Part shown: positions 1 through 64,000 of the stretch, piece after piece
How the letters are laid out: every line of letters starts with the position of its first letter
Position numbering within the stretch: the stretch's first letter is position 1
Origin: a virus
Taxonomy: Duplodnaviria; Caudoviricetes
IMG/VR virus record: IMGVR_UViG_3300042691_038938
Length of the DNA stretch: 64,000 nt
Reading direction: 5' to 3' (one strand)
Made by a program: the position numbers and the translations under genes
The notes under the pieces: model-generated
The model's input: the letters and a program-made list of their open reading frames with translations, nothing else
Databases searched by the model: none
What the model was told of the DNA's origin: nothing

Positions 1-65
1 TCAAGCCAACAGTCACAAATGAGACACTCACCATTATGATCGAACTTACATGGAGCAGGACTCAT
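1..65 (-). CDS. Cys-rich small protein, N-terminus only (cut by window edge; not in ORF track)
   Basis: ATG at 65 overlaps the TGA of the 62..442 gene (ATGA). Reads MSPAPCKFDHNGECLICDCWL and stays open to base 1. Confidence 0.6.
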   Translation of the reverse strand, partial: MSPAPCKFDHNGECLICDCWL

Positions 66-442
66 GACTTTCTCCTTATTAAGCGAGGATTCTGTTCCAA
101 GATATCACAACATGAAGCCAACACTTCCTTCCAGTCTGGATCAAACGTAGCGAGACTCTCTAATTTATCTCTAAGGCCACCTCGATCTATCTCGTATTTG
201 GAACCTATGAAATCAATTAGTTCATCCCTATCCACCTTCATTCCCTCTGAGATGCTCGGATAGGACCATATCCTTTCTCTAGTATCCTTTATCGGAAGCT
301 TTCCCTCGATCCAATCGAACATGTTCTCTTCAGAAAGGACCTCGACGTTTTCTCTGTCCTCGTCGACTATGATGAATCTGCCCTCCTTCTTGTATGCTAT
401 AAGGATTGGCCCCTCACTGTTTACCAGCTCAATGTATTCCAT
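62..442 (-). CDS. hypothetical phage protein
   Basis: ORF-track 62..484. Start moved to the MEYIEL ATG at 442, just after the stop of the upstream gene at 456. Confidence 0.65.
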   Translation of the reverse strand: MEYIELVNSEGPILIAYKKEGRFIIVDEDRENVEVLSEENMFDWIEGKLPIKDTRERIWSYPSISEGMKVDRDELIDFIGSKYEIDRGGLRDKLESLATFDPDWKEVLASCCDILEQNPRLIRRKS

Positions 443-455
443 CTTTACGTTTTTC

Positions 456-713
456 CTATTCTTTCTCATGTTTTGCTTTTTCAAGTCTATTGATTAACGC
501 CTGCACTTCTCCAAAATCATAGAATCGTACAGGTTCTTCAGTATTGAATATTTCCACATACCATTTTCCGTCCTTGACTCCATCGCTCGCCACTGATATG
601 AATTCGAGTCCTTTTGTGACACAGTATGTATAATAATGATAAGGCTCCCAATGTTGGTCTTTGGTGACTTCCTGTCTCTCAAAGCCTAATAGCGTTATTT
701 CTTTTTCTGTCAT
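456..713 (-). CDS. hypothetical phage protein
   Basis: 85-aa ORF tiling the minus-strand operon. Confidence 0.7.
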   Translation of the reverse strand: MTEKEITLLGFERQEVTKDQHWEPYHYYTYCVTKGLEFISVASDGVKDGKWYVEIFNTEEPVRFYDFGEVQALINRLEKAKHEKE

Positions 714-716
714 ATT

Positions 717-1238
717 TTATCGTGTTATGCCCAGCTCCTCCAGAGTCTTTGGCGTATAATTAACTTGTTCGCATGAGACGCAGTGATATTTCTCATGAGG
801 CACTTGCACTATAGGTTTGCCGGATTCCCATTTTTCTCGAGTGACCACCTTTTCGTGGATGTGACCGTGTATGTTTCTGGAAACCCGATAATCGAGTTCC
901 ATTGGATGGATCGGTGCATGCGTAAGAAAGATGCCCTTATATTGAATCATGCCAGCAACCTTATCAACGTGTTTTAAGAGTTCTGGAATGTCCTTTGGCA
1001 TGTCATGGTTTCCTAACACGACTATTTTTCTTCCAGACAGTTCATCTAATCTAAAGTACCACTTACTGGTCTCCATCGTGACATCTCCTAAGATATACGT
1101 AAGGTCTCTCTTGTGTACGATTGAATTCCACATGCTAATGATGTGTTCATCATGCTCTAACTCGTCCTTAAATCCACGATGAGTCGCCATGTTCTTGTGA
1201 CCTAAGTGTAAATCAGCTATGAATCGAACCTTTGACAT
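717..1238 (-). CDS. calcineurin-like metallophosphoesterase
   Basis: Motifs DLHLGH, LGDV, GNHD, THAP and HGHIH in the canonical order. Confidence 0.92.
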   Translation of the reverse strand: MSKVRFIADLHLGHKNMATHRGFKDELEHDEHIISMWNSIVHKRDLTYILGDVTMETSKWYFRLDELSGRKIVVLGNHDMPKDIPELLKHVDKVAGMIQYKGIFLTHAPIHPMELDYRVSRNIHGHIHEKVVTREKWESGKPIVQVPHEKYHCVSCEQVNYTPKTLEELGITR

Positions 1239-1666
1239 TATCTTCTAGTTAATTGGACTCTTCGCTCAGGACGAACCGTTTTTTCTACTTTGAAACTAGG
1301 TGACGAATACGAAGAGATCAGCTTGTGAACTGTTCCGTCTCCAGGAATCCCATTTATTATCTTTCCGTGTATAGATCCCTCCTCAAAGGTCACTTGTCCA
1401 GGGTCATTTGACACGGTCAGCGGAGCGTCATACTTGAAGACTATCGAGTTTACAAGACCGTCGATCTTTTCTAAAGAGAATCCATCGAAGTTCCAGCCAT
1501 TCGCTTGAATAAAGGAGAATACTTCCTTTCCAAGGTGACCCATAAATACGATCTTTTTAGGATGCGTTAGGTTTTCTTGAGTCAGATCATCAATGTTAGT
1601 TAGAATAGCATTGAATAGTTCTGAAGCAAATACCGAATCCTTTTCTTTAGGTACTGATAGTCTCAT
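1238..1666 (-). CDS. hypothetical protein
   Basis: 142-aa ORF; its TAA overlaps the next ATG (TAATG). Confidence 0.65.
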   Translation of the reverse strand: MRLSVPKEKDSVFASELFNAILTNIDDLTQENLTHPKKIVFMGHLGKEVFSFIQANGWNFDGFSLEKIDGLVNSIVFKYDAPLTVSNDPGQVTFEEGSIHGKIINGIPGDGTVHKLISSYSSPSFKVEKTVRPERRVQLTRR

Positions 1667-1943
1667 GATCTTTTTCTTGTTTTAGTTCTTCTGCCATCTT
1701 GCGTAATATAGAGTTTGCCCTTGACGTAGATGTTCCTTCCACCCACATGTTACCGTTTGTCGTGCAGTGAAAGACTCTCTGCCCATCGTCCATACAAGAA
1801 AGCTTGTAGTCAGACGACGCTTCAGCAATCACGCCATAATGAAAGACGAACGACTCTCTTTCCCAGTAAGTAGACTCGGCCTGCGCAAACCTGCACAGGA
1901 CGTCGTATACTTTTTCCGCAAGGCGAGTCGGCATCCTTTTCAT
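1647..1943 (-). CDS. hypothetical protein
   Basis: ORF-track 1647..1997. Probable start is the MKRMP ATG at 1943, in an ATGA overlap with the upstream stop. Confidence 0.65.
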   Translation of the reverse strand: MKRMPTRLAEKVYDVLCRFAQAESTYWERESFVFHYGVIAEASSDYKLSCMDDGQRVFHCTTNGNMWVEGTSTSRANSILRKMAEELKQEKDHETIST

Positions 1944-2146
1944 CGGCGAGTCACAATTCCCATTATCTTCGACTCTTGAACTGATGCTACTGCACACTCT
2001 GCGATTGAGTCTCTAAATCTATCGTTTAGGATCTCCTCAGCCTCTGAGATGGTCTCAGCGTCGACAATGTACTGTTCATAGACTTTCTTGATTCTTCCGG
2101 TGTTGTCATCAACCGTTTCAAACTTTACTTTTGCGATATAATACAT
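1940..2146 (-). CDS. DUF4494-like small protein (family typical of Bacteroidota)
   Basis: YYIAKVKFE..GRIKKVYEQYIVDAETISEAE resembles the DUF4494 pattern (KV.yE..G..KKV.E.YLVDA.SftEAE), from memory. Confidence 0.65.
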   Translation of the reverse strand: MYYIAKVKFETVDDNTGRIKKVYEQYIVDAETISEAEEILNDRFRDSIAECAVASVQESKIMGIVTRR

Positions 2147-2190
2147 AACTTTTAATTTTATATTTTATACTTTTTCAAGAGTCTCAAGTT

Positions 2191-3495
2191 TTAGACTTCG
2201 CGCTTTTTTCCATGGTTTGCTTTAAAGACTGGAAATCTTAGTGAGTGGTTGCCATGCTGGTCAGTCGTTTCTTCAAAATACTGCACAGTTATAGTAGCTT
2301 CCATGATCTCTCCACCGTTTCGATAATAGTGTCTTCTCTCGTCTAGTGTGAATCCGCTTCCGACTTGTACCTGTGAACCCTTATGGTCGATTGTTACTGC
2401 GCTTAGCATCTGCTCCTCAACTTCTTTGCCGTCGACTATCACTCGCTGTGGGCCGATTATTGCACCAGTGACCACATATTCTGCGTCGAAAAACTCCTTG
2501 ATCTTTAACATGTCCTTAGACCTGCCAAATTTGTATGGAGCGTCCTTTCTAGCGATGAGCCCTTCCCAATTAAAGTCCTTAGACTGACTCTTCATCTCAT
2601 CAAAGGAATCCTCATCGATTATCTTTATCTGTGGAAGTAACTCCAAGATCTCAGAACCTTTAAAATCGTTGAACTGAGAGGGTCTCCACTCTATTCTCAT
2701 TGAAAAGAGAACTGAAGATTCTTCACCTGCGAACTCAGCATGTTCAAGTATATCAAATATCCAATACTTTGGATTCTCTATGGTGTGATCCTTACGTTGG
2801 ATCTGCTTCAGGATTCCCTGGAAGTCATCTGAGCCATCTTCATTCATGAGACATATTTCTCCGTCAAAGACTACGTCTGTGATCCCCAGGCGTCTTATTT
2901 CGTCCGCTACTTTTCCTAGCGTGTGAAACTCCTTGCCGTTACGTGAAAAGAACCTTACTGAGTCTCCATGCACCATGCAGATGCAACGAACTCCATCCAA
3001 CTTTCTAGAAAGGTACCACGATCGATCGAATAGATCTATGCCCTTTACCTTTGCCGCATCGTGAGCTAAAGCGACCTCAAAAGTAGGAATGAATTTTGGA
3101 TTCACTCGATTTATTAGAGTAACTGTCGCTCTGGTCTCAAGGTTTCTGTCGATTATCTGATAGATCAGGTCCGCCCACTCCTCATAATCCTTAATGAATC
3201 GGTTTGCTGCCTGAATTGCTGCATGTCCAGTCATGTGACGCTCATTAAAGTCGTCTAGCATCAAGAATAAGTCATCATATACTTCTTTCGGTGCAATAAG
3301 ATCGCTTCTCTTCTTAAGATTGGTAGAAGTTACTCCAAAATTCCAGTAAGGCTGATATGTATAAAACAGTACCCTTTTGATGAAGGGATGATATTGATAC
3401 TTAGTAAGAATCTCTACCTTGTGGTTGGTTGAGTTTGACGAGTTCATCTCGTCAACGAACTCTCTAAGTTCCTTAAAATCTTCTGTGTGGTGCAT
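2191..3495 (-). CDS. lig: ATP-dependent DNA ligase
   Basis: Motif I SRKLDGVRC, FSRNG, VFDGE, EGLIARK, MLKIK, and an OB domain with VGSGFT and SLRFPVF. Confidence 0.95.
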   Translation of the reverse strand: MHHTEDFKELREFVDEMNSSNSTNHKVEILTKYQYHPFIKRVLFYTYQPYWNFGVTSTNLKKRSDLIAPKEVYDDLFLMLDDFNERHMTGHAAIQAANRFIKDYEEWADLIYQIIDRNLETRATVTLINRVNPKFIPTFEVALAHDAAKVKGIDLFDRSWYLSRKLDGVRCICMVHGDSVRFFSRNGKEFHTLGKVADEIRRLGITDVVFDGEICLMNEDGSDDFQGILKQIQRKDHTIENPKYWIFDILEHAEFAGEESSVLFSMRIEWRPSQFNDFKGSEILELLPQIKIIDEDSFDEMKSQSKDFNWEGLIARKDAPYKFGRSKDMLKIKEFFDAEYVVTGAIIGPQRVIVDGKEVEEQMLSAVTIDHKGSQVQVGSGFTLDERRHYYRNGGEIMEATITVQYFEETTDQHGNHSLRFPVFKANHGKKREV

Positions 3496-3524
3496 TGTTT
3501 TTTCCTTTTAGCTATGATACTAAA

Positions 3525-3962
3525 CTAAAAAGAAAGTTTACAATTTGGGTGCATATTTTTCTCGCACCAACCGGCTTCAAGCTCTACTGCAAATCGAACA
3601 GGCTCCTTGCTATGGTATTGAGGAACTTGATCCTCTTCAACGTCGTGAGCTGGATCCATTGTCTCGTGACCAACGTAACGCATGGAGTCATCAAAAAAGA
3701 TGACGTCTAGTGGAAATCTAACGTTCTTCATCCAAAAGGATAGAGGTTGAGGTTGATCGTAAACGAAGAGCAAACCCTGATTTCCAATGGGTCCAGTCTC
3801 ATGGTGCATGTAACCTTTCATTTGGCTCTCAGGAGTGCTTGCAACCCTAAGCTTTAGAGGAACACCAGATATCTCGGCAGAGATCTCCTTGCCATCTATC
3901 TGATTTCTCATACAGTACGACTCAAATAGAGGAATTTGGAATATTTGGGTTACTTGACTCAT
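3525..3962 (-). CDS. DUF192 family protein
   Basis: VASTPESQMKGYM, GLLFVY, FWMKNVRFPLDVIFFD, AVELEAGW. Confidence 0.85.
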   Translation of the reverse strand: MSQVTQIFQIPLFESYCMRNQIDGKEISAEISGVPLKLRVASTPESQMKGYMHHETGPIGNQGLLFVYDQPQPLSFWMKNVRFPLDVIFFDDSMRYVGHETMDPAHDVEEDQVPQYHSKEPVRFAVELEAGWCEKNMHPNCKLSF

Positions 3963-3968
3963 ATTTCA

Positions 3969-4313
3969 CTATTCCTCAGGTAAGGGCTTTGTTTCTGGCT
4001 CTAGAGCAGAGATTCTTCCTTCAAGATCTTTGATTAGAGCTTGGATCTCCTTGATGCCCTTTTTCTTAGATTCCTTTGATTCTTTTTTGCTCTCTTTCTT
4101 GTCATCACCTATTTGGATCTCAGGATCTTCCGGTTCTTCGCCAGCGTAACCTGCAGTGTAATCCATCGGTTCTCCACTAGTTCCTTCAAATCCAGAGTTA
4201 GGCGGCTGGCTTTCCTGACCCGCTTCTCCCCAAGTTTGCATGCTAAAGTCCATGTCAGAGTTTTCATAAAGCTTATGATTCTTTAAAAACCCAGTAAAAT
4301 TATGTATTTTCAA
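3969..4313 (-). CDS. acidic head-internal or scaffold-like protein (TTG start)
   Basis: N-terminal KIHNFTGFL..LYENS motif, acidic body, DLEGRISALEPE segment shared with the neighbouring gene; TATAAATA upstream. Confidence 0.6.
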   Translation of the reverse strand: MKIHNFTGFLKNHKLYENSDMDFSMQTWGEAGQESQPPNSGFEGTSGEPMDYTAGYAGEEPEDPEIQIGDDKKESKKESKESKKKGIKEIQALIKDLEGRISALEPETKPLPEE

Positions 4314-4332
4314 TTGGGGACAGACTTTTTAT

Positions 4333-4340
4333 TATTTATA
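4333..4340 (-). promoter_or_regulatory. T4-type late promoter TATAAATA
   Basis: Exact T4 late consensus 20 nt upstream of the 4313 start, directly after a terminator. Confidence 0.7.
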
Positions 4341-4341
4341 C

Positions 4342-4370
4342 AAAAAAAGCGAATGTTTCCATTCGCTTTC
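4342..4370 (-). terminator. Rho-independent terminator
   Basis: Minus strand reads AAAGCGAATG-GAAA-CATTCGCTTT: a perfect 10-bp stem, GNRA loop and a run of 7 T, 20 nt after the stop at 4390. Confidence 0.85.
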
Positions 4371-4389
4371 TATTATCTATGTTTGATAT

Positions 4390-4776
4390 TTACTTTGCTG
4401 CAGCTGCTGGAGTTGCCGCACCTGCCTCTCCCTCTTCTTCGTCGCCTTCTTCAGTTTCAGCTTCTTCGTCTTCTTCCTCTTCAGGCTCAAGTTTTTTAAC
4501 TCTTTCCTCAAGGTCTTCAATCATAGCTTTAAGGTCTTCCATAGTAAGCTCCTCTTCAGCTTCTTCTCCGTCTTCGCTTTCAACGTCTTCAGTGTCTTCA
4601 GCTTCTTCGTCTTCTGGATTGGCACCATAGTATCCAGCACCAAAGTATCCGTCCTCGTCATCTGGGTCAGCTGCTTCTGGTGCAGAGTCCATTCCAGATT
4701 CGTCCCATCCGCCAATTTCATCACTTTCGTTTAGGCGGCGAGCTCTCATAAATCCTGCAAAGTTTTTTACTTTCAT
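4390..4776 (-). CDS. highly acidic head-internal or scaffold-like protein
   Basis: KVKNFAGFM..RLNES N-terminus, E/D-rich body, DLEERVKKLEPE segment. Confidence 0.65.
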   Translation of the reverse strand: MKVKNFAGFMRARRLNESDEIGGWDESGMDSAPEAADPDDEDGYFGAGYYGANPEDEEAEDTEDVESEDGEEAEEELTMEDLKAMIEDLEERVKKLEPEEEEDEEAETEEGDEEEGEAGAATPAAAAK

Positions 4777-4795
4777 CTTTAATAAACTTTTTTAT

Positions 4796-4803
4796 TATTT
4801 ATC
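4796..4803 (-). promoter_or_regulatory. late promoter-like GATAAATA
   Basis: 20 nt upstream of the 4776 start; the motif recurs before 16 genes. Confidence 0.6.
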
Positions 4804-4805
4804 TA

Positions 4806-5297
4806 CTACTTTGTAGAATTTTCCTCAGACTGCAACTTTTCGATAAGTTCGTCTAATTTCTTTATTTCTTCCATTGCTGGGCGAAGCAACATTGAGACTG
4901 CAAACAACCTGTGCGCTGATTCTTCTCCTTTTCCTGTGACTCTTGCCAAGAAGAAGTTAATTGACTCTAGTGTTGTTGACGGAAGAGATATTCTTTTTCT
5001 CTCGTTAGAGGAAGAATCACCCGATTCCTTAAGCTCATTTGAAAGGTTAAGTAGAGCCATTAGCATTAAATAAGCCTCGTTTGGCCCCTTCCACTCAATC
5101 TTATTATTAAGTAAGTTCTTTACATACTTTAAATCTGATGGAGAGATCGAGATTTCAAAGTGACCCATTCTAGCTTGAACGGCCTTATCTAACTCACTCA
5201 TTTCTGCTTGAGGTTCCTCAGAGATTTGAGAATCATCCATTTGAGGCTCTTCCATGATTACCTCCTGTTCTTCAACGTTTTGTGTTTCTTCTGACAT
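4806..5297 (-). CDS. hypothetical protein
   Basis: 163-aa ORF with an acidic N-terminus and helical body. Confidence 0.7.
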   Translation of the reverse strand: MSEETQNVEEQEVIMEEPQMDDSQISEEPQAEMSELDKAVQARMGHFEISISPSDLKYVKNLLNNKIEWKGPNEAYLMLMALLNLSNELKESGDSSSNERKRISLPSTTLESINFFLARVTGKGEESAHRLFAVSMLLRPAMEEIKKLDELIEKLQSEENSTK

Positions 5298-5345
5298 AAT
5301 TTAATCTTTTAGTTATTAAACTACTCAGTTATGATTAGGTTTTAA

Positions 5346-6860
5346 CTAAACTAGATCTAGATTCGCTGACACTTCCTTAGCCTTAGCTAATGCGTCAACT
5401 CCGCCAGGCATCACTCCTCCATGATTGGCTTTAACTGCGGCAGTTATCGCTGCATCCTTGCTAGTAAAGACATTTGGATCGGACACGTCGTGTCCCATGG
5501 TCTTTAAGTTATTCTTAAAGAAAGCGATTGCTGCTTTTGCCGCAACTGTTATGTCATTGAGTAGGTCCGGATTTGAGACTAAGTCCATTCCAGTCTCCTT
5601 ACTGTATTTCTCATAACCAGTCTTAAATGTTATTCCATTAAATCCTCGGCCCCTGTACTTGTAGCCGTCTCCTACTGCGTCATTTCCGGTGTTGAATCCA
5701 AGAAAGGCTTTCGCCGGTGGCCCGTATACTTGATCAAAGAACTTAGAATCATCTGCTTTAATAGAATTGAGCTGTTCATCAGTCAGGCCCTTAACTCTTT
5801 TTCCAAATATCTTTCGTATTCTATCGTTGCTGGTTTTACTATAACCTATCTCATTCTGTGGAACGAATCCGCTCTCCTTTCCAATCGTTGAGAGTATCCC
5901 TATTTGTGCATACTTGTTAGTTATGCCCTGTGCTTTCATCTCATCTATGAGCAGGTCTATGTTCTTTGCTTTTTCTCCACTGTAATTCGACTTGATATTC
6001 TTTGTTGCAAGGCTAGGGTCAACTGCTGTCGTTGTACTGGCCGTTGTGCTAGCTGCAGCTGTTGTAGTCGTTGCTGCATCTGACTGTAACTCAACCTTGT
6101 TTCCTTGAGTGTCCATGAGGTTGCCCTCAGAATCAAGGTTAAATGAATGCATGAACCACGATTTTGCACCAGGTCTAGCTAATGCATACTCAACGTCCTT
6201 TAATTGGATACCACTCGCTCCTCCTGGCATCATAGTCACGCTCCACTGTTTAAACATTGGATTGTTGAATAACTTTTCAGCAAAGGTGTTTCCTGCGATC
6301 GCAGTAGTAGCAGATGATACTGGCGTCGTGGATGTTGCAGTAGTTGTAGTATCAGAAGAGTCTGACTTCTTTACTCCTACGTGAATATGATCGTAATGAT
6401 TCTTTACTTTCCAACCTACTTGATACCTATATCCTCCCTTGACTACGCTAAACCACGATCCTCCCTTGTATTCAGGATGACCGAACGCTTGCATCAGGTG
6501 AGCTAATAGGGCGTCTCCCTCTGCACCAGCACACGCAAGATCGACCGCGTATGCGTCTTGGTTTCCCTCATAGTGATCTGAAGTGTTACCGGAAGCGGTC
6601 AACTTCTTAGATCTCTTTTGTGAAGAAACAGTGTTTGACTTTTTATAGGTCTTTGACATAAAATCGTTTGCTAGTGACGCAAACCATAAGGCTCGAGGCA
6701 TAGATCCTCCCCAGTTTCCACCATTGCCGCCAGTGACTGCCTTGCCGCTGTCAACTGTGCCTATTGTAAAACCAAAGGTCTGGTCTGGATACTTCGCAGC
6801 TGGGTCAAAAGCAACAGCCTCATTTAAAGAGGACCAAGAATTAAAATCAAGCAATCTCAC
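5346..6860 (-). CDS. two-domain peptidoglycan hydrolase: M15-like Zn peptidase plus GH19 lysozyme/chitinase (GTG start)
   Basis: C-terminal GH19 motifs KESGF..NE, GDGYKYRGRGFNGIT and DLVSNPDLL; N-terminal SDH..AVD..HYDHIH Zn-peptidase pattern; T/A-rich linkers. Confidence 0.8.
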   Translation of the reverse strand: MRLLDFNSWSSLNEAVAFDPAAKYPDQTFGFTIGTVDSGKAVTGGNGGNWGGSMPRALWFASLANDFMSKTYKKSNTVSSQKRSKKLTASGNTSDHYEGNQDAYAVDLACAGAEGDALLAHLMQAFGHPEYKGGSWFSVVKGGYRYQVGWKVKNHYDHIHVGVKKSDSSDTTTTATSTTPVSSATTAIAGNTFAEKLFNNPMFKQWSVTMMPGGASGIQLKDVEYALARPGAKSWFMHSFNLDSEGNLMDTQGNKVELQSDAATTTTAAASTTASTTTAVDPSLATKNIKSNYSGEKAKNIDLLIDEMKAQGITNKYAQIGILSTIGKESGFVPQNEIGYSKTSNDRIRKIFGKRVKGLTDEQLNSIKADDSKFFDQVYGPPAKAFLGFNTGNDAVGDGYKYRGRGFNGITFKTGYEKYSKETGMDLVSNPDLLNDITVAAKAAIAFFKNNLKTMGHDVSDPNVFTSKDAAITAAVKANHGGVMPGGVDALAKAKEVSANLDLV

Positions 6861-6875
6861 TAGAATCCTTTTTAG

Positions 6876-7376
6876 TTATTTATCTAAGCTTAAGTGTCTA
6901 TCGAGTATTATTAGTTGGGCGCGATTCATTATTGGATACGCTTCTTTAGCCGAAACAAACTTTCCCCAATCCACTTCTTCTAATTGAAGCTTGTCCTTGG
7001 GAAGCCTCTCACTAGAGAGTCCAAGCTCAGAAAGGTCGTTTATCTTGCAAACATAGTAGATCATGTGACCAGTTTCTTTCATCTTCTTATTGTAGAAGAT
7101 CACCTTGTGAGGTTCTGAATCCAACATTTCAGGTGAAACGTCTATTCCGGCCTCTTCTCTAAACTCTCGAATGGCGGCTTCCATCGTGTCTTCACCAGGT
7201 TCAATTCCTCCTTTGGGAATTCCGCATGTTCCCTTTTGCCAAGAAGAACCAGTCGGATGGATTAGCAGGATCTTGTTATCCCAAATTGCTGCGATGCCTG
7301 CAGCCACCTTAGGAGATCTTTTTGGAGAATCATCAAGATCCTCATTGATAAAATCATTAAATGTTAGAATTGCCAT
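6876..7376 (-). CDS. Nudix hydrolase
   Basis: Intact Nudix box GGIEPGEDTMEAAIREFREEAG preceded by GIPKG. Confidence 0.93.
   Translation of the reverse strand: MAILTFNDFINEDLDDSPKRSPKVAAGIAAIWDNKILLIHPTGSSWQKGTCGIPKGGIEPGEDTMEAAIREFREEAGIDVSPEMLDSEPHKVIFYNKKMKETGHMIYYVCKINDLSELGLSSERLPKDKLQLEEVDWGKFVSAKEAYPIMNRAQLIILDRHLSLDK
6877..6884 (-). promoter_or_regulatory. late promoter-like GATAAATA
   Basis: 17 nt upstream of the 6860 start; overlaps the Nudix stop codon. Confidence 0.5.
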
Positions 7377-7545
7377 GTTTCTGTCTATACGAAGCCTTTT
7401 GTCTTTCTCTTCTCCTCTTTATGCTTGGTTTTTCAAATTCCTGTCGATCCCTTAATTCATGGACCTGCCGAGTCTTTTCTACCTTTTGACGGTATTTTTT
7501 AAGAGCCCATTCTATCTTACAGTTTGAACACTTAACTATTAACAT
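7357..7545 (-). CDS. rpsU: 30S ribosomal protein bS21 (phage-encoded)
   Basis: IEWALKKYRQKV..ELRDRQEFEKPSIKRRRERQKA matches the bS21 signature (ALK/R..K, R...F.KPS.KR); 62 aa. Confidence 0.9.
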   Translation of the reverse strand: MLIVKCSNCKIEWALKKYRQKVEKTRQVHELRDRQEFEKPSIKRRRERQKASYRQKHGNSNI

Positions 7546-8402
7546 TAGCCTAAATATTTTTCTAAAGAAATTATCCCACTTGGTTTTAAGAGAAGAGAGT
7601 CGTAATATCTCTTCTTATAGTAAGGTTTTACGTGGGAATCAAACATTTCCTTCTTAAACCAGTTTGGAATCTTACTATTGTAGTGTTTTTCATAGGCCGA
7701 CTCGTACATCTTAAGCCCCTGTGAAGGAGTAAGAGAACAGTCCCTAGAAACGGACTCTAAATAGATCTTACCGTTCGCTTCTAGTAAGGAGACTAGATAA
7801 AAATCTGGTCGATATTTTTCGTTTATCTTCTTGCATATCGAAGAGGCTTCATCCAAGTATTTAAACCTAGAGAGATCCACATCAAACGGGATCTTATTTA
7901 CTCTTTTTTGTGCATGCAAAGGGCGATCCCCTGAGGCCAGAATCTCAAACCTAGACAGAGGAGTTATCTTTTCTTGAAACTCGTCAAACCTGTCCTCTGA
8001 CTTTTTAAACTTTCCATATGTCTTAAAGTCAGTCTCACCGACCTTATTGATCCCAATTATGGGAAACTTCATCTTTTTTACTAGCGATCTATCCTTCACA
8101 GTTGATGGAAAGAATGTGGTGTCCTTAAAGTCTTGCCTCATTTGTGCACGATCAGGCAGAGGTTCTCTGTTGTAGATTACGTTGTGAAAGTTTTCGTTTA
8201 TAGAACCTGATGAAAAGGAAAAGTTGTTCCAGGGAATTATCGGCAAGTCTTCATCTAAACTAAATGCTTCGTTTGCAGTCTTTATGACTCTAAACATTCC
8301 CAATCCATTAGCAGTAGGAGAGGCTATTGCCACTCGCTGGTTAAATCTCTTCGGGTCACTTGAGTATGCCCTAGAGTAGCTATCAAAATTCTTTAATCTC
8401 AC
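7545..8402 (-). CDS. degenerate RimK-like ATP-grasp protein
   Basis: P.T...FPII, FQEKI..RFEI and DFY.V...G.IYLES occur in ATP-grasp order, but the catalytic Lys, Gly loop and ExN are missing. Confidence 0.45.
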   Translation of the reverse strand: MRLKNFDSYSRAYSSDPKRFNQRVAIASPTANGLGMFRVIKTANEAFSLDEDLPIIPWNNFSFSSGSINENFHNVIYNREPLPDRAQMRQDFKDTTFFPSTVKDRSLVKKMKFPIIGINKVGETDFKTYGKFKKSEDRFDEFQEKITPLSRFEILASGDRPLHAQKRVNKIPFDVDLSRFKYLDEASSICKKINEKYRPDFYLVSLLEANGKIYLESVSRDCSLTPSQGLKMYESAYEKHYNSKIPNWFKKEMFDSHVKPYYKKRYYDSLLLKPSGIISLEKYLG

Positions 8403-10309
8403 TTTCTAAAATCTAAAAAACTTTTGGCTCTACTAAAAAGAGATTTTTTCTCTTCAGGAGCTTTGCTTGCGTATTGTGAATAATATACAGGCTCTGCGGG
8501 TTTAGCTTCCTCTGCTGATTTTTCCTTTTCTCCTTCAGGAGAGGATGAGTTCTTCTCCTCCTCTTTCTTAAGATCATCAGCAATTGAATGCTCAATCTTA
8601 TCTCCTTCTGATCCTGGAGTAACGTTTCCTTTTTCTACCTCCGCCCAAAACGCGTCAAACTCTTCCATCACTGGCTCGTTCTTGAATTTGTCGTAAACTG
8701 CAGGTATAATTGCAGGTTGACCTAACATCTTAGCGTAATTGTTTTGATATTCAGTCATCTTATCGTAGACTTCCTTATCACTAGAATCTAACATTACTGA
8801 AGGTAGGTAAACTGCACCAGTCTCCTTCTTTTCCTTAGTGATGCGATCGTTTATCCAAGAGTTGAGAGCGGCATTACCGTGTCCCTCAACCTCAGACTTA
8901 GGCCAACCACTTGCATCCCATTCCTTCCCAGTCACGATCTTGTATATCTGTTTACCGATAAAGAACGGTAAAGCGGCTGACATGGTTTTTGTAGCTTTAG
9001 GTATGTTTTTAAAGTATGCTTTGAATCTGCTTCCAAACTTTGCGTTACTTCCTAGTCTAGCGACTCCCTTTTGATATTTCACGAATTCTGCTGGAGTCGT
9101 AAATAGCTTAGAGACATTAGACGCATCCTTTCCGTATCTAATCTCAACAAAACCTGATTTCACTAATTTTTCAGAAGATAACGCTCCAACTTTCTTGCCG
9201 GCATCATCGAATGCATAGATAACTTTACCGTCATTGCTCATCTTAAATGTGTTGCCGTTGACCATTCCTTTCTCTAACTTTTCAAGAGCCTCTTTAGTTA
9301 TCTGTGTATCGACTACTTTAAGTCCAGTACAAAAGTCTGACATCTTAGTTCCAAACTTAGTCAAGGCAGATGACATCCCATCCAATAAAGGTTTTAGGAG
9401 TGTCCCTAATCCTGGAATCCAGCGAACTACTTTTGATACTCCACCGATAAAGCTACCTAGAATCGTAAGAGCTTTGGATACTGCCCCTCCAATAAAACCA
9501 GCAACATTCTTTAGGAATTTCATCGCTGGGCCAGACTTCGCTGGTCCCATCTTAGCTACGGCTTGTGCGGCATCCGCAGTCTGACCTTTAGCTAACTTAA
9601 CGAAGATTGGGTTTGCTGCCTTTGCTGCACCCTTTCCAAGCTTAAGCATGTCTCCTCCTCCGACTACTACCGCCGCGATTAAGCTGATTGCTGCAAGAAG
9701 CCATTCTCCTCGAATCAAGTATATGATACCGTTTATGATATCAGCGGCGACTCCTACTCCTGGGATAATGAAATCTCCGACTACTCCGATGACATCCAAG
9801 ACAAAGTGAATTATTCCTATGACTGATCCTCCCTCAGTGATCGCGTTCCATAAACCCTTTAAGGTTCCCCAAAAGCCTCCGCCTGAATCTCCTGCGTATT
9901 CTCCTCCACCTAGTGCAGCATCAACCGATCCGCTCATTGCCGTAACTGGATCACCTAGCGCAACCGTTGATTCGCTGATGAGCGATCTCATGTAGGACTT
10001 GAAAGTCTCAATAGATTCAGTTATCTGAGGGGAGTTTGGAAATATCTTTCTAGCGGCCTCTAATATCTCATTGTGACCTCTATTCATGGACTTGTAATAG
10101 TTAGTAAGTCCTCCAGGTCTAAGTATCATGTCAAAGTGAAAGCCAAAAAGCTCACTTTCAGGTATGCTTCTTTCGATCGTTCCTATCGCGTATGACTCAT
10201 TAGTCACGTTATCAAGAGTCAGCCTTTGTGCGATAACTGGTCCTGCAGTATCAAAAAAATTATTTGCTAGAGCAAGCTTGTGTCTTTGATGATCGTTTAA
10301 TTGGATCAT
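8399..10309 (-). CDS. virion-associated protein with a pre-toxin-TG-like hydrophobic hairpin
   Basis: LDVIGVVGD..PGVGVAADIINGIIYLIRGEWLLAAISLIAA segment, then a G/A/K-rich amphipathic region. Confidence 0.55.
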   Translation of the reverse strand: MIQLNDHQRHKLALANNFFDTAGPVIAQRLTLDNVTNESYAIGTIERSIPESELFGFHFDMILRPGGLTNYYKSMNRGHNEILEAARKIFPNSPQITESIETFKSYMRSLISESTVALGDPVTAMSGSVDAALGGGEYAGDSGGGFWGTLKGLWNAITEGGSVIGIIHFVLDVIGVVGDFIIPGVGVAADIINGIIYLIRGEWLLAAISLIAAVVVGGGDMLKLGKGAAKAANPIFVKLAKGQTADAAQAVAKMGPAKSGPAMKFLKNVAGFIGGAVSKALTILGSFIGGVSKVVRWIPGLGTLLKPLLDGMSSALTKFGTKMSDFCTGLKVVDTQITKEALEKLEKGMVNGNTFKMSNDGKVIYAFDDAGKKVGALSSEKLVKSGFVEIRYGKDASNVSKLFTTPAEFVKYQKGVARLGSNAKFGSRFKAYFKNIPKATKTMSAALPFFIGKQIYKIVTGKEWDASGWPKSEVEGHGNAALNSWINDRITKEKKETGAVYLPSVMLDSSDKEVYDKMTEYQNNYAKMLGQPAIIPAVYDKFKNEPVMEEFDAFWAEVEKGNVTPGSEGDKIEHSIADDLKKEEEKNSSSPEGEKEKSAEEAKPAEPVYYSQYASKAPEEKKSLFSRAKSFLDFRK

Positions 10310-10331
10310 ATTTAGAGTATTTATTTCTTAT

Positions 10332-10339
10332 TATTTATC
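10332..10339 (-). promoter_or_regulatory. late promoter-like GATAAATA
   Basis: 23 nt upstream of the 10309 start. Confidence 0.6.
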
Positions 10340-11413
10340 TTATTTGAATACTTTTTTACATGAGCCGTCTGAATAAGTTACGATTAGGATCCCGCTAGAA
10401 TCTAATGAAACCTCCTGTCCAAGTAGATTAGTAACCTTAATTATTTTCTTTATTGATTTCCGATTGTCTATTGCAATGGGTCCAAATTCCTCGTATTTTC
10501 CGTCTAAATCAAATTGAGTAAGGACATAATAATTTATTTCTGGAGAATACGTTTTGTCTATGATTTGATAGGTAAGAGGAGTCGTGCTGTTCCCAGCTGC
10601 GCCGACCGTGCCGACTACCTCATATTTAGAAGTATCACCAGTCAATCTCTTTATCATATAGTAATCAGTGTTGTGTTCACTAGCTGTTTTCCATGTAATG
10701 GTGTTTGCCTCCTCAAAATTCTCTCCATCAAAGGATATGAGCTCAATAGGTAAGGAGATCGGCGCAATCTCGATAAGTTCAACGTTATCTATCCACCATT
10801 CTTCACCTGCTGAATTTATTCTACAGTAAATGTCGACCGCGACTTGAGTGATGCCAATCGGCAAGTTTAAAAGAATCGTCGATGGACTAGTTGAATTTGC
10901 TCCAGAAGCAGATTGATATACGTCTCCTGCAGGAGCAGCTGAATTAGTAAAAGATCCGTTGGCAGTATGAGTGATTGATCCAGTAGAAGTATACGTCCAT
11001 GTAGCATTACTGTTTCCAGTTATTCGTAGCTCTGTCGTATAATTCACTCCTCCGTTTGTTGAAACTTGAACTGATACGTAATCGGCTGCGTCGACTCCTC
11101 TAGTAGTAGCAGTTGAGTTGGAGAAAGTATATGAGGCAAGTTTAAACTTAAATTGATATTGATATGCTGAATTCAAACCTGTCACATTTGGCATAGAATA
11201 CCAGTCCTGTTCAATGGCCGATGATCCGTTACCTAACCCATAAATAACGGCGCTTTCAGTGGGAGTGACAGATGCATTAGTGTACCAGTTAGCAGTAGCA
11301 GCGGGAGTCCACCAGAGACCTGCCCAGTTCCAAGTTTCCATGTAATCGTAACGAATGACTGTTTGGGAATTTAAGCCTAAACTTATGATCAAGAATAGTA
11401 ATAAAAGTCGCAT
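10340..11413 (-). CDS. secreted protein with signal peptide and T9SS-type C-terminal domain
   Basis: MRLLLLFLIISLGLNS|Q signal peptide; LPIELISF..WKTASEHN Ig-like domain; VTNLLGQEV..GILIVTY..KKVFK C-terminus. Confidence 0.75.
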   Translation of the reverse strand: MRLLLLFLIISLGLNSQTVIRYDYMETWNWAGLWWTPAATANWYTNASVTPTESAVIYGLGNGSSAIEQDWYSMPNVTGLNSAYQYQFKFKLASYTFSNSTATTRGVDAADYVSVQVSTNGGVNYTTELRITGNSNATWTYTSTGSITHTANGSFTNSAAPAGDVYQSASGANSTSPSTILLNLPIGITQVAVDIYCRINSAGEEWWIDNVELIEIAPISLPIELISFDGENFEEANTITWKTASEHNTDYYMIKRLTGDTSKYEVVGTVGAAGNSTTPLTYQIIDKTYSPEINYYVLTQFDLDGKYEEFGPIAIDNRKSIKKIIKVTNLLGQEVSLDSSGILIVTYSDGSCKKVFK

Positions 11414-11451
11414 GATGGGCTGGTTATTTTAAAAGCTGGTGCTCTTAAAAT

Positions 11452-11459
11452 TATTTATT
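11452..11459 (-). promoter_or_regulatory. late promoter-like AATAAATA
   Basis: 39 nt upstream of the 11413 start. Confidence 0.45.
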
Positions 11460-11469
11460 GAGCCCGATC

Positions 11470-12540
11470 TTAATTTATGACTTTTTCATGTAAGCGGTCT
11501 ACATAATTAACATAGTTATCCACGAAGTGAACGTACGCTTGCTTCAAACCTGTGTCATCACACTCTTTCAAGTATTTATAGATCTCAATAAAATCATCTA
11601 AGTTATCAAAAGAAAAAGTCTTACATAAGAACTCAAACTTGTAGGATACTGGGATCATCCCAAAGATCATGGCTTCAAAGACTCTTGCCGGAATGAATTG
11701 AGCAGTATCATACTTGTCTTTAGTCACGTTTATCATTAAGGTTGAGATCTCGAGCATCTCCCATATGCCTGCTCTATCGTTTCTTGGAACGTGTGCTGCA
11801 GTTTTCTCATGGCCTGAATAATCTGATGCTTTACAGATCAAAGCTAATGTCGATCTTGCGTCGTTATTCGATTCAATCCAATCTATCACTTCGCCAAGAA
11901 TAGCATTCTTTGAGTTTCCTGCCTTGTACTTGGAAGTATCGATATTTCCATAAAAGACGCTCACATGACTAGAATAGTCCTTAGTCGCTAAGTTTATCTC
12001 AACACACTCCTTTAAGAACCTGTTAGATATTCCTGGAAAGTCTATCGATGGAACAGATATTGTGACTTTATGTGAAAATTTTTCAAAGAAGGAATCAGGT
12101 AGGGAGAGATCAGTGTCCAAGATGACGATCTGTTCTTTAGAGTATCCGCTATCAATTGCAGTCTGAATGATTATTTCAAAGTCTCTAGCGTCCTTCCATT
12201 TTTTAGCTAGAGTGGAAAGGTTTCTAAATCTAGCCTTTAAGAAAAGCTTAGAATATTTGATTGACTTAATATCCTCAACAACAGTTTCTATTCGATGAAT
12301 CGGAGAATCAAAGAGGTCAGCTCGATATCCAGCAAAAAGCCTACCTAATGGAGTGTCTGGGAAACCACTTAGTTTAGCCGACTTAATTACATCGTCTGGA
12401 TAATAACTGTAAAAATCGAATTTTTCACAATTAAAAGTCTCTTTTATTGAATCGACCAGCCCTATCTGATAGAGGCTGTGTCCGGGAGAATCAATGTCAT
12501 GTAGATCAAGTAGACCAAAATACGCGTATAATGCTTTCAT
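11470..12540 (-). CDS. GT-B glycosyltransferase, like T4 DNA beta-glucosyltransferase
   Basis: By-eye match to T4 BGT: ILDTDLSLP ~ LFTDIRLP; VFYGN ~ VIYGG; KDKYDTAQFIPARVFEAM ~ DKNYNDNFITLRVWETM; FDNLDDFIE ~ VNNRAELID. Length 356 aa. Confidence 0.65.
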   Translation of the reverse strand: MKALYAYFGLLDLHDIDSPGHSLYQIGLVDSIKETFNCEKFDFYSYYPDDVIKSAKLSGFPDTPLGRLFAGYRADLFDSPIHRIETVVEDIKSIKYSKLFLKARFRNLSTLAKKWKDARDFEIIIQTAIDSGYSKEQIVILDTDLSLPDSFFEKFSHKVTISVPSIDFPGISNRFLKECVEINLATKDYSSHVSVFYGNIDTSKYKAGNSKNAILGEVIDWIESNNDARSTLALICKASDYSGHEKTAAHVPRNDRAGIWEMLEISTLMINVTKDKYDTAQFIPARVFEAMIFGMIPVSYKFEFLCKTFSFDNLDDFIEIYKYLKECDDTGLKQAYVHFVDNYVNYVDRLHEKVIN

Positions 12541-12543
12541 ATC

Positions 12544-12969
12544 TTATTTTACTGGATTTTCAGCTTGGGTTCTGGCCCAAGCCAAGTATTTTGCTAGGAC
12601 TCCATCAGTTGGATTCACCTCAAGGTTGCCCTTCATAAAGATCTCCCATGAGTCCTGCGCATACTTGCCTATTCCATATAGTTCTTTAGGTTCTTGCCAA
12701 TTGAGTGTGAGCCAGTCACTTGAGAAGCGTTTGATGGTGTTTGTACGACGGTTCCTAAAGCCCAATGGCGCCAGGAGCTCAGCCATCTCATTAAGATCGG
12801 CTCTTTCCGCTTCTGACGGATCCGGATATCTCTTAAAGAATTCGTCTCTTACCCTGTCTACTTGCTTTCTGGAGGTACAGTTTAACATGATACAACAAAC
12901 GAGCACCCGCCATGGGTGCTCGTTGTAGATCTCTTGAAGAAGCAGGTAGGGGCTTACTTGCTTAATCAT
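12544..12969 (-). CDS. MBD4-like HhH DNA glycosylase (T/U:G mismatch)
   Basis: PWRVLVCCIMLNCTS, YP..., LLAPLG, ELYGIGKYAQDSW (catalytic Asp kept) and V.PTDGVL.KY..W are colinear with the MBD4 catalytic domain. Confidence 0.85.
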   Translation of the reverse strand: MIKQVSPYLLLQEIYNEHPWRVLVCCIMLNCTSRKQVDRVRDEFFKRYPDPSEAERADLNEMAELLAPLGFRNRRTNTIKRFSSDWLTLNWQEPKELYGIGKYAQDSWEIFMKGNLEVNPTDGVLAKYLAWARTQAENPVK

Positions 12970-13762
12970 TTTTGATCGCCACTACGTGAGTGATAAAATT
13001 CTTTCCATATTCCACTGCATCAATCTTTCTCACAACGTCAAAGTTGTTCTCAAGTATGGAAATTATCTCTTGAAACTTTTGTACGCGATTTGCTTTAAGA
13101 GGCTTGTACATGAAGTGATATTCAACGATAAAGACTCTGATATTTGACCAGTCAGTGACTGCCTTGATCAGTTCATACTCAGCACCCTCAACGTCCATCT
13201 TGATGGCAGTCGCTCCATGATTAGCGATAGCATCGTTAATGTTTATTGCAGGAAGGTGCATCACTTCCCTTCCTCTGATCGGAAGTATAGAGTGTTTTCC
13301 AGAATCAGTTGAGATGAAGAAGTCAATAGTCTCTTCATTTCCTGGGACTATTGCCTTTTGGACCACTTCACACTCTGCTCCAACGTTGTTGATCGCGATG
13401 TTCTCGATCGCAAAGGAAGCATTATGTGGCAACGCTTCATATGCTAAGATCTTTTTTATCCTAGGAAATTGCTTTGCCATTCTTACTGCAAAGAGTCCGA
13501 TATGGCCTCCAACGTCCAACCAAGTATCCTCTTGATTGAAGACTGCATTCACGTCCATTTCAGGACCGTATGCAGCTGAGGTTAGCGGCTTGATGTATTC
13601 CCCACTCTTTGGGCTCTTTGAGACATTCGTACTCACATTGTACTGTATCTCATTTAGCCCTTTTCTAATGTAGAACTGAAAGTCCGCGTATCTCGTCTTC
13701 CAATCAATGAGTTCTATTTGATTGAATTTTTGAGCTGTCTTAAAATCGATTCGAGTATCCAT
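12962..13762 (-). CDS. FkbM-family SAM-dependent methyltransferase
   Basis: WLDVGGHIGLF, AYEALPHN, IKMDVEGAEYELI. Confidence 0.88.
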   Translation of the reverse strand: MDTRIDFKTAQKFNQIELIDWKTRYADFQFYIRKGLNEIQYNVSTNVSKSPKSGEYIKPLTSAAYGPEMDVNAVFNQEDTWLDVGGHIGLFAVRMAKQFPRIKKILAYEALPHNASFAIENIAINNVGAECEVVQKAIVPGNEETIDFFISTDSGKHSILPIRGREVMHLPAININDAIANHGATAIKMDVEGAEYELIKAVTDWSNIRVFIVEYHFMYKPLKANRVQKFQEIISILENNFDVVRKIDAVEYGKNFITHVVAIKND

Positions 13763-13774
13763 TAACTAACTTTT

Positions 13775-14059
13775 CTATTTTTGTACTTCGTTAGTCGTTT
13801 TAGTTTCGAGTCTTCCTTTTTTTACCCTCTCAACTCTAAGAGTGCTTCCAGTAAGAACCGTTGCAATTTTGACGTTTTCTCGCTTTGAGATGTAACTTAA
13901 TGCCGCACGAATGTTAGTCGCTTCTTGCTTACCTGAGATTCCAGAAATCTCAAAGTAGTTGCCTAATTGCATCTTAGTTAAACGGTCTTTTAGGATTCGG
14001 TGACGAGAGTCTGTCCTTTTTGCCTTTTGAATCGGGCCGATCACAATTGAATTTTTCAT
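13775..14059 (-). CDS. small basic protein, possibly DNA-binding
   Basis: 94 aa, K/R-rich; first gene of the methyltransferase-glycosylase-glycosyltransferase operon. Confidence 0.6.
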   Translation of the reverse strand: MKNSIVIGPIQKAKRTDSRHRILKDRLTKMQLGNYFEISGISGKQEATNIRAALSYISKRENVKIATVLTGSTLRVERVKKGRLETKTTNEVQK

Positions 14060-14071
14060 AGAAAATAATTT

Positions 14072-14082
14072 ATTTTTGATTA
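14072..14082 (-). promoter_or_regulatory. TATAAT-type -10 element (early or middle promoter candidate)
   Basis: Minus strand TAGTATAATA in the AT-rich gap upstream of 14059; no late TAAATA motif here. Confidence 0.4.
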
Positions 14083-14124
14083 TTATACTACGAAAAAACC
14101 TAAATTAAAAATTTTACAATGATT

Positions 14125-14823
14125 TTATTTTTTGATCCTAACTGGCTTGAGCTCAGACTCTGCGAAAGATCTCTGGTCTGAACCTATTAGAACTAGATAT
14201 TCTCCATTACGATAAGAATAGATCTTTCCAATCGCGCGACCAGCTCTGACCATTTGTCCAACTTTAAATTTGCTCTTCTTCATGTGAGGAGTCAAAGACT
14301 CGTTAGTTGGTCTATTGAGAATCACCTTAATTGAAACATAACCTCCACCAAAGTCTTCCTTGATGATTCTAGGACGATTGAAGTAACCTCTTATGTATCT
14401 TAAATATAACTTTAACCTGCGGTCGTCATCATAGTCGGCCTTTGCTGGAACGAATGAGAATGATTCTATATCAGGATTATTATTAAGGTAATCTTTAACT
14501 ATGTCAATGACCGTCGACATCACAGTTAGCGGATTTCCATCATTGGTTACTGAATCCCTGTCGCCATTTGCATAGAACTCAACGTTCACGTCCTTTGCGT
14601 CAAATGTCCTAGTTAGTTTTACTAGATAGTCTGTGCTCGGATTGAGTGAAAATATATAGTCTGTCACCCGATCTCTCTCATCAACTAGTTCCCAATCCAT
14701 TGGGGTGATTGCGTGCCTAGGATCTCCAATCTCAAATATTTTAGAACCCCAAGATAGATCAAGAGACTCGCCTAATTGGGAGTCTCTTAAAAACTGATCA
14801 TATGTTAGTACTTTTCTTGTCAT
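14125..14823 (-). CDS. hypothetical head-associated protein
   Basis: ORF-track 14125..14889. Probable start is MTRKVLTYDQF at 14823, because the upstream interval is filled by a small lipoprotein ORF. Confidence 0.65.
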   Translation of the reverse strand: MTRKVLTYDQFLRDSQLGESLDLSWGSKIFEIGDPRHAITPMDWELVDERDRVTDYIFSLNPSTDYLVKLTRTFDAKDVNVEFYANGDRDSVTNDGNPLTVMSTVIDIVKDYLNNNPDIESFSFVPAKADYDDDRRLKLYLRYIRGYFNRPRIIKEDFGGGYVSIKVILNRPTNESLTPHMKKSKFKVGQMVRAGRAIGKIYSYRNGEYLVLIGSDQRSFAESELKPVRIKK

Positions 14824-14914
14824 TATCGATCTTGCCGTATGCATCGCACGTCGTTTGAGATGATTTGCAGCTAGCGAAACTAAGAACAATGATTATCGCT
14901 ATTAGCTTTTCCAC
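14798..14914 (-). CDS. 38-aa lipoprotein (not in ORF track)
   Basis: GTG start; MEKLIAIIIVLSFAS|CKSSQTTCDAYGKIDNDKKSTNI*: hydrophobic core with an FASC lipobox; fills the gap between two genes. Confidence 0.75.
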   Translation of the reverse strand: MEKLIAIIIVLSFASCKSSQTTCDAYGKIDNDKKSTNI

Positions 14915-16848
14915 GCCAGACCGCTATTTTTATGAATCAAATTCATCGATTGATCAATCGATTGTTTGTGGTATACCTGTGAAGTGTCCATAAATGATTG
15001 AGCGTATGTGTATACATCATTACTTGATCCCCAATAACCTGTATAGGTACGATTTATGGTAGCAAACATCTTCCAAGGGTTAACGTTTTTCGCTATTGCC
15101 ATAAAAGCTGCCTCAGCTGCCGCTTCGTCGTCACTAAAGTTACCATTTGCGTTATAGATAGTCTTAGCAATCACCGCAGGATCAGTGTAATTCTCAATAG
15201 CGTTATAATCGTAAGCTTCTGAGACAGGGTGACTTGTAGGATTACCTAAAATGTCTCTTTTGAATAAGTCAATTCCAACATAATCGTGCTTCAAAGAATT
15301 GATAGTAGACTCAACAGATTCTCTGATTCCTTCTAATTTCTTGATTGCTTCTGAATCTAGATCAGGATTTGAGATTGCTGCCTGTAACTTATCCATTACC
15401 GTACTTAATTTAGCGATGTCTACATTGATCTCGTTCTTCTTTGCTTCGATCTTTTTGTATGAATTGACAGTCTCATCGATCTTGCTCTGGAAGATGTTGC
15501 TAATGTCGTATTGAAACTTGTTCATGCAGAACTCATACAGCTCATATTCGTCCACTTTTTTCCAGTCTCTTTCTACTGCATTTAGTTTTTCACAGACATA
15601 GTATTCATCATTTAACTTGAGCACAGTTGCTTCGCTAAGTGTTCGGTCATTCGTAAGTTCCTTAATGAAATCAAAATTGAATAAGTTCTTAGTGTTCTCA
15701 AAAAGATTTACGACTCTTTGTTTTACAGTAGCATCCTCTAATGCAAGAGCTTCCATGATATTTATGCTTTCTAGACCGTCTACTTTAGATTCATTCAAAT
15801 ACAGGTCTAATTCCCTTTCATCGTTTGACTTAAAGCTGATGTTGAAGTTTCTGATAGAGCTAGAATCTACTCCAGTTCCATCCAAGTTCTTTTTGAATCC
15901 TAACGTAGCGAAAGACTCAGCAACGCTAAAGAATCTAGGAAACTTTTCTTTTACGTAGTTAGGATCCACTTCAGCGATCTTAAAGTTACCGTCAATGAAT
16001 ACTTGAGTCTCCTTTCCAGTAAGTCCCTTAGATTCACGGATTGAAACGAATCTATTGTCCATATAAACGATTAACCCGTCCTTTGCTTTAGTCGCAGGAG
16101 TGATCAGATTAGTTACCTTAGTAAAAGAGTCACCCTCACCTAGAGTAAAGTATCCCATTTTCTGAGATTCTAGGACTCTTAAGTCTGAGATCAATTGACT
16201 TACTAAAGGAACTGAAGTTCCGTACTTCAACTTAAGGATGTCTGAAGTATAAGACTCACTGATTAGTAAGTTTTTAAGATCTGCACTAACGCTTGCGTAG
16301 TTTTGATTCGGCATTGAATCCATAGAATAGATCGCATTCAAGAAAAGAATAGTCGATTTGTTCTCATTCAAATACCTTTTTACTTTGTTTACTTGAGCTT
16401 TAATTGTTGAATCGTAATTGTGCTGTGAAAAAAATGTAATAAAACTCTCACAAAGCGCAAAGTCAGGAGTTCCCATATCAAGTTGAGACTTAAACAAGTC
16501 TAGGTTTGTCTTGATTATTGGGTTTGATGCTGCATGCGATTTTTCGATTGCTGCGATCTTTCCAGAAAGGTTTACCTTCTTTGCGACCCCAGTCACTTGA
16601 GATTCAGGAGTCACCTCAGCTCTTCTAAATTGCTCTAAGATCACATCAAGATTCTTGTTCTTGATCTTAGCGTTTATTGAAGAGATTCCTGTCTTCAGGT
16701 TATTGTAAATGGCCGCCTCGCTTTCTCCTAAAGAAATTGATTTGTCGATTGATTCAGTCAACATTTTTACAAGCGGATCTGATTTAAGTCTACTGTTAGT
16801 CTTAAGTTCAGTAATTATCTTGTCTACGAAGCCTTTCATTTCGTGCAT
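14902..16848 (-). CDS. large helical protein, probably head or prohead-associated
   Basis: 648 aa, coiled-coil C-terminal part, several L/I-x-E-S sites; late promoter upstream. Confidence 0.6.
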   Translation of the reverse strand: MHEMKGFVDKIITELKTNSRLKSDPLVKMLTESIDKSISLGESEAAIYNNLKTGISSINAKIKNKNLDVILEQFRRAEVTPESQVTGVAKKVNLSGKIAAIEKSHAASNPIIKTNLDLFKSQLDMGTPDFALCESFITFFSQHNYDSTIKAQVNKVKRYLNENKSTILFLNAIYSMDSMPNQNYASVSADLKNLLISESYTSDILKLKYGTSVPLVSQLISDLRVLESQKMGYFTLGEGDSFTKVTNLITPATKAKDGLIVYMDNRFVSIRESKGLTGKETQVFIDGNFKIAEVDPNYVKEKFPRFFSVAESFATLGFKKNLDGTGVDSSSIRNFNISFKSNDERELDLYLNESKVDGLESINIMEALALEDATVKQRVVNLFENTKNLFNFDFIKELTNDRTLSEATVLKLNDEYYVCEKLNAVERDWKKVDEYELYEFCMNKFQYDISNIFQSKIDETVNSYKKIEAKKNEINVDIAKLSTVMDKLQAAISNPDLDSEAIKKLEGIRESVESTINSLKHDYVGIDLFKRDILGNPTSHPVSEAYDYNAIENYTDPAVIAKTIYNANGNFSDDEAAAEAAFMAIAKNVNPWKMFATINRTYTGYWGSSNDVYTYAQSFMDTSQVYHKQSIDQSMNLIHKNSGLAWKS

Positions 16849-16859
16849 ATTATTTTTTT

Positions 16860-16867
16860 TATTTATC
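16860..16867 (-). promoter_or_regulatory. late promoter-like GATAAATA
   Basis: 12 nt upstream of the 16848 start, in a non-coding gap. Confidence 0.6.
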
Positions 16868-16901
16868 TTAATAAATCGTCAATTCATTAACGTTTCTTAA
16901 T

Positions 16902-18896
16902 TTACTTTTTAGTGTTACGAGTATTGGGTTGGATCGATTTTGGACTAGGCGTACCGAATTTATTGACTATTGACGCTAATCCAGTGCCCTTAACTTGACT
17001 GGCAGAAGCGAGAGTATTCGAAGTGTTCGATCCAGCAAGTTTACCTATTCTGTCCCTTATTCCAGACAATATTTGCTTGATGTCCTTTGAATTGGCCGCG
17101 TCCTTTCTTGCTTGAGCGATTGCGGCATCAACATCGGCCTGCTCGCTGGGTTTTCTCCATTCTCCAGTATACATGAGAGTCTCGCGATCATCTTGAGAAA
17201 CAGAAGTAAGATAGACTGTTCGATTCTTTGATTGTATTATGGCCTCGCTATCCTTCTTAGAAACGTTAAAAGTAACCTGTCCAGTAGATAGGTTTTCTTG
17301 CATAGAATCATTTACGTTATCGATTGAGACCTTTCCAGTAGTCGTCTCAAATACCATTCTATACTTTGGAGCATTAACGTTTAGATCTAGTGGAATCAGA
17401 GTATTACTATCAGTCACATCGCTTGCTGTGTATACCTTTACCTTGATTATGTTATCAAATGGAGAAAAGATGAATCTCAATTTTCCAGGACCAAATACAA
17501 CCTCCTCAGAAGAATCCTTAGTCTTTACTAAAGAACTTTCATTAGAGACTGAAATGTTATTATTTGTAAAGAAGATCGGAACAAATTCAGTTCTAACCAC
17601 CTCAGTTATGACTGGAGTAGTCGGCGCTGCTTGATTAAAAGGATTTGCCTGCCCGATTTGAGGCGGCTCTATGAATAAAGGAGTCGCTTCAAAGTTCTTC
17701 TTAATTATCTTGTTATAGATCTTTTGAGATTGCGGTTTGTCTAATAACGCAAGGTTAAGTAGTTTCTTTCCATATTTCTTAGGAGAGACTAGAGTAAAGG
17801 ATCCTTCTCTAATTATCTGTTCTCCGTTTCTACGATTAGTCAAACGAACTAGATAATCTACGACTAAACTTACTGCTTCGTTCGCGTATTTTAGGACAGG
17901 TCTAAACGTGTTGGGTTCATCAAATGAATCCTCTTGAAAGAATACGAGTCGTGATGTATTGATGAAAGCACTTCCTACTTGCTCAAAAACGTTCAATTGA
18001 TGAATGATGATCCAATCGTCTGACGGGTTTCTACGATTCAGGATGGAAATAAGTTCCTCAGGAAATCCTCCGTTCCATGTCATGTAGAACTCTATGAAAT
18101 CTCCAGTAAGAGACTCGGCTATTGATGTACCGACATTATCGAATTCATTGCTCTGTGAGACGGTTGCTGAATAGAAGTCAGAGATCTCATAAGAATCATA
18201 ATTAGTAGAAGTATTCGTATAAATAACTTTCTTCTTACCACACTCAGCAAGACCAATTGTTATTGGATTATTGTAGATGAATCCAGTTGAACCAATCGCA
18301 TTTGGAGTTATCGCAGCAACGAAAGTGGTGGCTGGGTTTAATGCTGTTTTATAGTCTTCATTTATATTCTTAATCGACGGCACTAAGACATCAACATATC
18401 TATCGTAAAGCGAATTAGAAAGGAATAATGGCCTAGGATTGAATATGATCAATTCAGCAATGGTTTCTGGTGCAAGAAGAATACTAGCAAACAGGCTATT
18501 CTTACCATCATTCTCAGTGTGAGAAATAGTCAATATTAGGGAAACAAAGTTATCAAAGTCAAAGCCAGCAACAAAATGGAAGCGTACCTTATCCATCACA
18601 ACATTGTAACCAGTTAAGGTAGTAGCAGTTAGATTAGAATCATATGCTAAATAGTCTGGTAACTTTTCGCTGTCCAAGTATGCAAAAGTATTGCTTCCTA
18701 TCGGCACGACAGTCAAGTCCTTGATGTTACGTGTCGTGTTATATGAGCCATCATCATTGAATATCTGGTGAGAGTCGGTTAGTGAATTCTCCACTAATAT
18801 GAAATCATCCGTGTAAAAATTACTGGATCCAAGTGGCTCGAACTGATATTCTGCCACACAATATGGAGTTAAACTAACGAATCTACTCTGTGCCAT
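16902..18896 (-). CDS. hypothetical structural protein (beta-rich, baseplate-like)
   Basis: 664-aa ORF in a structural block. Confidence 0.65.
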   Translation of the reverse strand: MAQSRFVSLTPYCVAEYQFEPLGSSNFYTDDFILVENSLTDSHQIFNDDGSYNTTRNIKDLTVVPIGSNTFAYLDSEKLPDYLAYDSNLTATTLTGYNVVMDKVRFHFVAGFDFDNFVSLILTISHTENDGKNSLFASILLAPETIAELIIFNPRPLFLSNSLYDRYVDVLVPSIKNINEDYKTALNPATTFVAAITPNAIGSTGFIYNNPITIGLAECGKKKVIYTNTSTNYDSYEISDFYSATVSQSNEFDNVGTSIAESLTGDFIEFYMTWNGGFPEELISILNRRNPSDDWIIIHQLNVFEQVGSAFINTSRLVFFQEDSFDEPNTFRPVLKYANEAVSLVVDYLVRLTNRRNGEQIIREGSFTLVSPKKYGKKLLNLALLDKPQSQKIYNKIIKKNFEATPLFIEPPQIGQANPFNQAAPTTPVITEVVRTEFVPIFFTNNNISVSNESSLVKTKDSSEEVVFGPGKLRFIFSPFDNIIKVKVYTASDVTDSNTLIPLDLNVNAPKYRMVFETTTGKVSIDNVNDSMQENLSTGQVTFNVSKKDSEAIIQSKNRTVYLTSVSQDDRETLMYTGEWRKPSEQADVDAAIAQARKDAANSKDIKQILSGIRDRIGKLAGSNTSNTLASASQVKGTGLASIVNKFGTPSPKSIQPNTRNTKK

Positions 18897-18901
18897 GCTT
18901 G

Positions 18902-19711
18902 TTATTTTCTTTTAAAGCTTTTAATCTTAAATAGGTAGCCTACGCTCACTTGTTGGAAAGTATTGGCTCCTAGCACTATGTTGTGAGAATTAAATAGATT
19001 CACTCCAAAGTTTATTCCGATTCCGCTAAGTTTTGAGTTTAGTCCATAACTATAAGTTCCACCGACTAGCCATTGTACTTTCTTTTCCTTGACTACTTGA
19101 TATTCTTCTGGAGGAAGGCTTGTTATCTGTAAAGAATCTACTTTCAACCATTCTGGGCCAACTAATCGACTCTTCCAAAGTCCTCGCGACTCCTCAGTAA
19201 GAACTATTTGTATTGGAAGCTTACCGAATGAGAAGGTTCCTCTATATGCAGCAGTGTTCTTATTTACCCATCCGTCCCAAAAAACAAAAGGATCTTTCTC
19301 GTTAGGATACTTTAGAGAGATGTTTAACTTATTAGTATCGACAGGGTCGGTCTGACCAAAGCCTTCCACCACTTTTCTATCAAGTGTGATTATTGCACTA
19401 GTTATGCTAAGCAATTTTTCGTCCTGCTTCTTGATGGTCTGATAAAGTTCCTCATTATCTCCCTTTAACTGTTTCATAAGATCTTTCTCAGTCTTATAAT
19501 AGTCCACTAACTTTGCATATCTTCCCTCAGACTCCTTTAGTAACTTATCTGAAGCGATTATTGATTTCTTTAAGTCATCTGTTTGGTCTTCAATTGATCC
19601 TTGAATCCCTGCCATTCTCCAAGCTAAGAATATGACTATTCCTATTAGAGCGGCAATTAATATCTGCTGAAACCTATTATTTCTGTTATCCATGGTGTTT
19701 GATAATTTCAA
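18902..19711 (-). CDS. N-terminally membrane-anchored coiled-coil protein
   Basis: ILIAALIGIVIFLAW transmembrane segment, coiled coil, then a beta-rich C-terminus ending in alternating residues. Confidence 0.7.
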   Translation of the reverse strand: MKLSNTMDNRNNRFQQILIAALIGIVIFLAWRMAGIQGSIEDQTDDLKKSIIASDKLLKESEGRYAKLVDYYKTEKDLMKQLKGDNEELYQTIKKQDEKLLSITSAIITLDRKVVEGFGQTDPVDTNKLNISLKYPNEKDPFVFWDGWVNKNTAAYRGTFSFGKLPIQIVLTEESRGLWKSRLVGPEWLKVDSLQITSLPPEEYQVVKEKKVQWLVGGTYSYGLNSKLSGIGINFGVNLFNSHNIVLGANTFQQVSVGYLFKIKSFKRK

Positions 19712-19922
19712 GAAGGTCGTCGGCTGTTAACTTTATGCCGTGCTCTTCTTCTATTTTATTTATTAACGAAATCTCCCTTTCTCGGTTTTGATCAAGTATC
19801 TCCTTAATGTTTTTTCTTTCAGACTCTAAACGATTTGCTTCTTGCTCAATGCGTTTATATTCCTCATGTAGCTCAATATACTTTGAGTATATCGATTTTA
19901 TCTCCAATATCTCTTTTTCCAT
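19686..19922 (-). CDS. small coiled-coil protein
   Basis: 78 aa; overlaps both neighbours. Confidence 0.65.
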   Translation of the reverse strand: MEKEILEIKSIYSKYIELHEEYKRIEQEANRLESERKNIKEILDQNREREISLINKIEEEHGIKLTADDLLEIIKHHG

Positions 19923-21673
19923 TAGTATTGTTTTATGGTTACTTCTAATCCATTCATGAGCACATGCTCTATTCTTCTTAATCTTTCTTCCATCTCACCA
20001 GTATTAAAGACTCCAGGCTGACCTCCGACTTGAGTCTGAGGAAGATCAGTAGTCATTTGAGCAGGTTGATACGAGGTTGTCGGCGTAGTGTTCTGCACAG
20101 TTTGAGAAGAAGTGGATCCTTCTTGAGTAGTTTGAGCTGAAACATTAGTAGACGTCTGATCTCCTCCTTGATTCTGAGTAAGGTTAGTCGTGTTAGAGAC
20201 AGCAGTCGGAACGACAGCCGGCGTGGATTTTTCAATGGTCTCAGTCTTAACGGTTGCAGTCGAAGTTGATGGAGACGTCTCTAAAATCTTTTCTTTCTCC
20301 TTACTTGAAAGCATTTCTTTGGTTTGATTCATCACCTCCAATGCTTTATTAGTCTTGGTCGACTCTTTGAATGCTTGAACAGACTCTTTGGAAGATTCCT
20401 TAAGTTGATTTATCAAGTTTGGTCCAGTCTTTACTTTTTCAAAGTCTGGAAGCTTTCCTAATACTTCGGACTTTGTGACTTTAGCAAAATCCTTAGCTGC
20501 TTCCTTCAGTCCAGGAAGATTTAAACTTTGGCCTAATTTAGATTCAGTAATCTTTTCCATGAACTTGGAAAAGCCTCCTTTCTTCACCTTAGTCTCATTT
20601 ACAGTGGACTTTTCTGATTCGGTCTTTAGGATCTTTTCAGAAGTTGAAGTAGAGGTAGGTGCCTCAACTGGAGCAGCAGGAGTAGCTGCGGGCTGAGTCT
20701 GATTAATGATAGTCGAGGATTCAGGAGAAGTAACATTTACCGGAGTCGGCTCCATTTGAACATTTAAAATGTTTTCACCTGCTACAGGAGCTGGAGGTGG
20801 AGTCTCTGAGGTTACCTCAGCCTGTGCTGACGATGTTGTTGGAGAGGCAGCTGACACGTCAGACTTAGTCTCACCGCCGGTCGTTGCTGGGTTTATTGCG
20901 CTTGCTTCGCCAGTCGGTTTTTCTTTCTTCTCTTCAGACACATTTATTGAAGAGCTAGCTGTTTTTTCTCCAGCGGTAGTAGGAGTTGTAGCGTTTAGAG
21001 GAGATTTGCCAGCATCGGAAGTTTTTTCTTCTGACTCTTTGAATGGCGCTTCACTCGTCAAGTTCATTTGAACATACTCAAAGATGTCTCGCTTGGAAAG
21101 GTCATCATCGTTTCCTTCAAGAGAATAACCAAAGCTTTTGATGTACCTAAGATCTATTATTTTTCGAAGAGTCATGGCAAGATCTACAGGATTTCCAAAC
21201 GTTCCTTCTAAGCTCGTCCCCTTAGCCTTTCCTCTGGATTCTTCTGCCTCATCATCTTCAGTCTCAATTATCTTATCAAGCTGATCGAGAGTCATTTCAA
21301 TTGGCGCAAGCTGCTCTTCTGCAAATCCTTCAAATTTTGGGTTATAATCTGGCCTAAATAGTTGCCATAGATCTGCGCGTAGTCCTGCAGGATCTCTTTG
21401 ATTACGTTGAATAACATCAGAGTATTCACTCGCCACTTCACCCATTAGGCTAGTAATGTCATCCTCTTTACTCAAATCATATTTAAGTATCGTTTCAGGA
21501 TACTTAACCATTAAGAAAGCATCGACTAACCCAAATCTATTGAGAGCTTTACGATAACTTTCATAATGAATCAAGTTATTAGAATCATATGAAATTTTTG
21601 CGTTTGCAAATACTATATCACGAATCCTAGCAAACTCAGCAGGTCTCTCTGAGTCTTTAATCTTCTTACCCAA
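19922..21673 (-). CDS. S/T/P/A-rich low-complexity virion protein, possibly hub or tail-length protein (TTG start)
   Basis: 583 aa, downstream of gp26-like and gp51-like genes; long low-complexity middle. Confidence 0.5.
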   Translation of the reverse strand: MGKKIKDSERPAEFARIRDIVFANAKISYDSNNLIHYESYRKALNRFGLVDAFLMVKYPETILKYDLSKEDDITSLMGEVASEYSDVIQRNQRDPAGLRADLWQLFRPDYNPKFEGFAEEQLAPIEMTLDQLDKIIETEDDEAEESRGKAKGTSLEGTFGNPVDLAMTLRKIIDLRYIKSFGYSLEGNDDDLSKRDIFEYVQMNLTSEAPFKESEEKTSDAGKSPLNATTPTTAGEKTASSSINVSEEKKEKPTGEASAINPATTGGETKSDVSAASPTTSSAQAEVTSETPPPAPVAGENILNVQMEPTPVNVTSPESSTIINQTQPAATPAAPVEAPTSTSTSEKILKTESEKSTVNETKVKKGGFSKFMEKITESKLGQSLNLPGLKEAAKDFAKVTKSEVLGKLPDFEKVKTGPNLINQLKESSKESVQAFKESTKTNKALEVMNQTKEMLSSKEKEKILETSPSTSTATVKTETIEKSTPAVVPTAVSNTTNLTQNQGGDQTSTNVSAQTTQEGSTSSQTVQNTTPTTSYQPAQMTTDLPQTQVGGQPGVFNTGEMEERLRRIEHVLMNGLEVTIKQY

Positions 21674-21692
21674 TTGAGTCGATTATTTTTAT

Positions 21693-21700
21693 TATTTATT
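21693..21700 (-). promoter_or_regulatory. late promoter-like AATAAATA
   Basis: 20 nt upstream of the 21673 start; overlaps the upstream stop. Confidence 0.5.
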
Positions 21701-21908
21701 TTAATCTCAAGTGTTCCGGAAGGTTGACTCTTACTGGAGGAGCAGACTCCGGTACTGAGAACAAATCATTCTCTTCGTTCTTTGCCTCAGTCTCAGCATT
21801 AACGATGTTTAATAGTAAGGAATATTCAGCATATTCCAAGTTGTAAAGAGTCTCGAAGGATTGACCAAGCTTCACCGCCATGTCCTTATTGAGCTTAAAT
21901 AAGCTCAT
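21696..21908 (-). CDS. T4 gp51-like hub assembly or tail chaperone partner
   Basis: Small helical ORF (KLGQSFETLYNLEYAEY) after the gp26-like gene; probable ATG at 21908, though the frame is open from 21998. Confidence 0.45.
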   Translation of the reverse strand: MSLFKLNKDMAVKLGQSFETLYNLEYAEYSLLLNIVNAETEAKNEENDLFSVPESAPPVRVNLPEHLRLK

Positions 21909-22893
21909 CAAGTCCAGCTGAAACAATGAAAAAATCTTTGACAGTGAAGCTTCCCTCCAAAAAAATGTGGCTCTCCGTGACTTGCTTACACTTTTCACAA
22001 AGAGAAGCCGCTCGATTTAAACTTGCCTTCTTCAACTCATTAGTAAACTTGTGAATGAACATGAACTTGTTGTCTGCCCATGCATTGGAAGAGAATTTAA
22101 GATCAGTCAAGGTTTGAGGAGTAAGAGTCCTCCACTCTTGGATCAAATACGGTCCAAAGTCATAGAAGGATTCATCGACTTCAATTCCTCTAGTAAGCTC
22201 GTCGGCTCTCTTTTGTCTGAATTTTGAGTCTACTCCAATTGTCGGCATGTGAATAGTAAAAGTCTCATTAAGTTTTTCAGACACGATCACAAAGCATCGG
22301 TGTTCTTCTGAATACCATTTGATTAGCTCTTGAGGTAATTCAAATCCCTTTAAGTTCATGCTTAGTACTTGAGTTCGATTGATGTGTCCACACGTAGGTT
22401 TGTCGCACTTGATGTTCGCCCACAATTTATTTTCCTGGTTCGGAAAAGTTAATTCGTATATTCTAAATAGGATATGGTACCTGTCAATTTCAAGAAAGTC
22501 ATTGAAGTTTAAAGGCCTCCCAGACTTATTATGGAATTTTGTACATGAGTTAAGGATAAAATTGATCTTATCTCGAACGTCGATTGGATCGTCCTCATCA
22601 ATGGTCGACCAGTGTCTGATTTCCTTGGTTTTAGCAGATCTTAGTAGGATCTCAGCCTCAGCTGGATAAAAAATTCCCTTAGAAGGAAGAGTCTCCAGCC
22701 TTAACATCTTCCAGGTGGAATCACCGGCTGGCGATATTTCTATCTCATTAGCATAATTTGCAACCTTTCCCAAGTTAGGAGGTTCAGGTTTACTTACCTC
22801 TTCTTTTTCTTCAACTATTGTGTTTACTCCATGAAGCCTATCCTGTTCATCCAAGAATCTTGCAGCTTCTTCCTCATCTATGATTTCTGACAT
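21895..22893 (-). CDS. T4 gp26-like baseplate hub assembly chaperone
   Basis: TLPSKGIFYP..LRSAKTKE..ILNSC..LEIDRYHILFRIYELT, with two CxxC pairs (CDKPTC, CEKC). Confidence 0.65.
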   Translation of the reverse strand: MSEIIDEEEAARFLDEQDRLHGVNTIVEEKEEVSKPEPPNLGKVANYANEIEISPAGDSTWKMLRLETLPSKGIFYPAEAEILLRSAKTKEIRHWSTIDEDDPIDVRDKINFILNSCTKFHNKSGRPLNFNDFLEIDRYHILFRIYELTFPNQENKLWANIKCDKPTCGHINRTQVLSMNLKGFELPQELIKWYSEEHRCFVIVSEKLNETFTIHMPTIGVDSKFRQKRADELTRGIEVDESFYDFGPYLIQEWRTLTPQTLTDLKFSSNAWADNKFMFIHKFTNELKKASLNRAASLCEKCKQVTESHIFLEGSFTVKDFFIVSAGLDELI

Positions 22894-22956
22894 AATGACG
22901 CTTTTTTATCTTATATACAAAAAAGAATCAATGGTTCTAATTATGGTGTCTTTGCT

Positions 22957-23421
22957 TTAAGAATTTATGAAACGTGAGAATGATGAGGCACGGTGGCTTG
23001 CTCTTTCGTAGATTCTCTCAATGGTGTCTACATATACTTCAACTATCTCAAAGTTCTTGGGATTTCTAACCCAACAACGAATGGTTCCATTTGAATAGTT
23101 CGGAAGAATCTTAACGATCTTTCCTATCATGACTCTTCCCTTTTCTGAGCCTATTTGAGAGTTAACAATGATTCCTCTGACTCTGTCGCCAGGCCTAAAG
23201 AACATACGAAGCTTGCTCATCTCATCATCCAAAGGACTATTTCCAGGATCTCCTTTCACTGACATGTCAGTCAAGGGCACCTGCTTTACTGAGATTCCTG
23301 GAGTAAACTGACTCTTGCCTACTGTGAAATTAAAGTCGCCCTTTGTTCCATAGAAAGGTAGACCGTTTGCAAAGTCACGGCGAGCCATTGCTCCAAACAT
23401 ATCTTCGTTTATCTTCTGCAT
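22957..23421 (-). CDS. hypothetical protein with SH3/KOW-like beta region
   Basis: Probable ATG at 23421 (TAATG overlap); FRPGDRVRG..GKIVKI. Confidence 0.6.
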   Translation of the reverse strand: MQKINEDMFGAMARRDFANGLPFYGTKGDFNFTVGKSQFTPGISVKQVPLTDMSVKGDPGNSPLDDEMSKLRMFFRPGDRVRGIIVNSQIGSEKGRVMIGKIVKILPNYSNGTIRCWVRNPKNFEIVEVYVDTIERIYERASHRASSFSRFINS

Positions 23422-23840
23422 TACCAAGCGATAGGAATGACTCTCTTTTTATATCCAACAATTGTGTAATCTCCTTCTTCTACGACCTCATCACCGTTTA
23501 CATCACAGAATATGAATTTTTGAAGATATACTTCGATTGTTGTTCTCCAAGGAGCAGTGGTATCTGAAAAATAAGTGATAGGATAGATTGGAGCATCATT
23601 ATCTAAGTTATCTACTCCCCAGATCTTGATGTAATTTGCTGCTACTCCAGAAAGGTCTACGAATTCTACTTTGAACACTGGTCCTCTGGCGAATCCATGT
23701 TGAGTGGTGTCACCGATCTGCCAGTAACCTACTGTTGTTCTTTCAGTTGAAGGTCTTCTTCTATCCGCACTAACAAAGGTTGGTGAGTAATTTTCTCCAG
23801 CAATTAGGTTAATCAATTCAGTTCCGCTATTGATCATCAT
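23421..23840 (-). CDS. hypothetical protein
   Basis: 139-aa ORF in the late operon. Confidence 0.7.
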   Translation of the reverse strand: MMINSGTELINLIAGENYSPTFVSADRRRPSTERTTVGYWQIGDTTQHGFARGPVFKVEFVDLSGVAANYIKIWGVDNLDNDAPIYPITYFSDTTAPWRTTIEVYLQKFIFCDVNGDEVVEEGDYTIVGYKKRVIPIAW

Positions 23841-23851
23841 CTTTTAGTTTT

Positions 23852-24388
23852 TTATATTGCGTTTCCAAATAGCACTAGAGCGCTCACTCTAACTGAGTAG
23901 TTAGGATTCGGATTGGACAATTCTATTTTATTTATTAGGTGAGAGGGCTCATTGGATTTAGGATTAGTGAACATTGAGAAGAATGTATACAATGGATAGT
24001 CAGTATAATTCAATCCATCAAATGTCTCAATAGTAAGAGTCACATTCTTATCCTGAATCAAGATCTCCTCTGAGTTATTATCCTTTGCTGGATAGGTGAC
24101 TTTAAGAAGTATCCCTCTAGCATATGCCTTACCGCTTTCCAAGTTAGTAAGAGGAGACATCATCATTAAGTTATTATCAAATAATGTGGTCAACCCACCG
24201 TCTGCCATTAGAGTGACTCCAACACAAGAATAGCCGTCTACTGGAAACGCAAAATCATTTAAGCAAAACTCACCATGTACGTCCTTTCCCTCAGCAATGC
24301 CAAAACATTTGTTATCAAATAACTGAAGTATTGCTTGGCTGCCGTGTCCTCCACAGCAATCACAAACATCGTTTAAGTTAGGAATCAT
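23852..24388 (-). CDS. hypothetical structural protein
   Basis: 178 aa, beta-rich, CDCC N-terminus; AATAAATA at 24406..24413. Confidence 0.7.
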   Translation of the reverse strand: MIPNLNDVCDCCGGHGSQAILQLFDNKCFGIAEGKDVHGEFCLNDFAFPVDGYSCVGVTLMADGGLTTLFDNNLMMMSPLTNLESGKAYARGILLKVTYPAKDNNSEEILIQDKNVTLTIETFDGLNYTDYPLYTFFSMFTNPKSNEPSHLINKIELSNPNPNYSVRVSALVLFGNAI

Positions 24389-24412
24389 TGGATTTCGCTT
24401 TTTTTTATTTAT

Positions 24413-25075
24413 TTACGAAAATCTGAGTCTTCTCCTAGCCTTTGCGTTTAAGTTGTTAGAATTGGTTGTAGATTTAGTATTTTTAGCATCAGCCGTCTTA
24501 TTGGAGTCAGCTTTAGTCTCTTCAACTATTTGAGAGTCTTCAACGAGTTCAGGCTCTATTTCTGAAATTGGATCATCTTCTGGCTCAATTACATCATTCG
24601 GAGTTTCGTCCAAATCTCCATATTTAATAAAGAAGTGTAGACACGTAAGGGATATTAGAGGTAAAAGTCCTCCTTCCAAAACCGCTAAGAATCTTCTCTG
24701 AGAGACAGTGTCTGCCGTATCGAATCCCATTCCATCAAAGAGAGGAAGAGTTAACTCAGCCCAATCCTTGAATTCTTTAGAGCTCACATCGATCTCAGAA
24801 TAACTAAAGAATATGTTTCCGATGAATTGTATCAAAGTCACGATGATGAACACGAACCAAACGGAGAATCCTTTTACTTTTACTGAGGACGCTGCGATCG
24901 CGGACATTGCAGCGATTTCTACAGCAATTGAAAGATATACTGCCCAGCTAATTGGATTCGCCAAGTCATACCACGATACTACGTGAGATATTGAAATGAT
25001 CGCAACTGATAGTATAGGAACAAGAAAAGCCAATCGAATGATTAGCCTCTTGTTTTCGTTGAACCAATTAGTCAT
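24413..25075 (-). CDS. multi-pass membrane protein
   Basis: Four hydrophobic segments and a charged C-terminal tail. Confidence 0.8.
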   Translation of the reverse strand: MTNWFNENKRLIIRLAFLVPILSVAIISISHVVSWYDLANPISWAVYLSIAVEIAAMSAIAASSVKVKGFSVWFVFIIVTLIQFIGNIFFSYSEIDVSSKEFKDWAELTLPLFDGMGFDTADTVSQRRFLAVLEGGLLPLISLTCLHFFIKYGDLDETPNDVIEPEDDPISEIEPELVEDSQIVEETKADSNKTADAKNTKSTTNSNNLNAKARRRLRFS

Positions 25076-25370
25076 TAGATTCTATCTTATTTTTAATGTC
25101 ACTAAGACTGCTCTTTCCCTTGTCTAAGTCGTCCTCATAGATTAGATAATTGAACATGGTTCTCTCCATCTCGTCTCTTACTTGTTTAGTTGTAGCGTTC
25201 TCTTCCACTCTTGTTTCAAGGGACTTGATTCTTTTTTCTAGAGCTCGAGTGTCTTCTTGAATGTTTGCAATCTTATTAGATGTGCAGCTCTTAGCTAAAT
25301 AAAGCAATAGAAAGAGGGCAGTACTTAACTTCCAACCTTCCTTCTTTAAAAAATCTGTAAACTTCTTCAT
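25068..25370 (-). CDS. probable lipoprotein with coiled coil
   Basis: LFLLLYLAKS|C lipobox-like site, heptad region; GATAAATA at 25379..25386. Confidence 0.65.
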   Translation of the reverse strand: MKKFTDFLKKEGWKLSTALFLLLYLAKSCTSNKIANIQEDTRALEKRIKSLETRVEENATTKQVRDEMERTMFNYLIYEDDLDKGKSSLSDIKNKIESND

Positions 25371-25381
25371 AACTCTATTAT

Positions 25382-25846
25382 TTATCTTACTAGTAAATAT
25401 CCGAGGCTCGCAGTCGCTACAAGAAGGCTTGCCAGGTAAGCAATCGAATATCTTAAGTCCTTTTTACTGTACTTGGAAAAATTGAATCCTATCTGCAAAA
25501 CGTATCCATAAAAGTCATCGTTCTTTATTCTCTCATATTCTACAGTTATAGAATCCAGGATGCCCTCCTTTGTGAGAAAGTCATTATAGCGATTCATTTT
25601 CTCAGAAATAAGTTTTAGCTCTACTGATTCTTGTGAACCCTCCGAATAGAGTAACAGTTCAGGGTTTAAGTCTATTCCCAAATACAAGTTAGCGTCTGAA
25701 TCAGCTTTGAAACCTATCTGGTCAAGCTTTCCCGCTTCATTGAGCTCAAAGATTATCTTTTTGTAGGTCTTATACTTTGAGAGCTCATTCAAGTTTGCTC
25801 TCATCTTCCTGTATGCGAATATTGGAGATAAGTAATTTAGATTCAT
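25382..25846 (-). CDS. C-terminally anchored membrane protein
   Basis: [19 protein letters not shown] at the C-terminus. Confidence 0.7.
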
Positions 25847-26469
25847 AACATCGATTTTATTTTTTCGACTAGGTGAGGATTCTTTTGAATCACTGAATTT
25901 TTTATGTCAAGTCTTATCTTTCTAAGTTTTGTCTTGACTGTATTTTCGTTGATCTCATAGTCGATTGCGATCTGTCTGACCTTCTTATTCTTGATCATCT
26001 TATCGATAGCAATGTTTTTTAGGAGAGGATCCTCTATGAGATAGATCTCATCAACCGTTGTGTTATAGAGATCATCAATGTCGGTGTGAGAGTGGTTCGG
26101 ATCAAGGAAGTCATCTTCGCGATCGACTTTAGCGTACATAACGTCGATATCATAGTGGCTGTGCTTTTTCTGAAGATGTAGGTAATATAGGGTCTCGTTT
26201 CTAGCGATGGTGTAGATCCAAGTGGTAAATCTACCCTTTTCAAAGTCAAACTGTGCTATGTTCTTAAAGATCTTTTTGAGGGTCCACTGTAGTGCCTCCT
26301 CAGTATCGATCTCGTTCTTACAGAACTTCCAGATATAATACTTTAATTTTGGATAAATTAGCGTCGCAAGCTCATTACGTTCTCTTTCTGAGTTTTCTTT
26401 AGTTAATAAAATTTGCGATATTTCTTGAATTCTTTCATTGATTTTGTTGTTGGTTGACTCGTATTTCAT
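25843..26469 (-). CDS. sigma-70 family (ECF-like) RNA polymerase sigma factor
   Basis: Region 2: [35 protein letters not shown]. Region 4 HTH: [23 protein letters not shown]. Confidence 0.88.
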
Positions 26470-26473
26470 AATT

Positions 26474-26782
26474 TTAGTTTACTTCCATGTGTTTATTTTT
26501 TAGGGCGTTGATTATCTTTAAACATTCAGCGCATTTTTCATACTCTTCGCAGGATTCATAAAAAGTGATCGCGCCTTCTAAACCGGTGATGAACTTGTCC
26601 CGAGAAAGGTTGATCGTATATTCTGTTTCGTTTATAGAGATCCTTACAACCGTCACCTCGTTCTTTGTTTTGTCCAAATAGTGTTCCCTAATGGATTTAA
26701 ACAAGTTGTCGTAAATCTCGATCTGATGGCGTTTGAAGACTTCATCAAGTCCTATGTCGCCTTGAAATTTTAGCATGTTCAT
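26474..26782 (-). CDS. hypothetical protein with UVR-like C-terminal helix pair
   Basis: [17 protein letters not shown]. Confidence 0.65.
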
Positions 26783-26827
26783 AATGTAATATTAAATAAT
26801 TTGCTCAAACAAATAATACTAAAAAAA

Positions 26828-28804
26828 TTAGTCTTTAAAAAATTTTCCTTTAATATTTTTCATTTTTTGTAAAGCTTCTAGGTCAAAGACGTGTGGAGAC
26901 CTATTCAGGGCAGTCTCTGCACCCTTTTCAGTGGAGTTCATTCCTCTAAGAGCATCGTAATCATAGAGAGGCTTGCTCTGTCCAGACCTAAAGAGATTAA
27001 AGATCTTTTCCTCAACCTCTTTGTGATATTCAGGCGACATCGCTTCATACGTAAGAGTAGCTAGATCCCAGTATTGAGACGAATCAAAGAAAGGAGTTAG
27101 ATTGACGCTAGTCATTGCCAAGTCATCGTTTCCGTTTTGTCCGCGATAAGTTCCTCCCTTAGATTTACCAAAGGACATGAGCTCCATGATGGTGAGGTAA
27201 TCCGTAGGTATGATCTTATTGATGGAGATCCAATACTTAAATTTTTCACAATATCTTATTTTATTAGTCGGCCCTAACCTGAGTCCAGGCTTGGGATGCA
27301 CCGCCATTTCAGTGTGCTTAGTGTGCACCAATTGTGAAGTCCAATAGTCTTCGTTATCCATTAGACGATTGTTGATGATCTCTCCCTTGTGATTCATTTC
27401 CAAGACTATTCTGACTTTGTCTGGATTGAATATTCGATACGTGATGTATTCGACTGCTGCAGCGAATTGGTTTATGTCAATCTCGTTCGATCTTAAGTGT
27501 CCTATCTGCACCAGTGAGACTGTGTCTAGTTCGCTTCGAATCGCGTCTTTTTTCTTTAATAGCTCCCTTACTGGCATCGCGACCACCTTGTAGATGTTTA
27601 GCACTGAGTAATCTCCGCCCACTCCATCTGCAGTATCTATTGAAAACACATAATATGCAGGATCAGTCTTAAAGTCATGAATAGATCTCTTCGCATAGTT
27701 TGGGTGTAACGTAAAATAATCGTTTATGTATGCCTGATCCTCTCCCAGCACGAATCGCGAGTTCTCATAATTACATTTGATATTATAGAGCCTCTTTAAC
27801 TCATTGGAGTTTAATAAGAGCTGATCTGAAGAGAAGAATTGAAGACCGTATTCTTGATTAAAATCTTCAACTGATCCAAGATTAGCAATTACTTTTTGTT
27901 TCCATTCCTCGTCTCTACCTGCAATCTGCCACCAATCAACTCTTAGCGGAACGTAGTCGCTCTCACTGGCTATCGCATCTGCCCAAATATCATAGAACTT
28001 ATTCTTTCCGTTTGGAGTTGAAGTAATGATCGCTTTCGCCTCAGGGTCAGCAGTGATTGTTGGAAGTATTGCCTTATAGAAGTCATTTAGGTTAGACTCG
28101 TTAATGTGGGCAAACTCATCCATGTAGAGCAAGTTTACTGAGAGACCGATACCTGACTTTTTAGTAGTTGTTCGGGCAACTACTCTACTGTCGTTATCGA
28201 ACTTAATGTTTCCGCTATTGATGTGTTTAATTCCTGGTTTCATAAAGAATGGTAATCCATCTAGTCCTATACGAAACTTATCAATAAGTTCTCGAGTCGT
28301 GGTAAAATTATCAGCAACAATTAGTGCAGTCTTCTCTGAATGGAATAAGAGGAACCAGAGAATAAAGATCGCAGAGGTCACTGACTTTCCAGTCTGTCTA
28401 CTTGCCATAAGAATATTGAACTTATTAGCCTTAAATGACTGGAGAATCTCCTCTTGGAAGTCTCTTAGTCCTCCAGCATCCTTTACTAGTTGAATTCCAT
28501 CACCAGTCTGTATGTTACAGTAATTCCAAGCAAAATATAGAAGATCTAATTTACATTTTTTAAGCTCTTCCCACTCCTCTGGTGTGTATTCAAAGGGCAG
28601 GTTTGCCCTCTTTAGATTTATGTCATTGTCTTTGAATGGAGAGTTGTGTAAACCCTTGATATCCATACCATTATCGATCTCTTCTAAGAGCTTGTTTATT
28701 CTCTCAGTCGTCCATATCGAGGTGTTAGTATCATCAGATGCACCAGAAAGACCCGACACTCTTCTGGGCGTGAACGCCCCACGACTTGACATAATATCTT
28801 TCAT
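26828..28804 (-). CDS. terL: terminase large subunit (T4 gp17-like)
   Basis: Walker A ASRQTGKS, Walker B LYMDEFA, TSTPNG, FNQEY, nuclease DTADGVGGDYS and NDDLAM. Confidence 0.96.
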   Translation of the reverse strand: MKDIMSSRGAFTPRRVSGLSGASDDTNTSIWTTERINKLLEEIDNGMDIKGLHNSPFKDNDINLKRANLPFEYTPEEWEELKKCKLDLLYFAWNYCNIQTGDGIQLVKDAGGLRDFQEEILQSFKANKFNILMASRQTGKSVTSAIFILWFLLFHSEKTALIVADNFTTTRELIDKFRIGLDGLPFFMKPGIKHINSGNIKFDNDSRVVARTTTKKSGIGLSVNLLYMDEFAHINESNLNDFYKAILPTITADPEAKAIITSTPNGKNKFYDIWADAIASESDYVPLRVDWWQIAGRDEEWKQKVIANLGSVEDFNQEYGLQFFSSDQLLLNSNELKRLYNIKCNYENSRFVLGEDQAYINDYFTLHPNYAKRSIHDFKTDPAYYVFSIDTADGVGGDYSVLNIYKVVAMPVRELLKKKDAIRSELDTVSLVQIGHLRSNEIDINQFAAAVEYITYRIFNPDKVRIVLEMNHKGEIINNRLMDNEDYWTSQLVHTKHTEMAVHPKPGLRLGPTNKIRYCEKFKYWISINKIIPTDYLTIMELMSFGKSKGGTYRGQNGNDDLAMTSVNLTPFFDSSQYWDLATLTYEAMSPEYHKEVEEKIFNLFRSGQSKPLYDYDALRGMNSTEKGAETALNRSPHVFDLEALQKMKNIKGKFFKD

Positions 28805-28808
28805 GTGA

Positions 28809-29540
28809 TTAAATTATTTCAGTTAAGTCAATAAAATCATCCGGTGCCTCATCGTCCCCAAATTCGATGTTTCTTTCACGCATTAGTTCTGATTTCTTGC
28901 TAGGATCCGTTAGTTCTCCAGGGCGGTGTCCATCGCCTTTAGTATTTGCAGGTAAGCTCTTAATCACGTTCTTTGTTCCGACCGTAATAAAGAACTGTCC
29001 CTCTTCTGGACTTGATCCAACTATGTCTGATTCAGGATTGACTGACGGTTTTGAATTTAAAGATCGATATGTGTCTTCTAAAAAGAGGACATAGTTTGCC
29101 TGCATCTTTGTGATGGATGCCATCTTATCCTGTAACTGTCCCATTACCTCAATCAAACGAGGGTGAGTGTTTCCAGAAGTTATCTCTTCCATCACCTTGA
29201 TGATGGTGATCTTGATAGTCTTTAGCTGGAAGAAAAGGTTTGAGATATTGATAGTATCTAGCTCCTTTTTGTGTTTAGCATAGTCGTTCTCCTCAAAGAC
29301 TCCAATATCTACGAAATTCTTAAATAGTGAATCAGTTATCTCACGAGCCTTTTTAGTGAACTGATTGCTCATGTCTTCAAAATCATATGGGCTCTCAGGT
29401 CGAGTCTTTTGCGAGATCTCATTATCTACAACCATGTCATCGTGAGTCTCAGTACCTATGCTCTGTAGGAGAGAGCTTATCTCATCCCTTAGGTGGGCAC
29501 GATTTTCTCGGCTCATGCCGGATTTTTTACCTGCAGACAT
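28809..29540 (-). CDS. terminase small subunit-like (gp16-like)
   Basis: HPRLIEVMGQL resembles the HPRayEVagQL motif of T4-like small terminases; directly upstream of terL. Confidence 0.6.
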   Translation of the reverse strand: MSAGKKSGMSRENRAHLRDEISSLLQSIGTETHDDMVVDNEISQKTRPESPYDFEDMSNQFTKKAREITDSLFKNFVDIGVFEENDYAKHKKELDTINISNLFFQLKTIKITIIKVMEEITSGNTHPRLIEVMGQLQDKMASITKMQANYVLFLEDTYRSLNSKPSVNPESDIVGSSPEEGQFFITVGTKNVIKSLPANTKGDGHRPGELTDPSKKSELMRERNIEFGDDEAPDDFIDLTEII

Positions 29541-29541
29541 A

Positions 29542-29787
29542 TTAACGAATTTTAGTTTCGTACTTTTCTAGAGCTGGGTTCGCGTGGATCTTGATCTGTT
29601 TTACTGACTCAACCCATTCATAAACGACCTTCTCTACTTGCTCTAAAAAGTAGTCCAACGTCTCGTTTGCACCAAACATCTGGGAGGAAAGAGTCCTCTT
29701 AAGAATTTGACCCTTATAATTGAATCCCAAGTTTTTGCGATTCTCTCGTCTTTCGTATATCGGTCGATATATGCTATCTTTTACCAT
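29542..29787 (-). CDS. small hypothetical baseplate-associated protein
   Basis: 81 aa, between the gp6-like and terminase genes. Confidence 0.6.
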   Translation of the reverse strand: MVKDSIYRPIYERRENRKNLGFNYKGQILKRTLSSQMFGANETLDYFLEQVEKVVYEWVESVKQIKIHANPALEKYETKIR

Positions 29788-29793
29788 ATTAAA

Positions 29794-31452
29794 TCATTTT
29801 TTAGGTCTTGCTACAATGTCTTTTATCTGGATGTTTACCGGTCCGAGTGCATCCTCGGTGATTCCAGTAGAGTAAACGTTTCCGTATCTATCGCTAAATC
29901 CTCCTCGAATTATTGGAAGTTCCTGAACGTCCACTATTATGTCATTAAACTCGTCGACTCCAACGTCTGGTGCGCTTGGGTTAGCTATTTTTGCAACCTC
30001 ATTCTTTCGACAGACAATGTTTACAGAGACTGAATCGACTCCGTTCACCTCCTCAATGAGCTTTATTAAGTCACTCTTTGGAATTCTAGTGAGTCGTGTG
30101 TTCTGAATGAAATAGTCTCCGAGCCCATTGAGAATGTCTCTCTTGATGATTTCTGTCGAGACGTCATCGAACACGATTATTGAAGTATTGATCACGTATT
30201 CGCTAGGAATCGGGTCGACTATTCTAATGTCAGTTGAGATCAGCTTGGATCCAGACTTTTCGATGTATGCAAGAAGCTGATTTTTCTGATAGTCTGTGAG
30301 TATGAATCTCTCGATTGCAGCACTAAAATAGTCCTGTGCGGTGCTGAAGGTCTTTCGGATATCAGGGATTAGGAATAGGTTTAGTATTCGGCTATCCACT
30401 TCATCGAGATAGACGTTGATTATGGAGAAGAGCTTTAGCTTTCTAAGCACGCTCTCATAGTGATCAACATTGACTAGGGCAAAACTCTTTGATTGTTTTG
30501 GCGCGATTAGTCGAGTAAGCTTAGAGTCTTCAGAGTTTGCTCCAAAGAAAGGAGGATTCGTTGTTGTGATCTCTATGTACTTGTTTAGATCGATCTCGTC
30601 TCCTAGAATACTAAAACCTGTATCAATGAATTCAAACAGTATCGCAGCCTTGTCTTGAGTCTGAATGTTCCCGTTTGCACCCTCAGTGATAAGATACTCA
30701 ACATCAATATCGGCTCCACGGGTAGGAATCTTTCCATAACTTCCATTTCCAAAATAGATATCTAATCCGCTGGTGATCCCAGTCTTAGCGATAAATCCTT
30801 TTTCTCCCCTAGGCATGTCTAGGATAGAATTATACTTGGTCCATTTTTCACCATTAACATAGACGTTCACTAAGAAGTTATCCATGTAAAAGTTTTGAGG
30901 GCTACCTATTGAGAAGCTTTCAATCGGTTCGCCCTTAGCCGTCACTCTCTGGTTTTCAACGATCCCTTGACGAATTCCGATTTTGATCCCGTTATTCGAT
31001 CCATTGAAGGAGAATTTTATCTCGTCCTGAGGAAGGTCTAACACATAGATGAGTCCATTTCTCTTGCATCTTAGCTTAGTAAGGTTTGGAATGATCACAA
31101 GATCAGTGTCAGGTGGCTCCATTCCTGCAATAGTGGATAGGCTAATCTCCCCGACCGCCGAGACTGCTCGGCTTGGGTTATGGCCGGTAAGAGAAGCCAA
31201 TGAGTAGACTGAGGTCAAGCGTGTCGCTTCATTTATGTTAAGCTCGGTGATGGAGTCCTCAATGTAATAAAATACCAATTGAGTAAGGTTTTCAACCACC
31301 AGCAATAACTGTCCAAATGGAGAGGCTGACGTGAATACTGCTTTACTCTGACCGTACTTTAGGGTCAGGTAATTTATGGTGTCTCTTAATATGTCTTCAA
31401 CAAAAAAACTTAGAGTCTTAAAGATCTTGTAGTTATCTACAACTTTAGCCAT
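29794..31452 (-). CDS. baseplate wedge subunit (T4 gp6 / baseplate J-like)
   Basis: SPFGQLL..VFYYIEDS, SVYSLASLTG.NPSR, Y.ITEGANGN, LIAPK.S..ALV..DHYE. Confidence 0.8.
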   Translation of the reverse strand: MAKVVDNYKIFKTLSFFVEDILRDTINYLTLKYGQSKAVFTSASPFGQLLLVVENLTQLVFYYIEDSITELNINEATRLTSVYSLASLTGHNPSRAVSAVGEISLSTIAGMEPPDTDLVIIPNLTKLRCKRNGLIYVLDLPQDEIKFSFNGSNNGIKIGIRQGIVENQRVTAKGEPIESFSIGSPQNFYMDNFLVNVYVNGEKWTKYNSILDMPRGEKGFIAKTGITSGLDIYFGNGSYGKIPTRGADIDVEYLITEGANGNIQTQDKAAILFEFIDTGFSILGDEIDLNKYIEITTTNPPFFGANSEDSKLTRLIAPKQSKSFALVNVDHYESVLRKLKLFSIINVYLDEVDSRILNLFLIPDIRKTFSTAQDYFSAAIERFILTDYQKNQLLAYIEKSGSKLISTDIRIVDPIPSEYVINTSIIVFDDVSTEIIKRDILNGLGDYFIQNTRLTRIPKSDLIKLIEEVNGVDSVSVNIVCRKNEVAKIANPSAPDVGVDEFNDIIVDVQELPIIRGGFSDRYGNVYSTGITEDALGPVNIQIKDIVARPKK

Positions 31453-31462
31453 TATTCGAATC

Positions 31463-31549
31463 TATTTATTTTATTTATTCATTTTTTGGCTGGGCTAGCC
31501 TATTGATCTAATACTTCGTTGTGTCTAAAAGGATTCGATTAGATAAATA
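31463..31549. promoter_or_regulatory. divergent late promoters (AATAAATA twice on minus; GATAAATA on plus at 31542..31549)
   Basis: Motifs 11 nt before 31452 (-) and 18 nt before 31567 (+). Confidence 0.6.
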
Positions 31550-31566
31550 GAATAAAGATTGCTAAG

Positions 31567-32886
31567 ATGTTTAAGTCCCTGGACAAGAAAGACATATATG
31601 ATAATTCAAGCATTGGGTTCTGCTTTGAGTTCTTTTCTCCGATGAGAAAGATGGACGCTGCAGCAAAGATTGCAAGAGCACTGGGTAAAAAAGTAAAGTG
31701 GTTTAGCACAATTGATCCTAAGTTTGAAGCGACTAATGAGACTTTTTCTCTATCACCTACCTATTCGAACGGCTATAAGGAAATGAGACTCTCAACGGGA
31801 ATGCTTCCTTATCAAGAAGGTCTTCACATGTTCTTAAAGATCTCAAACATCATAGAAGCAGTCGGCTTTACCACAGATAGATGCAGAGTAACGACCAGAA
31901 TCAAGATAAATGAGACTGCTTTGAGTTTACCGGTAAGAATGGACAAGTTGAATAGGGTGAAATATCTCTTGGGATTGAACGAAAAAAGGCTATTTGAATT
32001 ATGGCCACAGCCAGAGAATGACCGACGTCTAGTTTATCAGAATCAGATAAATTTCATCAGACCTAAGCGACTCTATGAGACGATCTTTTCTCCAAACGTT
32101 GTGAAAAGAGCAAACCTGATGGATCTTAGCATACCAGAATCTGATTTTTTCGGAAATGATTTTTCTGAGATCGGTAGAGGAAAGCTCAAGATCAATTACA
32201 TAGGAGGAAAGGATTACACTAAAAAGAAGAAAGAAGCGGTTGAGGCAATCAACCTAGTCATAGATCACCTTTATGAGACTCTTAAAAATAACTATGATTA
32301 CACTAATCAGGAGGACATTCGCATCTCTGGAATAGTGAATGAATTCAAGAGCGCTATTGATTCTACTAGAAATCCTCTTACCTTTAAATCTTCTTACCCA
32401 AACATCGGGCTGTATGTTGACCTTAAGTCAGACAAGTATTCAGTAGAGGCAGGGTATCCTCAGATCAGGGAAAAGGTATACCAATTGGTGGTAGGCGGAG
32501 GAATCACAGAAGGTCACATAAATTACGATACATACAGGGGCACCATTCAAGTAAAGGGAGCAAAGCTAAAAAGAAGTATTGTCTTGGAGGGAGTGGAATT
32601 CTTTGATTGCGAGATCGAAGGAGACATTAAAGGCTGCCTTCTCGATAGATGTATAATTAGAAACTCCAAGCTCACTGAGTGCTCCATCCATTACAGTAAC
32701 CTAATCAAGTTCTCAAAGGTACTAGACTGTGACTATTTAGGAGAGTCAAATGAGATCATATCTAGCTTCTTGGATAACTCCATAGATAAGCCGATAACTG
32801 GCAATCTTAAGGAATGCGTGATAAATAGGGGAAAGCTTTCTCTTTCCTGTAAGATGGACGACTCTACTAAAATTATTCAACCATAA
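31567..32886 (+). CDS. degenerate amidoligase-like (COOH-NH2 ligase fold) protein with C-terminal beta-helix repeats
   Basis: IGFCFEF ~ GxExE, MRLSTGMLPY ~ ELvTgPlpy, TDRCRVT ~ CsiH, INYIGGKDY ~ EFRYIGG; C-terminal pentapeptide-like C/I/S repeats. Confidence 0.55.
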   Translation: MFKSLDKKDIYDNSSIGFCFEFFSPMRKMDAAAKIARALGKKVKWFSTIDPKFEATNETFSLSPTYSNGYKEMRLSTGMLPYQEGLHMFLKISNIIEAVGFTTDRCRVTTRIKINETALSLPVRMDKLNRVKYLLGLNEKRLFELWPQPENDRRLVYQNQINFIRPKRLYETIFSPNVVKRANLMDLSIPESDFFGNDFSEIGRGKLKINYIGGKDYTKKKKEAVEAINLVIDHLYETLKNNYDYTNQEDIRISGIVNEFKSAIDSTRNPLTFKSSYPNIGLYVDLKSDKYSVEAGYPQIREKVYQLVVGGGITEGHINYDTYRGTIQVKGAKLKRSIVLEGVEFFDCEIEGDIKGCLLDRCIIRNSKLTECSIHYSNLIKFSKVLDCDYLGESNEIISSFLDNSIDKPITGNLKECVINRGKLSLSCKMDDSTKIIQP

Positions 32887-32917
32887 ATAAGTATAATGTC
32901 TGGTGCTTGTTTTGCAA

Positions 32918-32925
32918 GATAAATA
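32918..32925 (+). promoter_or_regulatory. late promoter-like GATAAATA
   Basis: 23 nt upstream of the 32948 start. Confidence 0.6.
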
Positions 32926-32947
32926 AACAAAATAAGCTGATACTAGG

Positions 32948-34372
32948 ATGGCCGTCTATAATAATTTAAAGGCGATACGACGATTAACTAATTCAAGTTT
33001 AACATCAATCATTGATATAACTAACCTAAATTTTAGGAGTCTTTCTGACGCAAATTTAGAGTTTCTTAATAATATCAGTTACGATGAGACTTTGAATGCC
33101 TTCACTCTTTATGAAGGTAACTTTGATTTCGTAAATATCACCGACACACTTAGTCTAAAATTGGACGGGATTCCGACCTTTACTATCGACTCTTTGGGTA
33201 GGGCTGAGGGCCAAGAGCTCTTGGTTAAAGTTGCCGAGACTAAGAGATTACGACTGACTGATTTTCCTGACTGGCCGACTGTCGGCGTTCCTGGTGAGAT
33301 AATTTACACAGGCATTCAAAACCAAAGACCCGAATTTGGCGAAGATTTTATCGGTTACTTACAAGGAAGAGGCTGGGTGAGCTTGACTGATAGTCAAGGC
33401 ACTGGCTATCTTATTCTTACTTTATTAGAAGGAAGTCCACCAGTTCCTCCGTGTCCTGGTGCAAATAAAGCGACGATATGGGTAGGACCTCCAGGATACG
33501 CCACTAACTCAGTCCCTACAAGTCAAACTATTTATTTCACTGATGAGAACTGTGATGTCTATGACTTGATGTCTGGAGGAGGCGGCGGTTCAGGTAGCTG
33601 CGGATATTTCACGATCGACAACTTTACAGCGAACGTACCTCAAACGATCAACCATAACTTAGGTACACAAAACGTGCAGGTTCAGACGATAAGAACTGAC
33701 ACTGGAGAATTAGTTGATGCCTTTGTAAATAACTACCTTAGCAACAGCGTAGACATCACCTTTTCCCAGACTATTGCTGCTGTTCGAGTTGTTGTGATTA
33801 GTGCAGAATGTGGAGGAGGCGGCGGAGCGGTTGAGGTTCTTCAAGACGGTACACAAGTAGTCGCGGCAGCGACCGCGATAAACATAGTCGGTCTTGGAAT
33901 AGAGGCAACTACTTCTACTCCAGGTCAAGCAGACATCTCAATAAAACAGGGAAATAAGAAATACATTGCTCCTAGTGAGACTTTGACAATTGATGCAGAT
34001 TATCAGTACATGATCTATGGAAACTTTACGGTTGAAGGAGTAGTCGACAATAGTGGAGAGGTTGTGATCATGAACGGAACTCTTAGTATACTCCCAGGAG
34101 GACAGTTCAATAACTTGGGTCTAGGGACGTTAACGATCGTTAACCTTGCGACTGGAGATTCATTCTTAGGAGCAGTAAAACAATTTACGTCCACTGCATT
34201 GGTACCAGTCAACATTTCTCACAACTTAGGTACTTCCAACTTTGTGTTTAATGCATACGATAGCGGAAGCCTTATCGATATCGATTACACGATAATTGAC
34301 AGTAATACCATTCAAGTGACGACTACTGGAAACGTTAGTGCTGGAGTGATGATATTCCAGGCAAAAATATAA
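32948..34372 (+). CDS. virion structural or fibre-associated protein
   Basis: Modular beta-rich protein with Gly linkers and two HNLGT modules. Confidence 0.65.
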   Translation: MAVYNNLKAIRRLTNSSLTSIIDITNLNFRSLSDANLEFLNNISYDETLNAFTLYEGNFDFVNITDTLSLKLDGIPTFTIDSLGRAEGQELLVKVAETKRLRLTDFPDWPTVGVPGEIIYTGIQNQRPEFGEDFIGYLQGRGWVSLTDSQGTGYLILTLLEGSPPVPPCPGANKATIWVGPPGYATNSVPTSQTIYFTDENCDVYDLMSGGGGGSGSCGYFTIDNFTANVPQTINHNLGTQNVQVQTIRTDTGELVDAFVNNYLSNSVDITFSQTIAAVRVVVISAECGGGGGAVEVLQDGTQVVAAATAINIVGLGIEATTSTPGQADISIKQGNKKYIAPSETLTIDADYQYMIYGNFTVEGVVDNSGEVVIMNGTLSILPGGQFNNLGLGTLTIVNLATGDSFLGAVKQFTSTALVPVNISHNLGTSNFVFNAYDSGSLIDIDYTIIDSNTIQVTTTGNVSAGVMIFQAKI

Positions 34373-34380
34373 TTAAGTAA

Positions 34381-36912
34381 ATGGCATCAAAGAAAGTTTA
34401 TTCAGATCTATATGCAGACGGCGAGATAACTGGAAAGAAGATCACAGTTGATGGAGAGTATTCCTTGCCTCTAACTGACGGATTAGCTGGCCAGCTCATT
34501 TCGACTGATGGAGTGGGAAACCTTTCATTCGTTAACATCTCATCTCTAGGTTTGCTTAATCCTTCTAGCATAGTAAACGGCACAGGATTAACGTGGACTC
34601 AGATCTCTCCGGGAATATTACGAGGCGACGTTAGTCTTTCTCCATTTAGCACGACTAACCTAGTTGAGGGAAGTCGTCTCTACTTTACTAACGAAAGAGT
34701 TGACGACCGAGTCAATGCTCTACTTCTTGCTGGGACTGGAATTACTAAGTCATACAATGATGGAGCAGACTCCCTGACTCTAGGAGTCACGCTAGTACCA
34801 TTTAGCACTACTGATCTTGTAGAAGGGTCTAGGCTCTATTTCACGAACGAGAGAGTGGACGATAGAGTTGCAGCATTAATTCAAAACTCAGCGTCTGTTA
34901 CCTGGACCTATAACGATTCCCTAAACACCCTAACTGCAGAGGCGGTGACCTCGCCTCTACAGATTGAAAAGGACGGAGTCTTAGTGGCAGCTAGAGGAAA
35001 GGTCGACTTTATAACTGGATCGAACTCAACACTTACTGTGCTAGACGACGTGATAAACAGTAAAGTAACGGTACAAATTGACTCAAACGTTGGAGCGCTA
35101 GATGACTTATCTGATGTCACTATCCTTTCTCCAAATCCAGGAGAAGTACTAGCATATGTTGGTCCAGACTGGCAAAATGTACCAAATCCAGCAGTCATTC
35201 AAGTGGGCGCAGGAACAGGGTCCAGTATTAGAATCAATAATCTTAATACTGCAAGCGGACCTTATTCAACTGTGAGTGGCGGATACTTAAATACTGCATC
35301 TGCATACTATTCGACAGTCGGCGGAGGGTTAGGTAACACAGCAAGCGGCTATCAATCAGCAGTTGCTGGAGGAAACTCAAACATTTCTAACGGAAACGAA
35401 AGCTTTGTCGGAGGAGGATTATGTAATACCGCAAGCTCAGATTGCTCAACAGTAAGTGGAGGTCAGTCAAACTCGGCAACTGCCTGTTGGTCAGCGGTCA
35501 GTGGAGGATGCGGCAATACTTCATCTGGATATGGATCATTCATCGGCAGTGGCTGTTGTAATACTAGCTCAGGAAATTACTCAGTAATCAGCGGAGGAAG
35601 AATCAACACTTCAAGTTCATACGGTTCAGCCGTCGGTGGAGGATACTTAAATACGGCATTGGGTGCACAGTCAACGATTAGTGGAGGATATTGTAACACA
35701 GCGTCTGGAGCGTTTTCAGTAGTCGATGGAGGCTGTTGTAACACAGCATCAGATTGCTTTTCAACAGTCGGTGGAGGAAGATATAATACTTCATCTGGAT
35801 GCTATTCAGTTATCACCGGAGGAACTTGCAATCTATCTAGTGGATTTTTCTCAGCGTTGGCTGGAGGATTCTGCAATACTTCATCCTGTAGTGGATCATT
35901 CATTGGTGCAGGATATTGTAATACTAGTTCAGGAAATTACTCAGTAATTGGTGGAGGTTACATAAACCTATCTTCAGGAACAGATTCAGTGATCGGCGGA
36001 GGATTTAGAAATATTTCATCATGTAATAGATCAACGATTAGTGGAGGTTATTGCAACATAGCAAATGCAGATTGTTCAACAATAGGTGGAGGAAAAGTTA
36101 ACACAGTGACCGGCCTGAATTCAGCAATACTTGGTGGTAGAAATAACACAGCATCAAATACTGATTCAACAGTAGGTGGAGGATTCATGAACGTTGCTAG
36201 CGGATACGGCTCAGCTGTTCTTGGAGGATATTGTAACACAATGTCAAACTTTAACTCTGGTGCATTTGGCTGTAACATTACCTCAGTATGTGATAATACC
36301 TTTCATGCTAATTACTTGAACCTATACAACACACCAGAGTCAGCGACTTCAAACACCGCATCGCTAGTAAGAGACACTGTGACTGGCCAAGTAAAAGTTA
36401 GATATCAGGGAGGGATCTTTGCACAGACCACTTCAAGCACGCCGATAACTGGAACGATTACTGAAACCTCGGTGATCTCAACTGGTGTTGGGACTCTTAC
36501 TGTACCTGCGAATGGCTTCGCGGTCGGCGACAGCTTTGGAGTTTCAGTCGGGGGAGTGATCTCGTCGGCAAATGGTGAGACTGTTAGAATTAGAATAAAA
36601 TCAGGCTCAGTATTACTTGCAGACACCGGCACAGTATCTCTACCCGCACTATCCGGTAGATTTTGGTCCCTACAAGTACAGTTTACAATAAGAGCCATTG
36701 GAGCAGCAGGAGTTGCTTCCATCGCGGCAAACGGAATGTTTTCATTCTCTTCTTCTGGATTCGACATACTTGGCGCTGACTTGGGAGGAGTTGAAAACAC
36801 TCTCTTTGATACTACTGCCTCAAACACGCTAACGGTTACTGCCCAATGGGGATCGACGAACGCGACGAATAACATCTATTCTAACATATTTGTCGTAAAC
36901 AAGAACTATTAA
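34381..36912 (+). CDS. tail fibre/adhesin with about 23 Cys-rich 15-aa repeats
   Basis: xxNTASGxxSxVxGG repeats, a duplicated 52-aa unit and a C-terminal beta domain. Confidence 0.8.
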   Translation: MASKKVYSDLYADGEITGKKITVDGEYSLPLTDGLAGQLISTDGVGNLSFVNISSLGLLNPSSIVNGTGLTWTQISPGILRGDVSLSPFSTTNLVEGSRLYFTNERVDDRVNALLLAGTGITKSYNDGADSLTLGVTLVPFSTTDLVEGSRLYFTNERVDDRVAALIQNSASVTWTYNDSLNTLTAEAVTSPLQIEKDGVLVAARGKVDFITGSNSTLTVLDDVINSKVTVQIDSNVGALDDLSDVTILSPNPGEVLAYVGPDWQNVPNPAVIQVGAGTGSSIRINNLNTASGPYSTVSGGYLNTASAYYSTVGGGLGNTASGYQSAVAGGNSNISNGNESFVGGGLCNTASSDCSTVSGGQSNSATACWSAVSGGCGNTSSGYGSFIGSGCCNTSSGNYSVISGGRINTSSSYGSAVGGGYLNTALGAQSTISGGYCNTASGAFSVVDGGCCNTASDCFSTVGGGRYNTSSGCYSVITGGTCNLSSGFFSALAGGFCNTSSCSGSFIGAGYCNTSSGNYSVIGGGYINLSSGTDSVIGGGFRNISSCNRSTISGGYCNIANADCSTIGGGKVNTVTGLNSAILGGRNNTASNTDSTVGGGFMNVASGYGSAVLGGYCNTMSNFNSGAFGCNITSVCDNTFHANYLNLYNTPESATSNTASLVRDTVTGQVKVRYQGGIFAQTTSSTPITGTITETSVISTGVGTLTVPANGFAVGDSFGVSVGGVISSANGETVRIRIKSGSVLLADTGTVSLPALSGRFWSLQVQFTIRAIGAAGVASIAANGMFSFSSSGFDILGADLGGVENTLFDTTASNTLTVTAQWGSTNATNNIYSNIFVVNKNY
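34642..34870 (+). repeat. duplicated 156-nt (52-aa) unit PFSTT.LVEGSRLYFTNERVDDRV
   Basis: Copies start at 34642 and 34798; near-identical protein with mostly synonymous DNA differences. Confidence 0.85.
35236..36273 (+). repeat. 45-nt coding tandem repeat (about 23 units)
   Basis: 15-aa periodicity; two similar units at 35521 and 35881 are 360 nt (8 units) apart. Confidence 0.85.
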
Positions 36913-36928
36913 AAAGAATATAACTTAG

Positions 36929-38716
36929 ATGAGCAAGAAGATTTTAAGCATTTCTCAACACAAGACAGTATGTAGTACACCAGCTACTCCGGATGCAGGC
37001 TACAGTAAGATCTACGTAAAATCAAATGGTTGTTGGTATCGACTTGACGACTCAGGTAACGAGTATCCGTTAGGCGGAGGAGGAGGAGTAATCGATGTGG
37101 GGAGCGGACCAAACTCAAGCCTTAGGATAAATAATTGTAATACTGCGAGTTCCAATTATTCGACTGCATTAGGCAGATGTAATAACTCATGTAGTCAATA
37201 CTCTACGATCAGTGGAGGTTGTAATAATACTGCAGGCTACACATCAACTGTTGGTGGAGGTCGAGGGAATAACGGATTCGGATTAGGTTCGACTATTTCA
37301 GGTGGGTGCAATAACGTAAGTGATGGTGCTTCAACATATCCAACTATTGGCGGAGGCTGCGCTAACTCAGTGAATGGAGCCGCATCAGTTGTTGGTGGAG
37401 GATGTTTAAACTCTGCATGCGGTTCAGCGTCAGTGATAAGTGGAGGATCCAATAATACGTCTAGTGGATATGTATCAACGTTGGGAGGAGGATTGTGCAA
37501 CGTTTCATCCTGCACTTATTCAACAATTGGCGGAGGTTACTGTAATCAAGCAACATCGCCATTATCAGTCATCGGCGGCGGAGGCAAAAATTACGTTTCC
37601 GGCTGTGGATCAACGATCAGTGGAGGTTACTTCAATAGCTCAAATAACAGCTTCGTAGCAATAGGAGGAGGACGATGTAACACTGCATCTGGATATTTTT
37701 CTATAATTAGCGGAGGCGCATCAAACTTCGCATGTTCAATATCGTCACTGGTAAGTAGCGGAAATTTAAACTCAGTCACTGCAATTTACTCCACTGTTAT
37801 AAATGGCAGTAATAACTCAGCTTCAGGAAATTTCGCACTCGTTGGAGGAGGTAGTAATAATACAGCAAGCGGCAGCTATTCGATAGTCGGAAACGGTTCA
37901 ATCAATATAGCAAGCGGAAATCACTCAGTTATTGTAGGAGGTTTTTGTAACAATGCAACTAGCGGTTTCGCAACAGTAAGCGGAGGTCGACGAAACACGG
38001 CATCCAGTGACTATTCAGTGGTTAGTGGAGGTTGTTGTAATACTGCTTCAGGTTATTCAGCGACTGTGAGCGGGGGTAGAAGAAACGCAACAGCCGCTGT
38101 TTGCTCAACAATAAGTGGAGGATATCTTAATAATATCTCGGCAGTAGGTTCGTATTCAGCAATAGGCGGTGGATATAACAACTGCATCACTTCTTCATGT
38201 AACGTAATTGCTGGAGGGCACTCGAACGTTTCTTCTGGAGCAAGATCAGTCGTTGGGGGAGGGACGGTAAATACTGCTAGTGCCAACACTGCGACTGTTA
38301 GTGGGGGGAGACAAAACACTGCAAGTGGATCTGATTCAACAGTCGGCGGAGGGTTAGGAAACTCATCGACTCAACCGTACGCAGCAATTAGCGGAGGATA
38401 CTGTAATGTTGCGAGTGGAGCTAGTTCAACCATTAGCGGAGGATACCGTAATACTGCGTCAGGCGCATCTGCAGGCATAGTCAGCGGCCAGTACAACTCA
38501 GCACAATGCGTGTCGACGCTTGTTGGAGGCCAATGCAATACTGCATGTCATGATTATGCTATCGTGCTTGGATGTGGACTCACATCAAACAGAGCGGCAG
38601 CAACATTCGTGAACCAGCTCTCCATCGTGAACCTACCAAGCTCTAGTGCAGGACTTCCATCCGGTGCATTATGGTATGATTCAGCAGACAGCTGCACAGT
38701 TAAATTCGTTCCATAG
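36929..38716 (+). CDS. tail fibre/adhesin with about 32 Cys-rich 15-aa repeats
   Basis: Same repeat; C-terminal LPSSSAGLPSGALWYD module. Confidence 0.8.
   Translation: MSKKILSISQHKTVCSTPATPDAGYSKIYVKSNGCWYRLDDSGNEYPLGGGGGVIDVGSGPNSSLRINNCNTASSNYSTALGRCNNSCSQYSTISGGCNNTAGYTSTVGGGRGNNGFGLGSTISGGCNNVSDGASTYPTIGGGCANSVNGAASVVGGGCLNSACGSASVISGGSNNTSSGYVSTLGGGLCNVSSCTYSTIGGGYCNQATSPLSVIGGGGKNYVSGCGSTISGGYFNSSNNSFVAIGGGRCNTASGYFSIISGGASNFACSISSLVSSGNLNSVTAIYSTVINGSNNSASGNFALVGGGSNNTASGSYSIVGNGSINIASGNHSVIVGGFCNNATSGFATVSGGRRNTASSDYSVVSGGCCNTASGYSATVSGGRRNATAAVCSTISGGYLNNISAVGSYSAIGGGYNNCITSSCNVIAGGHSNVSSGARSVVGGGTVNTASANTATVSGGRQNTASGSDSTVGGGLGNSSTQPYAAISGGYCNVASGASSTISGGYRNTASGASAGIVSGQYNSAQCVSTLVGGQCNTACHDYAIVLGCGLTSNRAAATFVNQLSIVNLPSSSAGLPSGALWYDSADSCTVKFVP
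37130..38575 (+). repeat. 45-nt coding tandem repeat (about 32 units)
   Basis: xxNxxSxxxSxxxGG periodicity with occasional 14- or 17-aa units. Confidence 0.85.
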
Positions 38717-38723
38717 ATAAATA
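38716..38723 (+). promoter_or_regulatory. late promoter-like GATAAATA
   Basis: 20 nt upstream of the 38743 start. Confidence 0.6.
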
Positions 38724-38742
38724 ATAAAAAAGATTTTAATAG

Positions 38743-40101
38743 ATGTACGGATCGGGAATACAGATACCTAGGATTGCTTTTTCAACAGTAGACTACGCAC
38801 AGATTCCAGCAAACAGCTTTTTCTTTGGTTTTGACTTGGATAATGCTGGTGCCCTTTCAAAAATGGACAACACAGGAGCAGTCACTGTGATCGAAGGAGC
38901 AGGTGGCGGAGGAGTAGTTGATACTGGTTCAGGCACCTATTCAACTTATAGGATATGCACAAGTAATAATGCGTCTGGCCCATACTCAACAGCCTTCGGC
39001 TATGCTAATAGTGCTAGTGGGTATGGAGCGACTGTCTCGGGAGGATATAATAATACTGTAAGCTCTGATCTCTCTACGGTTTCCGGAGGATATGGAAACA
39101 CCTCAAGCGGGTACTATTCAGTGGTCGGTGGAGGTGCATACAACACGGCGCTATCTGACTATTCAACATCTAGTGGAGGTTATGGAAACTCAGCAGCCAA
39201 TCTCGCAGCGACTGTCTCTGGTGGATACGGTAATTCAGCGACCGGTGCAGGAGCGACAATTTCCGGCGGAGTCGCTAACACGACAAGCGGATACTATTCA
39301 GTAATCGGCGGAGGAGCGTTTAACTCAATACAGTGTCAGTATTCAGTGATCGGCGGAGGATTCAATAACACTGCGTCTGGTTACAACGGTGCAACAATTG
39401 GTGGTGGAATAAACAACACTGCGTCTGGGTATAATCCATCAACTGTTGGAGGAGGATTCAGCAATACTGCGAGCGGAGGCTATTCAACGGTCAGCGGAGG
39501 TTATTTCAATACTTCTTCCGCTTATTACTCAACAGTCAGTGGAGGTTACGGTAATGTTGCGAGCGGAAGCTATTCAACAGTCAGTGGAGGATATGATAAT
39601 GCAGCGTGTGCCCAGTGTTCAACAGTGAGCGGCGGAGCGAATAACATAGTCCGAGGTTGCGGGTCAGCAGTAGTCGGAGGAGTTGACAATACATTAGGGT
39701 CTTGTGCAAGTTGTTCAATCATTGGTGGAGGTTGTTTCAATACGGTGACTAAAGAATTGTCATTCGTTGGTGGAGGGTTATGCAACTGTTCTTGTAGTAC
39801 AACTTCAGTGATCAGCGGAGGAGCTTTTAATACAACGTGTGGAGACTATTCAACAGTCAGTGGAGGATACGGAAACTTCGCTGACTCATTATATGGAGCA
39901 ATTCTTGGAGGACAGTGTAATAATACTTGCAGCTTTGCCTGTGCAACAATAGTCGGCTCAAATATTTGCGCAGTAGCCAACTGTACTCTGCATGCAAACT
40001 GTCTCTGGTTAAAGGATCTTCCTGACGATTCCGCTTTACCGTTACCTGCAGGAACAGTTTACTCGTGCACGGCTGAGGGAGGAAGGCTTTACATAGCATA
40101 A
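38743..40101 (+). CDS. tail fibre/adhesin with about 22 15-aa repeats
   Basis: Same repeat, Tyr-rich early and Cys-rich late; C-terminal LP..SALPLPAGTVY module. Confidence 0.8.
   Translation: MYGSGIQIPRIAFSTVDYAQIPANSFFFGFDLDNAGALSKMDNTGAVTVIEGAGGGGVVDTGSGTYSTYRICTSNNASGPYSTAFGYANSASGYGATVSGGYNNTVSSDLSTVSGGYGNTSSGYYSVVGGGAYNTALSDYSTSSGGYGNSAANLAATVSGGYGNSATGAGATISGGVANTTSGYYSVIGGGAFNSIQCQYSVIGGGFNNTASGYNGATIGGGINNTASGYNPSTVGGGFSNTASGGYSTVSGGYFNTSSAYYSTVSGGYGNVASGSYSTVSGGYDNAACAQCSTVSGGANNIVRGCGSAVVGGVDNTLGSCASCSIIGGGCFNTVTKELSFVGGGLCNCSCSTTSVISGGAFNTTCGDYSTVSGGYGNFADSLYGAILGGQCNNTCSFACATIVGSNICAVANCTLHANCLWLKDLPDDSALPLPAGTVYSCTAEGGRLYIA
38956..39960 (+). repeat. 45-nt coding tandem repeat (about 22 units)
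   Basis: YxNTxSGYYSTVSGG periodicity. Confidence 0.85.
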
Positions 40102-40117
40102 AAATAGAGAAAAAGAA

Positions 40118-40582
40118 ATGGCGATAAAATTTGACTGTTTAAACATAATAGCTTTTAATACTCAAAGTAAAAAAGCTCAACCTAAAGCTGAGCCTAAACC
40201 AGAACCTGCGACCACCTACTCGGGTCGATTAAAATATGTGATTATTGACGACGTTAATTTAACGACTGATATCTCAATATCAGAAATGCAGTATGATGAG
40301 TTAGGTTTTGCAGAAGTGTATTCTTCCCTTCAGCAATACGTATCTTCAAAGACTGAACAGGTCTCTCCTACTCTAGGTTCCATTTATTTTACTCCAACCA
40401 CTGTGACTTTTAGATTACCGAAGACTCTGGAAAAAGTTCAAAGCAGTCCTAATCTTAGGGGAAACAATTCTAATTGGAATAAGGTGACCTTTAATACGAT
40501 TGGGGATGGTTTTGAGGGAACTGTGACGGATTTCTTTAATAACGTTGATAAGTTAGCTAGACAACAAGAAACTACTGTCTAA
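40118..40582 (+). CDS. hypothetical protein
   Basis: 154 aa, after the fibre genes. Confidence 0.65.
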   Translation: MAIKFDCLNIIAFNTQSKKAQPKAEPKPEPATTYSGRLKYVIIDDVNLTTDISISEMQYDELGFAEVYSSLQQYVSSKTEQVSPTLGSIYFTPTTVTFRLPKTLEKVQSSPNLRGNNSNWNKVTFNTIGDGFEGTVTDFFNNVDKLARQQETTV

Positions 40583-40597
40583 TAAAAATATAAAAAC

Positions 40598-40909
40598 ATG
40601 TTTAATACTATTCACATTTTCGGATACGGTGAGACTCAAATCATCGGAAGTGAGCTTAACTTAAAAATAAGTTCCTCTACTCTAACTACACTAACTCCTT
40701 TTGTAGATCACATAAAGAGCCTACGTCCTAGCGATGTGCTTGAATCAGACTATCACGTGATTCACGTATTCAATGAAGCAAAGGTAATGTACTTGTCTCA
40801 GTCAGAATCGCAAGAAGAAAAGAGAACCTTTACTATTGACTTTGACCAGATCGACACGAGTATCTTGGAAAGCCTGATTCAGGAACTGTACTCTGCTACC
40901 ATCAGTTAA
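40598..40909 (+). CDS. hypothetical protein (possible fibre accessory)
   Basis: 103 aa; its stop overlaps the convergent sulfotransferase stop. Confidence 0.65.
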   Translation: MFNTIHIFGYGETQIIGSELNLKISSSTLTTLTPFVDHIKSLRPSDVLESDYHVIHVFNEAKVMYLSQSESQEEKRTFTIDFDQIDTSILESLIQELYSATIS

Positions 40910-41721
40910 TAATACTTAAACTCATCGTAGAACCACTTGTAATTGGTCTTGATCCAGTTACAGACGTTTACTCCAAGCACATCCTTGTAATCGGGCTTGA
41001 GTGGCGAGATCTTTGTGCGAATCTTATGGTCGCCATAGATACCGTATACTGAGTCGTCTTCAGCGGTTATCTGTTCAACGTTATCAAAGTCATGAGAGAA
41101 TTCAGGAACTCCCAAGTACTGATAGATCCTTTTCATTTCCCTTTGGGGATTTTCAGTCAGGTCTTCGTACTTGACAAAAAGCATCTTCTTGTCGATTCCC
41201 TCCTTGAATATCTGATAGAGCCTCTCTATCGCAAGACCTACTGGCTGGCCCTGTGCCCATACGTCAATCCTCTTCTCAGTGGTTGTACCAGTCATCTTTG
41301 AGTGATCGACTATTCCAGAATCCATGTGCTGGTTCTTGCGAAAGTTCTTCTCCATTGAGGCAAAGATTCCGCGAAGGTCCCTGACCATGCAGACGATCTT
41401 GGGGTCTGGATAGAACTCATTAAGAAATCCATAGTGGATTCCCCAACCTCTACTCTTATCCATGACATACGGTCGGTCGGTGATCGCGTTGAAGAATCCA
41501 TGTACCCCGTCGTGACAGAATCGAGTAAATCCTGCTCTCATCAGGGATGAGTCCTGTGCCTTAAACTCAGGAGAATTAGTGTAATTGTTTCTGGCCGCAT
41601 ACACTAACTCCAGGACTCCCGAAGTGGGCGTGACATAGAAGTCAGGATTCTGGCCCAGGACGTTTTGTAAGAGAGTTGATCCTGCTCTTGGCAGGGACGA
41701 TTGAAAGAATATCTGTTTCAT
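40906..41721 (-). CDS. PAPS-dependent sulfotransferase
   Basis: 5'-PSB loop SLPRAGSTLL, DKSRGW, 3'-PB VRDLRGIFASMEK, VKYEDL. Confidence 0.9.
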   Translation of the reverse strand: MKQIFFQSSLPRAGSTLLQNVLGQNPDFYVTPTSGVLELVYAARNNYTNSPEFKAQDSSLMRAGFTRFCHDGVHGFFNAITDRPYVMDKSRGWGIHYGFLNEFYPDPKIVCMVRDLRGIFASMEKNFRKNQHMDSGIVDHSKMTGTTTEKRIDVWAQGQPVGLAIERLYQIFKEGIDKKMLFVKYEDLTENPQREMKRIYQYLGVPEFSHDFDNVEQITAEDDSVYGIYGDHKIRTKISPLKPDYKDVLGVNVCNWIKTNYKWFYDEFKYY

Positions 41722-42353
41722 ATTATGTTTGATGAGTAACTTTTGTTTTGTATTACTTGATTGAAAGGCTGGATTATCCTGATCCTGTACTTGCCTATGT
41801 TAGTATGATTGTAACTCATGTGCTGTATCACCTTTGCGTAGAAATTGTCTATTTCCATTCCTGAATGAGCTCCCATCTCTAAGATATCGTCGTATAAGTT
41901 TGCAGTCACTCCATACGCATGAGCACAGACTATCTGATTCCTAAAGAAGGGTTCAATCAACCCACCGAAATAGAGCATGTCCCAATCATTAAGGATCTCC
42001 TGGTTTATTGTGAGTAATTCACTAGGGTCGATCAGGAATTCAACGTCGTCTTCAAGTATTAAGACTCGCTGATATCCTTGATTCTTAGCATACTGAATAG
42101 CATTGAGATGAGATTGTCTACAACCTAGCTGGCCCTTGATGTACTTTTCATCGTCCTTTATGAAATTACGATAACTTATCGGTTGAGGTAGAGATATCAA
42201 GTCACTTCCTGCGATCCTTTGAAAGTTCGTGATTCCAAACTTTTCAAACTGCTTGAGCATGCCATGATCACGAGAAACGTCCTTATCCATGTTGATATAG
42301 AGTATCTTGTCAAAGTACTCATTAATGTTTACTGGACGATAGGTAAAATCCAT
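41718..42353 (-). CDS. glycosyltransferase family 25
   Basis: YINMDKDVSR, GCRQSH, LILEDD, WDMLYFG, CAHAYGV. Confidence 0.88.
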   Translation of the reverse strand: MDFTYRPVNINEYFDKILYINMDKDVSRDHGMLKQFEKFGITNFQRIAGSDLISLPQPISYRNFIKDDEKYIKGQLGCRQSHLNAIQYAKNQGYQRVLILEDDVEFLIDPSELLTINQEILNDWDMLYFGGLIEPFFRNQIVCAHAYGVTANLYDDILEMGAHSGMEIDNFYAKVIQHMSYNHTNIGKYRIRIIQPFNQVIQNKSYSSNII

Positions 42354-43237
42354 TAGGTTAAGGCAATTGAGTTTAATACGTCTGATTCATCAAACACGTT
42401 CAAGTCAAGTAGAGGACACTCATGTAAGGTTCCATGGAAGTTGTAATCAAACAGATAACTGTCTGGTAGCTTAACTGTGTCAGGTAGTGTTGCTGTTATA
42501 TTGTTATGTAAAGACCAACCAAAGGTCTTAGGACTCGTTCCAACCCAAAGAACAGTAGAAGGTGCTCCCAAAGCCGCAGCTGCATGCTGAAGGCACGAAT
42601 CTATCAAGACTCTCTTTGATGAAAAGAGAAGCATTGAAAGAAATTCCATGTTAGACATAGGTTCAATGACTGCCTCAGCTCCTTCGATCGCTTGTTCAGG
42701 AAGACGACACACCTGTAAGATGTGATAGTCATTTGAAAAAGTCCTAACTATTTTCTCTGCTATGTCATGCGGCATGTCTCTAGTCCAGGAATAGGGATAA
42801 GGCTGATCCTTGAGAGGGCCGCCGTTTGTTTGAAGCACCATGATGGGTTTAGTTCTGGACCATTTTCTAAATCCATACTGTCTCTGTCTAACATTGAAGA
42901 GAAGCTCAGGAGTCTCTCCAGAATAGTCTAACTGATATAACTTACACCAATTCTCGACTAGCGGAAGTTCCTGGTGTATGTGTTCATTCGTAAAGTATGG
43001 CTCATGTTTGAATATCATGGTATCCTTGCCCTTAACATAGTCTTGATAAAAGTATGGAGTCATTCCAATTCGATAGACTCTGTCCACGAATGGAAGGTTT
43101 AAGAAGACTTCTGGATACGCACATACTACGATGAGCTCCCTATCCGGATGATTATTTTTGATGCACTTTGCAACAGCTGTTGCTGCGATGTGTTTGCCGA
43201 GTCCACCTTCTAGGTGAAAGATTGAGTATTTTTCCAT
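42353..43237 (-). CDS. GT9-like (heptosyltransferase-like) GT-B glycosyltransferase
   Basis: GGLGKHIAATAVAKCIK..P...LIVV at the N-terminus; IDSCLQHAAAALGAPSTVLW.GT.P near the C-terminus. Confidence 0.75.
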   Translation of the reverse strand: MEKYSIFHLEGGLGKHIAATAVAKCIKNNHPDRELIVVCAYPEVFLNLPFVDRVYRIGMTPYFYQDYVKGKDTMIFKHEPYFTNEHIHQELPLVENWCKLYQLDYSGETPELLFNVRQRQYGFRKWSRTKPIMVLQTNGGPLKDQPYPYSWTRDMPHDIAEKIVRTFSNDYHILQVCRLPEQAIEGAEAVIEPMSNMEFLSMLLFSSKRVLIDSCLQHAAAALGAPSTVLWVGTSPKTFGWSLHNNITATLPDTVKLPDSYLFDYNFHGTLHECPLLDLNVFDESDVLNSIALT

Positions 43238-43239
43238 TT

Positions 43240-43644
43240 TTATTTCTTGCTTTTTAGTAGTTTTTCAAGTATTTCATGTCCCTTTGGATCCACTAGATCG
43301 TGCCATCCAGTCTCACCTGCGTGTATCTGTCGACGAATCTCTGTTGCTGAGATGTTCGCGATCTGCGAGTCTACTTGGATCTCCTTTACCTCATATCCGA
43401 CACCTCTTCCGTAATTTACGCTAGCAATATCAGGTATGATGATGATTTTTACTAATGGGTCTCCTTTATAGATTTCCAGCCAAATCTCAGATACTTCTGC
43501 TGCAGAGAGAGGATTTTTATCGTCTGGCTCAACATCTCGAATAGCAATTAAGATGGGCTTGCCCTTGCCTAAGTATTCGTTAAAGATGGTCATGTGACCC
43601 TTGTGAGGAGACTGATATCTCCCAATAAACATGTTATACGTCAT
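43240..43644 (-). CDS. HxGH (cytidylyltransferase-like) nucleotidyltransferase
   Basis: FIGRYQSPHKGH, IAIRD..KNP, ISATEIR. Probable ATG at 43644 (ATGA overlap); the track gives 43686. Confidence 0.8.
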   Translation of the reverse strand: MTYNMFIGRYQSPHKGHMTIFNEYLGKGKPILIAIRDVEPDDKNPLSAAEVSEIWLEIYKGDPLVKIIIIPDIASVNYGRGVGYEVKEIQVDSQIANISATEIRRQIHAGETGWHDLVDPKGHEILEKLLKSKK

Positions 43645-44084
43645 TTTTTCTTTATTTTTTCTAGTCCAAATGGTATCTTGTACCAAATCCTTTCGTGTAT
43701 GTAGTATGTAAATATCTTGATAAAGAAATCAGCTGTCCCTATCGAAAAACCTATCGTGATGCTCCCGGTAAGAAATGCGGCGATTAACGAAGTTATCGTA
43801 GAGGAATAGAAACGGTAAGTTATTGATTTTAAGATGTGTCTAAGTTTAGAGACTCTATTCTTTTCTCGAACCAGAACTATCTTGTTTTTGTCCCAGTGAA
43901 TGGAATCAACCTCACACGTGATGTGATACTTCTTTCCGACTCCCTCGACTTCATCCTGAGTGGTGTACGCCGCTCCATGAATCTCAAGATCGCTAGCTAG
44001 GTGTTCAACACCGTTTATGATGACTCGCCAAAAGAGGCCTGAATCACCAGCATCATGATTATATCGTATCTTGACTAGATGCAT
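43641..44084 (-). CDS. DUF2061 membrane protein with an extra N-terminal domain
   Basis: RHILKSITYR..T....TG....GFSIG..D...K...YY.HERIW.KIPFG. Confidence 0.8.
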   Translation of the reverse strand: MHLVKIRYNHDAGDSGLFWRVIINGVEHLASDLEIHGAAYTTQDEVEGVGKKYHITCEVDSIHWDKNKIVLVREKNRVSKLRHILKSITYRFYSSTITSLIAAFLTGSITIGFSIGTADFFIKIFTYYIHERIWYKIPFGLEKIKKK

Positions 44085-44512
44085 CCTCTCAATATTAGGT
44101 GAGCCTTAATGATTCGTAGGCAGTCTAACTCGCTTGCCTTAGTATCAATTGGAAGGTAATCATTCACAGGTTCTTCATAATCGCTGACGAAAAAGTTTTC
44201 TCTTCCTCTAATGTCGCTCGTTTGTAAGAATATCTCAACTGTTTCTGCAGATTCCTTTAGCTCTTCTCTAAGATCTAGATAAGGGCTAACTAGTGCAAGA
44301 ATAGGAGTAAACCCCTTAGCGTCCAAGAATCTAGCGATATTGTAAGCATTAGTAAGGTTTCGACGACGTCCCTCTTGGCTATAATCCTTATTTTTGAATA
44401 TTTCTCGCATCTCATCTCCATCGATTATCATGGGATTAGGAACGATTTTTGCGATCTCTGCCGCAAGGGTAGACTTTCCAGCACCAGGCTGACCTATAAA
44501 ATGAATTATCAT
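44075..44512 (-). CDS. cysC: adenylylsulfate (APS) kinase
   Basis: GQPGAGKST P-loop, DGDEMR, DYSQEGRRRN, LVSPY..LRE, YEEP. Confidence 0.9.
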   Translation of the reverse strand: MIIHFIGQPGAGKSTLAAEIAKIVPNPMIIDGDEMREIFKNKDYSQEGRRRNLTNAYNIARFLDAKGFTPILALVSPYLDLREELKESAETVEIFLQTSDIRGRENFFVSDYEEPVNDYLPIDTKASELDCLRIIKAHLILRGCI

Positions 44513-44557
44513 TAGAAAATAGTTTGTATGTTTTACTACAAACAGAAAGAATAGTTC

Positions 44558-45106
44558 TTAGTTAAAATCTAATTCTATGTCAAAATCAAAGTAGCTAAAT
44601 TTAGCATTAAATGTTTTAAAGTCTGGTGTGCTTGAACTGTACGATAACTTGAACCCATCGACTCCCTTTAGGATAGGTCTCTTAAAGATGATAGAGCACA
44701 CTAAATATCCTTCATTGTCCAATAAGGAGAGTCTCATCGGATCGTAAGTCTGTTGAGGGTTACTAAAATCTAGAAACTTTAGACTGTTTTCAAAAAAGAT
44801 GAAATAGTTCAAGTATGCATCGGTCATCTTAAAAGTAATGGTGAACTCCTTGGTGAATAGGTCTACTACTTGAGTTGCATTCTTGTATTCTTGTTTCTTA
44901 CCCAAGATCCTAGTCTGAGAAGCAAGGTCCATGTTCCATCCCGGAAAGTCTATGCTCTGGATTGTTGCAGACATGAAATCACTAATCGAATCATATGGCA
45001 ATATGAGGCTTTGATAGTACTTCTTGTATTTTTCCTTTACTTCCTCAGTGAAATAGTCTGGAGGAAAGTTGAATATGAAACCGTTTTGTCTTACATTTAA
45101 TAACAT
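44558..45106 (-). CDS. tail tube-like (gp19/gp54-type fold) protein
   Basis: ITFKMTD..Y, LSLLDNEG....F..PI....LSYSS..F.TF...F.Y, the layout of tube proteins. Confidence 0.5.
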   Translation of the reverse strand: MLLNVRQNGFIFNFPPDYFTEEVKEKYKKYYQSLILPYDSISDFMSATIQSIDFPGWNMDLASQTRILGKKQEYKNATQVVDLFTKEFTITFKMTDAYLNYFIFFENSLKFLDFSNPQQTYDPMRLSLLDNEGYLVCSIIFKRPILKGVDGFKLSYSSSTPDFKTFNAKFSYFDFDIELDFN

Positions 45107-45112
45107 TTTCTA

Positions 45113-45592
45113 TTACTTTTTAGTTGATCTAACCTTTGCCCAAGACTTGCTTGGACTTGCTGCATTTACCCTAGCCATTGCCCATTGATGAGAAGTCATT
45201 CCTTTCCTAGATCCTGAAGAATAGTACGCACCCAGTCCTTTAATGTATTCTCTTTTCAAGTCAGAAAAAGAATAGCCTTTCTTGGTAGCGACTGCTCTAA
45301 TCTTAGCTAAGGTCTCCTTGCTTAACGTGTTTGATTTTTTAGCCTCATTGACTTTGGAATCCTTACGTGGAGTGTTTTTAAAGCCAGGTTTTTCACGCTC
45401 AGCCTTTTCCATTTCATCCCTAAGTCTATATGCTTCTTCTTTGTTACCAGACTTAAGTAGATCTTGTGCTTTGTCTAGTTTCTTGGCACGCGTACTCCCC
45501 TTCGGAGCTTTATATTGGGCAGGATGAGGTTTGCTCTTTTTGCTTTCATTGAGCCACTGATTAAAAGTAAAAATGGAATTATTCTTGTCCAT
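45113..45592 (-). CDS. basic conserved phage protein (DUF5824-like C-terminus)
   Basis: YIKGLGAYYSSGSRKGMTSHQWAMARVN motif; N-terminal FTFNQWLNES. Confidence 0.55.
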   Translation of the reverse strand: MDKNNSIFTFNQWLNESKKSKPHPAQYKAPKGSTRAKKLDKAQDLLKSGNKEEAYRLRDEMEKAEREKPGFKNTPRKDSKVNEAKKSNTLSKETLAKIRAVATKKGYSFSDLKREYIKGLGAYYSSGSRKGMTSHQWAMARVNAASPSKSWAKVRSTKK

Positions 45593-45597
45593 ACTTT

Positions 45598-46008
45598 TTA
45601 ATTATTTTTCTTTTTATTTATGAATTGAGAGTAAGACAAGACTTGTGACTCGTTCATCTTTTTAGGCAAACTTTCCTCCTTTATGATAAGTTCTCCCAAT
45701 ACTTCTAATCTTCCCATCTCAGTCTGAAAATCTATTTGAGACATGGAAGTAGATATTTTGTCGTAAGTTTTCTTAAATTCTTTTTTGGCCTCAACTAAAT
45801 CAAACTTACCGGCTGCCGCTCTCTTGTAATAAGGAAGCTTTACATTGAAATGGTGCCAGGTTAACATTGCAAGTCCTCCTTTTCTCTTAGCGTTATCTAC
45901 GATTTTTTCCGCTCCCGCTTCTCTAGTGTCTGCGAATTCAGAAAACTTGTCCATTGTTTGCTTTGCCTTATTTCCGTGCTTCTCTATCGTTTCATTTATC
46001 GAATTCAT
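45598..46008 (-). CDS. hypothetical protein
   Basis: 136 aa with C-terminal VLSYSQFIN motif. Confidence 0.65.
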   Translation of the reverse strand: MNSINETIEKHGNKAKQTMDKFSEFADTREAGAEKIVDNAKRKGGLAMLTWHHFNVKLPYYKRAAAGKFDLVEAKKEFKKTYDKISTSMSQIDFQTEMGRLEVLGELIIKEESLPKKMNESQVLSYSQFINKKKNN

Positions 46009-46264
46009 AACTCTTTACTATTTTTACTTTTAATTCGCCTGTTCCTTTTATCACTCGATGCCACTCTCCCCTAGCAATAAAGACTGCTGAATTCAAGCTT
46101 TGAGGTAACCTATTCTCTAACTGTATCTTCCAGTCAGTAGGTTGAATTGAGACTACCATTCGATCCTCATCATCGCGGTGCCATTGGAGATTGATAGGAT
46201 CGATAGATTCGTCAAAAGTCCTAATCACATAATCGATATTCTCAACCTCTCTATAAATCATCAC
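45992..46264 (-). CDS. small cupin-fold protein
   Basis: WHRDDEDR and FIARGEWHRVIKG cupin motifs. Confidence 0.7.
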   Translation of the reverse strand: MMIYREVENIDYVIRTFDESIDPINLQWHRDDEDRMVVSIQPTDWKIQLENRLPQSLNSAVFIARGEWHRVIKGTGELKVKIVKSYEFDK

Positions 46265-46827
46265 CAGAATCCAGGATATGTTTTACCTCCCCATAGGTGA
46301 GCGTATCTGTTTATTCGACATGCCCAATAACCGGCTTTCGTCCGGTCCTTCTTCTCAGCACAATTATGTCTCGCGGCAAATGACTTTCTAGCCTTGGGAT
46401 TGGAAACCTTTGCGTTGAGTCCAGGGTCTCCGAACTGAATCTTCTTAATGTTTCCGGTTTGTGGATTTCTAACGTATACTACGTATTTTTTAGAGCCTCC
46501 CCTAGTTGGGTATCCAAGCTTAGGTTTTTTCTCTTCATTGATATCTAATTCCTCTAACGGAAGGTCTAATGAAACTTCTTGCCCTTGATAGAAACCAGTC
46601 TTACCAAGGTCAGTCGTCTCCAATAGAAGACGGTCGACTCCTTCGACTAGCAGAGATCCACTAAAGTAAAGGCTCCTAGCTTCTGCTAAGATCTCAAGGT
46701 GAGCTTTGCTTCCAGGTCGATACACTGACTCTGTGATGCTGTATCCCCTGCTTATGTGATAGTCTAGACCCTCAGAGATTGCCTGATGACCTAAAAACTG
46801 TGAGTAACTCTTTATTCTAGCTTCCAT
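46261..46827 (-). CDS. conserved basic phage protein
   Basis: KKY.VYV..P.TGN.KK..FGD..ARKSF.ARH.C..AGYWAC; AATAAATA at 46835..46842. Confidence 0.7.
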   Translation of the reverse strand: MEARIKSYSQFLGHQAISEGLDYHISRGYSITESVYRPGSKAHLEILAEARSLYFSGSLLVEGVDRLLLETTDLGKTGFYQGQEVSLDLPLEELDINEEKKPKLGYPTRGGSKKYVVYVRNPQTGNIKKIQFGDPGLNAKVSNPKARKSFAARHNCAEKKDRTKAGYWACRINRYAHLWGGKTYPGFW

Positions 46828-46837
46828 ACTTAATTAT

Positions 46838-47623
46838 TTATTCGCTTGGCGGAAAGTCCCGATCTATCCACACGTCATCGAGAGTTGATCCAGTAAGACC
46901 GGAGTTCTCTCTTAAGTTTATTTGTTTAATCGTATTGCCTTTATAGAAAGTAGAGTGATCGTCAAAGCTAGGAAAGTAGGTCTCCATTTGAAGGTCAAGA
47001 GAGATGGATACGATGTTTGAATCAGTATAGGTAAAGCTATAAGTCTTTTGGAACTGAGCAGTCTCAGGAAAAGTCACCTGTGCTGGAATTCGGATTCCTC
47101 TAAACTGAAAGTATCTTACCTGATTCTTATAATAAAAATCAAAGATCTTTTCCATGATCTTAAAGGTCTTATTGATGTTATCGCTCTCTATCTTTATTGA
47201 AAAGCTCAAAGCCATCGGTAACGTAAAGAGCCTAGACGAAAAAGCTTTTAGTTGCTTTTGATCATTCTCGTCCCTTACTTCCTGATTGAAGCTTCCTCGA
47301 ACGAACTTGTTTGTAATATCGCTTGACTTTATCTGAAATCCGCCTAATGTGACTATTCCCCTGGGCATCTGTTCATAGTTACCCTCAGCATGACTAGGAC
47401 ACTTACAGTCTCCAGGTATCTCAAGAAAAAAGTCTTTCATGAATCCTTCGTCTCCTCCGAAATTATAGAAGAATGGAACCTCATGATAGGTGACTTCGTC
47501 GTTTCTCTTTAAGCTAATTATGACTTCTCTATTGAGTAGGTCAAGCAGTGACAGGGTAGCATTTCTTAAGAATATGTCCTGTACGTTCTCGTTTCGTATG
47601 TTTTCGTTCTTTGAGATCTTCAT
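46838..47623 (-). CDS. tail terminator / sheath stabiliser (T4 gp15-like)
   Basis: VPFFY, PRGIV, PMALSFSIKI, F.I.EKI..F, L.METY.P. Confidence 0.7.
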   Translation of the reverse strand: MKISKNENIRNENVQDIFLRNATLSLLDLLNREVIISLKRNDEVTYHEVPFFYNFGGDEGFMKDFFLEIPGDCKCPSHAEGNYEQMPRGIVTLGGFQIKSSDITNKFVRGSFNQEVRDENDQKQLKAFSSRLFTLPMALSFSIKIESDNINKTFKIMEKIFDFYYKNQVRYFQFRGIRIPAQVTFPETAQFQKTYSFTYTDSNIVSISLDLQMETYFPSFDDHSTFYKGNTIKQINLRENSGLTGSTLDDVWIDRDFPPSE

Positions 47624-47628
47624 TATTT

Positions 47629-49773
47629 TTATCTGTTTTTAGCGATGTACGGCAGGTTCGTTTGAGGTCTGCAGTTATCGATTAGGATCAACATTGACTC
47701 GTCCTTTAGGAATTGCTGACTTAGTATAAACTCGTGTTCTTCTTCCCTAAGCATGGTGTTGAAAAGACGCAAGTTCGTGATCAGGAGCAGGGAGTTCTGT
47801 AACACATAGTTTTGGTCTAGATCAAACGTCTCTTGAGATAAGGATGATGTCGCACCAAATATCTTATTAAAATCACTGTGATTTATGATGTCGCTTGGAT
47901 CTTCAGTGATTCGATAAACATAGGTTCCTATCTGTAAGAACTCGTTAGATATGGAAACCACCATTGCGTGCCACGTGCCGCTAATAAAGTTGTTGATTGT
48001 GTATATCTTGTTCTGACCGTTTATCTCAATCAACAGGATAAGATCTCCCTCAGGATTAGAAAGGTTGTAACGATTAAAGCTTCCTGTTATTCTTAGCCCT
48101 GCTTGTAATTCATTGTCGTATCCATTGATAAAGCTAACGATATCCGCAGATGTAGGCACGTTAAAGAGACAAGTGAACGAAAGGTTTTTAATGTTTGTCG
48201 TATTGAACTTTGGAGTGGCGTTATAAATCACAGCAGACTCCCTTACCCTAAACGTAGTGATCGTGTCTGGACCTAACGTATCAGTTAGGACGTCCCGCTG
48301 ATCATTGAATCTCATGTCTCGATATGCCTCTATCCTAATGTACCTATTGGGTTCAGACTGTCCGATGTTATTTGGAATATAATCGAATGGTCCCCTTATT
48401 CTGCAGTACCTCATGCTGGTTCCTCGAATGTTCTTGTCATTAGTGATGAGTCCTCCATTCTTCCAAGTAGCATAGAGATCGCTACCCTCATACGCAAGTA
48501 TCACGTCATTTTGAGGAGGCGGAACCTTGTCTAAGCTAGGTAAACTTGCAACGTATTGGCTAGTTGAGGTGACTGGAGAAGCAGGAGTCAAAGCAACAGT
48601 TATGTCTGTGCTGGGAACTCCTCCAAGATCATAATAGTTTTCTATTAAGGGTGCAAAATTGTAAGTATATTTCAAAGGTCTTAGCGTTGTGTCAGGATGA
48701 ATCGCCTTTCGGGAAGGATCAAAGGTCGTTGTTATCTTTGAATACTGCTCAGGCATTGTGCCGTCCTTAATATCTTTCTCTACTTCAGGTCCAAATAGCT
48801 GCTCTGCTGAGAGAATCACGTTATCCAAGAAGGTACGAGTCTCATCAGTAAGGAGCATATCGATGTTTGGATTGTACTTCTTAAGCTGAATCTTCCAATA
48901 ACTAGGAGTCATCATGAAGCTGCGAAAGAGGTAAGATCCCTGGATCTCAAACATCCTATTAAGCAGAGGAAAGTAGAGAAAGTCTCTCTTCCTAGGCTCA
49001 GACTCGCTTCCAAAGATTGATTGAAAGTATTTGTGATCTACATGAATCTCAAATGGCATCTGAAAGTCTATGCCAAATTCTGTGTATTTAGGCACGTTAT
49101 CAGGAAAGGTATTACCTGGCACTAAAACCTTTATACATTTGCGATCCACGTTTTTGTAGAGAGTCCATTCCTTAAAGACATAGTCACCGCTATCTGATTC
49201 AGGAACAGTCCTAAAATAAACTACTTGATGGCCGTATAGCTGATTAGTAAAGAATGAGAGCTCATTATAGAGTCCAATTGCGCTATCCACGTTGTATGGC
49301 CTAAAACTCGGATCCCTGTTTGTAATGATTGATGTGCATTTCTCATCTGAACATTGGGTCACAGGACAGTAGGTATTCGCAACGTTTCCTGCCTGCTTAA
49401 ACCTTAGTTTCACTTCGTTTACCTGAATGACGGTCGGCATCTCATTAGAAGTGCCGTCGTCGTACTCATATTTCACCTCGAAATAGAACTGATCGTTTGC
49501 GTCTAAATAGATTCCTGCAGCGTCCCCTAAGTTACCTGGAGAGACCTCATACCATAGTGACCAGTCTAACTTGTTCCTGGAATATCTAAAGTATCTCTTG
49601 AGATTAGTAAGATCGATCGCTTCTGGTGAAGTAAACATAAGATCTTCTAGGAAGTCTGTGAACTCAGTGATTCCTGTCACAGGCTCAGTCGTTGAAAATA
49701 TCCTAAAATTCTTACTAAAAGTCAGCGAGTTTTTCTGGGGATCTATCAGTAATTTGACAGTAGTCTTAATCAT
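47629..49773 (-). CDS. neck protein (T4 gp14-like core) with N- and C-terminal extensions
   Basis: YGHQVVYF, FGIDF..FEIH....F...FG..PRKRDFLYFPLLNRMFEI; LamG-like beta C-terminus. Confidence 0.72.
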   Translation of the reverse strand: MIKTTVKLLIDPQKNSLTFSKNFRIFSTTEPVTGITEFTDFLEDLMFTSPEAIDLTNLKRYFRYSRNKLDWSLWYEVSPGNLGDAAGIYLDANDQFYFEVKYEYDDGTSNEMPTVIQVNEVKLRFKQAGNVANTYCPVTQCSDEKCTSIITNRDPSFRPYNVDSAIGLYNELSFFTNQLYGHQVVYFRTVPESDSGDYVFKEWTLYKNVDRKCIKVLVPGNTFPDNVPKYTEFGIDFQMPFEIHVDHKYFQSIFGSESEPRKRDFLYFPLLNRMFEIQGSYLFRSFMMTPSYWKIQLKKYNPNIDMLLTDETRTFLDNVILSAEQLFGPEVEKDIKDGTMPEQYSKITTTFDPSRKAIHPDTTLRPLKYTYNFAPLIENYYDLGGVPSTDITVALTPASPVTSTSQYVASLPSLDKVPPPQNDVILAYEGSDLYATWKNGGLITNDKNIRGTSMRYCRIRGPFDYIPNNIGQSEPNRYIRIEAYRDMRFNDQRDVLTDTLGPDTITTFRVRESAVIYNATPKFNTTNIKNLSFTCLFNVPTSADIVSFINGYDNELQAGLRITGSFNRYNLSNPEGDLILLIEINGQNKIYTINNFISGTWHAMVVSISNEFLQIGTYVYRITEDPSDIINHSDFNKIFGATSSLSQETFDLDQNYVLQNSLLLITNLRLFNTMLREEEHEFILSQQFLKDESMLILIDNCRPQTNLPYIAKNR

Positions 49774-49794
49774 TGAGAAGCTTTTTCTTTAGTT

Positions 49795-49848
49795 TATTTA
49801 TTTGATTTTTTACACTAAACTTGGAATCGTGCTTCAGTGAAATAAATA
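49795..49848. promoter_or_regulatory. divergent late promoter-like AATAAATA pair
   Basis: 49795..49802 (-), 22 nt before 49773; 49841..49848 (+), 20 nt before 49868. Confidence 0.55.
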
Positions 49849-49867
49849 ATAAAAAGAGCATTAAGCT

Positions 49868-50668
49868 TTGAAAGAAAAACAGATACTCGATCCTCTATGG
49901 ATAACTAAGGGCAGTTATCTAGATCCAGAATACTTTAGCTACATACTCTTGGCAGCAAGCCAAAAGTACAGAAAGGATCTTGAAGAAGGAGACCTTCGCT
50001 ACTTTTATGAGCTCTTCTTTCATAGCTTGAACCTAAATAACTTGGCGATAGACGGTAGCTTATTTGATTCAAAGCTTCATCCCATCTGGCAGAACGAAAG
50101 ATTGAATGCAATAAAGAAAGAATTACGACAGATCTTTGAGAGAAAGACGGAGGTCGTTGAGATATTTAGAAATGCAAATTACGTCTTCTTAAACCTGATC
50201 CTAGAATACATGGATCAGCAGCTAGCCGCTTTTGACTTAATGGAGATCTTTTATATGAATGAGATGATTCATGAACAACAGGAGATATTCATAGTGATGA
50301 ATGAGGTCGGAAGCAAGCAATACTCGATTTGGTGCGTGAAAGAAGACTTTACTAAGGATTATGGAGTCTCATTTAGAAAAGTAAAAACGATCGTCCTTGA
50401 TGAGATCAAGGAAAACGCTCTCAAAGAAAAGTTGAGTGAGATGAATCACCCGACCTTAAATAGAATGAAGGACAAGAAGAATGTCGTTTTTGCAATAACT
50501 GAAGAAGTCGATCAAAAAATTGCGGCAAATGTCGTGAAAGACACAATTTTGCTAAACAAGGGGATTGCTAAGGGAATAGCCTTTGAGACAAACATCATCG
50601 CTGAGCTTCAGGCTCTACTTGTTGTTGAGAACCTGATGCCCTTTACTCTTTCTCAATGGATCGATTAG
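49868..50668 (+). CDS. hypothetical protein (TTG start)
   Basis: 266-aa lone plus-strand ORF with its own promoter motif. Confidence 0.7.
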   Translation: MKEKQILDPLWITKGSYLDPEYFSYILLAASQKYRKDLEEGDLRYFYELFFHSLNLNNLAIDGSLFDSKLHPIWQNERLNAIKKELRQIFERKTEVVEIFRNANYVFLNLILEYMDQQLAAFDLMEIFYMNEMIHEQQEIFIVMNEVGSKQYSIWCVKEDFTKDYGVSFRKVKTIVLDEIKENALKEKLSEMNHPTLNRMKDKKNVVFAITEEVDQKIAANVVKDTILLNKGIAKGIAFETNIIAELQALLVVENLMPFTLSQWID

Positions 50669-50970
50669 ATCGAATCAATCACTGTGAGTCCAAATGCTTC
50701 TAGCTTTTCCTTAGTTAGCGCGTAGGCAACCTCATAAACATTACCAGTTAATGTGAATGCTGAATCATCAGTCTTTCCTACTCTAGAATAAACCTGCTGA
50801 CTTGTCACAGTCTTGGTAGGATCAGCCAGTCTAGCCTCCTCATTTAAGTATAAGTTTAAGAATGCATTTATTGTGCCGCTCTTTGAAACCTTTACTGTTT
50901 CGATGTTTACATAGGCATCAGATGTTGTGCCTCCGTCTGTGTAAATTTCACTAGTTATCTTTAGTCCCAT
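50665..50970 (-). CDS. small fibre-associated protein
   Basis: 101 aa, directly downstream of the large fibre gene. Confidence 0.65.
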   Translation of the reverse strand: MGLKITSEIYTDGGTTSDAYVNIETVKVSKSGTINAFLNLYLNEEARLADPTKTVTSQQVYSRVGKTDDSAFTLTGNVYEVAYALTKEKLEAFGLTVIDSI

Positions 50971-50989
50971 TTTATTTTATTTTTTATTA

Positions 50990-53900
50990 TTATGCAATCA
51001 CGTACGAGAATGTGAACCACTGGGTGCCATCACCGATGCCTATTGCTGAGTCATCTGCCTTTTTTATTTCTACTTGAGTTGCGTTTTTATATCCTACTTT
51101 ACAAGCGGTATTTCCAACATTAAATGAAGCTACTCCCCAAGCCTGATTAGGAGCGATCGTTCCAAGAGGAATATTGATTGTTGGATTTCCACCGGCAATA
51201 GTTTTTCCAGTACAAGTGACAACGTCTCCTACTCTAGTAAATGTATAATCAGAGTTAGCCTCATCATATCTACCGCTTATGAATTGATTACTGCCACTAA
51301 ATTGGTTTGGATCTCTAGCATTAAGGTATAGATGAGGATGATCATTGATTGTAAGCTTTCCATCTAATATATTCTCATCAGCGTCTCTTACCCAAATACC
51401 GTATGCTTTGTTCACAGCAGTCGCTCCTGCATAGTCAACATATACTCCATAAACATCGCCGGCTGTATTGTTTCCAGTAAACTTAAAGTTATATCCCCAA
51501 AGGCTAGAATTGGCAGTAACTCCCGGGCCAATTTCTACCCAGTTGGAAAGCACCCATCCATCAAAGGTTGTGGTATCGCCACCAATACCAAATTTTTGCC
51601 AGTGACCCACAAAGTCTGAATGAAAGGTAGTAGATTCTCCAACGCCAGTCGCTCCTATGAGTTGAGAGGTGACCCATCCCCCATTGATGTCATTTGTTCC
51701 GCTGAGTCTAATTCTATTACAGTTAACTGCTTGTAAATCAACTGAATCTAAATCAGTAGTATCGATTAGGATCTCATCAGCGAGCGCAACGGTGTCTAAC
51801 CACTTTCTATTCAATCGTATTTTTGGAGCACCAGTTGGAGAGCTTTGTGTGATTCCTTCCAGCTTAGTTTCAATGATTGTCAATGGATCAGGAGCACTGG
51901 TGAGTACCATATTAGGATCAGAGAATCTTACCTTTATTGGGCCGTCTACCGCTAGTCCCTGACCGCGATCGATGTATACTCCTCCCTGACCCACGTTTAT
52001 TGAGTTCCCGACCTCTAATGATTCTCCAACGTATGCGTTTTTGAATACTTTGATCTCATTAGATCTTATCATAGACAGGTCGGCATTTGCAGAAACTATT
52101 CCGTCAACTTCAAACACAGAAATACCTCCAATCGTTGCAGCATATGAACCTGTTCCGTTTGAGGTGGAAACGTAAATCTTGTTTCCTACCATCGTCATCT
52201 TTCCAGCAGCAGTTATCTCACCTCTAGACTCAATTGCGACAGTAAATGGATTTAGGATGTCAGAAATATCGACTGTTGCAAGCATCCCAATTCCGCTCAC
52301 TTTATTCTCACCTAGCGCATATAAGTAACGATCACTAACTATTATGTCAGTAATATCGATATTTGTGTCCACTTCAAATGAAGAGACTAGAGACAAGTTT
52401 TGAGTGTTGTTCACATCAATGTTGTATACATAAACATCATTATCGTAAGAGCAGAATAACCAGGTCCCCAGAGCCTTGAGCTGTGCAGGTTTTTCATTAG
52501 CACCACTGGCAACAACAACGGTCCCGCTATTTGAAGCAGGTCGATAAGTTATGTTATAAGGATCATGGATATCAAACTGCTTGATTCGAATGCTGTTTGA
52601 GCTCTCAGTAAAAGTAGAAACAAACGCTCTTTCTCCAACTATCTCAAGGTCCAAGTAATTATCATCGTTTCTACCATATGATGTGGGCGAACCGAGACTA
52701 CATATTACTACAGGATTCGTCGGATCGGAAACATCAATAGCGATTATAGTTGAGTTAAGAGTAGACCATGGAGCGGCAGCCTGTCTCTTATTGATTACGT
52801 AAGCAATTGACCCAACTATCTCAACTCGCTGTAAACTGTTTCCTGGAGTATCAATTGATACCGGTACCATAGAATTTCCATTGGAGTCGGCCTCAGCTAT
52901 GATGAAAGTATTATAATTTCGATTGATACCTACACCTGGTGCACTGCCTGGAGTAGAAGGTCTGACTCTAGTTAGATAGATGTACTTACCAGCAATCTTT
53001 GCGTCAGTCACACTAGTTGCGGGAATGTCTTGAAGTACTCCAGAGATTGTGTGGCCATGGTTATCGAATGCAAGTGGAATAAGAAGATTTTGCTCAGAGT
53101 CAGTAGTAACCGTATTAAGAACAGTAAGCGCTGAGTCTAGTGCTCTAAGTTGGATTGCACCCTGAGAAGTAGTCAAGTTACTTCCGCCGTATATGTCATT
53201 AGGTCCAGCAAAAGTCTGTATTAAGTATTTACCATTGGAGAATATCGAAGTATAATAGCGGTTAGCATTACCTGGATAGCCGACTCCAAACAGCGCCTTA
53301 GAGACAAATTCAGCAGGTGTTGTGTGAATCTGCTCAATGTTGCCAGCAGTCTGTACAAGACGGTCATTAAAGAAGAAACCATTTAGTCCGCTTGAAACAT
53401 CAAATAGAGCAAAATCAGCGTTTCCTGCAGAATAAGGCAGAGTCAATTCATTTTCAAGACCCTCCTTAAGACCAAAGATAAGACCGTTTACTGCAGAAGA
53501 AATGCTGATTCCGTCAGGTACGATAGGCGGAACTGCTGACTGTTCAATTAGAGACTCGGCCGATCCTAATCGAATTGTTACCTCAGACTGAATTGTGCTC
53601 AGCCCTTCGTCGTTATACTTTGGAACTACAAATTCAAATCTTCCGTTTTGATCAATAGTTGCGATTGAGGTCGATTCTAATTTACTTAAAGAGAATCTTG
53701 CAGTATTTAACCAATAGTTAGTACTCGGCAATGGGGTTGATAGGCTAACGTCTTCCTTTAGGAACTTTACCTTTAGATTGTGTCGAATATCACTCATCTC
53801 AACTTGACTGGGACTTACTTCTGTGTTTTCGTAGAGTGATCCCATTTCAAGGTGATATCTTCCTTGAATGACAGCTGCGCCTTCACTATGGTTTGAGTAG

Positions 53901-54511
53901 ATGGATAATAGAGAATTGAATAACTCTCCAGGATTTGCTGTAAAATAAAAGTTAGTTAAGCTATTGGAAAGAACGTCCTCATTAAAATTATTTAGAAAAA
54001 GCGTATCGTTATTTGAAGTATTTAGAGTTCCTAAATTCACATCAAGCTGTGTCTCTAAATAAGTCTCTCCACGACGATTAAAGGTAATGAACCGATCATC
54101 ACTCGGACTACTTAAACCTATTCCTCTCTTAAAAGGAGAAGAAGTGGTTGAAAGATAATTATTAACTAATGTGGATATGCTGGTGACTAGTGACCAGGTA
54201 TCAGTCGCTAGATCGTATTGCCACACATCAAATGATAAAGAATCTAAGTAGAGATCATTATCGATAAGATCGATGAATCCAGTAAGAGTATTTGGATCTC
54301 CTGCATCCACAAACCAAGTAGATCCTCGTAAGCCAGCAGGTCCGCCTAGGCCAGTCGGCCCAGCTGGGCCCTGTATTCCTGAAAGTCCCTGTATCCCAGG
54401 ATCCCCTACTCCTAACTCCAATAACTTATTGAAATTAAAATTGACTTTGTCAACTGTGATTTCCTGTGAATCTGAAGGAAAGATCTCCTTTAAGTTTACT
54501 CTAATTGGCAT
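50990..54511 (-). CDS. tail fibre/spike with baseplate-binding N-terminus, collagen-like stretch and LVIVD-type beta-propeller
   Basis: IFPSDS...DKVNFNF N-terminus; ten G-X-Y triplets; AIDVSDPTNPV, FDIHDPYNI, VDISDILNPF repeats. Confidence 0.75.
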   Translation of the reverse strand: MPIRVNLKEIFPSDSQEITVDKVNFNFNKLLELGVGDPGIQGLSGIQGPAGPTGLGGPAGLRGSTWFVDAGDPNTLTGFIDLIDNDLYLDSLSFDVWQYDLATDTWSLVTSISTLVNNYLSTTSSPFKRGIGLSSPSDDRFITFNRRGETYLETQLDVNLGTLNTSNNDTLFLNNFNEDVLSNSLTNFYFTANPGELFNSLLSIYSNHSEGAAVIQGRYHLEMGSLYENTEVSPSQVEMSDIRHNLKVKFLKEDVSLSTPLPSTNYWLNTARFSLSKLESTSIATIDQNGRFEFVVPKYNDEGLSTIQSEVTIRLGSAESLIEQSAVPPIVPDGISISSAVNGLIFGLKEGLENELTLPYSAGNADFALFDVSSGLNGFFFNDRLVQTAGNIEQIHTTPAEFVSKALFGVGYPGNANRYYTSIFSNGKYLIQTFAGPNDIYGGSNLTTSQGAIQLRALDSALTVLNTVTTDSEQNLLIPLAFDNHGHTISGVLQDIPATSVTDAKIAGKYIYLTRVRPSTPGSAPGVGINRNYNTFIIAEADSNGNSMVPVSIDTPGNSLQRVEIVGSIAYVINKRQAAAPWSTLNSTIIAIDVSDPTNPVVICSLGSPTSYGRNDDNYLDLEIVGERAFVSTFTESSNSIRIKQFDIHDPYNITYRPASNSGTVVVASGANEKPAQLKALGTWLFCSYDNDVYVYNIDVNNTQNLSLVSSFEVDTNIDITDIIVSDRYLYALGENKVSGIGMLATVDISDILNPFTVAIESRGEITAAGKMTMVGNKIYVSTSNGTGSYAATIGGISVFEVDGIVSANADLSMIRSNEIKVFKNAYVGESLEVGNSINVGQGGVYIDRGQGLAVDGPIKVRFSDPNMVLTSAPDPLTIIETKLEGITQSSPTGAPKIRLNRKWLDTVALADEILIDTTDLDSVDLQAVNCNRIRLSGTNDINGGWVTSQLIGATGVGESTTFHSDFVGHWQKFGIGGDTTTFDGWVLSNWVEIGPGVTANSSLWGYNFKFTGNNTAGDVYGVYVDYAGATAVNKAYGIWVRDADENILDGKLTINDHPHLYLNARDPNQFSGSNQFISGRYDEANSDYTFTRVGDVVTCTGKTIAGGNPTINIPLGTIAPNQAWGVASFNVGNTACKVGYKNATQVEIKKADDSAIGIGDGTQWFTFSYVIA
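54317..54406 (-). repeat. collagen-like (G-X-Y)10
   Basis: GDP GIQ GLS GIQ GPA GPT GLG GPA GLR GST. Confidence 0.85.
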
Positions 54512-54513
54512 CT

Positions 54514-57500
54514 CTAGATGAATTTAATTTTTATCTTTGGACTGATTGACAATCCTTTTCCAGGTTTTTTACTGAAATTGAATTTTAACACCAATCTTTC
54601 TCTTTTATTTATTTGCAAAGCCTTTAGTAGATCGTAGCCTTGAGTAAAGCGTTGTTGATCATTTAAAAAGACAAACTCTATCGTATTTGGATTGGTCTGC
54701 GACTGTGTGATCGTTGACACTAGTGATGCGTTTTCCTTGAAGAAAAAAGCATTTTCATAGATCTCGTAAAGCTTAAGAATATTTGCATCGGTGTATGCTC
54801 TAACATAATCTTCGATAGAATTAAAGTTTCCGATATACTCGTTAGAGTTTATGAGGAATTCATTAAACTTAGCTGAGATTCCGTCCTCAATAAAGTATCG
54901 AGTTAAAGCGTTACTCACATTGATATAGCCTTCTACTTGTATTGGAGTCTCCTTCACCACCATCTCTACTTGATCAATGTCTATTGTTGAGAGATCTGCG
55001 TTCTCCGCTACATTTACTACTTGAAAGTTTTCAAGCTCAATGAATTCAGGTAGAGTTATTAACTTTGAGACAAATGATTCGTCCTCTTCTACTCTAAGAG
55101 CACCGGATACTGGAGAATACTGATTCTTATTTGAATATCTAAAATGGAACCCCCAATCCCAGTTTCCTCTAAGCAAGAAGTAATCAGCTTGGCCTATTGC
55201 TATCTCATTGATTCGTTGATATTTAGCGTCATATGTGTCATCTGATTCAAGTTCAAGTATCGCGTTATCTGCGACTTTAATGTGATTGAAATTATGCACA
55301 GTAAAGATAGAACTAATGTTTCCATTTAATTTAACATTTCCTAGTTCAAGATCAGCTATTTGATTTTTAGTGAAAGTGAAATTAGATTTAAAGGATATTG
55401 AGTTTCTAACGATCGGTTCATACTCTCCTTTATATCTATTTAAGATGTATGTACTAGGTAAAGTAGCCAATTCATAATCAAAACCTATTGAGTCTAATTG
55501 TGAAAACTGGACAGGTACTCTTTCTGTAGGAATAGAGATTACTTGATTGATCTTCTCAATTCCGCTCTGATCTAATATCTCAAGATAAAAATTAGGATTA
55601 CTTGACAATACTGGATTGCCTGTTGAATCCAATGAATAAGAATAGTATTCAATGAATGGATCTAGTGAATTTATGTATTGTTTAAATCGACCAAAGGATA
55701 TTTTTTCGAATAGTTTTTCAAAGTATTTTTCTCCACCAGAAACGATTCTAAAGATGTAATAACTATTGATTAGAGAAGTTGATCCAGTCGGCAAGACGTT
55801 GTAAGGACTTACGTAATCTGGCGGAACGTTAGATGGTGTGCTCAAGCCTAATGAAGTCGTAGAATCATAGATTAAAAACTGTTCAGCAGACCCTGCGATC
55901 GGGCTTAAGCTTTGAGGATTTATTCCTACAAATTCATCAATAAACAGATCGAAACCTGTCACAAGATCACGTATCGTTATAAACGTTGAAGTTGTGGGCA
56001 TGGACACGTCGTCAGTTAAGAATCCTGAATAGTTTGGCGTGTTATTATTTTTAAGTCTCTTTATTGTTCCGTCACCAGGAATACCGTTCGCTAACGAAAG
56101 CTTTGATCCCATTTTTATGGTAGAAAAGTTATTCAAGATGACGTTGTACTTCTTATTCTTTAAGGAATAGAGAAGAGTATGAGTCAAGTTAGATACTGAA
56201 TTTGAATCAAATGAAACTCGATAGTCTCCATTTATGCTTTCAAATGGAAGGACGGATCCTAACTCAGTAACATATGTTGGGTTTGAGTAGTTTTGGTTGT
56301 TCACAGTAGTTAAAGTCGGAACCGCTTGTACCTCTTTCCAATAATTCTCTATGTCTGCGATTTGACCTATTGCTATCTCAATCACGACAACGATGAATTT
56401 AAACTCCTGATGCTCTATCACTTTATATTTGATAGGGGGCTGAGTTTGATCTAATATGTTCTCTTTTACTGGTTTAAGTATGCAGCTAAACTTATAATCT
56501 TCAAACCTTGTCGTAGAATCTTTAGCTACTGGCTTACCGTCTGCCCCAAATACATTGGGATCAGTCACATCCTTTAGCGTTAATTTAAAGCCTTTAAAGA
56601 ATGCCTCGTACTGTCCAGCCCTATTCTTAAAGACGTTTGAGTAACGAATTTGAGTTTCACCTACCTCGTTTCCAGAGAAAGTTGGAGTATACGTAAAATA
56701 ATTTATGAAATAATCAGGATCAGACAAGAGTAGAGTCTCATCAAGAGGATTGTCAAAATAATTAGAATTTAATTTAATAGTCGACTCATCATTCGTATAG
56801 TTAAACTTACTCTCTATATAGAACCACTCATGAGTAAAGTTTACTGGATTCTGAGTCCTGTCCTCATGGTCAGGAGAAAAGTTGTTTCGACTAAAGATTA
56901 ACTCAGTATTTAATCGATAAGGATTGTCTCTAGAATCTTTACCGTTTTTGATTCCCCACTTAGTGATGTATGGAATGATCTTTGATCTAAGAGCAAAATC
57001 AAGACTCTCGTTCTCCTTGTAGTAATCGTATTCAGTTTGAGTAACCCCGTTAAGATATTTTAGCCTAAGCTTGTATTCTTCGCTATCGTTTTGAGGAACC
57101 ACTTTTTCAGGATCCTTAAGTAACGAGAATCCTGGGAAATTAATTAGCTCTTCGTTTTGATCATTGATTGGAGCTACTAGACTTGCACCAGCCGTTGTGA
57201 TGTCGCTAGAATATCTAACAAGAGGTGAACCACTAACTGTTTTGTATTTGGTGAGAATCGTAACAGTAAAGGAAGTGCCGTTTGTATAATTTGATATAGT
57301 TCCGTCATTTACTTGAATCTCACCACCAATAACAGTATATTCTATTCCAGGCTCAAGCAGATTAGCTCCTTCTGGAATAAAGTAGTAGTTGTATAAGTCG
57401 ATCTCTGGAAAATTAGTATAGAGGCTGCTATAAAAATCAAAGTCAATGTCCTTTATTGGAAAGAACGATAAGAATCCAAACGACGGTCTAAATTTAGGCC

Positions 57501-59727
57501 TCATCACGAATTCTTTGTAAGCAATCGTAGGGGACTCATTCTCCTCCAAGACCACGACAATCTTTTCAAGGTAAGAATTGATGGCATTCGTTCTAAGAGA
57601 CTTACTAAGCTGATTCTCCTCAGTGATTAGATCGATGTATGGAGAAACCTTTCTTATCTTTGACCAACTATCTGATGATTTCACCAAGATTGAATCAAAG
57701 GATTGATTTATTTTGTTTAAGTGTTGGGCATCAAAGATTAAACGATTTCCCTTCTCCTTTGATCCTCCAGAAAAATTAAATAGCTGTCCAGCAACCTGTG
57801 AACCTGTTATAAAGTCTATCTCCATCGCGGAGTAGTCGGCTGCTGATAATGAGACTTTATGTAGAAGATCAAAGTCACCAGCCGCATTTGCTTTAATGAA
57901 GACTCGATCTTCATATAGGTATGCAGTAAAGGTTCTATTTCGTATTAGATTAAGAGCGGAAGTCAATGCACTCGCGATCTCATTCTTCTCACCAGTCCCA
58001 TTGATATAGAAAACATCGTATCCTACTACTCCATCATAGTCGTTGAATCCATAATAATCTCCAGGATTGGGCACAAGTCCATAGTTGTTAGCTATGGTGA
58101 TCAAATCATGTTTACCGTTTGAGTCTACTCTAGTTCCGTTTGGGTGGTATATCCTAAACTCATCATAATTTGTGAGAGTTGAATTTATCTTGATCCCAAT
58201 GTGAGAATAGCCAGGAACCTTTGTTGACTCTCCTTGGTCCTGTAAGAAAAGAATCCTGCTTTGTCCAAAAAAGAGGCCAAGGTCTATTTTTTTATTAGAG
58301 AATCTAAATTGCCCAGTATTCAATTCTTTGACTGATGTGCTAGTAGAAGTCAACGGGTCCACTATGTTGAATGAACTAATATATGAAAACTGATCATCAT
58401 TCAACTTAACAACCAGGAATTCACCTGAATAGCCCGAGTCTGGACTAACAATAGTTATTAGATCGTCAGTCTCATACCCGTGAGAGGTTAGAGAGGCAGT
58501 AACCAGGTTACCTGATCTAATAAGCTCAGTTAATCTAGGCGAGGAATAGTCTGGAGTGTACGGATCTGTTAATTTAGGTAGATAAAGCTTACCGTCCTTA
58601 TCATTAATATAGGTCAAGTACATTGAATCAAGATCAGAGAATAAATCATTGAATTCTGAGATCTTAAGTTCCAAGTTCTTATATGGAATTATTACACCGT
58701 CTGGGTTTTCTTGATAGACAGATACCTCATCTGTCTCAAGATAAGTCTTACGAAGCCTAGGAGTATTTTCCCAAGTAAGACGAGTATCGTAACCTCTCTT
58801 TAAGTCAATGTCCAGCTTTGATAGCTCAATGGTATTGACGTAAAATCCTACGTATCTATTGAAATCATATTTTTCAGAAGAATCATCATTAAAGACGAAT
58901 TCAAGGTTTAGGATGTTCGGAAAGATCACGCCGGTCCTAGAATAGCCATTCGTTATGTTTTCTTCAAAGAATTTTAGAGGAGATGATGTCCTATAAAAAT
59001 CATAGAGTAATTCTCCCTTAGATCCAAATGATCCCTCGTTTATTATTATTCCGTTCCACGTAGTAAAATCGTCTTGACCAAATGCCACACTGAGCGGGCT
59101 TGTAGGAAAATTGATGTCAGTTACGTAATCTCTAATATATTTCCCAGCCTTAGTTTCAGGACGTAAATCAAAGGTTTTAATTATCGTTGACTTCTTGAAT
59201 AGGTCCAGCATGTATTCTCCATTGCTCTGACCTGATTCATAATTCTGACGGATATCATCAAGAGGAAAGTTCGCAGGATCGTTTATCTTTAAGATCACGA
59301 AAAAATTAGGTATCTTATCCCTAAGATATAAGGGAGCTAGATATGAAAGCCTCTCAGTATATTTCTTAGATGCAAGATATTTTGCTCCACTAAAATAGTG
59401 AGAAAAATCAAATTGGTCCTTGAAATTCTTTGAAGTTTTTGTCGTGTCTACGTTTTCAGAAAGATCAAAGATTATTTCGTTAGGCGTAGTTCCTCCCTTG
59501 AAGAAACGAAAGATGTTTAATGGGTGAGAGATGTTAGAATCAATAGGAAACTTTGAATATGAATCCTTTGATAGCTCTTGATTTGCTTTTATTGATTCTA
59601 ACCATAATTCACCAGCCTCGTCTATCGCTATCTTTATGTTTCCTGTTAATTTTGGATTAGTCCTAACTAATCCAAAGCTAGAGTCATCAGTTAAAAGCTT
59701 AGTATAGAGTAAATTGCGATCTCTCAT
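54514..59727 (-). CDS. very large baseplate or tail structural protein
   Basis: 1737 aa, beta-rich, in the structural block; no recognisable enzyme motif. Confidence 0.65.
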   Translation of the reverse strand: MRDRNLLYTKLLTDDSSFGLVRTNPKLTGNIKIAIDEAGELWLESIKANQELSKDSYSKFPIDSNISHPLNIFRFFKGGTTPNEIIFDLSENVDTTKTSKNFKDQFDFSHYFSGAKYLASKKYTERLSYLAPLYLRDKIPNFFVILKINDPANFPLDDIRQNYESGQSNGEYMLDLFKKSTIIKTFDLRPETKAGKYIRDYVTDINFPTSPLSVAFGQDDFTTWNGIIINEGSFGSKGELLYDFYRTSSPLKFFEENITNGYSRTGVIFPNILNLEFVFNDDSSEKYDFNRYVGFYVNTIELSKLDIDLKRGYDTRLTWENTPRLRKTYLETDEVSVYQENPDGVIIPYKNLELKISEFNDLFSDLDSMYLTYINDKDGKLYLPKLTDPYTPDYSSPRLTELIRSGNLVTASLTSHGYETDDLITIVSPDSGYSGEFLVVKLNDDQFSYISSFNIVDPLTSTSTSVKELNTGQFRFSNKKIDLGLFFGQSRILFLQDQGESTKVPGYSHIGIKINSTLTNYDEFRIYHPNGTRVDSNGKHDLITIANNYGLVPNPGDYYGFNDYDGVVGYDVFYINGTGEKNEIASALTSALNLIRNRTFTAYLYEDRVFIKANAAGDFDLLHKVSLSAADYSAMEIDFITGSQVAGQLFNFSGGSKEKGNRLIFDAQHLNKINQSFDSILVKSSDSWSKIRKVSPYIDLITEENQLSKSLRTNAINSYLEKIVVVLEENESPTIAYKEFVMRPKFRPSFGFLSFFPIKDIDFDFYSSLYTNFPEIDLYNYYFIPEGANLLEPGIEYTVIGGEIQVNDGTISNYTNGTSFTVTILTKYKTVSGSPLVRYSSDITTAGASLVAPINDQNEELINFPGFSLLKDPEKVVPQNDSEEYKLRLKYLNGVTQTEYDYYKENESLDFALRSKIIPYITKWGIKNGKDSRDNPYRLNTELIFSRNNFSPDHEDRTQNPVNFTHEWFYIESKFNYTNDESTIKLNSNYFDNPLDETLLLSDPDYFINYFTYTPTFSGNEVGETQIRYSNVFKNRAGQYEAFFKGFKLTLKDVTDPNVFGADGKPVAKDSTTRFEDYKFSCILKPVKENILDQTQPPIKYKVIEHQEFKFIVVVIEIAIGQIADIENYWKEVQAVPTLTTVNNQNYSNPTYVTELGSVLPFESINGDYRVSFDSNSVSNLTHTLLYSLKNKKYNVILNNFSTIKMGSKLSLANGIPGDGTIKRLKNNNTPNYSGFLTDDVSMPTTSTFITIRDLVTGFDLFIDEFVGINPQSLSPIAGSAEQFLIYDSTTSLGLSTPSNVPPDYVSPYNVLPTGSTSLINSYYIFRIVSGGEKYFEKLFEKISFGRFKQYINSLDPFIEYYSYSLDSTGNPVLSSNPNFYLEILDQSGIEKINQVISIPTERVPVQFSQLDSIGFDYELATLPSTYILNRYKGEYEPIVRNSISFKSNFTFTKNQIADLELGNVKLNGNISSIFTVHNFNHIKVADNAILELESDDTYDAKYQRINEIAIGQADYFLLRGNWDWGFHFRYSNKNQYSPVSGALRVEEDESFVSKLITLPEFIELENFQVVNVAENADLSTIDIDQVEMVVKETPIQVEGYINVSNALTRYFIEDGISAKFNEFLINSNEYIGNFNSIEDYVRAYTDANILKLYEIYENAFFFKENASLVSTITQSQTNPNTIEFVFLNDQQRFTQGYDLLKALQINKRERLVLKFNFSKKPGKGLSISPKIKIKFI

Positions 59728-59745
59728 GAATCATGTAAATTTTTA

Positions 59746-62700
59746 TTAGAAGCTAGATCGAACTCCTCTACTTTGAACTAATGGCGAGTCTAATGATGTC
59801 TCTTTGATGTATTGAGCATCCACCTTAAGGTCAAAGGAAAAAGGAGACTCATCTTTAATGATGATGTCGATTCCAATCTTCTTAGAATATTTTATATTAG
59901 TTAAAGTAGATGTGGTTCTATATCCACCAACATATCCTAACTTGTCCGACGCTCTAAACTGAAAGAGCACAGGAATGTTTATTGAGTTTTCTTCGCCAAA
60001 CTTGATGATTTTACTTGATCTTGCTGGAAAATTACCCTCAACTGATACTGATTCATAGTTTGTAGGATACATGTAAAGATATGCTCCACATGTATACTTT
60101 CCTACCAAGTACTTATCATTGTTTTTAAATCCTAGTTTGATTGGATAATGAGAATCGTCTTTATCTGTTACGTTATTTGTAGGAATGACTGGTGTTGTTC
60201 TACTTGCTTGCTTGTAATATTCTACACCAAAGGCATTTGTATTCTCTGAAGTAGAGGTCTCAAAGTGTAGTGCATGAGAAAAAGGTAAGTATTCCTGGTT
60301 AGCGGTTAATGGAATTGCTAAACTCGATCCAAAATCAGGTCTAAACACTTCTGCAATATTACCTATCGCAAAAGAGGGTCCACACAATGTTGGAATCTCA
60401 GGATGATCTTTACTTACGCAAAACTCAGTAAGATATCCACCGCCGTTTGCTGTGACCGGAATCGCACTAGTCGTTCCATTCCAAATTCTAGAGTCAGTAG
60501 ATGTTCCTGTTACACCAGAATATTGTGGATTGAATGGAAGGTAGTGTCCCCAGTTAACCGGCACAAAGTTAGTAGTGTTAACTGTTTGTCCCTGATAAGT
60601 ATAGGCAGCTGTAAAATAAGTACCAAAACCAGTCGAAGGATCGCCTGGAGAATATACTTCTTCAGAAAGTCCATAGTCTCTTACTCTTGAATGAATAAAC
60701 TGACTCATTACCTGACCTGATTGAGCGCCTGCTCTCTGCTTAAAGTTTCCTAGTTGAGGAGTCGGATTTGAGTTTACTCCGATAGGAACGATATCGTATC
60801 TTCTATTGACATGATAGTCATTGTCTGGGTTACCGCTTGGGTTAGACGTAGTCGAAAGTTGGCCTATTCCTCCAAAGAGAAGAGAAACTAGTTCTAAGTT
60901 AGTAGCAGAAGTGTTTTGTATTGAAACTGCGTACTGTTTAGTAATTATATCTCCCTCATTGTAAATCACAGTCCCACCGGTCGTGTCCTTAATTAAGTCT
61001 TTATAGAATCCTCCAAATAGAGATATTGTATCTCCATTAGAAACGTCTAAGGAGTTTCCTTCAGAATCTATCACCCGAACCTTTATTGCTCCACGATCAG
61101 TAGTGATAGACTGTTGAATTCCATCCAGCGTTGCCTGTAGAGACTTTAGCTTTTGATATAGATCAACGACATTTCCTTCACTTGTGAAAAAGCCGCTTGA
61201 TATGTCTTCTGCAATGTGAGAATAAAACTTATCTCCCTGAGTAAATTGATTTGCAGTATGAATATCAAGACCCTTAGAATTCAAATTATTTTCAAAGTCT
61301 ATCCTAACCTTTTCAGCAAAAGCTTTTTGTGAGACTAACGTAGCCTCTTCTTCAGATTGAATTGAAGCTGGAAACTGTATTTGAACTGAATTTGACCATA
61401 CTGATTCCACTGGATTAGTCGGCCATCCTGCCTCAGAAAGAGACTTTACTTGGATCTCAACTATCTCTCCTTTACGAATAGGTATGCTTAACTGATTTGT
61501 GTTTACTGCGTCTGCGTCATTTAAGATCTCATCTACCCAAACATATAAACCTGTTTCAGGATCCAACTCTTTTACTCGAGGTCTAGTAAGTTCCTCTGTC
61601 CATGGAGAAAAAGTAGCAGTCTTGGTAGCTCCATCGCTATCAATGAATGGCTGCTGAGTAGCATTAGGTTGAGTGCCGCTTAGACTTAAGTAACGATATC
61701 TATACTTGAATTGAACGACTTGTTGAGGTCCATACTTTGTGACCTTTGCGTCTGGAATCTGCCAAAATCCTCGAACTCTATATTTTTTCTTTACGATAAA
61801 TTGAGGAGTCGTTGAAAGTTGTAAACTAATATTATTAACTAGTGTAGAAAGAGCGGTGACTTTTTCATTCCTAGAATTTAGTGACTGAGTTAACTGTTTT
61901 TGTAAACGCTTGGCTTCCTTGTCAGTTTTAGCAACTGTTGTGATGGTTGATTTAATTGAATCAATTTTCTTATTTAATTCATCAACTTCTTGCTGTAAAG
62001 CCGCTTTTTCTTTTATGTTGTTATTTAACTCTGTGACGTTTTTATCATCTTGAATGTGAGCATCTACCTGTATTACTGAGAAATTACTCTCAAATAAGTT
62101 TGGAGAAGAAGGAATCTCACCAATGATCGTAGGAACAGTTTTTTCCTTAGCTAAGTTCAATAGAATCAGTCCAAAGTCAGAAACAAAATTATTGTAATAG
62201 TCCTCTAAAGTAGATGAGCTATTGTCTACTAACGGAATTGTAAGCTCGTTTGTGTATACTCCAAAACCTTTTGAAAAGCCATCAATCGTTAAGTTCTTTG
62301 CTTTACTTACTGGCTTTACAAATATCACCTCACGTTCGTTGAATCCAACGTTTACTGGAAGCTCAGGAACCCTATATGGAGAAGGTTTTACTCGTAAAAT
62401 GCTTGCACCTATCGTGATCGCGTCTGTTCCAAAGATCTTTTCAAGAACGACTTCAGTATCAGTAGTGCTGATTGATGCGACTCTATATTCAGAATCACCA
62501 GTGGTGATTAGTACATCACCAATTGATAGAAACTTTGTGTTTTGTACTCCAGCGACGATATCAGTATAGTTTAGAGTACTAAGCTTATATCTTCTTCTTA
62601 CTGTAGAAACAGTCTGTCCACTAGTAAGAGTCTGATTTCCCTCTTCCTCAAGTATCTTTATCACATCGAATGATCCTTGATATCTATTGACTGCTACCGC

Positions 62701-63324
62701 TAGGTCAACAACAGTATCATCCTCAAAATAATCGATTGCATTTTCATCTAAATCTAGCTTTAACGCATCGACATTGATGTTGTTACTTCCTTTGTAATTA
62801 GTATCAAAGAAAGCAGCTGCATCATCATCATTTGCTGCGTTGATTATGATTCTTTTGACTACGAATTGATCGATATCATCAGTTAAGATTGAAGTGATAT
62901 CTACATTCACATAGAGAAGAGGATTCAGGAAAGATTCAAAGAACCAGTTGTTCTTTACTTTAAATGAGTTAGGAACGGTGAACGTTGAATTTTGAACCTG
63001 CTCTAGGTCTTGTATCAGCTGTGAAGTCTTTTTTAATTCAAACTTACGAACGTCTCCGTTTGAAGACTTGATACCGATCACATCACTGTTTGCTGAGATT
63101 AAGACATCAAACTTAGAGTTAATGTCTTCGATCTTTCCTTTTAGGTAGCCAAATGATGGAACAGTTATATTCACAGCACTGCCGTCTGACTTAGTTTGAG
63201 AGACCGTTACGTTTTCTGATTGTGACTCAAGGATGTTCTGTAAGCTATACAAGAATGAGTTCATGTTGTCGATGTCAACAACAAGTCTCTGTAAAACGTC
63301 AGATAGAGTATGTTTAGTATCCAT
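59746..63324 (-). CDS. large baseplate or tail structural protein with coiled coil and Fn3-like segment
   Basis: 1192 aa; heptad region; EIQVKSLSEAGWP...SVWS Fn3-like motif. Confidence 0.65.
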   Translation of the reverse strand: MDTKHTLSDVLQRLVVDIDNMNSFLYSLQNILESQSENVTVSQTKSDGSAVNITVPSFGYLKGKIEDINSKFDVLISANSDVIGIKSSNGDVRKFELKKTSQLIQDLEQVQNSTFTVPNSFKVKNNWFFESFLNPLLYVNVDITSILTDDIDQFVVKRIIINAANDDDAAAFFDTNYKGSNNINVDALKLDLDENAIDYFEDDTVVDLAVAVNRYQGSFDVIKILEEEGNQTLTSGQTVSTVRRRYKLSTLNYTDIVAGVQNTKFLSIGDVLITTGDSEYRVASISTTDTEVVLEKIFGTDAITIGASILRVKPSPYRVPELPVNVGFNEREVIFVKPVSKAKNLTIDGFSKGFGVYTNELTIPLVDNSSSTLEDYYNNFVSDFGLILLNLAKEKTVPTIIGEIPSSPNLFESNFSVIQVDAHIQDDKNVTELNNNIKEKAALQQEVDELNKKIDSIKSTITTVAKTDKEAKRLQKQLTQSLNSRNEKVTALSTLVNNISLQLSTTPQFIVKKKYRVRGFWQIPDAKVTKYGPQQVVQFKYRYRYLSLSGTQPNATQQPFIDSDGATKTATFSPWTEELTRPRVKELDPETGLYVWVDEILNDADAVNTNQLSIPIRKGEIVEIQVKSLSEAGWPTNPVESVWSNSVQIQFPASIQSEEEATLVSQKAFAEKVRIDFENNLNSKGLDIHTANQFTQGDKFYSHIAEDISSGFFTSEGNVVDLYQKLKSLQATLDGIQQSITTDRGAIKVRVIDSEGNSLDVSNGDTISLFGGFYKDLIKDTTGGTVIYNEGDIITKQYAVSIQNTSATNLELVSLLFGGIGQLSTTSNPSGNPDNDYHVNRRYDIVPIGVNSNPTPQLGNFKQRAGAQSGQVMSQFIHSRVRDYGLSEEVYSPGDPSTGFGTYFTAAYTYQGQTVNTTNFVPVNWGHYLPFNPQYSGVTGTSTDSRIWNGTTSAIPVTANGGGYLTEFCVSKDHPEIPTLCGPSFAIGNIAEVFRPDFGSSLAIPLTANQEYLPFSHALHFETSTSENTNAFGVEYYKQASRTTPVIPTNNVTDKDDSHYPIKLGFKNNDKYLVGKYTCGAYLYMYPTNYESVSVEGNFPARSSKIIKFGEENSINIPVLFQFRASDKLGYVGGYRTTSTLTNIKYSKKIGIDIIIKDESPFSFDLKVDAQYIKETSLDSPLVQSRGVRSSF

Positions 63325-63332
63325 TTATCTTC

Positions 63333-64000
63333 TTATCTTATTTTGTCCACTCTAAAGGTGAATAGTGTGCTGTCCAAACAGATTATGTCAAAAATAGGGG
63401 CATTTTGAGAAGGGGTGAAATCAAGATCAGTAAGGACTGATATTAGGACACCATATTCTCCGTTATTGCTCCTATTTAGAGCATCTGTGTATATCTTAAC
63501 GTCATAGACGCTAGGTTCTAATTGATCTTCAAAGACTAGTCTTAATATCTGACCTTTTCTCCATTCAAACTTAGTATCGTCTATGAATATCTGAAGATCT
63601 CTTGAAAGAACTATCGGCGTTCCTGAGTTCTGATGAACATAATAGTTCGTGAAAGTAGATAACTCAAGAACATTGTTTGTGAACACGTTTCTCAATGAGG
63701 TATCAGATATGTTATAGTATTGTGTCGAATTGATTATTCTAGCAATATTTGGAGTTCGACGGTCGACTGATATGCCCAATCCTGGTCGAATTGCATCTAG
63801 ATCATATGACACAGTAACATTAGTGTCTCCATTTAAGATAGAATCAAGCTTAGTATTAGTATTGTCTATCATGTTCATGATCACACCAGTGTTATCAAAT
63901 ATCGCTTGATTTTCGATTAATGAAGTCTCCAAATCAGTTATCCTAGCTGAAAGTTCAGCTGAATTAGTATCATTGAGCATGAGATCTTTAAGATTATTGA
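63333..64000 (-). CDS. structural protein, 5' part outside the window
   Basis: The frame stays open from 63980 to the window end (..NNLKDLMLND..). Confidence 0.65.
   Translation of the reverse strand, partial: NNLKDLMLNDTNSAELSARITDLETSLIENQAIFDNTGVIMNMIDNTNTKLDSILNGDTNVTVSYDLDAIRPGLGISVDRRTPNIARIINSTQYYNISDTSLRNVFTNNVLELSTFTNYYVHQNSGTPIVLSRDLQIFIDDTKFEWRKGQILRLVFEDQLEPSVYDVKIYTDALNRSNNGEYGVLISVLTDLDFTPSQNAPIFDIICLDSTLFTFRVDKIR

Follow-up and report, generated by a model that had tools for sequence, protein, structure and literature searches.

What might a phage do with a glycosyltransferase, an FkbM-family methyltransferase and an MBD4-like DNA glycosylase that are encoded side by side? This question is raised by a stretch of 64,000 nucleotides (the window) of the IMG/VR virus record IMGVR_UViG_3300042691_038938, which stems from a large uncultured freshwater T4-like (jumbo) phage. 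Sugar-modified hydroxymethylcytosine (hmC) is a classic means by which phages protect their DNA from restriction and CRISPR, and recent work has shown that this chemistry varies much more widely than the T4 example suggests. The best explanation for the locus is, in our view, that s94, the FkbM methyltransferase, the MBD4-like glycosylase and a GT-B glycosyltransferase form a self-contained transcription unit whose target is the hydroxymethylcytosine DNA of the phage itself. We assign a probability of roughly 0.45 to both parts of this reading jointly, so it has to be weighed against several alternatives.

According to the list of open reading frames, all four genes lie on the minus strand (Table 1). 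In the direction of transcription they are separated by a gap of 12 nt, an overlap of 8 nt and a gap of 3 nt, exactly as stated in an earlier sequence-only reading of this DNA. Since the gene order is shared by about 90 independent viral contigs, the packing of the unit goes beyond chance. In these IMG/VR contigs the methyltransferase and glycosyltransferase genes are syntenic, with identities down to 38%, and in about half of the contigs the glycosylase gene separates the two, so that the order of the pair is indeed kept among relatives. The unit is found in hundreds of environmental phage contigs, and its conservation extends over a large phage clade. Several DNA sequencing runs from freshwater contain the locus as well. 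Two distant GT356 relatives (P0315 and P0325) are situated on short contigs with neither a methyltransferase nor a glycosylase gene nearby, where the context is too scant for a conclusion.

Table 1. Location of the features discussed in the text. Positions refer to the window or, where L132 is given, to the contig ENA ERZ27247975 k141_3012498.
Feature	Position	Strand	Size and basis
GT356, orphan GT-B-fold glycosyltransferase, candidate DNA (hmC) glycosyltransferase	11470..12540	-	356 aa; model fold
HhH141, stand-alone MBD4-type HhH-GPD DNA glycosylase domain	12544..12969	-	141 aa; phmmer and PF00730
MT266, FkbM-family SAM-dependent methyltransferase	12962..13762	-	266 aa; profile scores
s94, basic protein	13775..14059	-	94 aa; ORF; pI 10.7
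Promoter-like element GTATAATA	14081..14088	-	sequence read; promoter role inferred
gp42-type dCMP hydroxymethylase (thymidylate-synthase homologue)	L132:11972-12844		290 aa; residue signature
gp56-like dCTPase, predicted	L132:1163-1630		33% identical to T4 gp56 over 111 aa, E 8e-19

A TATAAT-type element had also been reported ahead of the unit. It is present at positions 14082-14087 of the minus strand, 22 nt ahead of the ATG of s94, and the octamer GTATAATA that contains it is unchanged in 10 out of 11 relatives with divergent flanks. In most relatives a hairpin and a T-run precede it. The octamer occurs three times in the window, with 2.2 copies expected by chance, and therefore it is not a reiterated promoter of the surrounding genes. 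A scan for sigma-70 promoters was uninformative (11 sites, 9.4 expected). Contigs from RNA libraries overlap only the genes for s94 and the methyltransferase within the unit; these runs were retrieved via the highly conserved methyltransferase sequence and may contain carried-over DNA, so the uncovered glycosyltransferase and glycosylase genes provide no evidence. The protein s94 itself has no match in Pfam, PHROG or NCBIfam, and in the protein atlas it hits unnamed viral clusters only, with scores below the trust threshold of 0.9. Its gene is located upstream of the methyltransferase gene in roughly half of 80 related loci, mostly those with a glycosyltransferase that is at least about 50% identical.

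The same phage possesses a route to hmC. We extended the genome beyond the window by five exact-protein look-ups and an outward walk; a search of the JGI metagenome contigs with an exact 40-mer of the window gave no hit. The contig L132 is 100% identical to positions 55194-64000 of the window and encodes a thymidylate-synthase homologue with the motifs KDFVCT and MRSNDVILGLPTD, which correspond to L143D, C146, a retained D169 and N177D. The combination of the water-admitting L143D/E with D169 and N177D is the signature of the T4 5hmdCMP synthase and not of thymidylate or 5-hydroxy-dCMP synthases (PMC13326640), and because D169 is kept, 5-hydroxy-dCMP is not predicted as the product. Measured against the equivalog cut-offs for thymidylate synthase, the protein stays far below (66 vs 327 bits). 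L132 also carries the gp56-like gene, and a gene for dCMP deaminase is adjacent. Given the dCTPase, the gp42-type enzyme and the dCMP deaminase, 5hmC should replace C in the DNA of this phage. With such T4-type enzymes in the same genome, the unit probably decorates and maintains the modified phage DNA. The sequence-only reading would have suffered from a genome that lacks any route to hmC or hmU, and this is not what was found.

Related genomes show a similar picture. A canonical ThyA and the divergent gp42-type gene occur together in each of the seven relatives with a completeness of 81% or more, and in the relative G001 (70% complete) the gp42-type gene is the only match to the thymidylate-synthase family. 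The gp56-like gene is present in all five large relatives, each of which has GT356 as a single copy; MazG and a trimeric dUTPase were not found in these five. We also looked for GT356 in 13 IMG/VR contigs with a gp42-type gene, using a search whose positive control worked, and found none; all of these contigs are at most 54% complete and the two genes are some 85-95 kb from each other, which makes this result uninformative. The co-occurrence of GT356 and the gp42-type gene is confounded by shared ancestry.

The gene in the middle of the unit encodes a DNA glycosylase of the MBD4 type. A phmmer search of the PDB with HhH141 returned the MBD4 domains 4ew4 and 1ngn (E 6.6e-28, 100.8 bits), with residues 6-132 of 141 aligned to residues 9-136 of the 4ew4 chain, while the next-best family, Nth/MIG, reached an E-value of only 0.012. 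The match to PF00730 (27.5 bits) is above the cut-off of 26.2. The proposed assignment therefore holds over the full catalytic domain and includes the catalytic aspartate, Asp106 in the motif G-I-G-K-Y-A-Q-D-S-W, which is retained in 20 out of 21 family members (L053 has an alanine). HhH141 and mammalian MBD4 have in common the HhH motif G-I-G-K-Y, the catalytic aspartate and a conserved glutamine near the N-terminus. There are also differences: 19 of the 21 members possess a cysteine where MBD4 has its helix-inserted, intercalating arginine (human R468), a tryptophan occupies the position that we equate with human Tyr540, and HhH141 has neither a methyl-CpG-binding domain nor any other second domain. 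The nearest MBD4 structures were reportedly solved with 5hmU-containing DNA. In about half of the related loci the glycosylase gene is present, always between the genes for the methyltransferase and the glycosyltransferase. The overlap and the short gap couple it translationally to both neighbours, and it is found in both deep branches of the clade. Further repair glycosylases, Nei/Fpg-like, occur in the same phage. Considering these and its absence from half of the relatives, the position of the glycosylase gene could be incidental.

The nature of the glycosyltransferase is less clear than the label "BGT-like" of the sequence-only reading implied. The model of GT356 has a confidently predicted GT-B fold with two Rossmann domains over about 350 aa (pLDDT 90.9), and T4 BGT is the top PDB match in Foldseek. 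However, this match is tied with many GT4-type enzymes, and many GT4 enzymes that do not act on DNA match at an equal or better Z than BGT; the fold neighbours include the small-molecule enzymes BshA, MshA, tetrahydrobiopterin glucosyltransferase and SenB. On the sequence side, PF09198 (BGT, CAZy GT63) matched neither P0001 nor any of 41 members of the GT356 family at E-values up to 10, and a profile search of the PDB with GT356 did not find BGT. In hhalign, the family profile aligned to a profile of 28 BGT sequences with a probability of 7% (E 0.005) and over the C-terminal 100 columns only. A global hhalign of the family against T4 BGT was also tried and gave a spurious alignment.

The four colinear blocks described before can be seen by eye: the N-terminal beta-1 strand, T143-D144-L-S-L-P against T99-D100-I-R-L-P of BGT, VFYGN against VIYGG, and DKYDTAQFIPARVFEAM against DKNYNDNFITLRVWETM. 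Alignment software recovers only the last of them, and without statistical significance. In the local hhalign, R286-V-F-E289 is paired with R269-V-W-E272 of BGT, where Arg269 and Glu272 bind UDP. D144 belongs to a motif that is invariant in the family and corresponds to the catalytic base Asp100 by eye only. Fold and Foldseek rank thus speak for the label, but since the profile comparison is not significant it is only partly supported. By sequence, GT356 cannot be placed in the AGT family either, and a specific kinship with T4 BGT is not supported at this level. The family, with 58 representatives among 1.84 billion proteins, has no detectable sequence link to any known glycosyltransferase family, and megablast and tblastn searches with the region and GT356 yielded no match in 50,697 GenBank phage records. 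PF09198 was not found in the five large relatives either, in a search that had no positive control and so does not show absence.

These properties of GT356 lead to the most serious alternative, which we regard as unlikely all the same. GT356 and the FkbM enzyme might build an O-methylated glycan on an acceptor other than DNA, for instance a protein of the capsid, tail or fibres, an internal protein that is packaged or a polymer of the host envelope, and the glycosylase would then be an unrelated repair gene in the same transcription unit. GT356 is acidic (pI 5.4, compared to 9.05 for T4 BGT), as might suit such a role, and 5 of the 41 family members weakly match PF13524, a domain of the CgeB/YkvP type. 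The latter match is non-discriminating, because many true homologues of T4 BGT bear this domain as well. Small molecules and glycans are the O-methylation substrates of characterised FkbM members, the unit is flanked on both sides by conserved large genes, and about half of the relatives manage without the glycosylase, all of which would fit a non-DNA acceptor. On the other hand, no gene for sugar-nucleotide synthesis, no flippase and no Ser/Thr-rich acceptor-like gene is coupled to the pair, and a chance neighbour would hardly be expected exactly between the two genes, translationally coupled and in both deep branches. Moreover, a phage with hmC should require a glycosyltransferase for its DNA, and no canonical one was found in the five large relatives searched.

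For the methyltransferase the family is certain: MT266 exceeds the curated cut-offs of PF05050 (43.0 bits, cut-off 22.7) and TIGR01444 (70 bits, cut-off 37.7), so that its assignment to FkbM stands. The predicted structure is a class I SAM-methyltransferase fold like that of the solved FkbM protein 2py6, from which, as from other FkbM-family O-methyltransferases (PF05050/TIGR01444), it differs by an additional N-terminal beta-hairpin. The MT266 orthologues form a closed phage-specific group with at least 44% identity inside, beyond which identities fall to at most 33%. Fold searches with the model give generic ties among class I methyltransferases and no clue to the substrate. A prediction of the complex of MT266 and GT356 received a score of 0.00, which counts neither for nor against binding. 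We infer from the gene linkage only that MT266 might O-methylate a hydroxyl group of a sugar on DNA.

It is also conceivable that the unit acts on DNA but that the methyltransferase spares the sugar. It would then methylate the oxygen of the 5-hydroxymethyl group at some sites, yielding 5-methoxymethylcytosine, or methylate another position of the nucleobase, in competition with glycosylation or as a complement to it. Such a role would agree with a family that is defined by O-methylation of hydroxyls, with the methyltransferase as the best-conserved gene of the unit, and with the glycosyltransferases of the loci L057, L083 and L090 and of the distant member L217, which have no methyltransferase nearby. 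Nevertheless, we consider it improbable. The fold matches are generic, and we know of no FkbM-family enzyme that acts on DNA or other nucleic acids or on DNA-linked sugars, nor of one characterised with any link to DNA. FkbM proteins of giant viruses gave no sign of DNA methylation (PMC7253447). Orthologues of the methyltransferase are hardly ever encountered in the absence of the glycosyltransferase, the two genes being adjacent in 57 of 58 loci, and therefore methylation downstream of glycosylation fits better. Least probable of all is a role of the pair in the synthesis or modification of a soluble small molecule, be it a secondary metabolite, a nucleotide-sugar or a signalling nucleotide, that is unrelated to DNA or virion. 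Small-molecule enzymes are indeed among the fold neighbours of GT356, and the eponymous enzyme of the FkbM family is a natural-product methyltransferase, but the pair is not linked to further biosynthetic genes, and neither the single syntenic site across 38-100% identity in a lytic phage clade nor the coupling to a DNA glycosylase would be explained.

If the unit acts on hmC DNA, as we prefer, its enzymes might work as follows. Once the DNA is replicated, GT356 would take a sugar from an NDP-sugar of the host and attach it to the 5-hydroxymethyl group, like the T4 glucosyltransferases. The invariant D144 (T-D-x-x-L-P) could serve as the base, R286 and E289 could hold the nucleotide, and the invariant basic loop formed by residues 102-117 may contact the DNA. 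The FkbM enzyme would then tailor this product, with the sugar as the most likely site of O-methylation; its gene is nearly always present and dispensable in a few lineages. The MBD4-like glycosylase, finally, would remove 5hmU that arises opposite G by deamination of 5hmC, which the host uracil glycosylase is not expected to do. The route to hmC, the lack of another obvious DNA glycosyltransferase, the gene linkage and the precedent argue for an action on hmC DNA. The acidic GT356 that is not a demonstrable BGT member, its GT4 fold neighbours that do not act on DNA and the optional glycosylase argue against it, which leaves this reading at slightly less than even odds. The complete picture, in which the virion DNA of this widespread clade of freshwater phages contains O-methylated glycosyl-5-hydroxymethylcytosine, made by GT356 and the FkbM enzyme and guarded against deamination by an MBD4-type glycosylase, must be called doubtful. 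If it were true, an FkbM enzyme would for the first time be seen at work on a DNA-linked sugar, and no methylated sugar would have been reported from DNA before. Should the acceptor not be DNA, there would still be a conserved pair of genes for the tailoring of virion glycans in a lineage of T4-like jumbo phages.

Compared to the T4 system, there are clear parallels. As in T4, a gp42-type homologue with L143D, D169 and N177D and a gp56-like dCTPase are encoded in the same genome, and GT356 resembles BGT as a GT-B enzyme of about 350 aa with a putative nucleotide-binding motif R-V-x-E and with T-D-x-x-L-P, by eye, at the place of the catalytic D100. In contrast to T4, the gene for GT356 is far from the hydroxymethylase gene (roughly 95-100 kb by our count), it is coupled to genes for a methyltransferase and a DNA glycosylase that T4 lacks, and its product is acidic whereas BGT is basic.

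Other systems are closer in some respects. The 5hmC-glycosylating clusters described from metaviromes consist of a methyltransferase, a 5mYOX/TET enzyme and a glycosyltransferase, and some of them are located near structural genes, according to the abstract of Pyle et al. (bioRxiv 10.1101/2023.12.21.572611). The phage studied here differs in that its hmC would originate at the nucleotide level from the gp42-type enzyme and not from a C5-methyltransferase plus TET. In arabinosyl-5-hydroxycytosine systems a thymidylate-synthase homologue supplies the hydroxylated pyrimidine (PMC13326640); for the homologue studied here, which keeps D169, 5-hydroxy-dCMP is not predicted. Both sources are silent on FkbM, O-methylation or a linked glycosylase. 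With respect to the literature searched, new aspects would be a glycosyltransferase family without detectable sequence link to known ones, a tailoring methyltransferase from a family never tied to DNA and an integral repair glycosylase with homology to MBD4 of mammals. Both sources do document phage DNA glycosyltransferases with TarM-, BshA- or WaaG-like folds (bioRxiv 10.1101/2023.12.21.572611; PMC13326640). Like these, GT356 might be a phage GT-B enzyme that resembles glycosyltransferases of LPS, teichoic acid or small molecules and has been repurposed for DNA.

The phage carries the gene content for nucleotide-level synthesis of 5-hydroxymethylcytosine (hmC) and a conserved, apparently separately promoted unit, in which a GT-B glycosyltransferase (GT356) is combined with an FkbM methyltransferase (MT266) and an MBD4-type glycosylase (HhH141), headed by the small gene s94. 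The tight packing of the four co-oriented genes described in the sequence-only reading is matched by the ORF list and the translations, the successive spacings from s94 to the glycosyltransferase gene being 12 nt, an overlap of 8 nt, and 3 nt. The TATAAT-type element reported ahead of the unit is also present, at a distance of 22 nt from the s94 start codon. In an alignment of the 85 nt preceding the unit in eleven relatives, the octamer GTATAATA was unchanged in ten while the flanking sequence drifts, and a hairpin with a T-run precedes it in most. With three copies in the 64-kb window versus 2.2 expected, the octamer is not a repeated element of the window, and such an invariant, non-reiterated sequence amid drifting flanks suggests that the four genes are transcribed as a separate unit.

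In four river or freshwater metatranscriptome studies, RNA-library contigs match window 12863-14032 at 95-100% likeness, on s94 and the methyltransferase gene. They are small and none extends upstream of 14032, which is compatible with a transcript start near the octamer; since DNA carry-over is possible in RNA libraries, they give only a weak hint at expression of the unit. The best public DNA runs with window 11470-14059 are labelled 'fungus metagenome' (2019), a label that looks odd for the probable source samples of a phage infecting freshwater bacteria; lake, freshwater or aquatic metagenomes make up the rest.

Features of the gene unit, of the continuation of the phage beyond the window (walked contig) and of one related locus
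Feature	Position	Strand	Remarks
s94	13775-14059	minus	ORF list and translation
Methyltransferase (MT266)	12962-13762	minus	266 aa; ORF list and translation
Glycosylase (HhH141)	12544-12969	minus	141 aa; ORF list and translation
Glycosyltransferase (GT356)	11470-12540	minus	356 aa; ORF list and translation
Hairpin	12898-12924	minus	terminator scan; perfect 11-bp stem, 7 G-C pairs; within glycosylase coding sequence, spanning its conserved N-E-H-P-W-R-V-L-V codons
T4-like replication module	walked contig (L126, L128, L130, L132)		UvdE; PolB split into 244-aa exonuclease and 472-aa polymerase genes; UvsX/RecA-like recombinase; DnaB; gp46/47-like nucleases; class I ribonucleotide reductase; GroEL and GroES homologues
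Hc1 (chlamydial histone H1-like, PF07432)	walked contig		92 aa
Thymidylate-synthase homologue	L132:11972-12844		290 aa; exact gp42 signature
dCMP deaminase	two genes past L132:11972-12844
gp56-like dCTPase	about 10 kb before L132:11972-12844		E 8e-19
Second DNA glycosylase	L132:20759-21526		Nei/Fpg type
MBD4-like family member	L053:3609-4034		ORF intact

No thymidylate-synthase homologue was found within the 64-kb window. All seven glycosyltransferase-carrying relatives that are at least 81% complete possess two genes of this family, encoding a canonical ThyA and a second, divergent protein roughly 300 aa long. In the four relatives read, the latter contains D-F-V-C-T and R-S-N-D...P-T-D, corresponding to L143D, a retained D169 and N177D. 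According to a 2026 study (PMC13326640), N177D leads to dCMP specificity, L143D/E accompanies hydroxymethyl and not methyl products, and D169N marks 5-hydroxy-dCMP synthases; by these criteria, the combination is therefore that of the T4 dCMP hydroxymethylase gp42. The phage itself was followed past the window by exact-protein look-ups along contig ENA ERZ27247975 k141_3012498, each step overlapping the previous one at 100%; this contig matches the window at 100% identity from 55194 to 64000 (8,807 bases) and carries a T4-like replication module beyond position 64000. The search for a route to hmC proposed in the sequence-only reading yielded, along this contig, a gp42-signature gene, a dCMP deaminase and a gp56-like dCTPase, and their presence in the same phage indicates that it encodes a predicted T4-type machinery replacing C by hmC. 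A gp56-like gene occurs in all five large relatives. The canonical ThyA genes of the clade (L007, L095-L120), located approximately 10-13 kb downstream of the glycosyltransferase in relatives, contain large in-frame insertions, and their ORFs comprise 358-450 aa (631 aa in one case), where a normal ThyA has about 265 aa.

GT356 matches no family in Pfam, PHROG or NCBIfam and nothing in GenBank phages, and there are more than 300 metagenomic relatives. Its model, built from a 41-sequence alignment (pLDDT 90.9), adopts a GT-B fold, and T4 beta-glucosyltransferase (BGT) is the best Foldseek match in the PDB (E 2.2e-6). This agrees with the proposed BGT-like enzyme, but HepE and WaaG follow within a factor of three, and a profile-profile comparison of the widened family with a 28-member BGT alignment gave a probability of 7%, the match being confined to the C-terminal nucleotide-binding motif. 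The claimed motif colinearity with BGT does have its correspondences (T-D-x-x-L-P at the catalytic Asp100, Y-G-G/N, and D-K-x-Y...F-I-x-x-R-V-x-E-x-M), although these rest on inspection. The CgeB/YkvP-type domain PF13524 matches 5 of the 41 family members weakly; since it is common to many genuine BGT homologues, it does not tell a BGT-like from a CgeB/YkvP-type enzyme. When 1.84 billion representatives were searched exhaustively by HMM, only 58 proteins were retrieved, all apparently of the GT356 family, and no bridge to other glycosyltransferase families. Conservation peaks in a basic loop of the acceptor-side domain (K102-A-R-F-R-N-x-S-x-L-x-K...D117), which is predicted to be disordered and might suit an induced-fit contact with a polyanion.

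The nearest folds of GT356 are teichoic-acid, thiol and lipid glycosyltransferases, and the protein is acidic, unlike BGT, so that the methyltransferase-glycosyltransferase pair could decorate a non-DNA acceptor. However, phage DNA glycosyltransferases resembling TarM, BshA or WaaG-type enzymes are documented in two recent surveys (bioRxiv 10.1101/2023.12.21.572611; PMC13326640). Moreover, no sugar-nucleotide or export gene is linked to the pair, a DNA glycosylase is translationally coupled to it, and an hmC phage is expected to need a DNA glycosyltransferase. We regard a non-DNA acceptor as the main rival reading, less likely than DNA.

The glycosylase is, by homology, unambiguously related to the MBD4 catalytic domain, as had been claimed: a phmmer search of the PDB returned MBD4 catalytic domains alone at E ~1e-27 (residues 6-132), and the next family at 0.012. 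Apart from one exception, the 21 phage homologues compared retain the HhH motif together with the catalytic Asp. Recurrent departures from MBD4 are seen at two positions, Cys replacing what we take to be the helix-inserting Arg and Trp replacing what is presumably the pocket Tyr. The family member in L053 has Ala at the catalytic Asp position (AAASW) and could represent a variant that is inactive or only binds.

When the glycosyltransferase profile was used for the suggested survey of operon conservation, the 80 IMG/VR loci that it picked up (38-78% identity) showed the same order, namely g664, g648, (g254), (s94), MT, (HhH), GT, ..., g636, g285, with the glycosylase and s94 being optional. 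The glycosylase occurs in about half of the loci and in both deep branches, always between methyltransferase and glycosyltransferase, and only three loci lack the methyltransferase. Methyltransferase orthologs form a set of 59 loci with at least 44% identity, followed by a gap to 33% or less; the glycosyltransferase lies directly downstream in 57 of them, one locus runs out of DNA and one methyltransferase stands alone. The latter (L193, 44%) lies in another neighbourhood without a glycosyltransferase and comes from the same IMG/VR sample (3300028602) as L090, where the glycosyltransferase occupies its usual site without a methyltransferase; the methyltransferase gene may have moved in this lineage, separating the pair. 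The glycosyltransferase is single-copy in all five large relatives. The methyltransferase is thus nearly always accompanied by the glycosyltransferase, which itself occurs at some loci with no methyltransferase nearby, a pattern expected if the methyltransferase acts downstream of the glycosyltransferase.

We propose that GT356 would use a host NDP-sugar to glycosylate 5hmC once the phage DNA has been replicated, that the methyltransferase would O-methylate the attached sugar, and that the glycosylase would remove 5hmU:G mispairs arising from hmC deamination, which host uracil glycosylase is not expected to handle. We assign this mechanism as a whole a probability of about 0.45. Glycosylation of 5hmC by GT356, taken alone, has an even or marginally better chance, and methylation of the sugar is doubtful, at roughly one chance in four or slightly more.

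Neither FkbM proteins nor O-methylation or a linked glycosylase are mentioned in bioRxiv 10.1101/2023.12.21.572611 and PMC13326640, and the four-gene system is not described in a survey of jumbo-phage genomics. A full-text literature search for FkbM and phage DNA modification returned only giant-virus FkbM proteins, for which no DNA methylation was detectable (PMC7253447). GT356 differs from T4 BGT in that sequence comparison does not place it in the BGT family, whereas the proposed system as a whole, as far as its genes indicate, would work like the hmC-glucosylation pathway of T4.

What the first reader, a model, noticed from the sequence alone, without database searches (positions are those of the whole stretch)
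12544..12969. Stand-alone glycosylase closely matching eukaryotic MBD4
Seen: residue-level colinearity with the MBD4 catalytic domain as I recall it (PWxxL..I.LN.TS, LL.PLG, EL.GIGKY..DS, V.P.D..L.KY..W). It lacks the methyl-binding domain and the Fe-S cluster of MutY/Nth. Inferred: the phage genome carries 5-modified cytosine and needs G:T or G:hmU repair; phages may also be a reservoir for this family.
Basis: partly seen in the sequence, partly recalled or inferred. Interest (0 to 1): 0.6.

Follow-up and report, generated by a model that had tools for sequence, protein, structure and literature searches.

The report
Phage stand-alone MBD4-type mismatch glycosylase
A large uncultured freshwater phage encodes a 141-residue copy of the catalytic domain of the animal repair enzyme MBD4, which most likely removes the thymine-like bases left when the phage's chemically modified cytosines decay; the same gene recurs in phages with three different kinds of modified cytosine.

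Summary
ORF 12544-12969 (-) encodes a 141-aa protein that matches the MBD4 glycosylase domain (phmmer E 7e-28, against 0.01 for Nth/MIG). Its AlphaFold model superposes on MBD4 structures at TM about 0.9. It keeps the residues shown by mutagenesis to be essential (Gln12, Tyr103, Asp122) and has no MBD and no Fe-S cysteines. It is under strong purifying selection (dN/dS about 0.1) and is translationally coupled to an FkbM methyltransferase and a GT-B glycosyltransferase in 21/21 related viral contigs.

The inference of a modified-cytosine genome is supported comparatively. The only cultured phages with this gene are Xp12-like 5mC phages, where it lies 0.8 kb from the dCMP-methylase operon, plus cyanophage S-TIM54. 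Both groups carry a dCMP-specific thymidylate-synthase homologue. A 207-kb relative of this phage has a T4 gp42-type 5hm-dCMP synthase, and other glycosylase-bearing jumbo contigs carry 5-hydroxy-dCMP synthases or C5-methyltransferases.

Activity is untested, and this window's own genome could not be searched. The "Arg finger" is Cys here, but that position varies across the family. This scan has found the same gene on other DNA. I found no paper describing it. Verdict: new, uncharacterised viral member of a known enzyme family.

The parts
12544..12969 (-). 141-aa stand-alone MBD4-type HhH-GPD DNA glycosylase (the finding). Key residues: Gln12, Leu29-Asn30-Cys31-Thr32-Ser33-Arg34 DNA-insertion loop, Leu69-Gly70-Phe71 wedge loop, Tyr103, catalytic Asp122.
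   Evidence: ORF. PDB phmmer E 6.6e-28 to MBD4. AF2 model with Foldseek TM about 0.9 to MBD4. Residue map. dN/dS 0.06-0.13.
12962..13762 (-). 266-aa FkbM-family methyltransferase. Its stop overlaps the glycosylase start by 8 nt (translational coupling). Context gene, target unknown.
   Evidence: Pfam PF05050, 43 bits; PHROG 8156 methyltransferase. Sequence at the junction. Conserved next to the glycosylase in 21/21 related loci.
11470..12540 (-). 356-aa GT-B-fold glycosyltransferase starting 3 nt after the glycosylase stop. Candidate DNA (hydroxymethylcytosine) sugar transferase. Context gene.
   Evidence: No Pfam, PHROG or PDB sequence hit. AF2 model pLDDT 84. Foldseek hits are all GT-B glycosyltransferases, including phage HY126 GT (ranks 7 and 9) and T4 beta-glucosyltransferase (ranks 14-15, TM 0.45-0.47). 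Conserved in 21/21 loci.
13775..14059 (-). 94-aa basic protein of unknown function, first gene of the tight four-gene unit.
   Evidence: ORF. No family hit. tblastn match at E <= 1e-5 in 14 of 21 related loci.
14082..14087 (-). TATAAT hexamer 23-28 nt upstream of the 94-aa gene's ATG. A possible -10 element of an early or middle (not T4-late TATAAATA) promoter. Sequence only.
   Evidence: Read. The consensus scan found no full -35/-10 pair here, so this is weak.

Best explanation
The gene encodes a monofunctional DNA glycosylase of the MBD4 family. It would flip a 5-substituted uracil (T, U, 5-hydroxymethyl-U, possibly its sugar-bearing form) out of a mismatch with guanine and cut the N-glycosidic bond with Asp122. 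Gln12 and Tyr103 would read the uracil-type Watson-Crick edge, and the Leu29-Arg34 loop and Phe71 would hold the gap and the orphan G. In this phage, cytosine is very probably replaced by 5-hydroxymethylcytosine that a neighbouring glycosyltransferase decorates. Hydrolytic deamination of the modified cytosine (in the virion or during infection) therefore gives a G-mispaired hmU-type base. Host uracil glycosylase would not be expected to remove such a base (inference, not tested), so the phage brings its own enzyme, probably made before late genes, and the abasic site is finished by a phage Nei-like lyase and/or host BER enzymes. What is shown: the family, the fold, the catalytic residues, purifying selection, the operon, and the co-occurrence with cytosine-C5 modification genes in other viruses. 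What is inferred: the activity, the substrate, the timing, and the modified state of this particular genome.
For: Family and chemistry. PDB phmmer gives E 6.6e-28 to MBD4 against 0.01 for Nth/MIG, and Foldseek gives TM 0.88-0.93. In a 169-row tree every MBD4-family row separates from E. coli Nth and MutY (SH-aLRT 92). Gln12, Tyr103 and Asp122 correspond to Q449, Y540 and D560, whose mutation abolishes or nearly abolishes MBD4 activity (PMC3479182, PMC3458566). Y103 and D122 are invariant in all 120 close cluster representatives, and Gln12 in 108 of the 109 that cover the position. Tyr occupies the position of the Nth catalytic Lys, so the enzyme should be monofunctional. The Gln/Tyr hydrogen-bond pattern fits uracil-type and not cytosine-type bases. 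MBD4's pocket leaves the C5 substituent of 5hmU solvent-exposed. The mouse MBD4 domain alone removes deamination products from fully 5mC (XP12) and 5hmC (T4gt) phage DNA in all sequence contexts (bioRxiv 10.1101/2023.03.02.530819).

Selection. dN/dS is 0.06-0.13, and the glycosylase is the best-conserved gene of its neighbourhood in most of the 21 related loci (65-86% identity, against 51-78% for the GT).

Link to modified cytosine. Among 50,697 cultured-phage records only Xp12-like phages, S-TIM54 and a partial hit in APSV1 have the gene. In Xp12 and Donnerlittchen it sits 0.8 kb from the operon of nucleotide hydrolase, 'thymidylate synthase', dCMP deaminase and DHFR. Those synthase homologues, and S-TIM54's, carry the dCMP-specific Asp at the ThyA N177 position. 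Relative G001 (81% identical glycosylase, same synteny) has a gp42-type enzyme (PDB 1B49 E 4e-20; N177D plus an acidic L143 position). 14 of 33 glycosylase-bearing viral records, most of them fragments, have an N177D homologue, against 2 of 18 random records. Among records at least 80% complete the counts are 5/7 against 1/10 (one-sided Fisher p about 0.02). A sixth near-complete record has two C5-methyltransferases. The synthase gene lies within 10 kb of the glycosylase in 8 records, about 6 lineages. Repair neighbours (UvdE, ATP ligase, Fpg/Nei) occur in other lineages, and Nei-like genes occur in G001, G016 and G022.
Against: No enzyme assay exists for any viral member. This window's own genome could not be searched (no genome held; exact-match scan empty; contig look-up closed). 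The MBD4 'Arg finger' (R468) is Cys31, the pocket Gly471 is Arg34 and Lys562 is Val124, so affinity or specificity may differ from MBD4. These positions vary across the whole family, including eukaryote-type members. T4, RB69 and most hmC/hoC phages lack the gene, so it is not required for such genomes. One viral genome rated complete (G023, 284 kb) has the glycosylase but no thymidylate-synthase homologue or C5-methyltransferase that I could detect. The control sample is small, its records are smaller on average, and lineages are not independent. No AP endonuclease of the Xth type was found in five relatives.
Confidence: 0.68

Rival explanations
1. It is a general-purpose G:U/G:T mismatch glycosylase that large phages carry as ordinary genome maintenance. 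It has no special tie to modified cytosine, and the co-occurrence reflects the fact that big phages carry many nucleotide-metabolism genes.
For: Neighbours in 31 more distant viral lineages are heterogeneous, and some are plain repair genes (UvdE, ligase, Fpg). G023 has the gene without a detectable modification enzyme. A cellular copy sits among housekeeping genes in a Candidatus Actinomarina single-cell genome. The control set is small and size-mismatched.
Against: In cultured phages the gene is confined to lineages with a dCMP-specific synthase homologue, against a background of at most 2.7% of records. It sits within 10 kb of that gene in 8 records, about 6 lineages, and inside the 5mC nucleotide operon in Xp12-like phages. 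0 of 18 random large viral records carry it.
Confidence: 0.15
2. It is an integral step of the DNA hypermodification pathway encoded by the four-gene unit, not a repair enzyme. For example, it might remove unmodified or wrongly modified bases so that they are replaced, as quality control of the sugar or methyl decoration.
For: It is tightly coupled translationally to the FkbM methyltransferase and sits 3 nt from the GT-B glycosyltransferase, in 21/21 related loci.
Against: That synteny is confined to one phage family in which the whole 12-kb neighbourhood is collinear. In all other lineages the glycosylase has different neighbours. The conserved Gln/Tyr edge-reading residues fit uracil-type and not cytosine-type bases.
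Confidence: 0.08
3. It is a weapon or counter-defence. It might help destroy host or rival-phage DNA (for example after cytosine deamination), or undo damage inflicted by a host DNA deaminase defence.
For: Phages with modified cytosine are known to degrade cytosine-containing host DNA (established for T4). Glycosylases are used in phage-host conflict on the host side (PMC11078745, listed).
Against: No DNA deaminase or nuclease partner was seen next to it in any lineage. MBD4-type enzymes turn over slowly and act only at G mismatches, which makes them poor degradative tools. There is no positive evidence for this reading.
Confidence: 0.06
4. It is a catalytically altered DNA-binding protein, for example a mismatch or modified-base reader, that has lost efficient base excision because the Arg finger is Cys.
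For: R468 is described as locking the flipped base for catalysis. Here it is Cys31, in 116 of 120 close relatives.
Against: The catalytic Asp, Gln and Tyr are invariant under strong purifying selection. The finger position is K, R, Q, L or C across the family, Gln in E. coli Nth and MutY, and Arg34 three residues on is invariant in the clade and could supply the phosphate contacts.
Confidence: 0.03

Closest known systems
Glycosylase domain of mammalian MBD4/MED1 (PDB 1NGN, 3IHO, 4DK9, 4E9E-H, 4EVV, 4EW0, 4EW4, 6VJW)
   Same: About 40% identity over 127-135 residues with one single-residue gap. Same all-helical HhH-GPD fold (TM about 0.9, rmsd 1.1-1.9 A). Same Gln, Tyr and Asp catalytic set, same Leu-Asn-x-Thr insertion loop and Pro-Leu-Gly wedge loop, Tyr in place of the lyase Lys, no Fe-S cluster.
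   Different: No N-terminal methyl-CpG-binding domain or linker. Arg468 is Cys31, Gly471 is Arg34, Leu508 is Phe71, His561-Lys562 are Gly123-Val124. Encoded by a phage, inside a methyltransferase-glycosyltransferase unit. The likely lesion context is every modified C, not CpG.
Uncharacterised homologues in Xp12-like 5-methylcytosine phages (Xp12 QNN97216.1 'hypothetical protein', AXL1 'ENDO3c domain-containing protein', Donnerlittchen 'endonuclease III') and cyanophage S-TIM54
   Same: Stand-alone viral MBD4-type domains (33-38% identity by tblastn) in genomes with a dCMP-specific thymidylate-synthase homologue.
   Different: Different viral families (siphoviruses of about 60 kb, a cyanomyovirus). 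In Xp12-like phages the gene lies in the nucleotide-synthesis operon and not beside a glycosyltransferase. Pocket residues differ (Leu31, Trp34, Lys124). None has been assayed, as far as the held literature shows.
MIG (Mig.MthI, PDB 1KEA), endonuclease III (Nth) and MutY
   Same: Same HhH-GPD superfamily. MIG also removes T or U opposite G.
   Different: Only marginal sequence similarity (E 0.01-0.5) and TM 0.61-0.69. They are about 210-350 residues with a C-terminal 4Fe-4S cluster, which is absent here. Nth has a catalytic Lys where this protein has Tyr103. They lie on long separate branches in the tree.
Plant MBD4-like (MBD4L) glycosylases, which lack an MBD
   Same: They show that the MBD4 catalytic domain works without a methyl-binding domain (from my own knowledge of the Arabidopsis MBD4L literature, not checked here). 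Long-N-terminus members without an MBD are frequent among database relatives.
   Different: Eukaryotic nuclear proteins with long N-terminal extensions. The phage protein is the bare domain.
T4-type hydroxymethylcytosine system (gp42 dCMP hydroxymethylase, glucosyltransferases)
   Same: The relative G001 has a gp42-type enzyme, and the window has a GT-B transferase that shares its fold class with T4 BGT.
   Different: T4 and its cultured relatives have no MBD4-type glycosylase. The FkbM methyltransferase has no T4 counterpart.

Membership tests
MBD4-type glycosylase domain (HhH-GPD superfamily) | Best and full-length sequence match is to MBD4 catalytic domains rather than to other HhH-GPD families | tested here: met
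   E 6.6e-28 over residues 6-132, against 0.012 or worse for Nth, MIG and MutY. Groups with MBD4-family rows, apart from Nth and MutY, in the tree.
MBD4-type glycosylase domain (HhH-GPD superfamily) | MBD4 fold | tested here: met
   AF2 pLDDT 93.7. The top 16 Foldseek hits are all MBD4, TM 0.88-0.93, rmsd 1.1-1.9 A.
MBD4-type glycosylase domain (HhH-GPD superfamily) | Catalytic Asp (human D560, mouse D534) | tested here: met
   D122 in the NPTD motif aligns to it. 120/120 in close relatives, and in nearly all rows of the family alignment (3 short rows differ or are gapped).
MBD4-type glycosylase domain (HhH-GPD superfamily) | Base-recognition Gln (Q449) and Tyr (Y540), with Tyr in place of the bifunctional-glycosylase Lys | tested here: met
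   Gln12 and Tyr103 are present. E. coli Nth has Lys in the Tyr column.
MBD4-type glycosylase domain (HhH-GPD superfamily) | Arg finger (R468) filling the gap left by the flipped base | tested here: not met
   Cys31 (116/120 in the clade). The column is K, R, Q, L or C across the family, including N-terminally extended eukaryote-type members, so it is not family-defining.
MBD4-type glycosylase domain (HhH-GPD superfamily) | Excision of T, U or 5hmU opposite G | not testable with these tools
   Needs a biochemical assay.
Full-length animal MBD4 protein | N-terminal methyl-CpG-binding domain (PF01429) | tested here: not met
   141 aa, and Pfam finds only HhH-GPD. Animal-type relatives P0227 and P0190 do have the MBD. 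The phage protein is therefore a member of the catalytic-domain family, not an MBD4 orthologue in architecture.
Endonuclease III / MutY / MIG | C-terminal Cys-x6-Cys-x2-Cys-x5-Cys 4Fe-4S cluster loop | tested here: not met
   Only three Cys (25, 26, 31), and the protein ends 19 residues after the catalytic Asp (translation).
Endonuclease III | Catalytic Lys in the HhH hairpin (AP-lyase activity) | tested here: not met
   Tyr103 occupies that column.
Phage genome with C5-modified cytosine made at the nucleotide level | Thymidylate-synthase homologue with Asp at the ThyA N177 position (dCMP substrate) | tested here: inconclusive
Met in the syntenic relative G001 (RSND...GLPTD, acidic L143 position, best PDB match T4 gp42). 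This window's own genome was out of reach.

The most novel reading that the evidence does not exclude
Viral MBD4-type glycosylases may be a dedicated repair arm of genomes with C5-substituted cytosine, tuned to the substituent. It is Val, Ala, Ile, Glu or Gln in the hydroxymethyl- and hydroxy-cytosine types. Position 34 is Arg, Asn or Trp by group. On this reading the window's clade excises sugar-bearing 5-hydroxymethyluracil opposite G, a substrate for which no repair glycosylase is known. The eukaryotic MBD4 catalytic domain would then descend from this mainly viral pool of stand-alone domains; the tree is compatible with that but does not establish it.
Probability: 0.22. Interest if true: 0.7.

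Novelty: new member of a known kind. Interest (0 to 1): 0.5.

Why it matters
If the reading is right, phages that rewrite their cytosines also pay for it. Every modified C that deaminates becomes a base that the host's uracil repair would not be expected to remove, and some phages solve this with the same catalytic domain animals use to protect methylated CpGs. Three things follow. First, it gives a sequence marker that helps flag modified-cytosine genomes in metagenomes. Second, it offers a pool of small, soluble glycosylases that may accept 5hmU, 5hoU or glycosylated derivatives, which would be useful for damage-aware sequencing of modified DNA, as mouse MBD4 already is. Third, it provides concrete material for asking where the eukaryotic MBD4 catalytic domain came from. 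It is not a new kind of enzyme.

Tried and rejected
- **Own genome:** The hmC pathway of this very phage is therefore untested here.
- **Nearby DNA:** megablast of 6 kb against cultured phages gave no match.
- **PHROGs:** no family for the glycosylase.
- **CpG/TpG depletion:** CpG o/e 0.80 with TpG 1.00 in the window, and about 1.0 in the Xp12, S-TIM54 and Donnerlittchen loci. This is not diagnostic for fully substituted genomes.
- **Genome-contig scans:** the 25-sequence alignment was too diverse for a scan of prokaryote genome contigs. A narrower one used a single peptide pattern, so the count of 8 prokaryotic loci is a lower bound.
- **TET/JBP search:** it rang in no control genome, so its negative result means nothing.
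- **Glycosyltransferase:** PDB sequence search found nothing. Only the fold shows it is GT-B, and it is not specifically closest to T4 BGT.
- **AP endonuclease:** no Xth-type enzyme in five relatives.
- **Promoter scan:** no more hits than shuffled sequence gives.
- **Rejected idea:** that Cys31 disqualifies the protein from the family. The column is variable family-wide.
- **Literature:** five of the eight searches asked about phage MBD4-type glycosylases and found no paper on them; follow-up reading of the papers they turned up found none either. The held library is incomplete.
Full report
**The object.** The minus strand of the window carries an intact 141-codon ORF at 12544-12969. It is the third gene of a tight four-gene unit:
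- a 94-aa protein (13775-14059);
- a 266-aa FkbM-family methyltransferase (12962-13762; Pfam PF05050, 43 bits), whose stop overlaps the glycosylase ATG by 8 nt;
- the glycosylase;
- 3 nt later, a 356-aa protein (11470-12540) with no sequence-family hit. Its AlphaFold model (pLDDT 84) matches only GT-B glycosyltransferases, including a phage HY126 transferase and T4 beta-glucosyltransferase.

Upstream of the first gene there is a TATAAT hexamer but no T4-late TATAAATA box. The consensus scan is no better than chance here, so expression timing is only a guess. Earlier notes of this scan describe the genome as an uncultured freshwater T4-like jumbo phage. No whole genome is held for it.

**Is it an MBD4-type glycosylase?** Yes.
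- Sequence: phmmer against all PDB sequences returns 15 MBD4 catalytic-domain constructs first (E 6.6e-28 to 1.6e-25, residues 6-132 aligned with one single-residue gap). Endonuclease III and MIG follow at E about 0.01 and MutY at about 0.5.
- Fold: an AlphaFold2 model built on 25 homologues has pLDDT 93.7. It superposes on 16 MBD4 structures at TM 0.88-0.93 and rmsd 1.1-1.9 A. The best non-MBD4 hit (MIG, 1KEA) has TM 0.63.
- Tree: in a maximum-likelihood tree of 169 domains, all MBD4-family rows are separated from E. coli Nth and MutY by long branches (SH-aLRT 92). The rows were the window, 19 close relatives, 144 of the 150 representatives at 50% identity (those with at least 115 matched residues), three cultured-phage homologues, and E. 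coli Nth and MutY. The window falls in a clade of short stand-alone proteins.

**Residue-level test.** I used the two 2012 structure papers (PMC3479182, PMC3458566) to map function onto the alignment.

| Human MBD4 residue | Role | In the window protein |
|---|---|---|
| Q449 | reads N3/O2 of the flipped uracil-type base; Q449A is dead | Gln12 |
| Y540 | Y-to-F nearly dead; sits where bifunctional glycosylases have the lyase Lys | Tyr103 (E. coli Nth has Lys in this column) |
| D560 | catalytic; D-to-N is dead | Asp122, in the NPTD motif |
| R468 | 'Arg finger' | Cys31 |
| G471 | pocket | Arg34 |
| L508 | wedge | Phe71 |
| H561-K562 | pocket | Gly123-Val124 |

- The catalytic Asp is in NPTD and not in GIGKY..D. 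The D534N crystal construct aligns its Asn to Asp122.
- Tyr103 and Asp122 are invariant in all 120 cluster representatives of the close family. Gln12 is present in 108 of the 109 that cover it.
- The four differences are fixed in the clade (116-120 of 120).
- The finger column is K, R, Q, L or C throughout the family, including members with long eukaryote-type N termini. It is Gln in Nth and MutY. I therefore read it as a variable plug and not as a family-defining residue.
- The invariant Arg34 three residues on may take over the phosphate contacts. This is inference.
- The protein has three cysteines, all N-terminal, and ends 19 residues after Asp122. It has no Fe-S loop and no room for an MBD.

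**Is it a working gene?** Pairwise dN/dS against five relatives is 0.06-0.13. In most of the 21 IMG/VR contigs of the same phage family the glycosylase is the best-conserved gene of the neighbourhood. It shows 65-86% identity, against 51-78% for the glycosyltransferase and 28-55% for the next large gene.

**Distribution.**
- The word-indexed protein search found 660 close relatives of 77-247 aa in metagenomes. [quoted passage not shown]
- The exhaustive representative search found 2,158 clusters at E <= 1e-3. They are a mixture of short stand-alone proteins and long proteins with the domain at the C terminus. Two of ten long ones tested carry an MBD, which is the animal MBD4 architecture.
- Almost the same peptide pattern found 234 confirmed relatives in IMG/VR, but only 8 in one genome for each of 185,579 prokaryotic species. 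All 8 are MAGs or single-cell assemblies.
- Of the three prokaryotic loci whose neighbours I examined, one (Candidatus Actinomarina) has plainly cellular neighbours (a CbiM transporter, an EamA transporter, a hydrolase). Another looks phage-like, and the third gave only weak hits.
- The stand-alone form is therefore mainly viral in the collections searched, with rare cellular copies.
- In the tree the eukaryote-type rows mostly form one clade nested among short forms. Support is modest and the root rests on very distant outgroups, so the direction of transfer is open.

**Link to modified cytosine.** A tblastn of 50,697 cultured-phage records finds the gene only in these groups:
- Xp12-like phages of Xanthomonas, Stenotrophomonas and Janthinobacterium. 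Xp12 is the classic phage with all cytosine replaced by 5-methylcytosine.
- Cyanophage S-TIM54.
- A 60%-coverage hit in an Aeropyrum virus.

In Xp12 and Donnerlittchen the gene lies immediately upstream of a nucleotide hydrolase, a 'thymidylate synthase', dCMP deaminase and DHFR.

- Asp at ThyA N177 means a dCMP substrate.
- An acidic residue at L143 means a non-methyl product.
- Asn at D169 means a 5-hydroxy-dCMP synthase.

Results:
- Xp12 and Donnerlittchen have N177D with Asn at the L143 position. S-TIM54 has N177D with Cys there.
- The 207-kb relative G001 has N177D plus Asp at L143, and its best PDB match is T4 gp42 (E 4e-20). It also has a normal ThyA. Its glycosylase is 81% identical to the window's and its synteny is the same.
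- Five further jumbo contigs are of the same 5hm-dCMP-synthase type, and two more have N177D but their L143 position could not be read.
- Six contigs carry D169N + N177D + L143E enzymes that match PDB entries 9IQC and 9IQU at E 2.5e-76. These entries probably come from phage HY126 (their accession series matches the HY126 glycosyltransferase entries). I read the enzymes as 5-hydroxycytosine-type synthases.
- The synthase gene lies 0.8-9.3 kb from the glycosylase in 8 records, about 6 lineages. In G001 it is 94 kb away, which matches the roughly 90 kb implied by an earlier, untested note on this window's own genome.

Of seven glycosylase-bearing records rated at least 80% complete:
- five have an N177D homologue;
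- one has two C5-cytosine methyltransferases;
- one (G023, 284 kb) has nothing I could detect.

As a background sample I took 18 IMG/VR records of at least 42 kb that were hit by an arbitrary 14-mer. Two have an N177D homologue and none has the glycosylase.
- Overall the counts are 14/33 against 2/18 (one-sided Fisher p = 0.02).
- Among records at least 80% complete they are 5/7 against 1/10 (p = 0.018).
- Among cultured phages, at most 2.7% of records match the gp42-type query at E <= 1e-8.

The association is real but not strict, and the control is small, on average smaller in genome size, and not phylogenetically corrected. T4, RB69 and most known hmC/hoC phages lack the gene.

**How it most likely works.** MBD4's active site accepts any uracil-type base mispaired with G. 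Its hydrogen-bond pattern (Gln, Tyr, one backbone amide) fits uracil-type and not cytosine-type bases. The C5 substituent of 5hmU points into an open, solvent-filled cleft. The isolated mouse domain removes deamination products from heat-damaged Xp12 (G:T) and T4gt (G:5hmU) DNA in every sequence context. Deamination of 5mC, 5hmC and 5hoC gives T, 5hmU and 5hoU, all 5-substituted uracils opposite G.

I therefore read the phage enzyme as a monofunctional mismatch glycosylase that repairs deaminated modified cytosine in the phage's own DNA. The genes before and after it probably decorate that same base. The abasic site would be processed by the phage's Nei-like enzyme (found in G001, G016 and G022) or by host enzymes. 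No Xth-type endonuclease was found in five relatives.

In other lineages the neighbours are heterogeneous: sugar-nucleotide epimerases, topoisomerase II, NUDIX, UvdE, ligase and Fpg. The glycosylase is therefore an autonomous module and not an obligate part of the hypermodification machinery.

- It is Lys or Arg only in the 5mC-type cases: Xp12, Donnerlittchen, the contig with C5-methyltransferases, and animal MBD4.
- It is Val, Ala, Ile, Glu or Gln in all hydroxymethyl- and hydroxy-cytosine types.
- Position 34 is Arg, Asn or Trp by group.

This may reflect tuning to the size of the C5 substituent, or it may only reflect shared ancestry.

**Novelty.** Five literature searches on phage MBD4-type glycosylases, and reading of the papers they turned up, found no paper describing or assaying one. 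GenBank calls the cultured-phage copies 'hypothetical protein', 'endonuclease III' or 'ENDO3c domain-containing protein', while JGI's pipeline already labels many as MBD4. This scan has flagged the same gene on several other phage contigs and reached a similar reading. I had found the Xp12 link independently, before reading those notes. The finding is a new, uncharacterised viral member of a known enzyme family.

Noticed in passing
L134:1162-1869 (G015), L135, L141, L144 (IMG/VR jumbo contigs G011, G013, G015/G016, G022/G024): These thymidylate-synthase homologues carry the D169N + N177D + L143E signature and match PDB 9IQC/9IQU at E 2.5e-76. By the diagnostics of PMC13326640 they are 5-hydroxy-dCMP synthases, so these environmental jumbo phages probably carry (glycosylated) 5-hydroxycytosine. 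In four of the six records the gene lies 4-7 kb from the MBD4-type glycosylase.
   Followed up: partly
L099 (IMG/VR record G023, 284 kb, rated 100% complete): This record carries an MBD4-type glycosylase with the same residues, at the 20 active-site and pocket positions compared, as that of G018, which has a dCMP-specific synthase 9 kb away. Yet no thymidylate-synthase homologue or C5-methyltransferase could be found in it. It is either a counter-example to the modification link or a sign of an unrecognised modification route.
   Followed up: partly
L032:3989-4378 (Candidatus Actinomarina single-cell assembly, contig of 93.6 kb): A 129-aa stand-alone MBD4-type gene sits among ordinary cellular genes (CbiM cobalt transporter, EamA transporter, alpha/beta hydrolase). 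At least one free-living marine bacterium therefore seems to carry the bare domain.
   Followed up: partly
L268 (IMG/VR record G035, 554 kb, rated complete): A random-control huge phage has a thymidylate synthase that scores like a true ThyA (290 bits) but has Asp at the N177 position (RSVDTCLGLPYD). It may be a dCMP methylase. It has no MBD4-type glycosylase.
   Followed up: no
L039 (cyanophage S-TIM54, OP053362.1 145421-146233) and L269: S-TIM54 and an IMG/VR relative have a thymidylate-synthase homologue with N177D and Cys at the L143 position (RSNDMATGVPLD). This hints that this cultured cyanophage may have C5-modified cytosine. Its record annotates the glycosylase as a hypothetical protein.
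   Followed up: no
window 12898-12924 (-): A perfect 11-bp inverted repeat with a 5-nt loop lies inside the glycosylase coding region (codons for NEHPWRVLV). The terminator scan flagged it but no T-run follows. It is probably incidental.
   Followed up: no
window 11470-12540 (-): This 356-aa protein has no Pfam, PHROG or PDB sequence match, yet it models confidently as a GT-B glycosyltransferase. Its N-terminal motif (IDSPGHSLYQ-GL) is invariant across relatives.
   Followed up: partly
G001:C1:66470-66655 (IMG/VR 207-kb relative): A 286-aa Fpg/Nei-like ORF (H2TH, 34 bits, just under the cut-off) lies about 4.4 kb from the gp42-type synthase.
   Followed up: partly
H17, LR756500.1 (uncultured phage, 462 kb): The closest database relative of G001's gp42-type synthase (50.7% identity over 99% of the protein) is in a 462-kb uncultured huge phage.
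   Followed up: no
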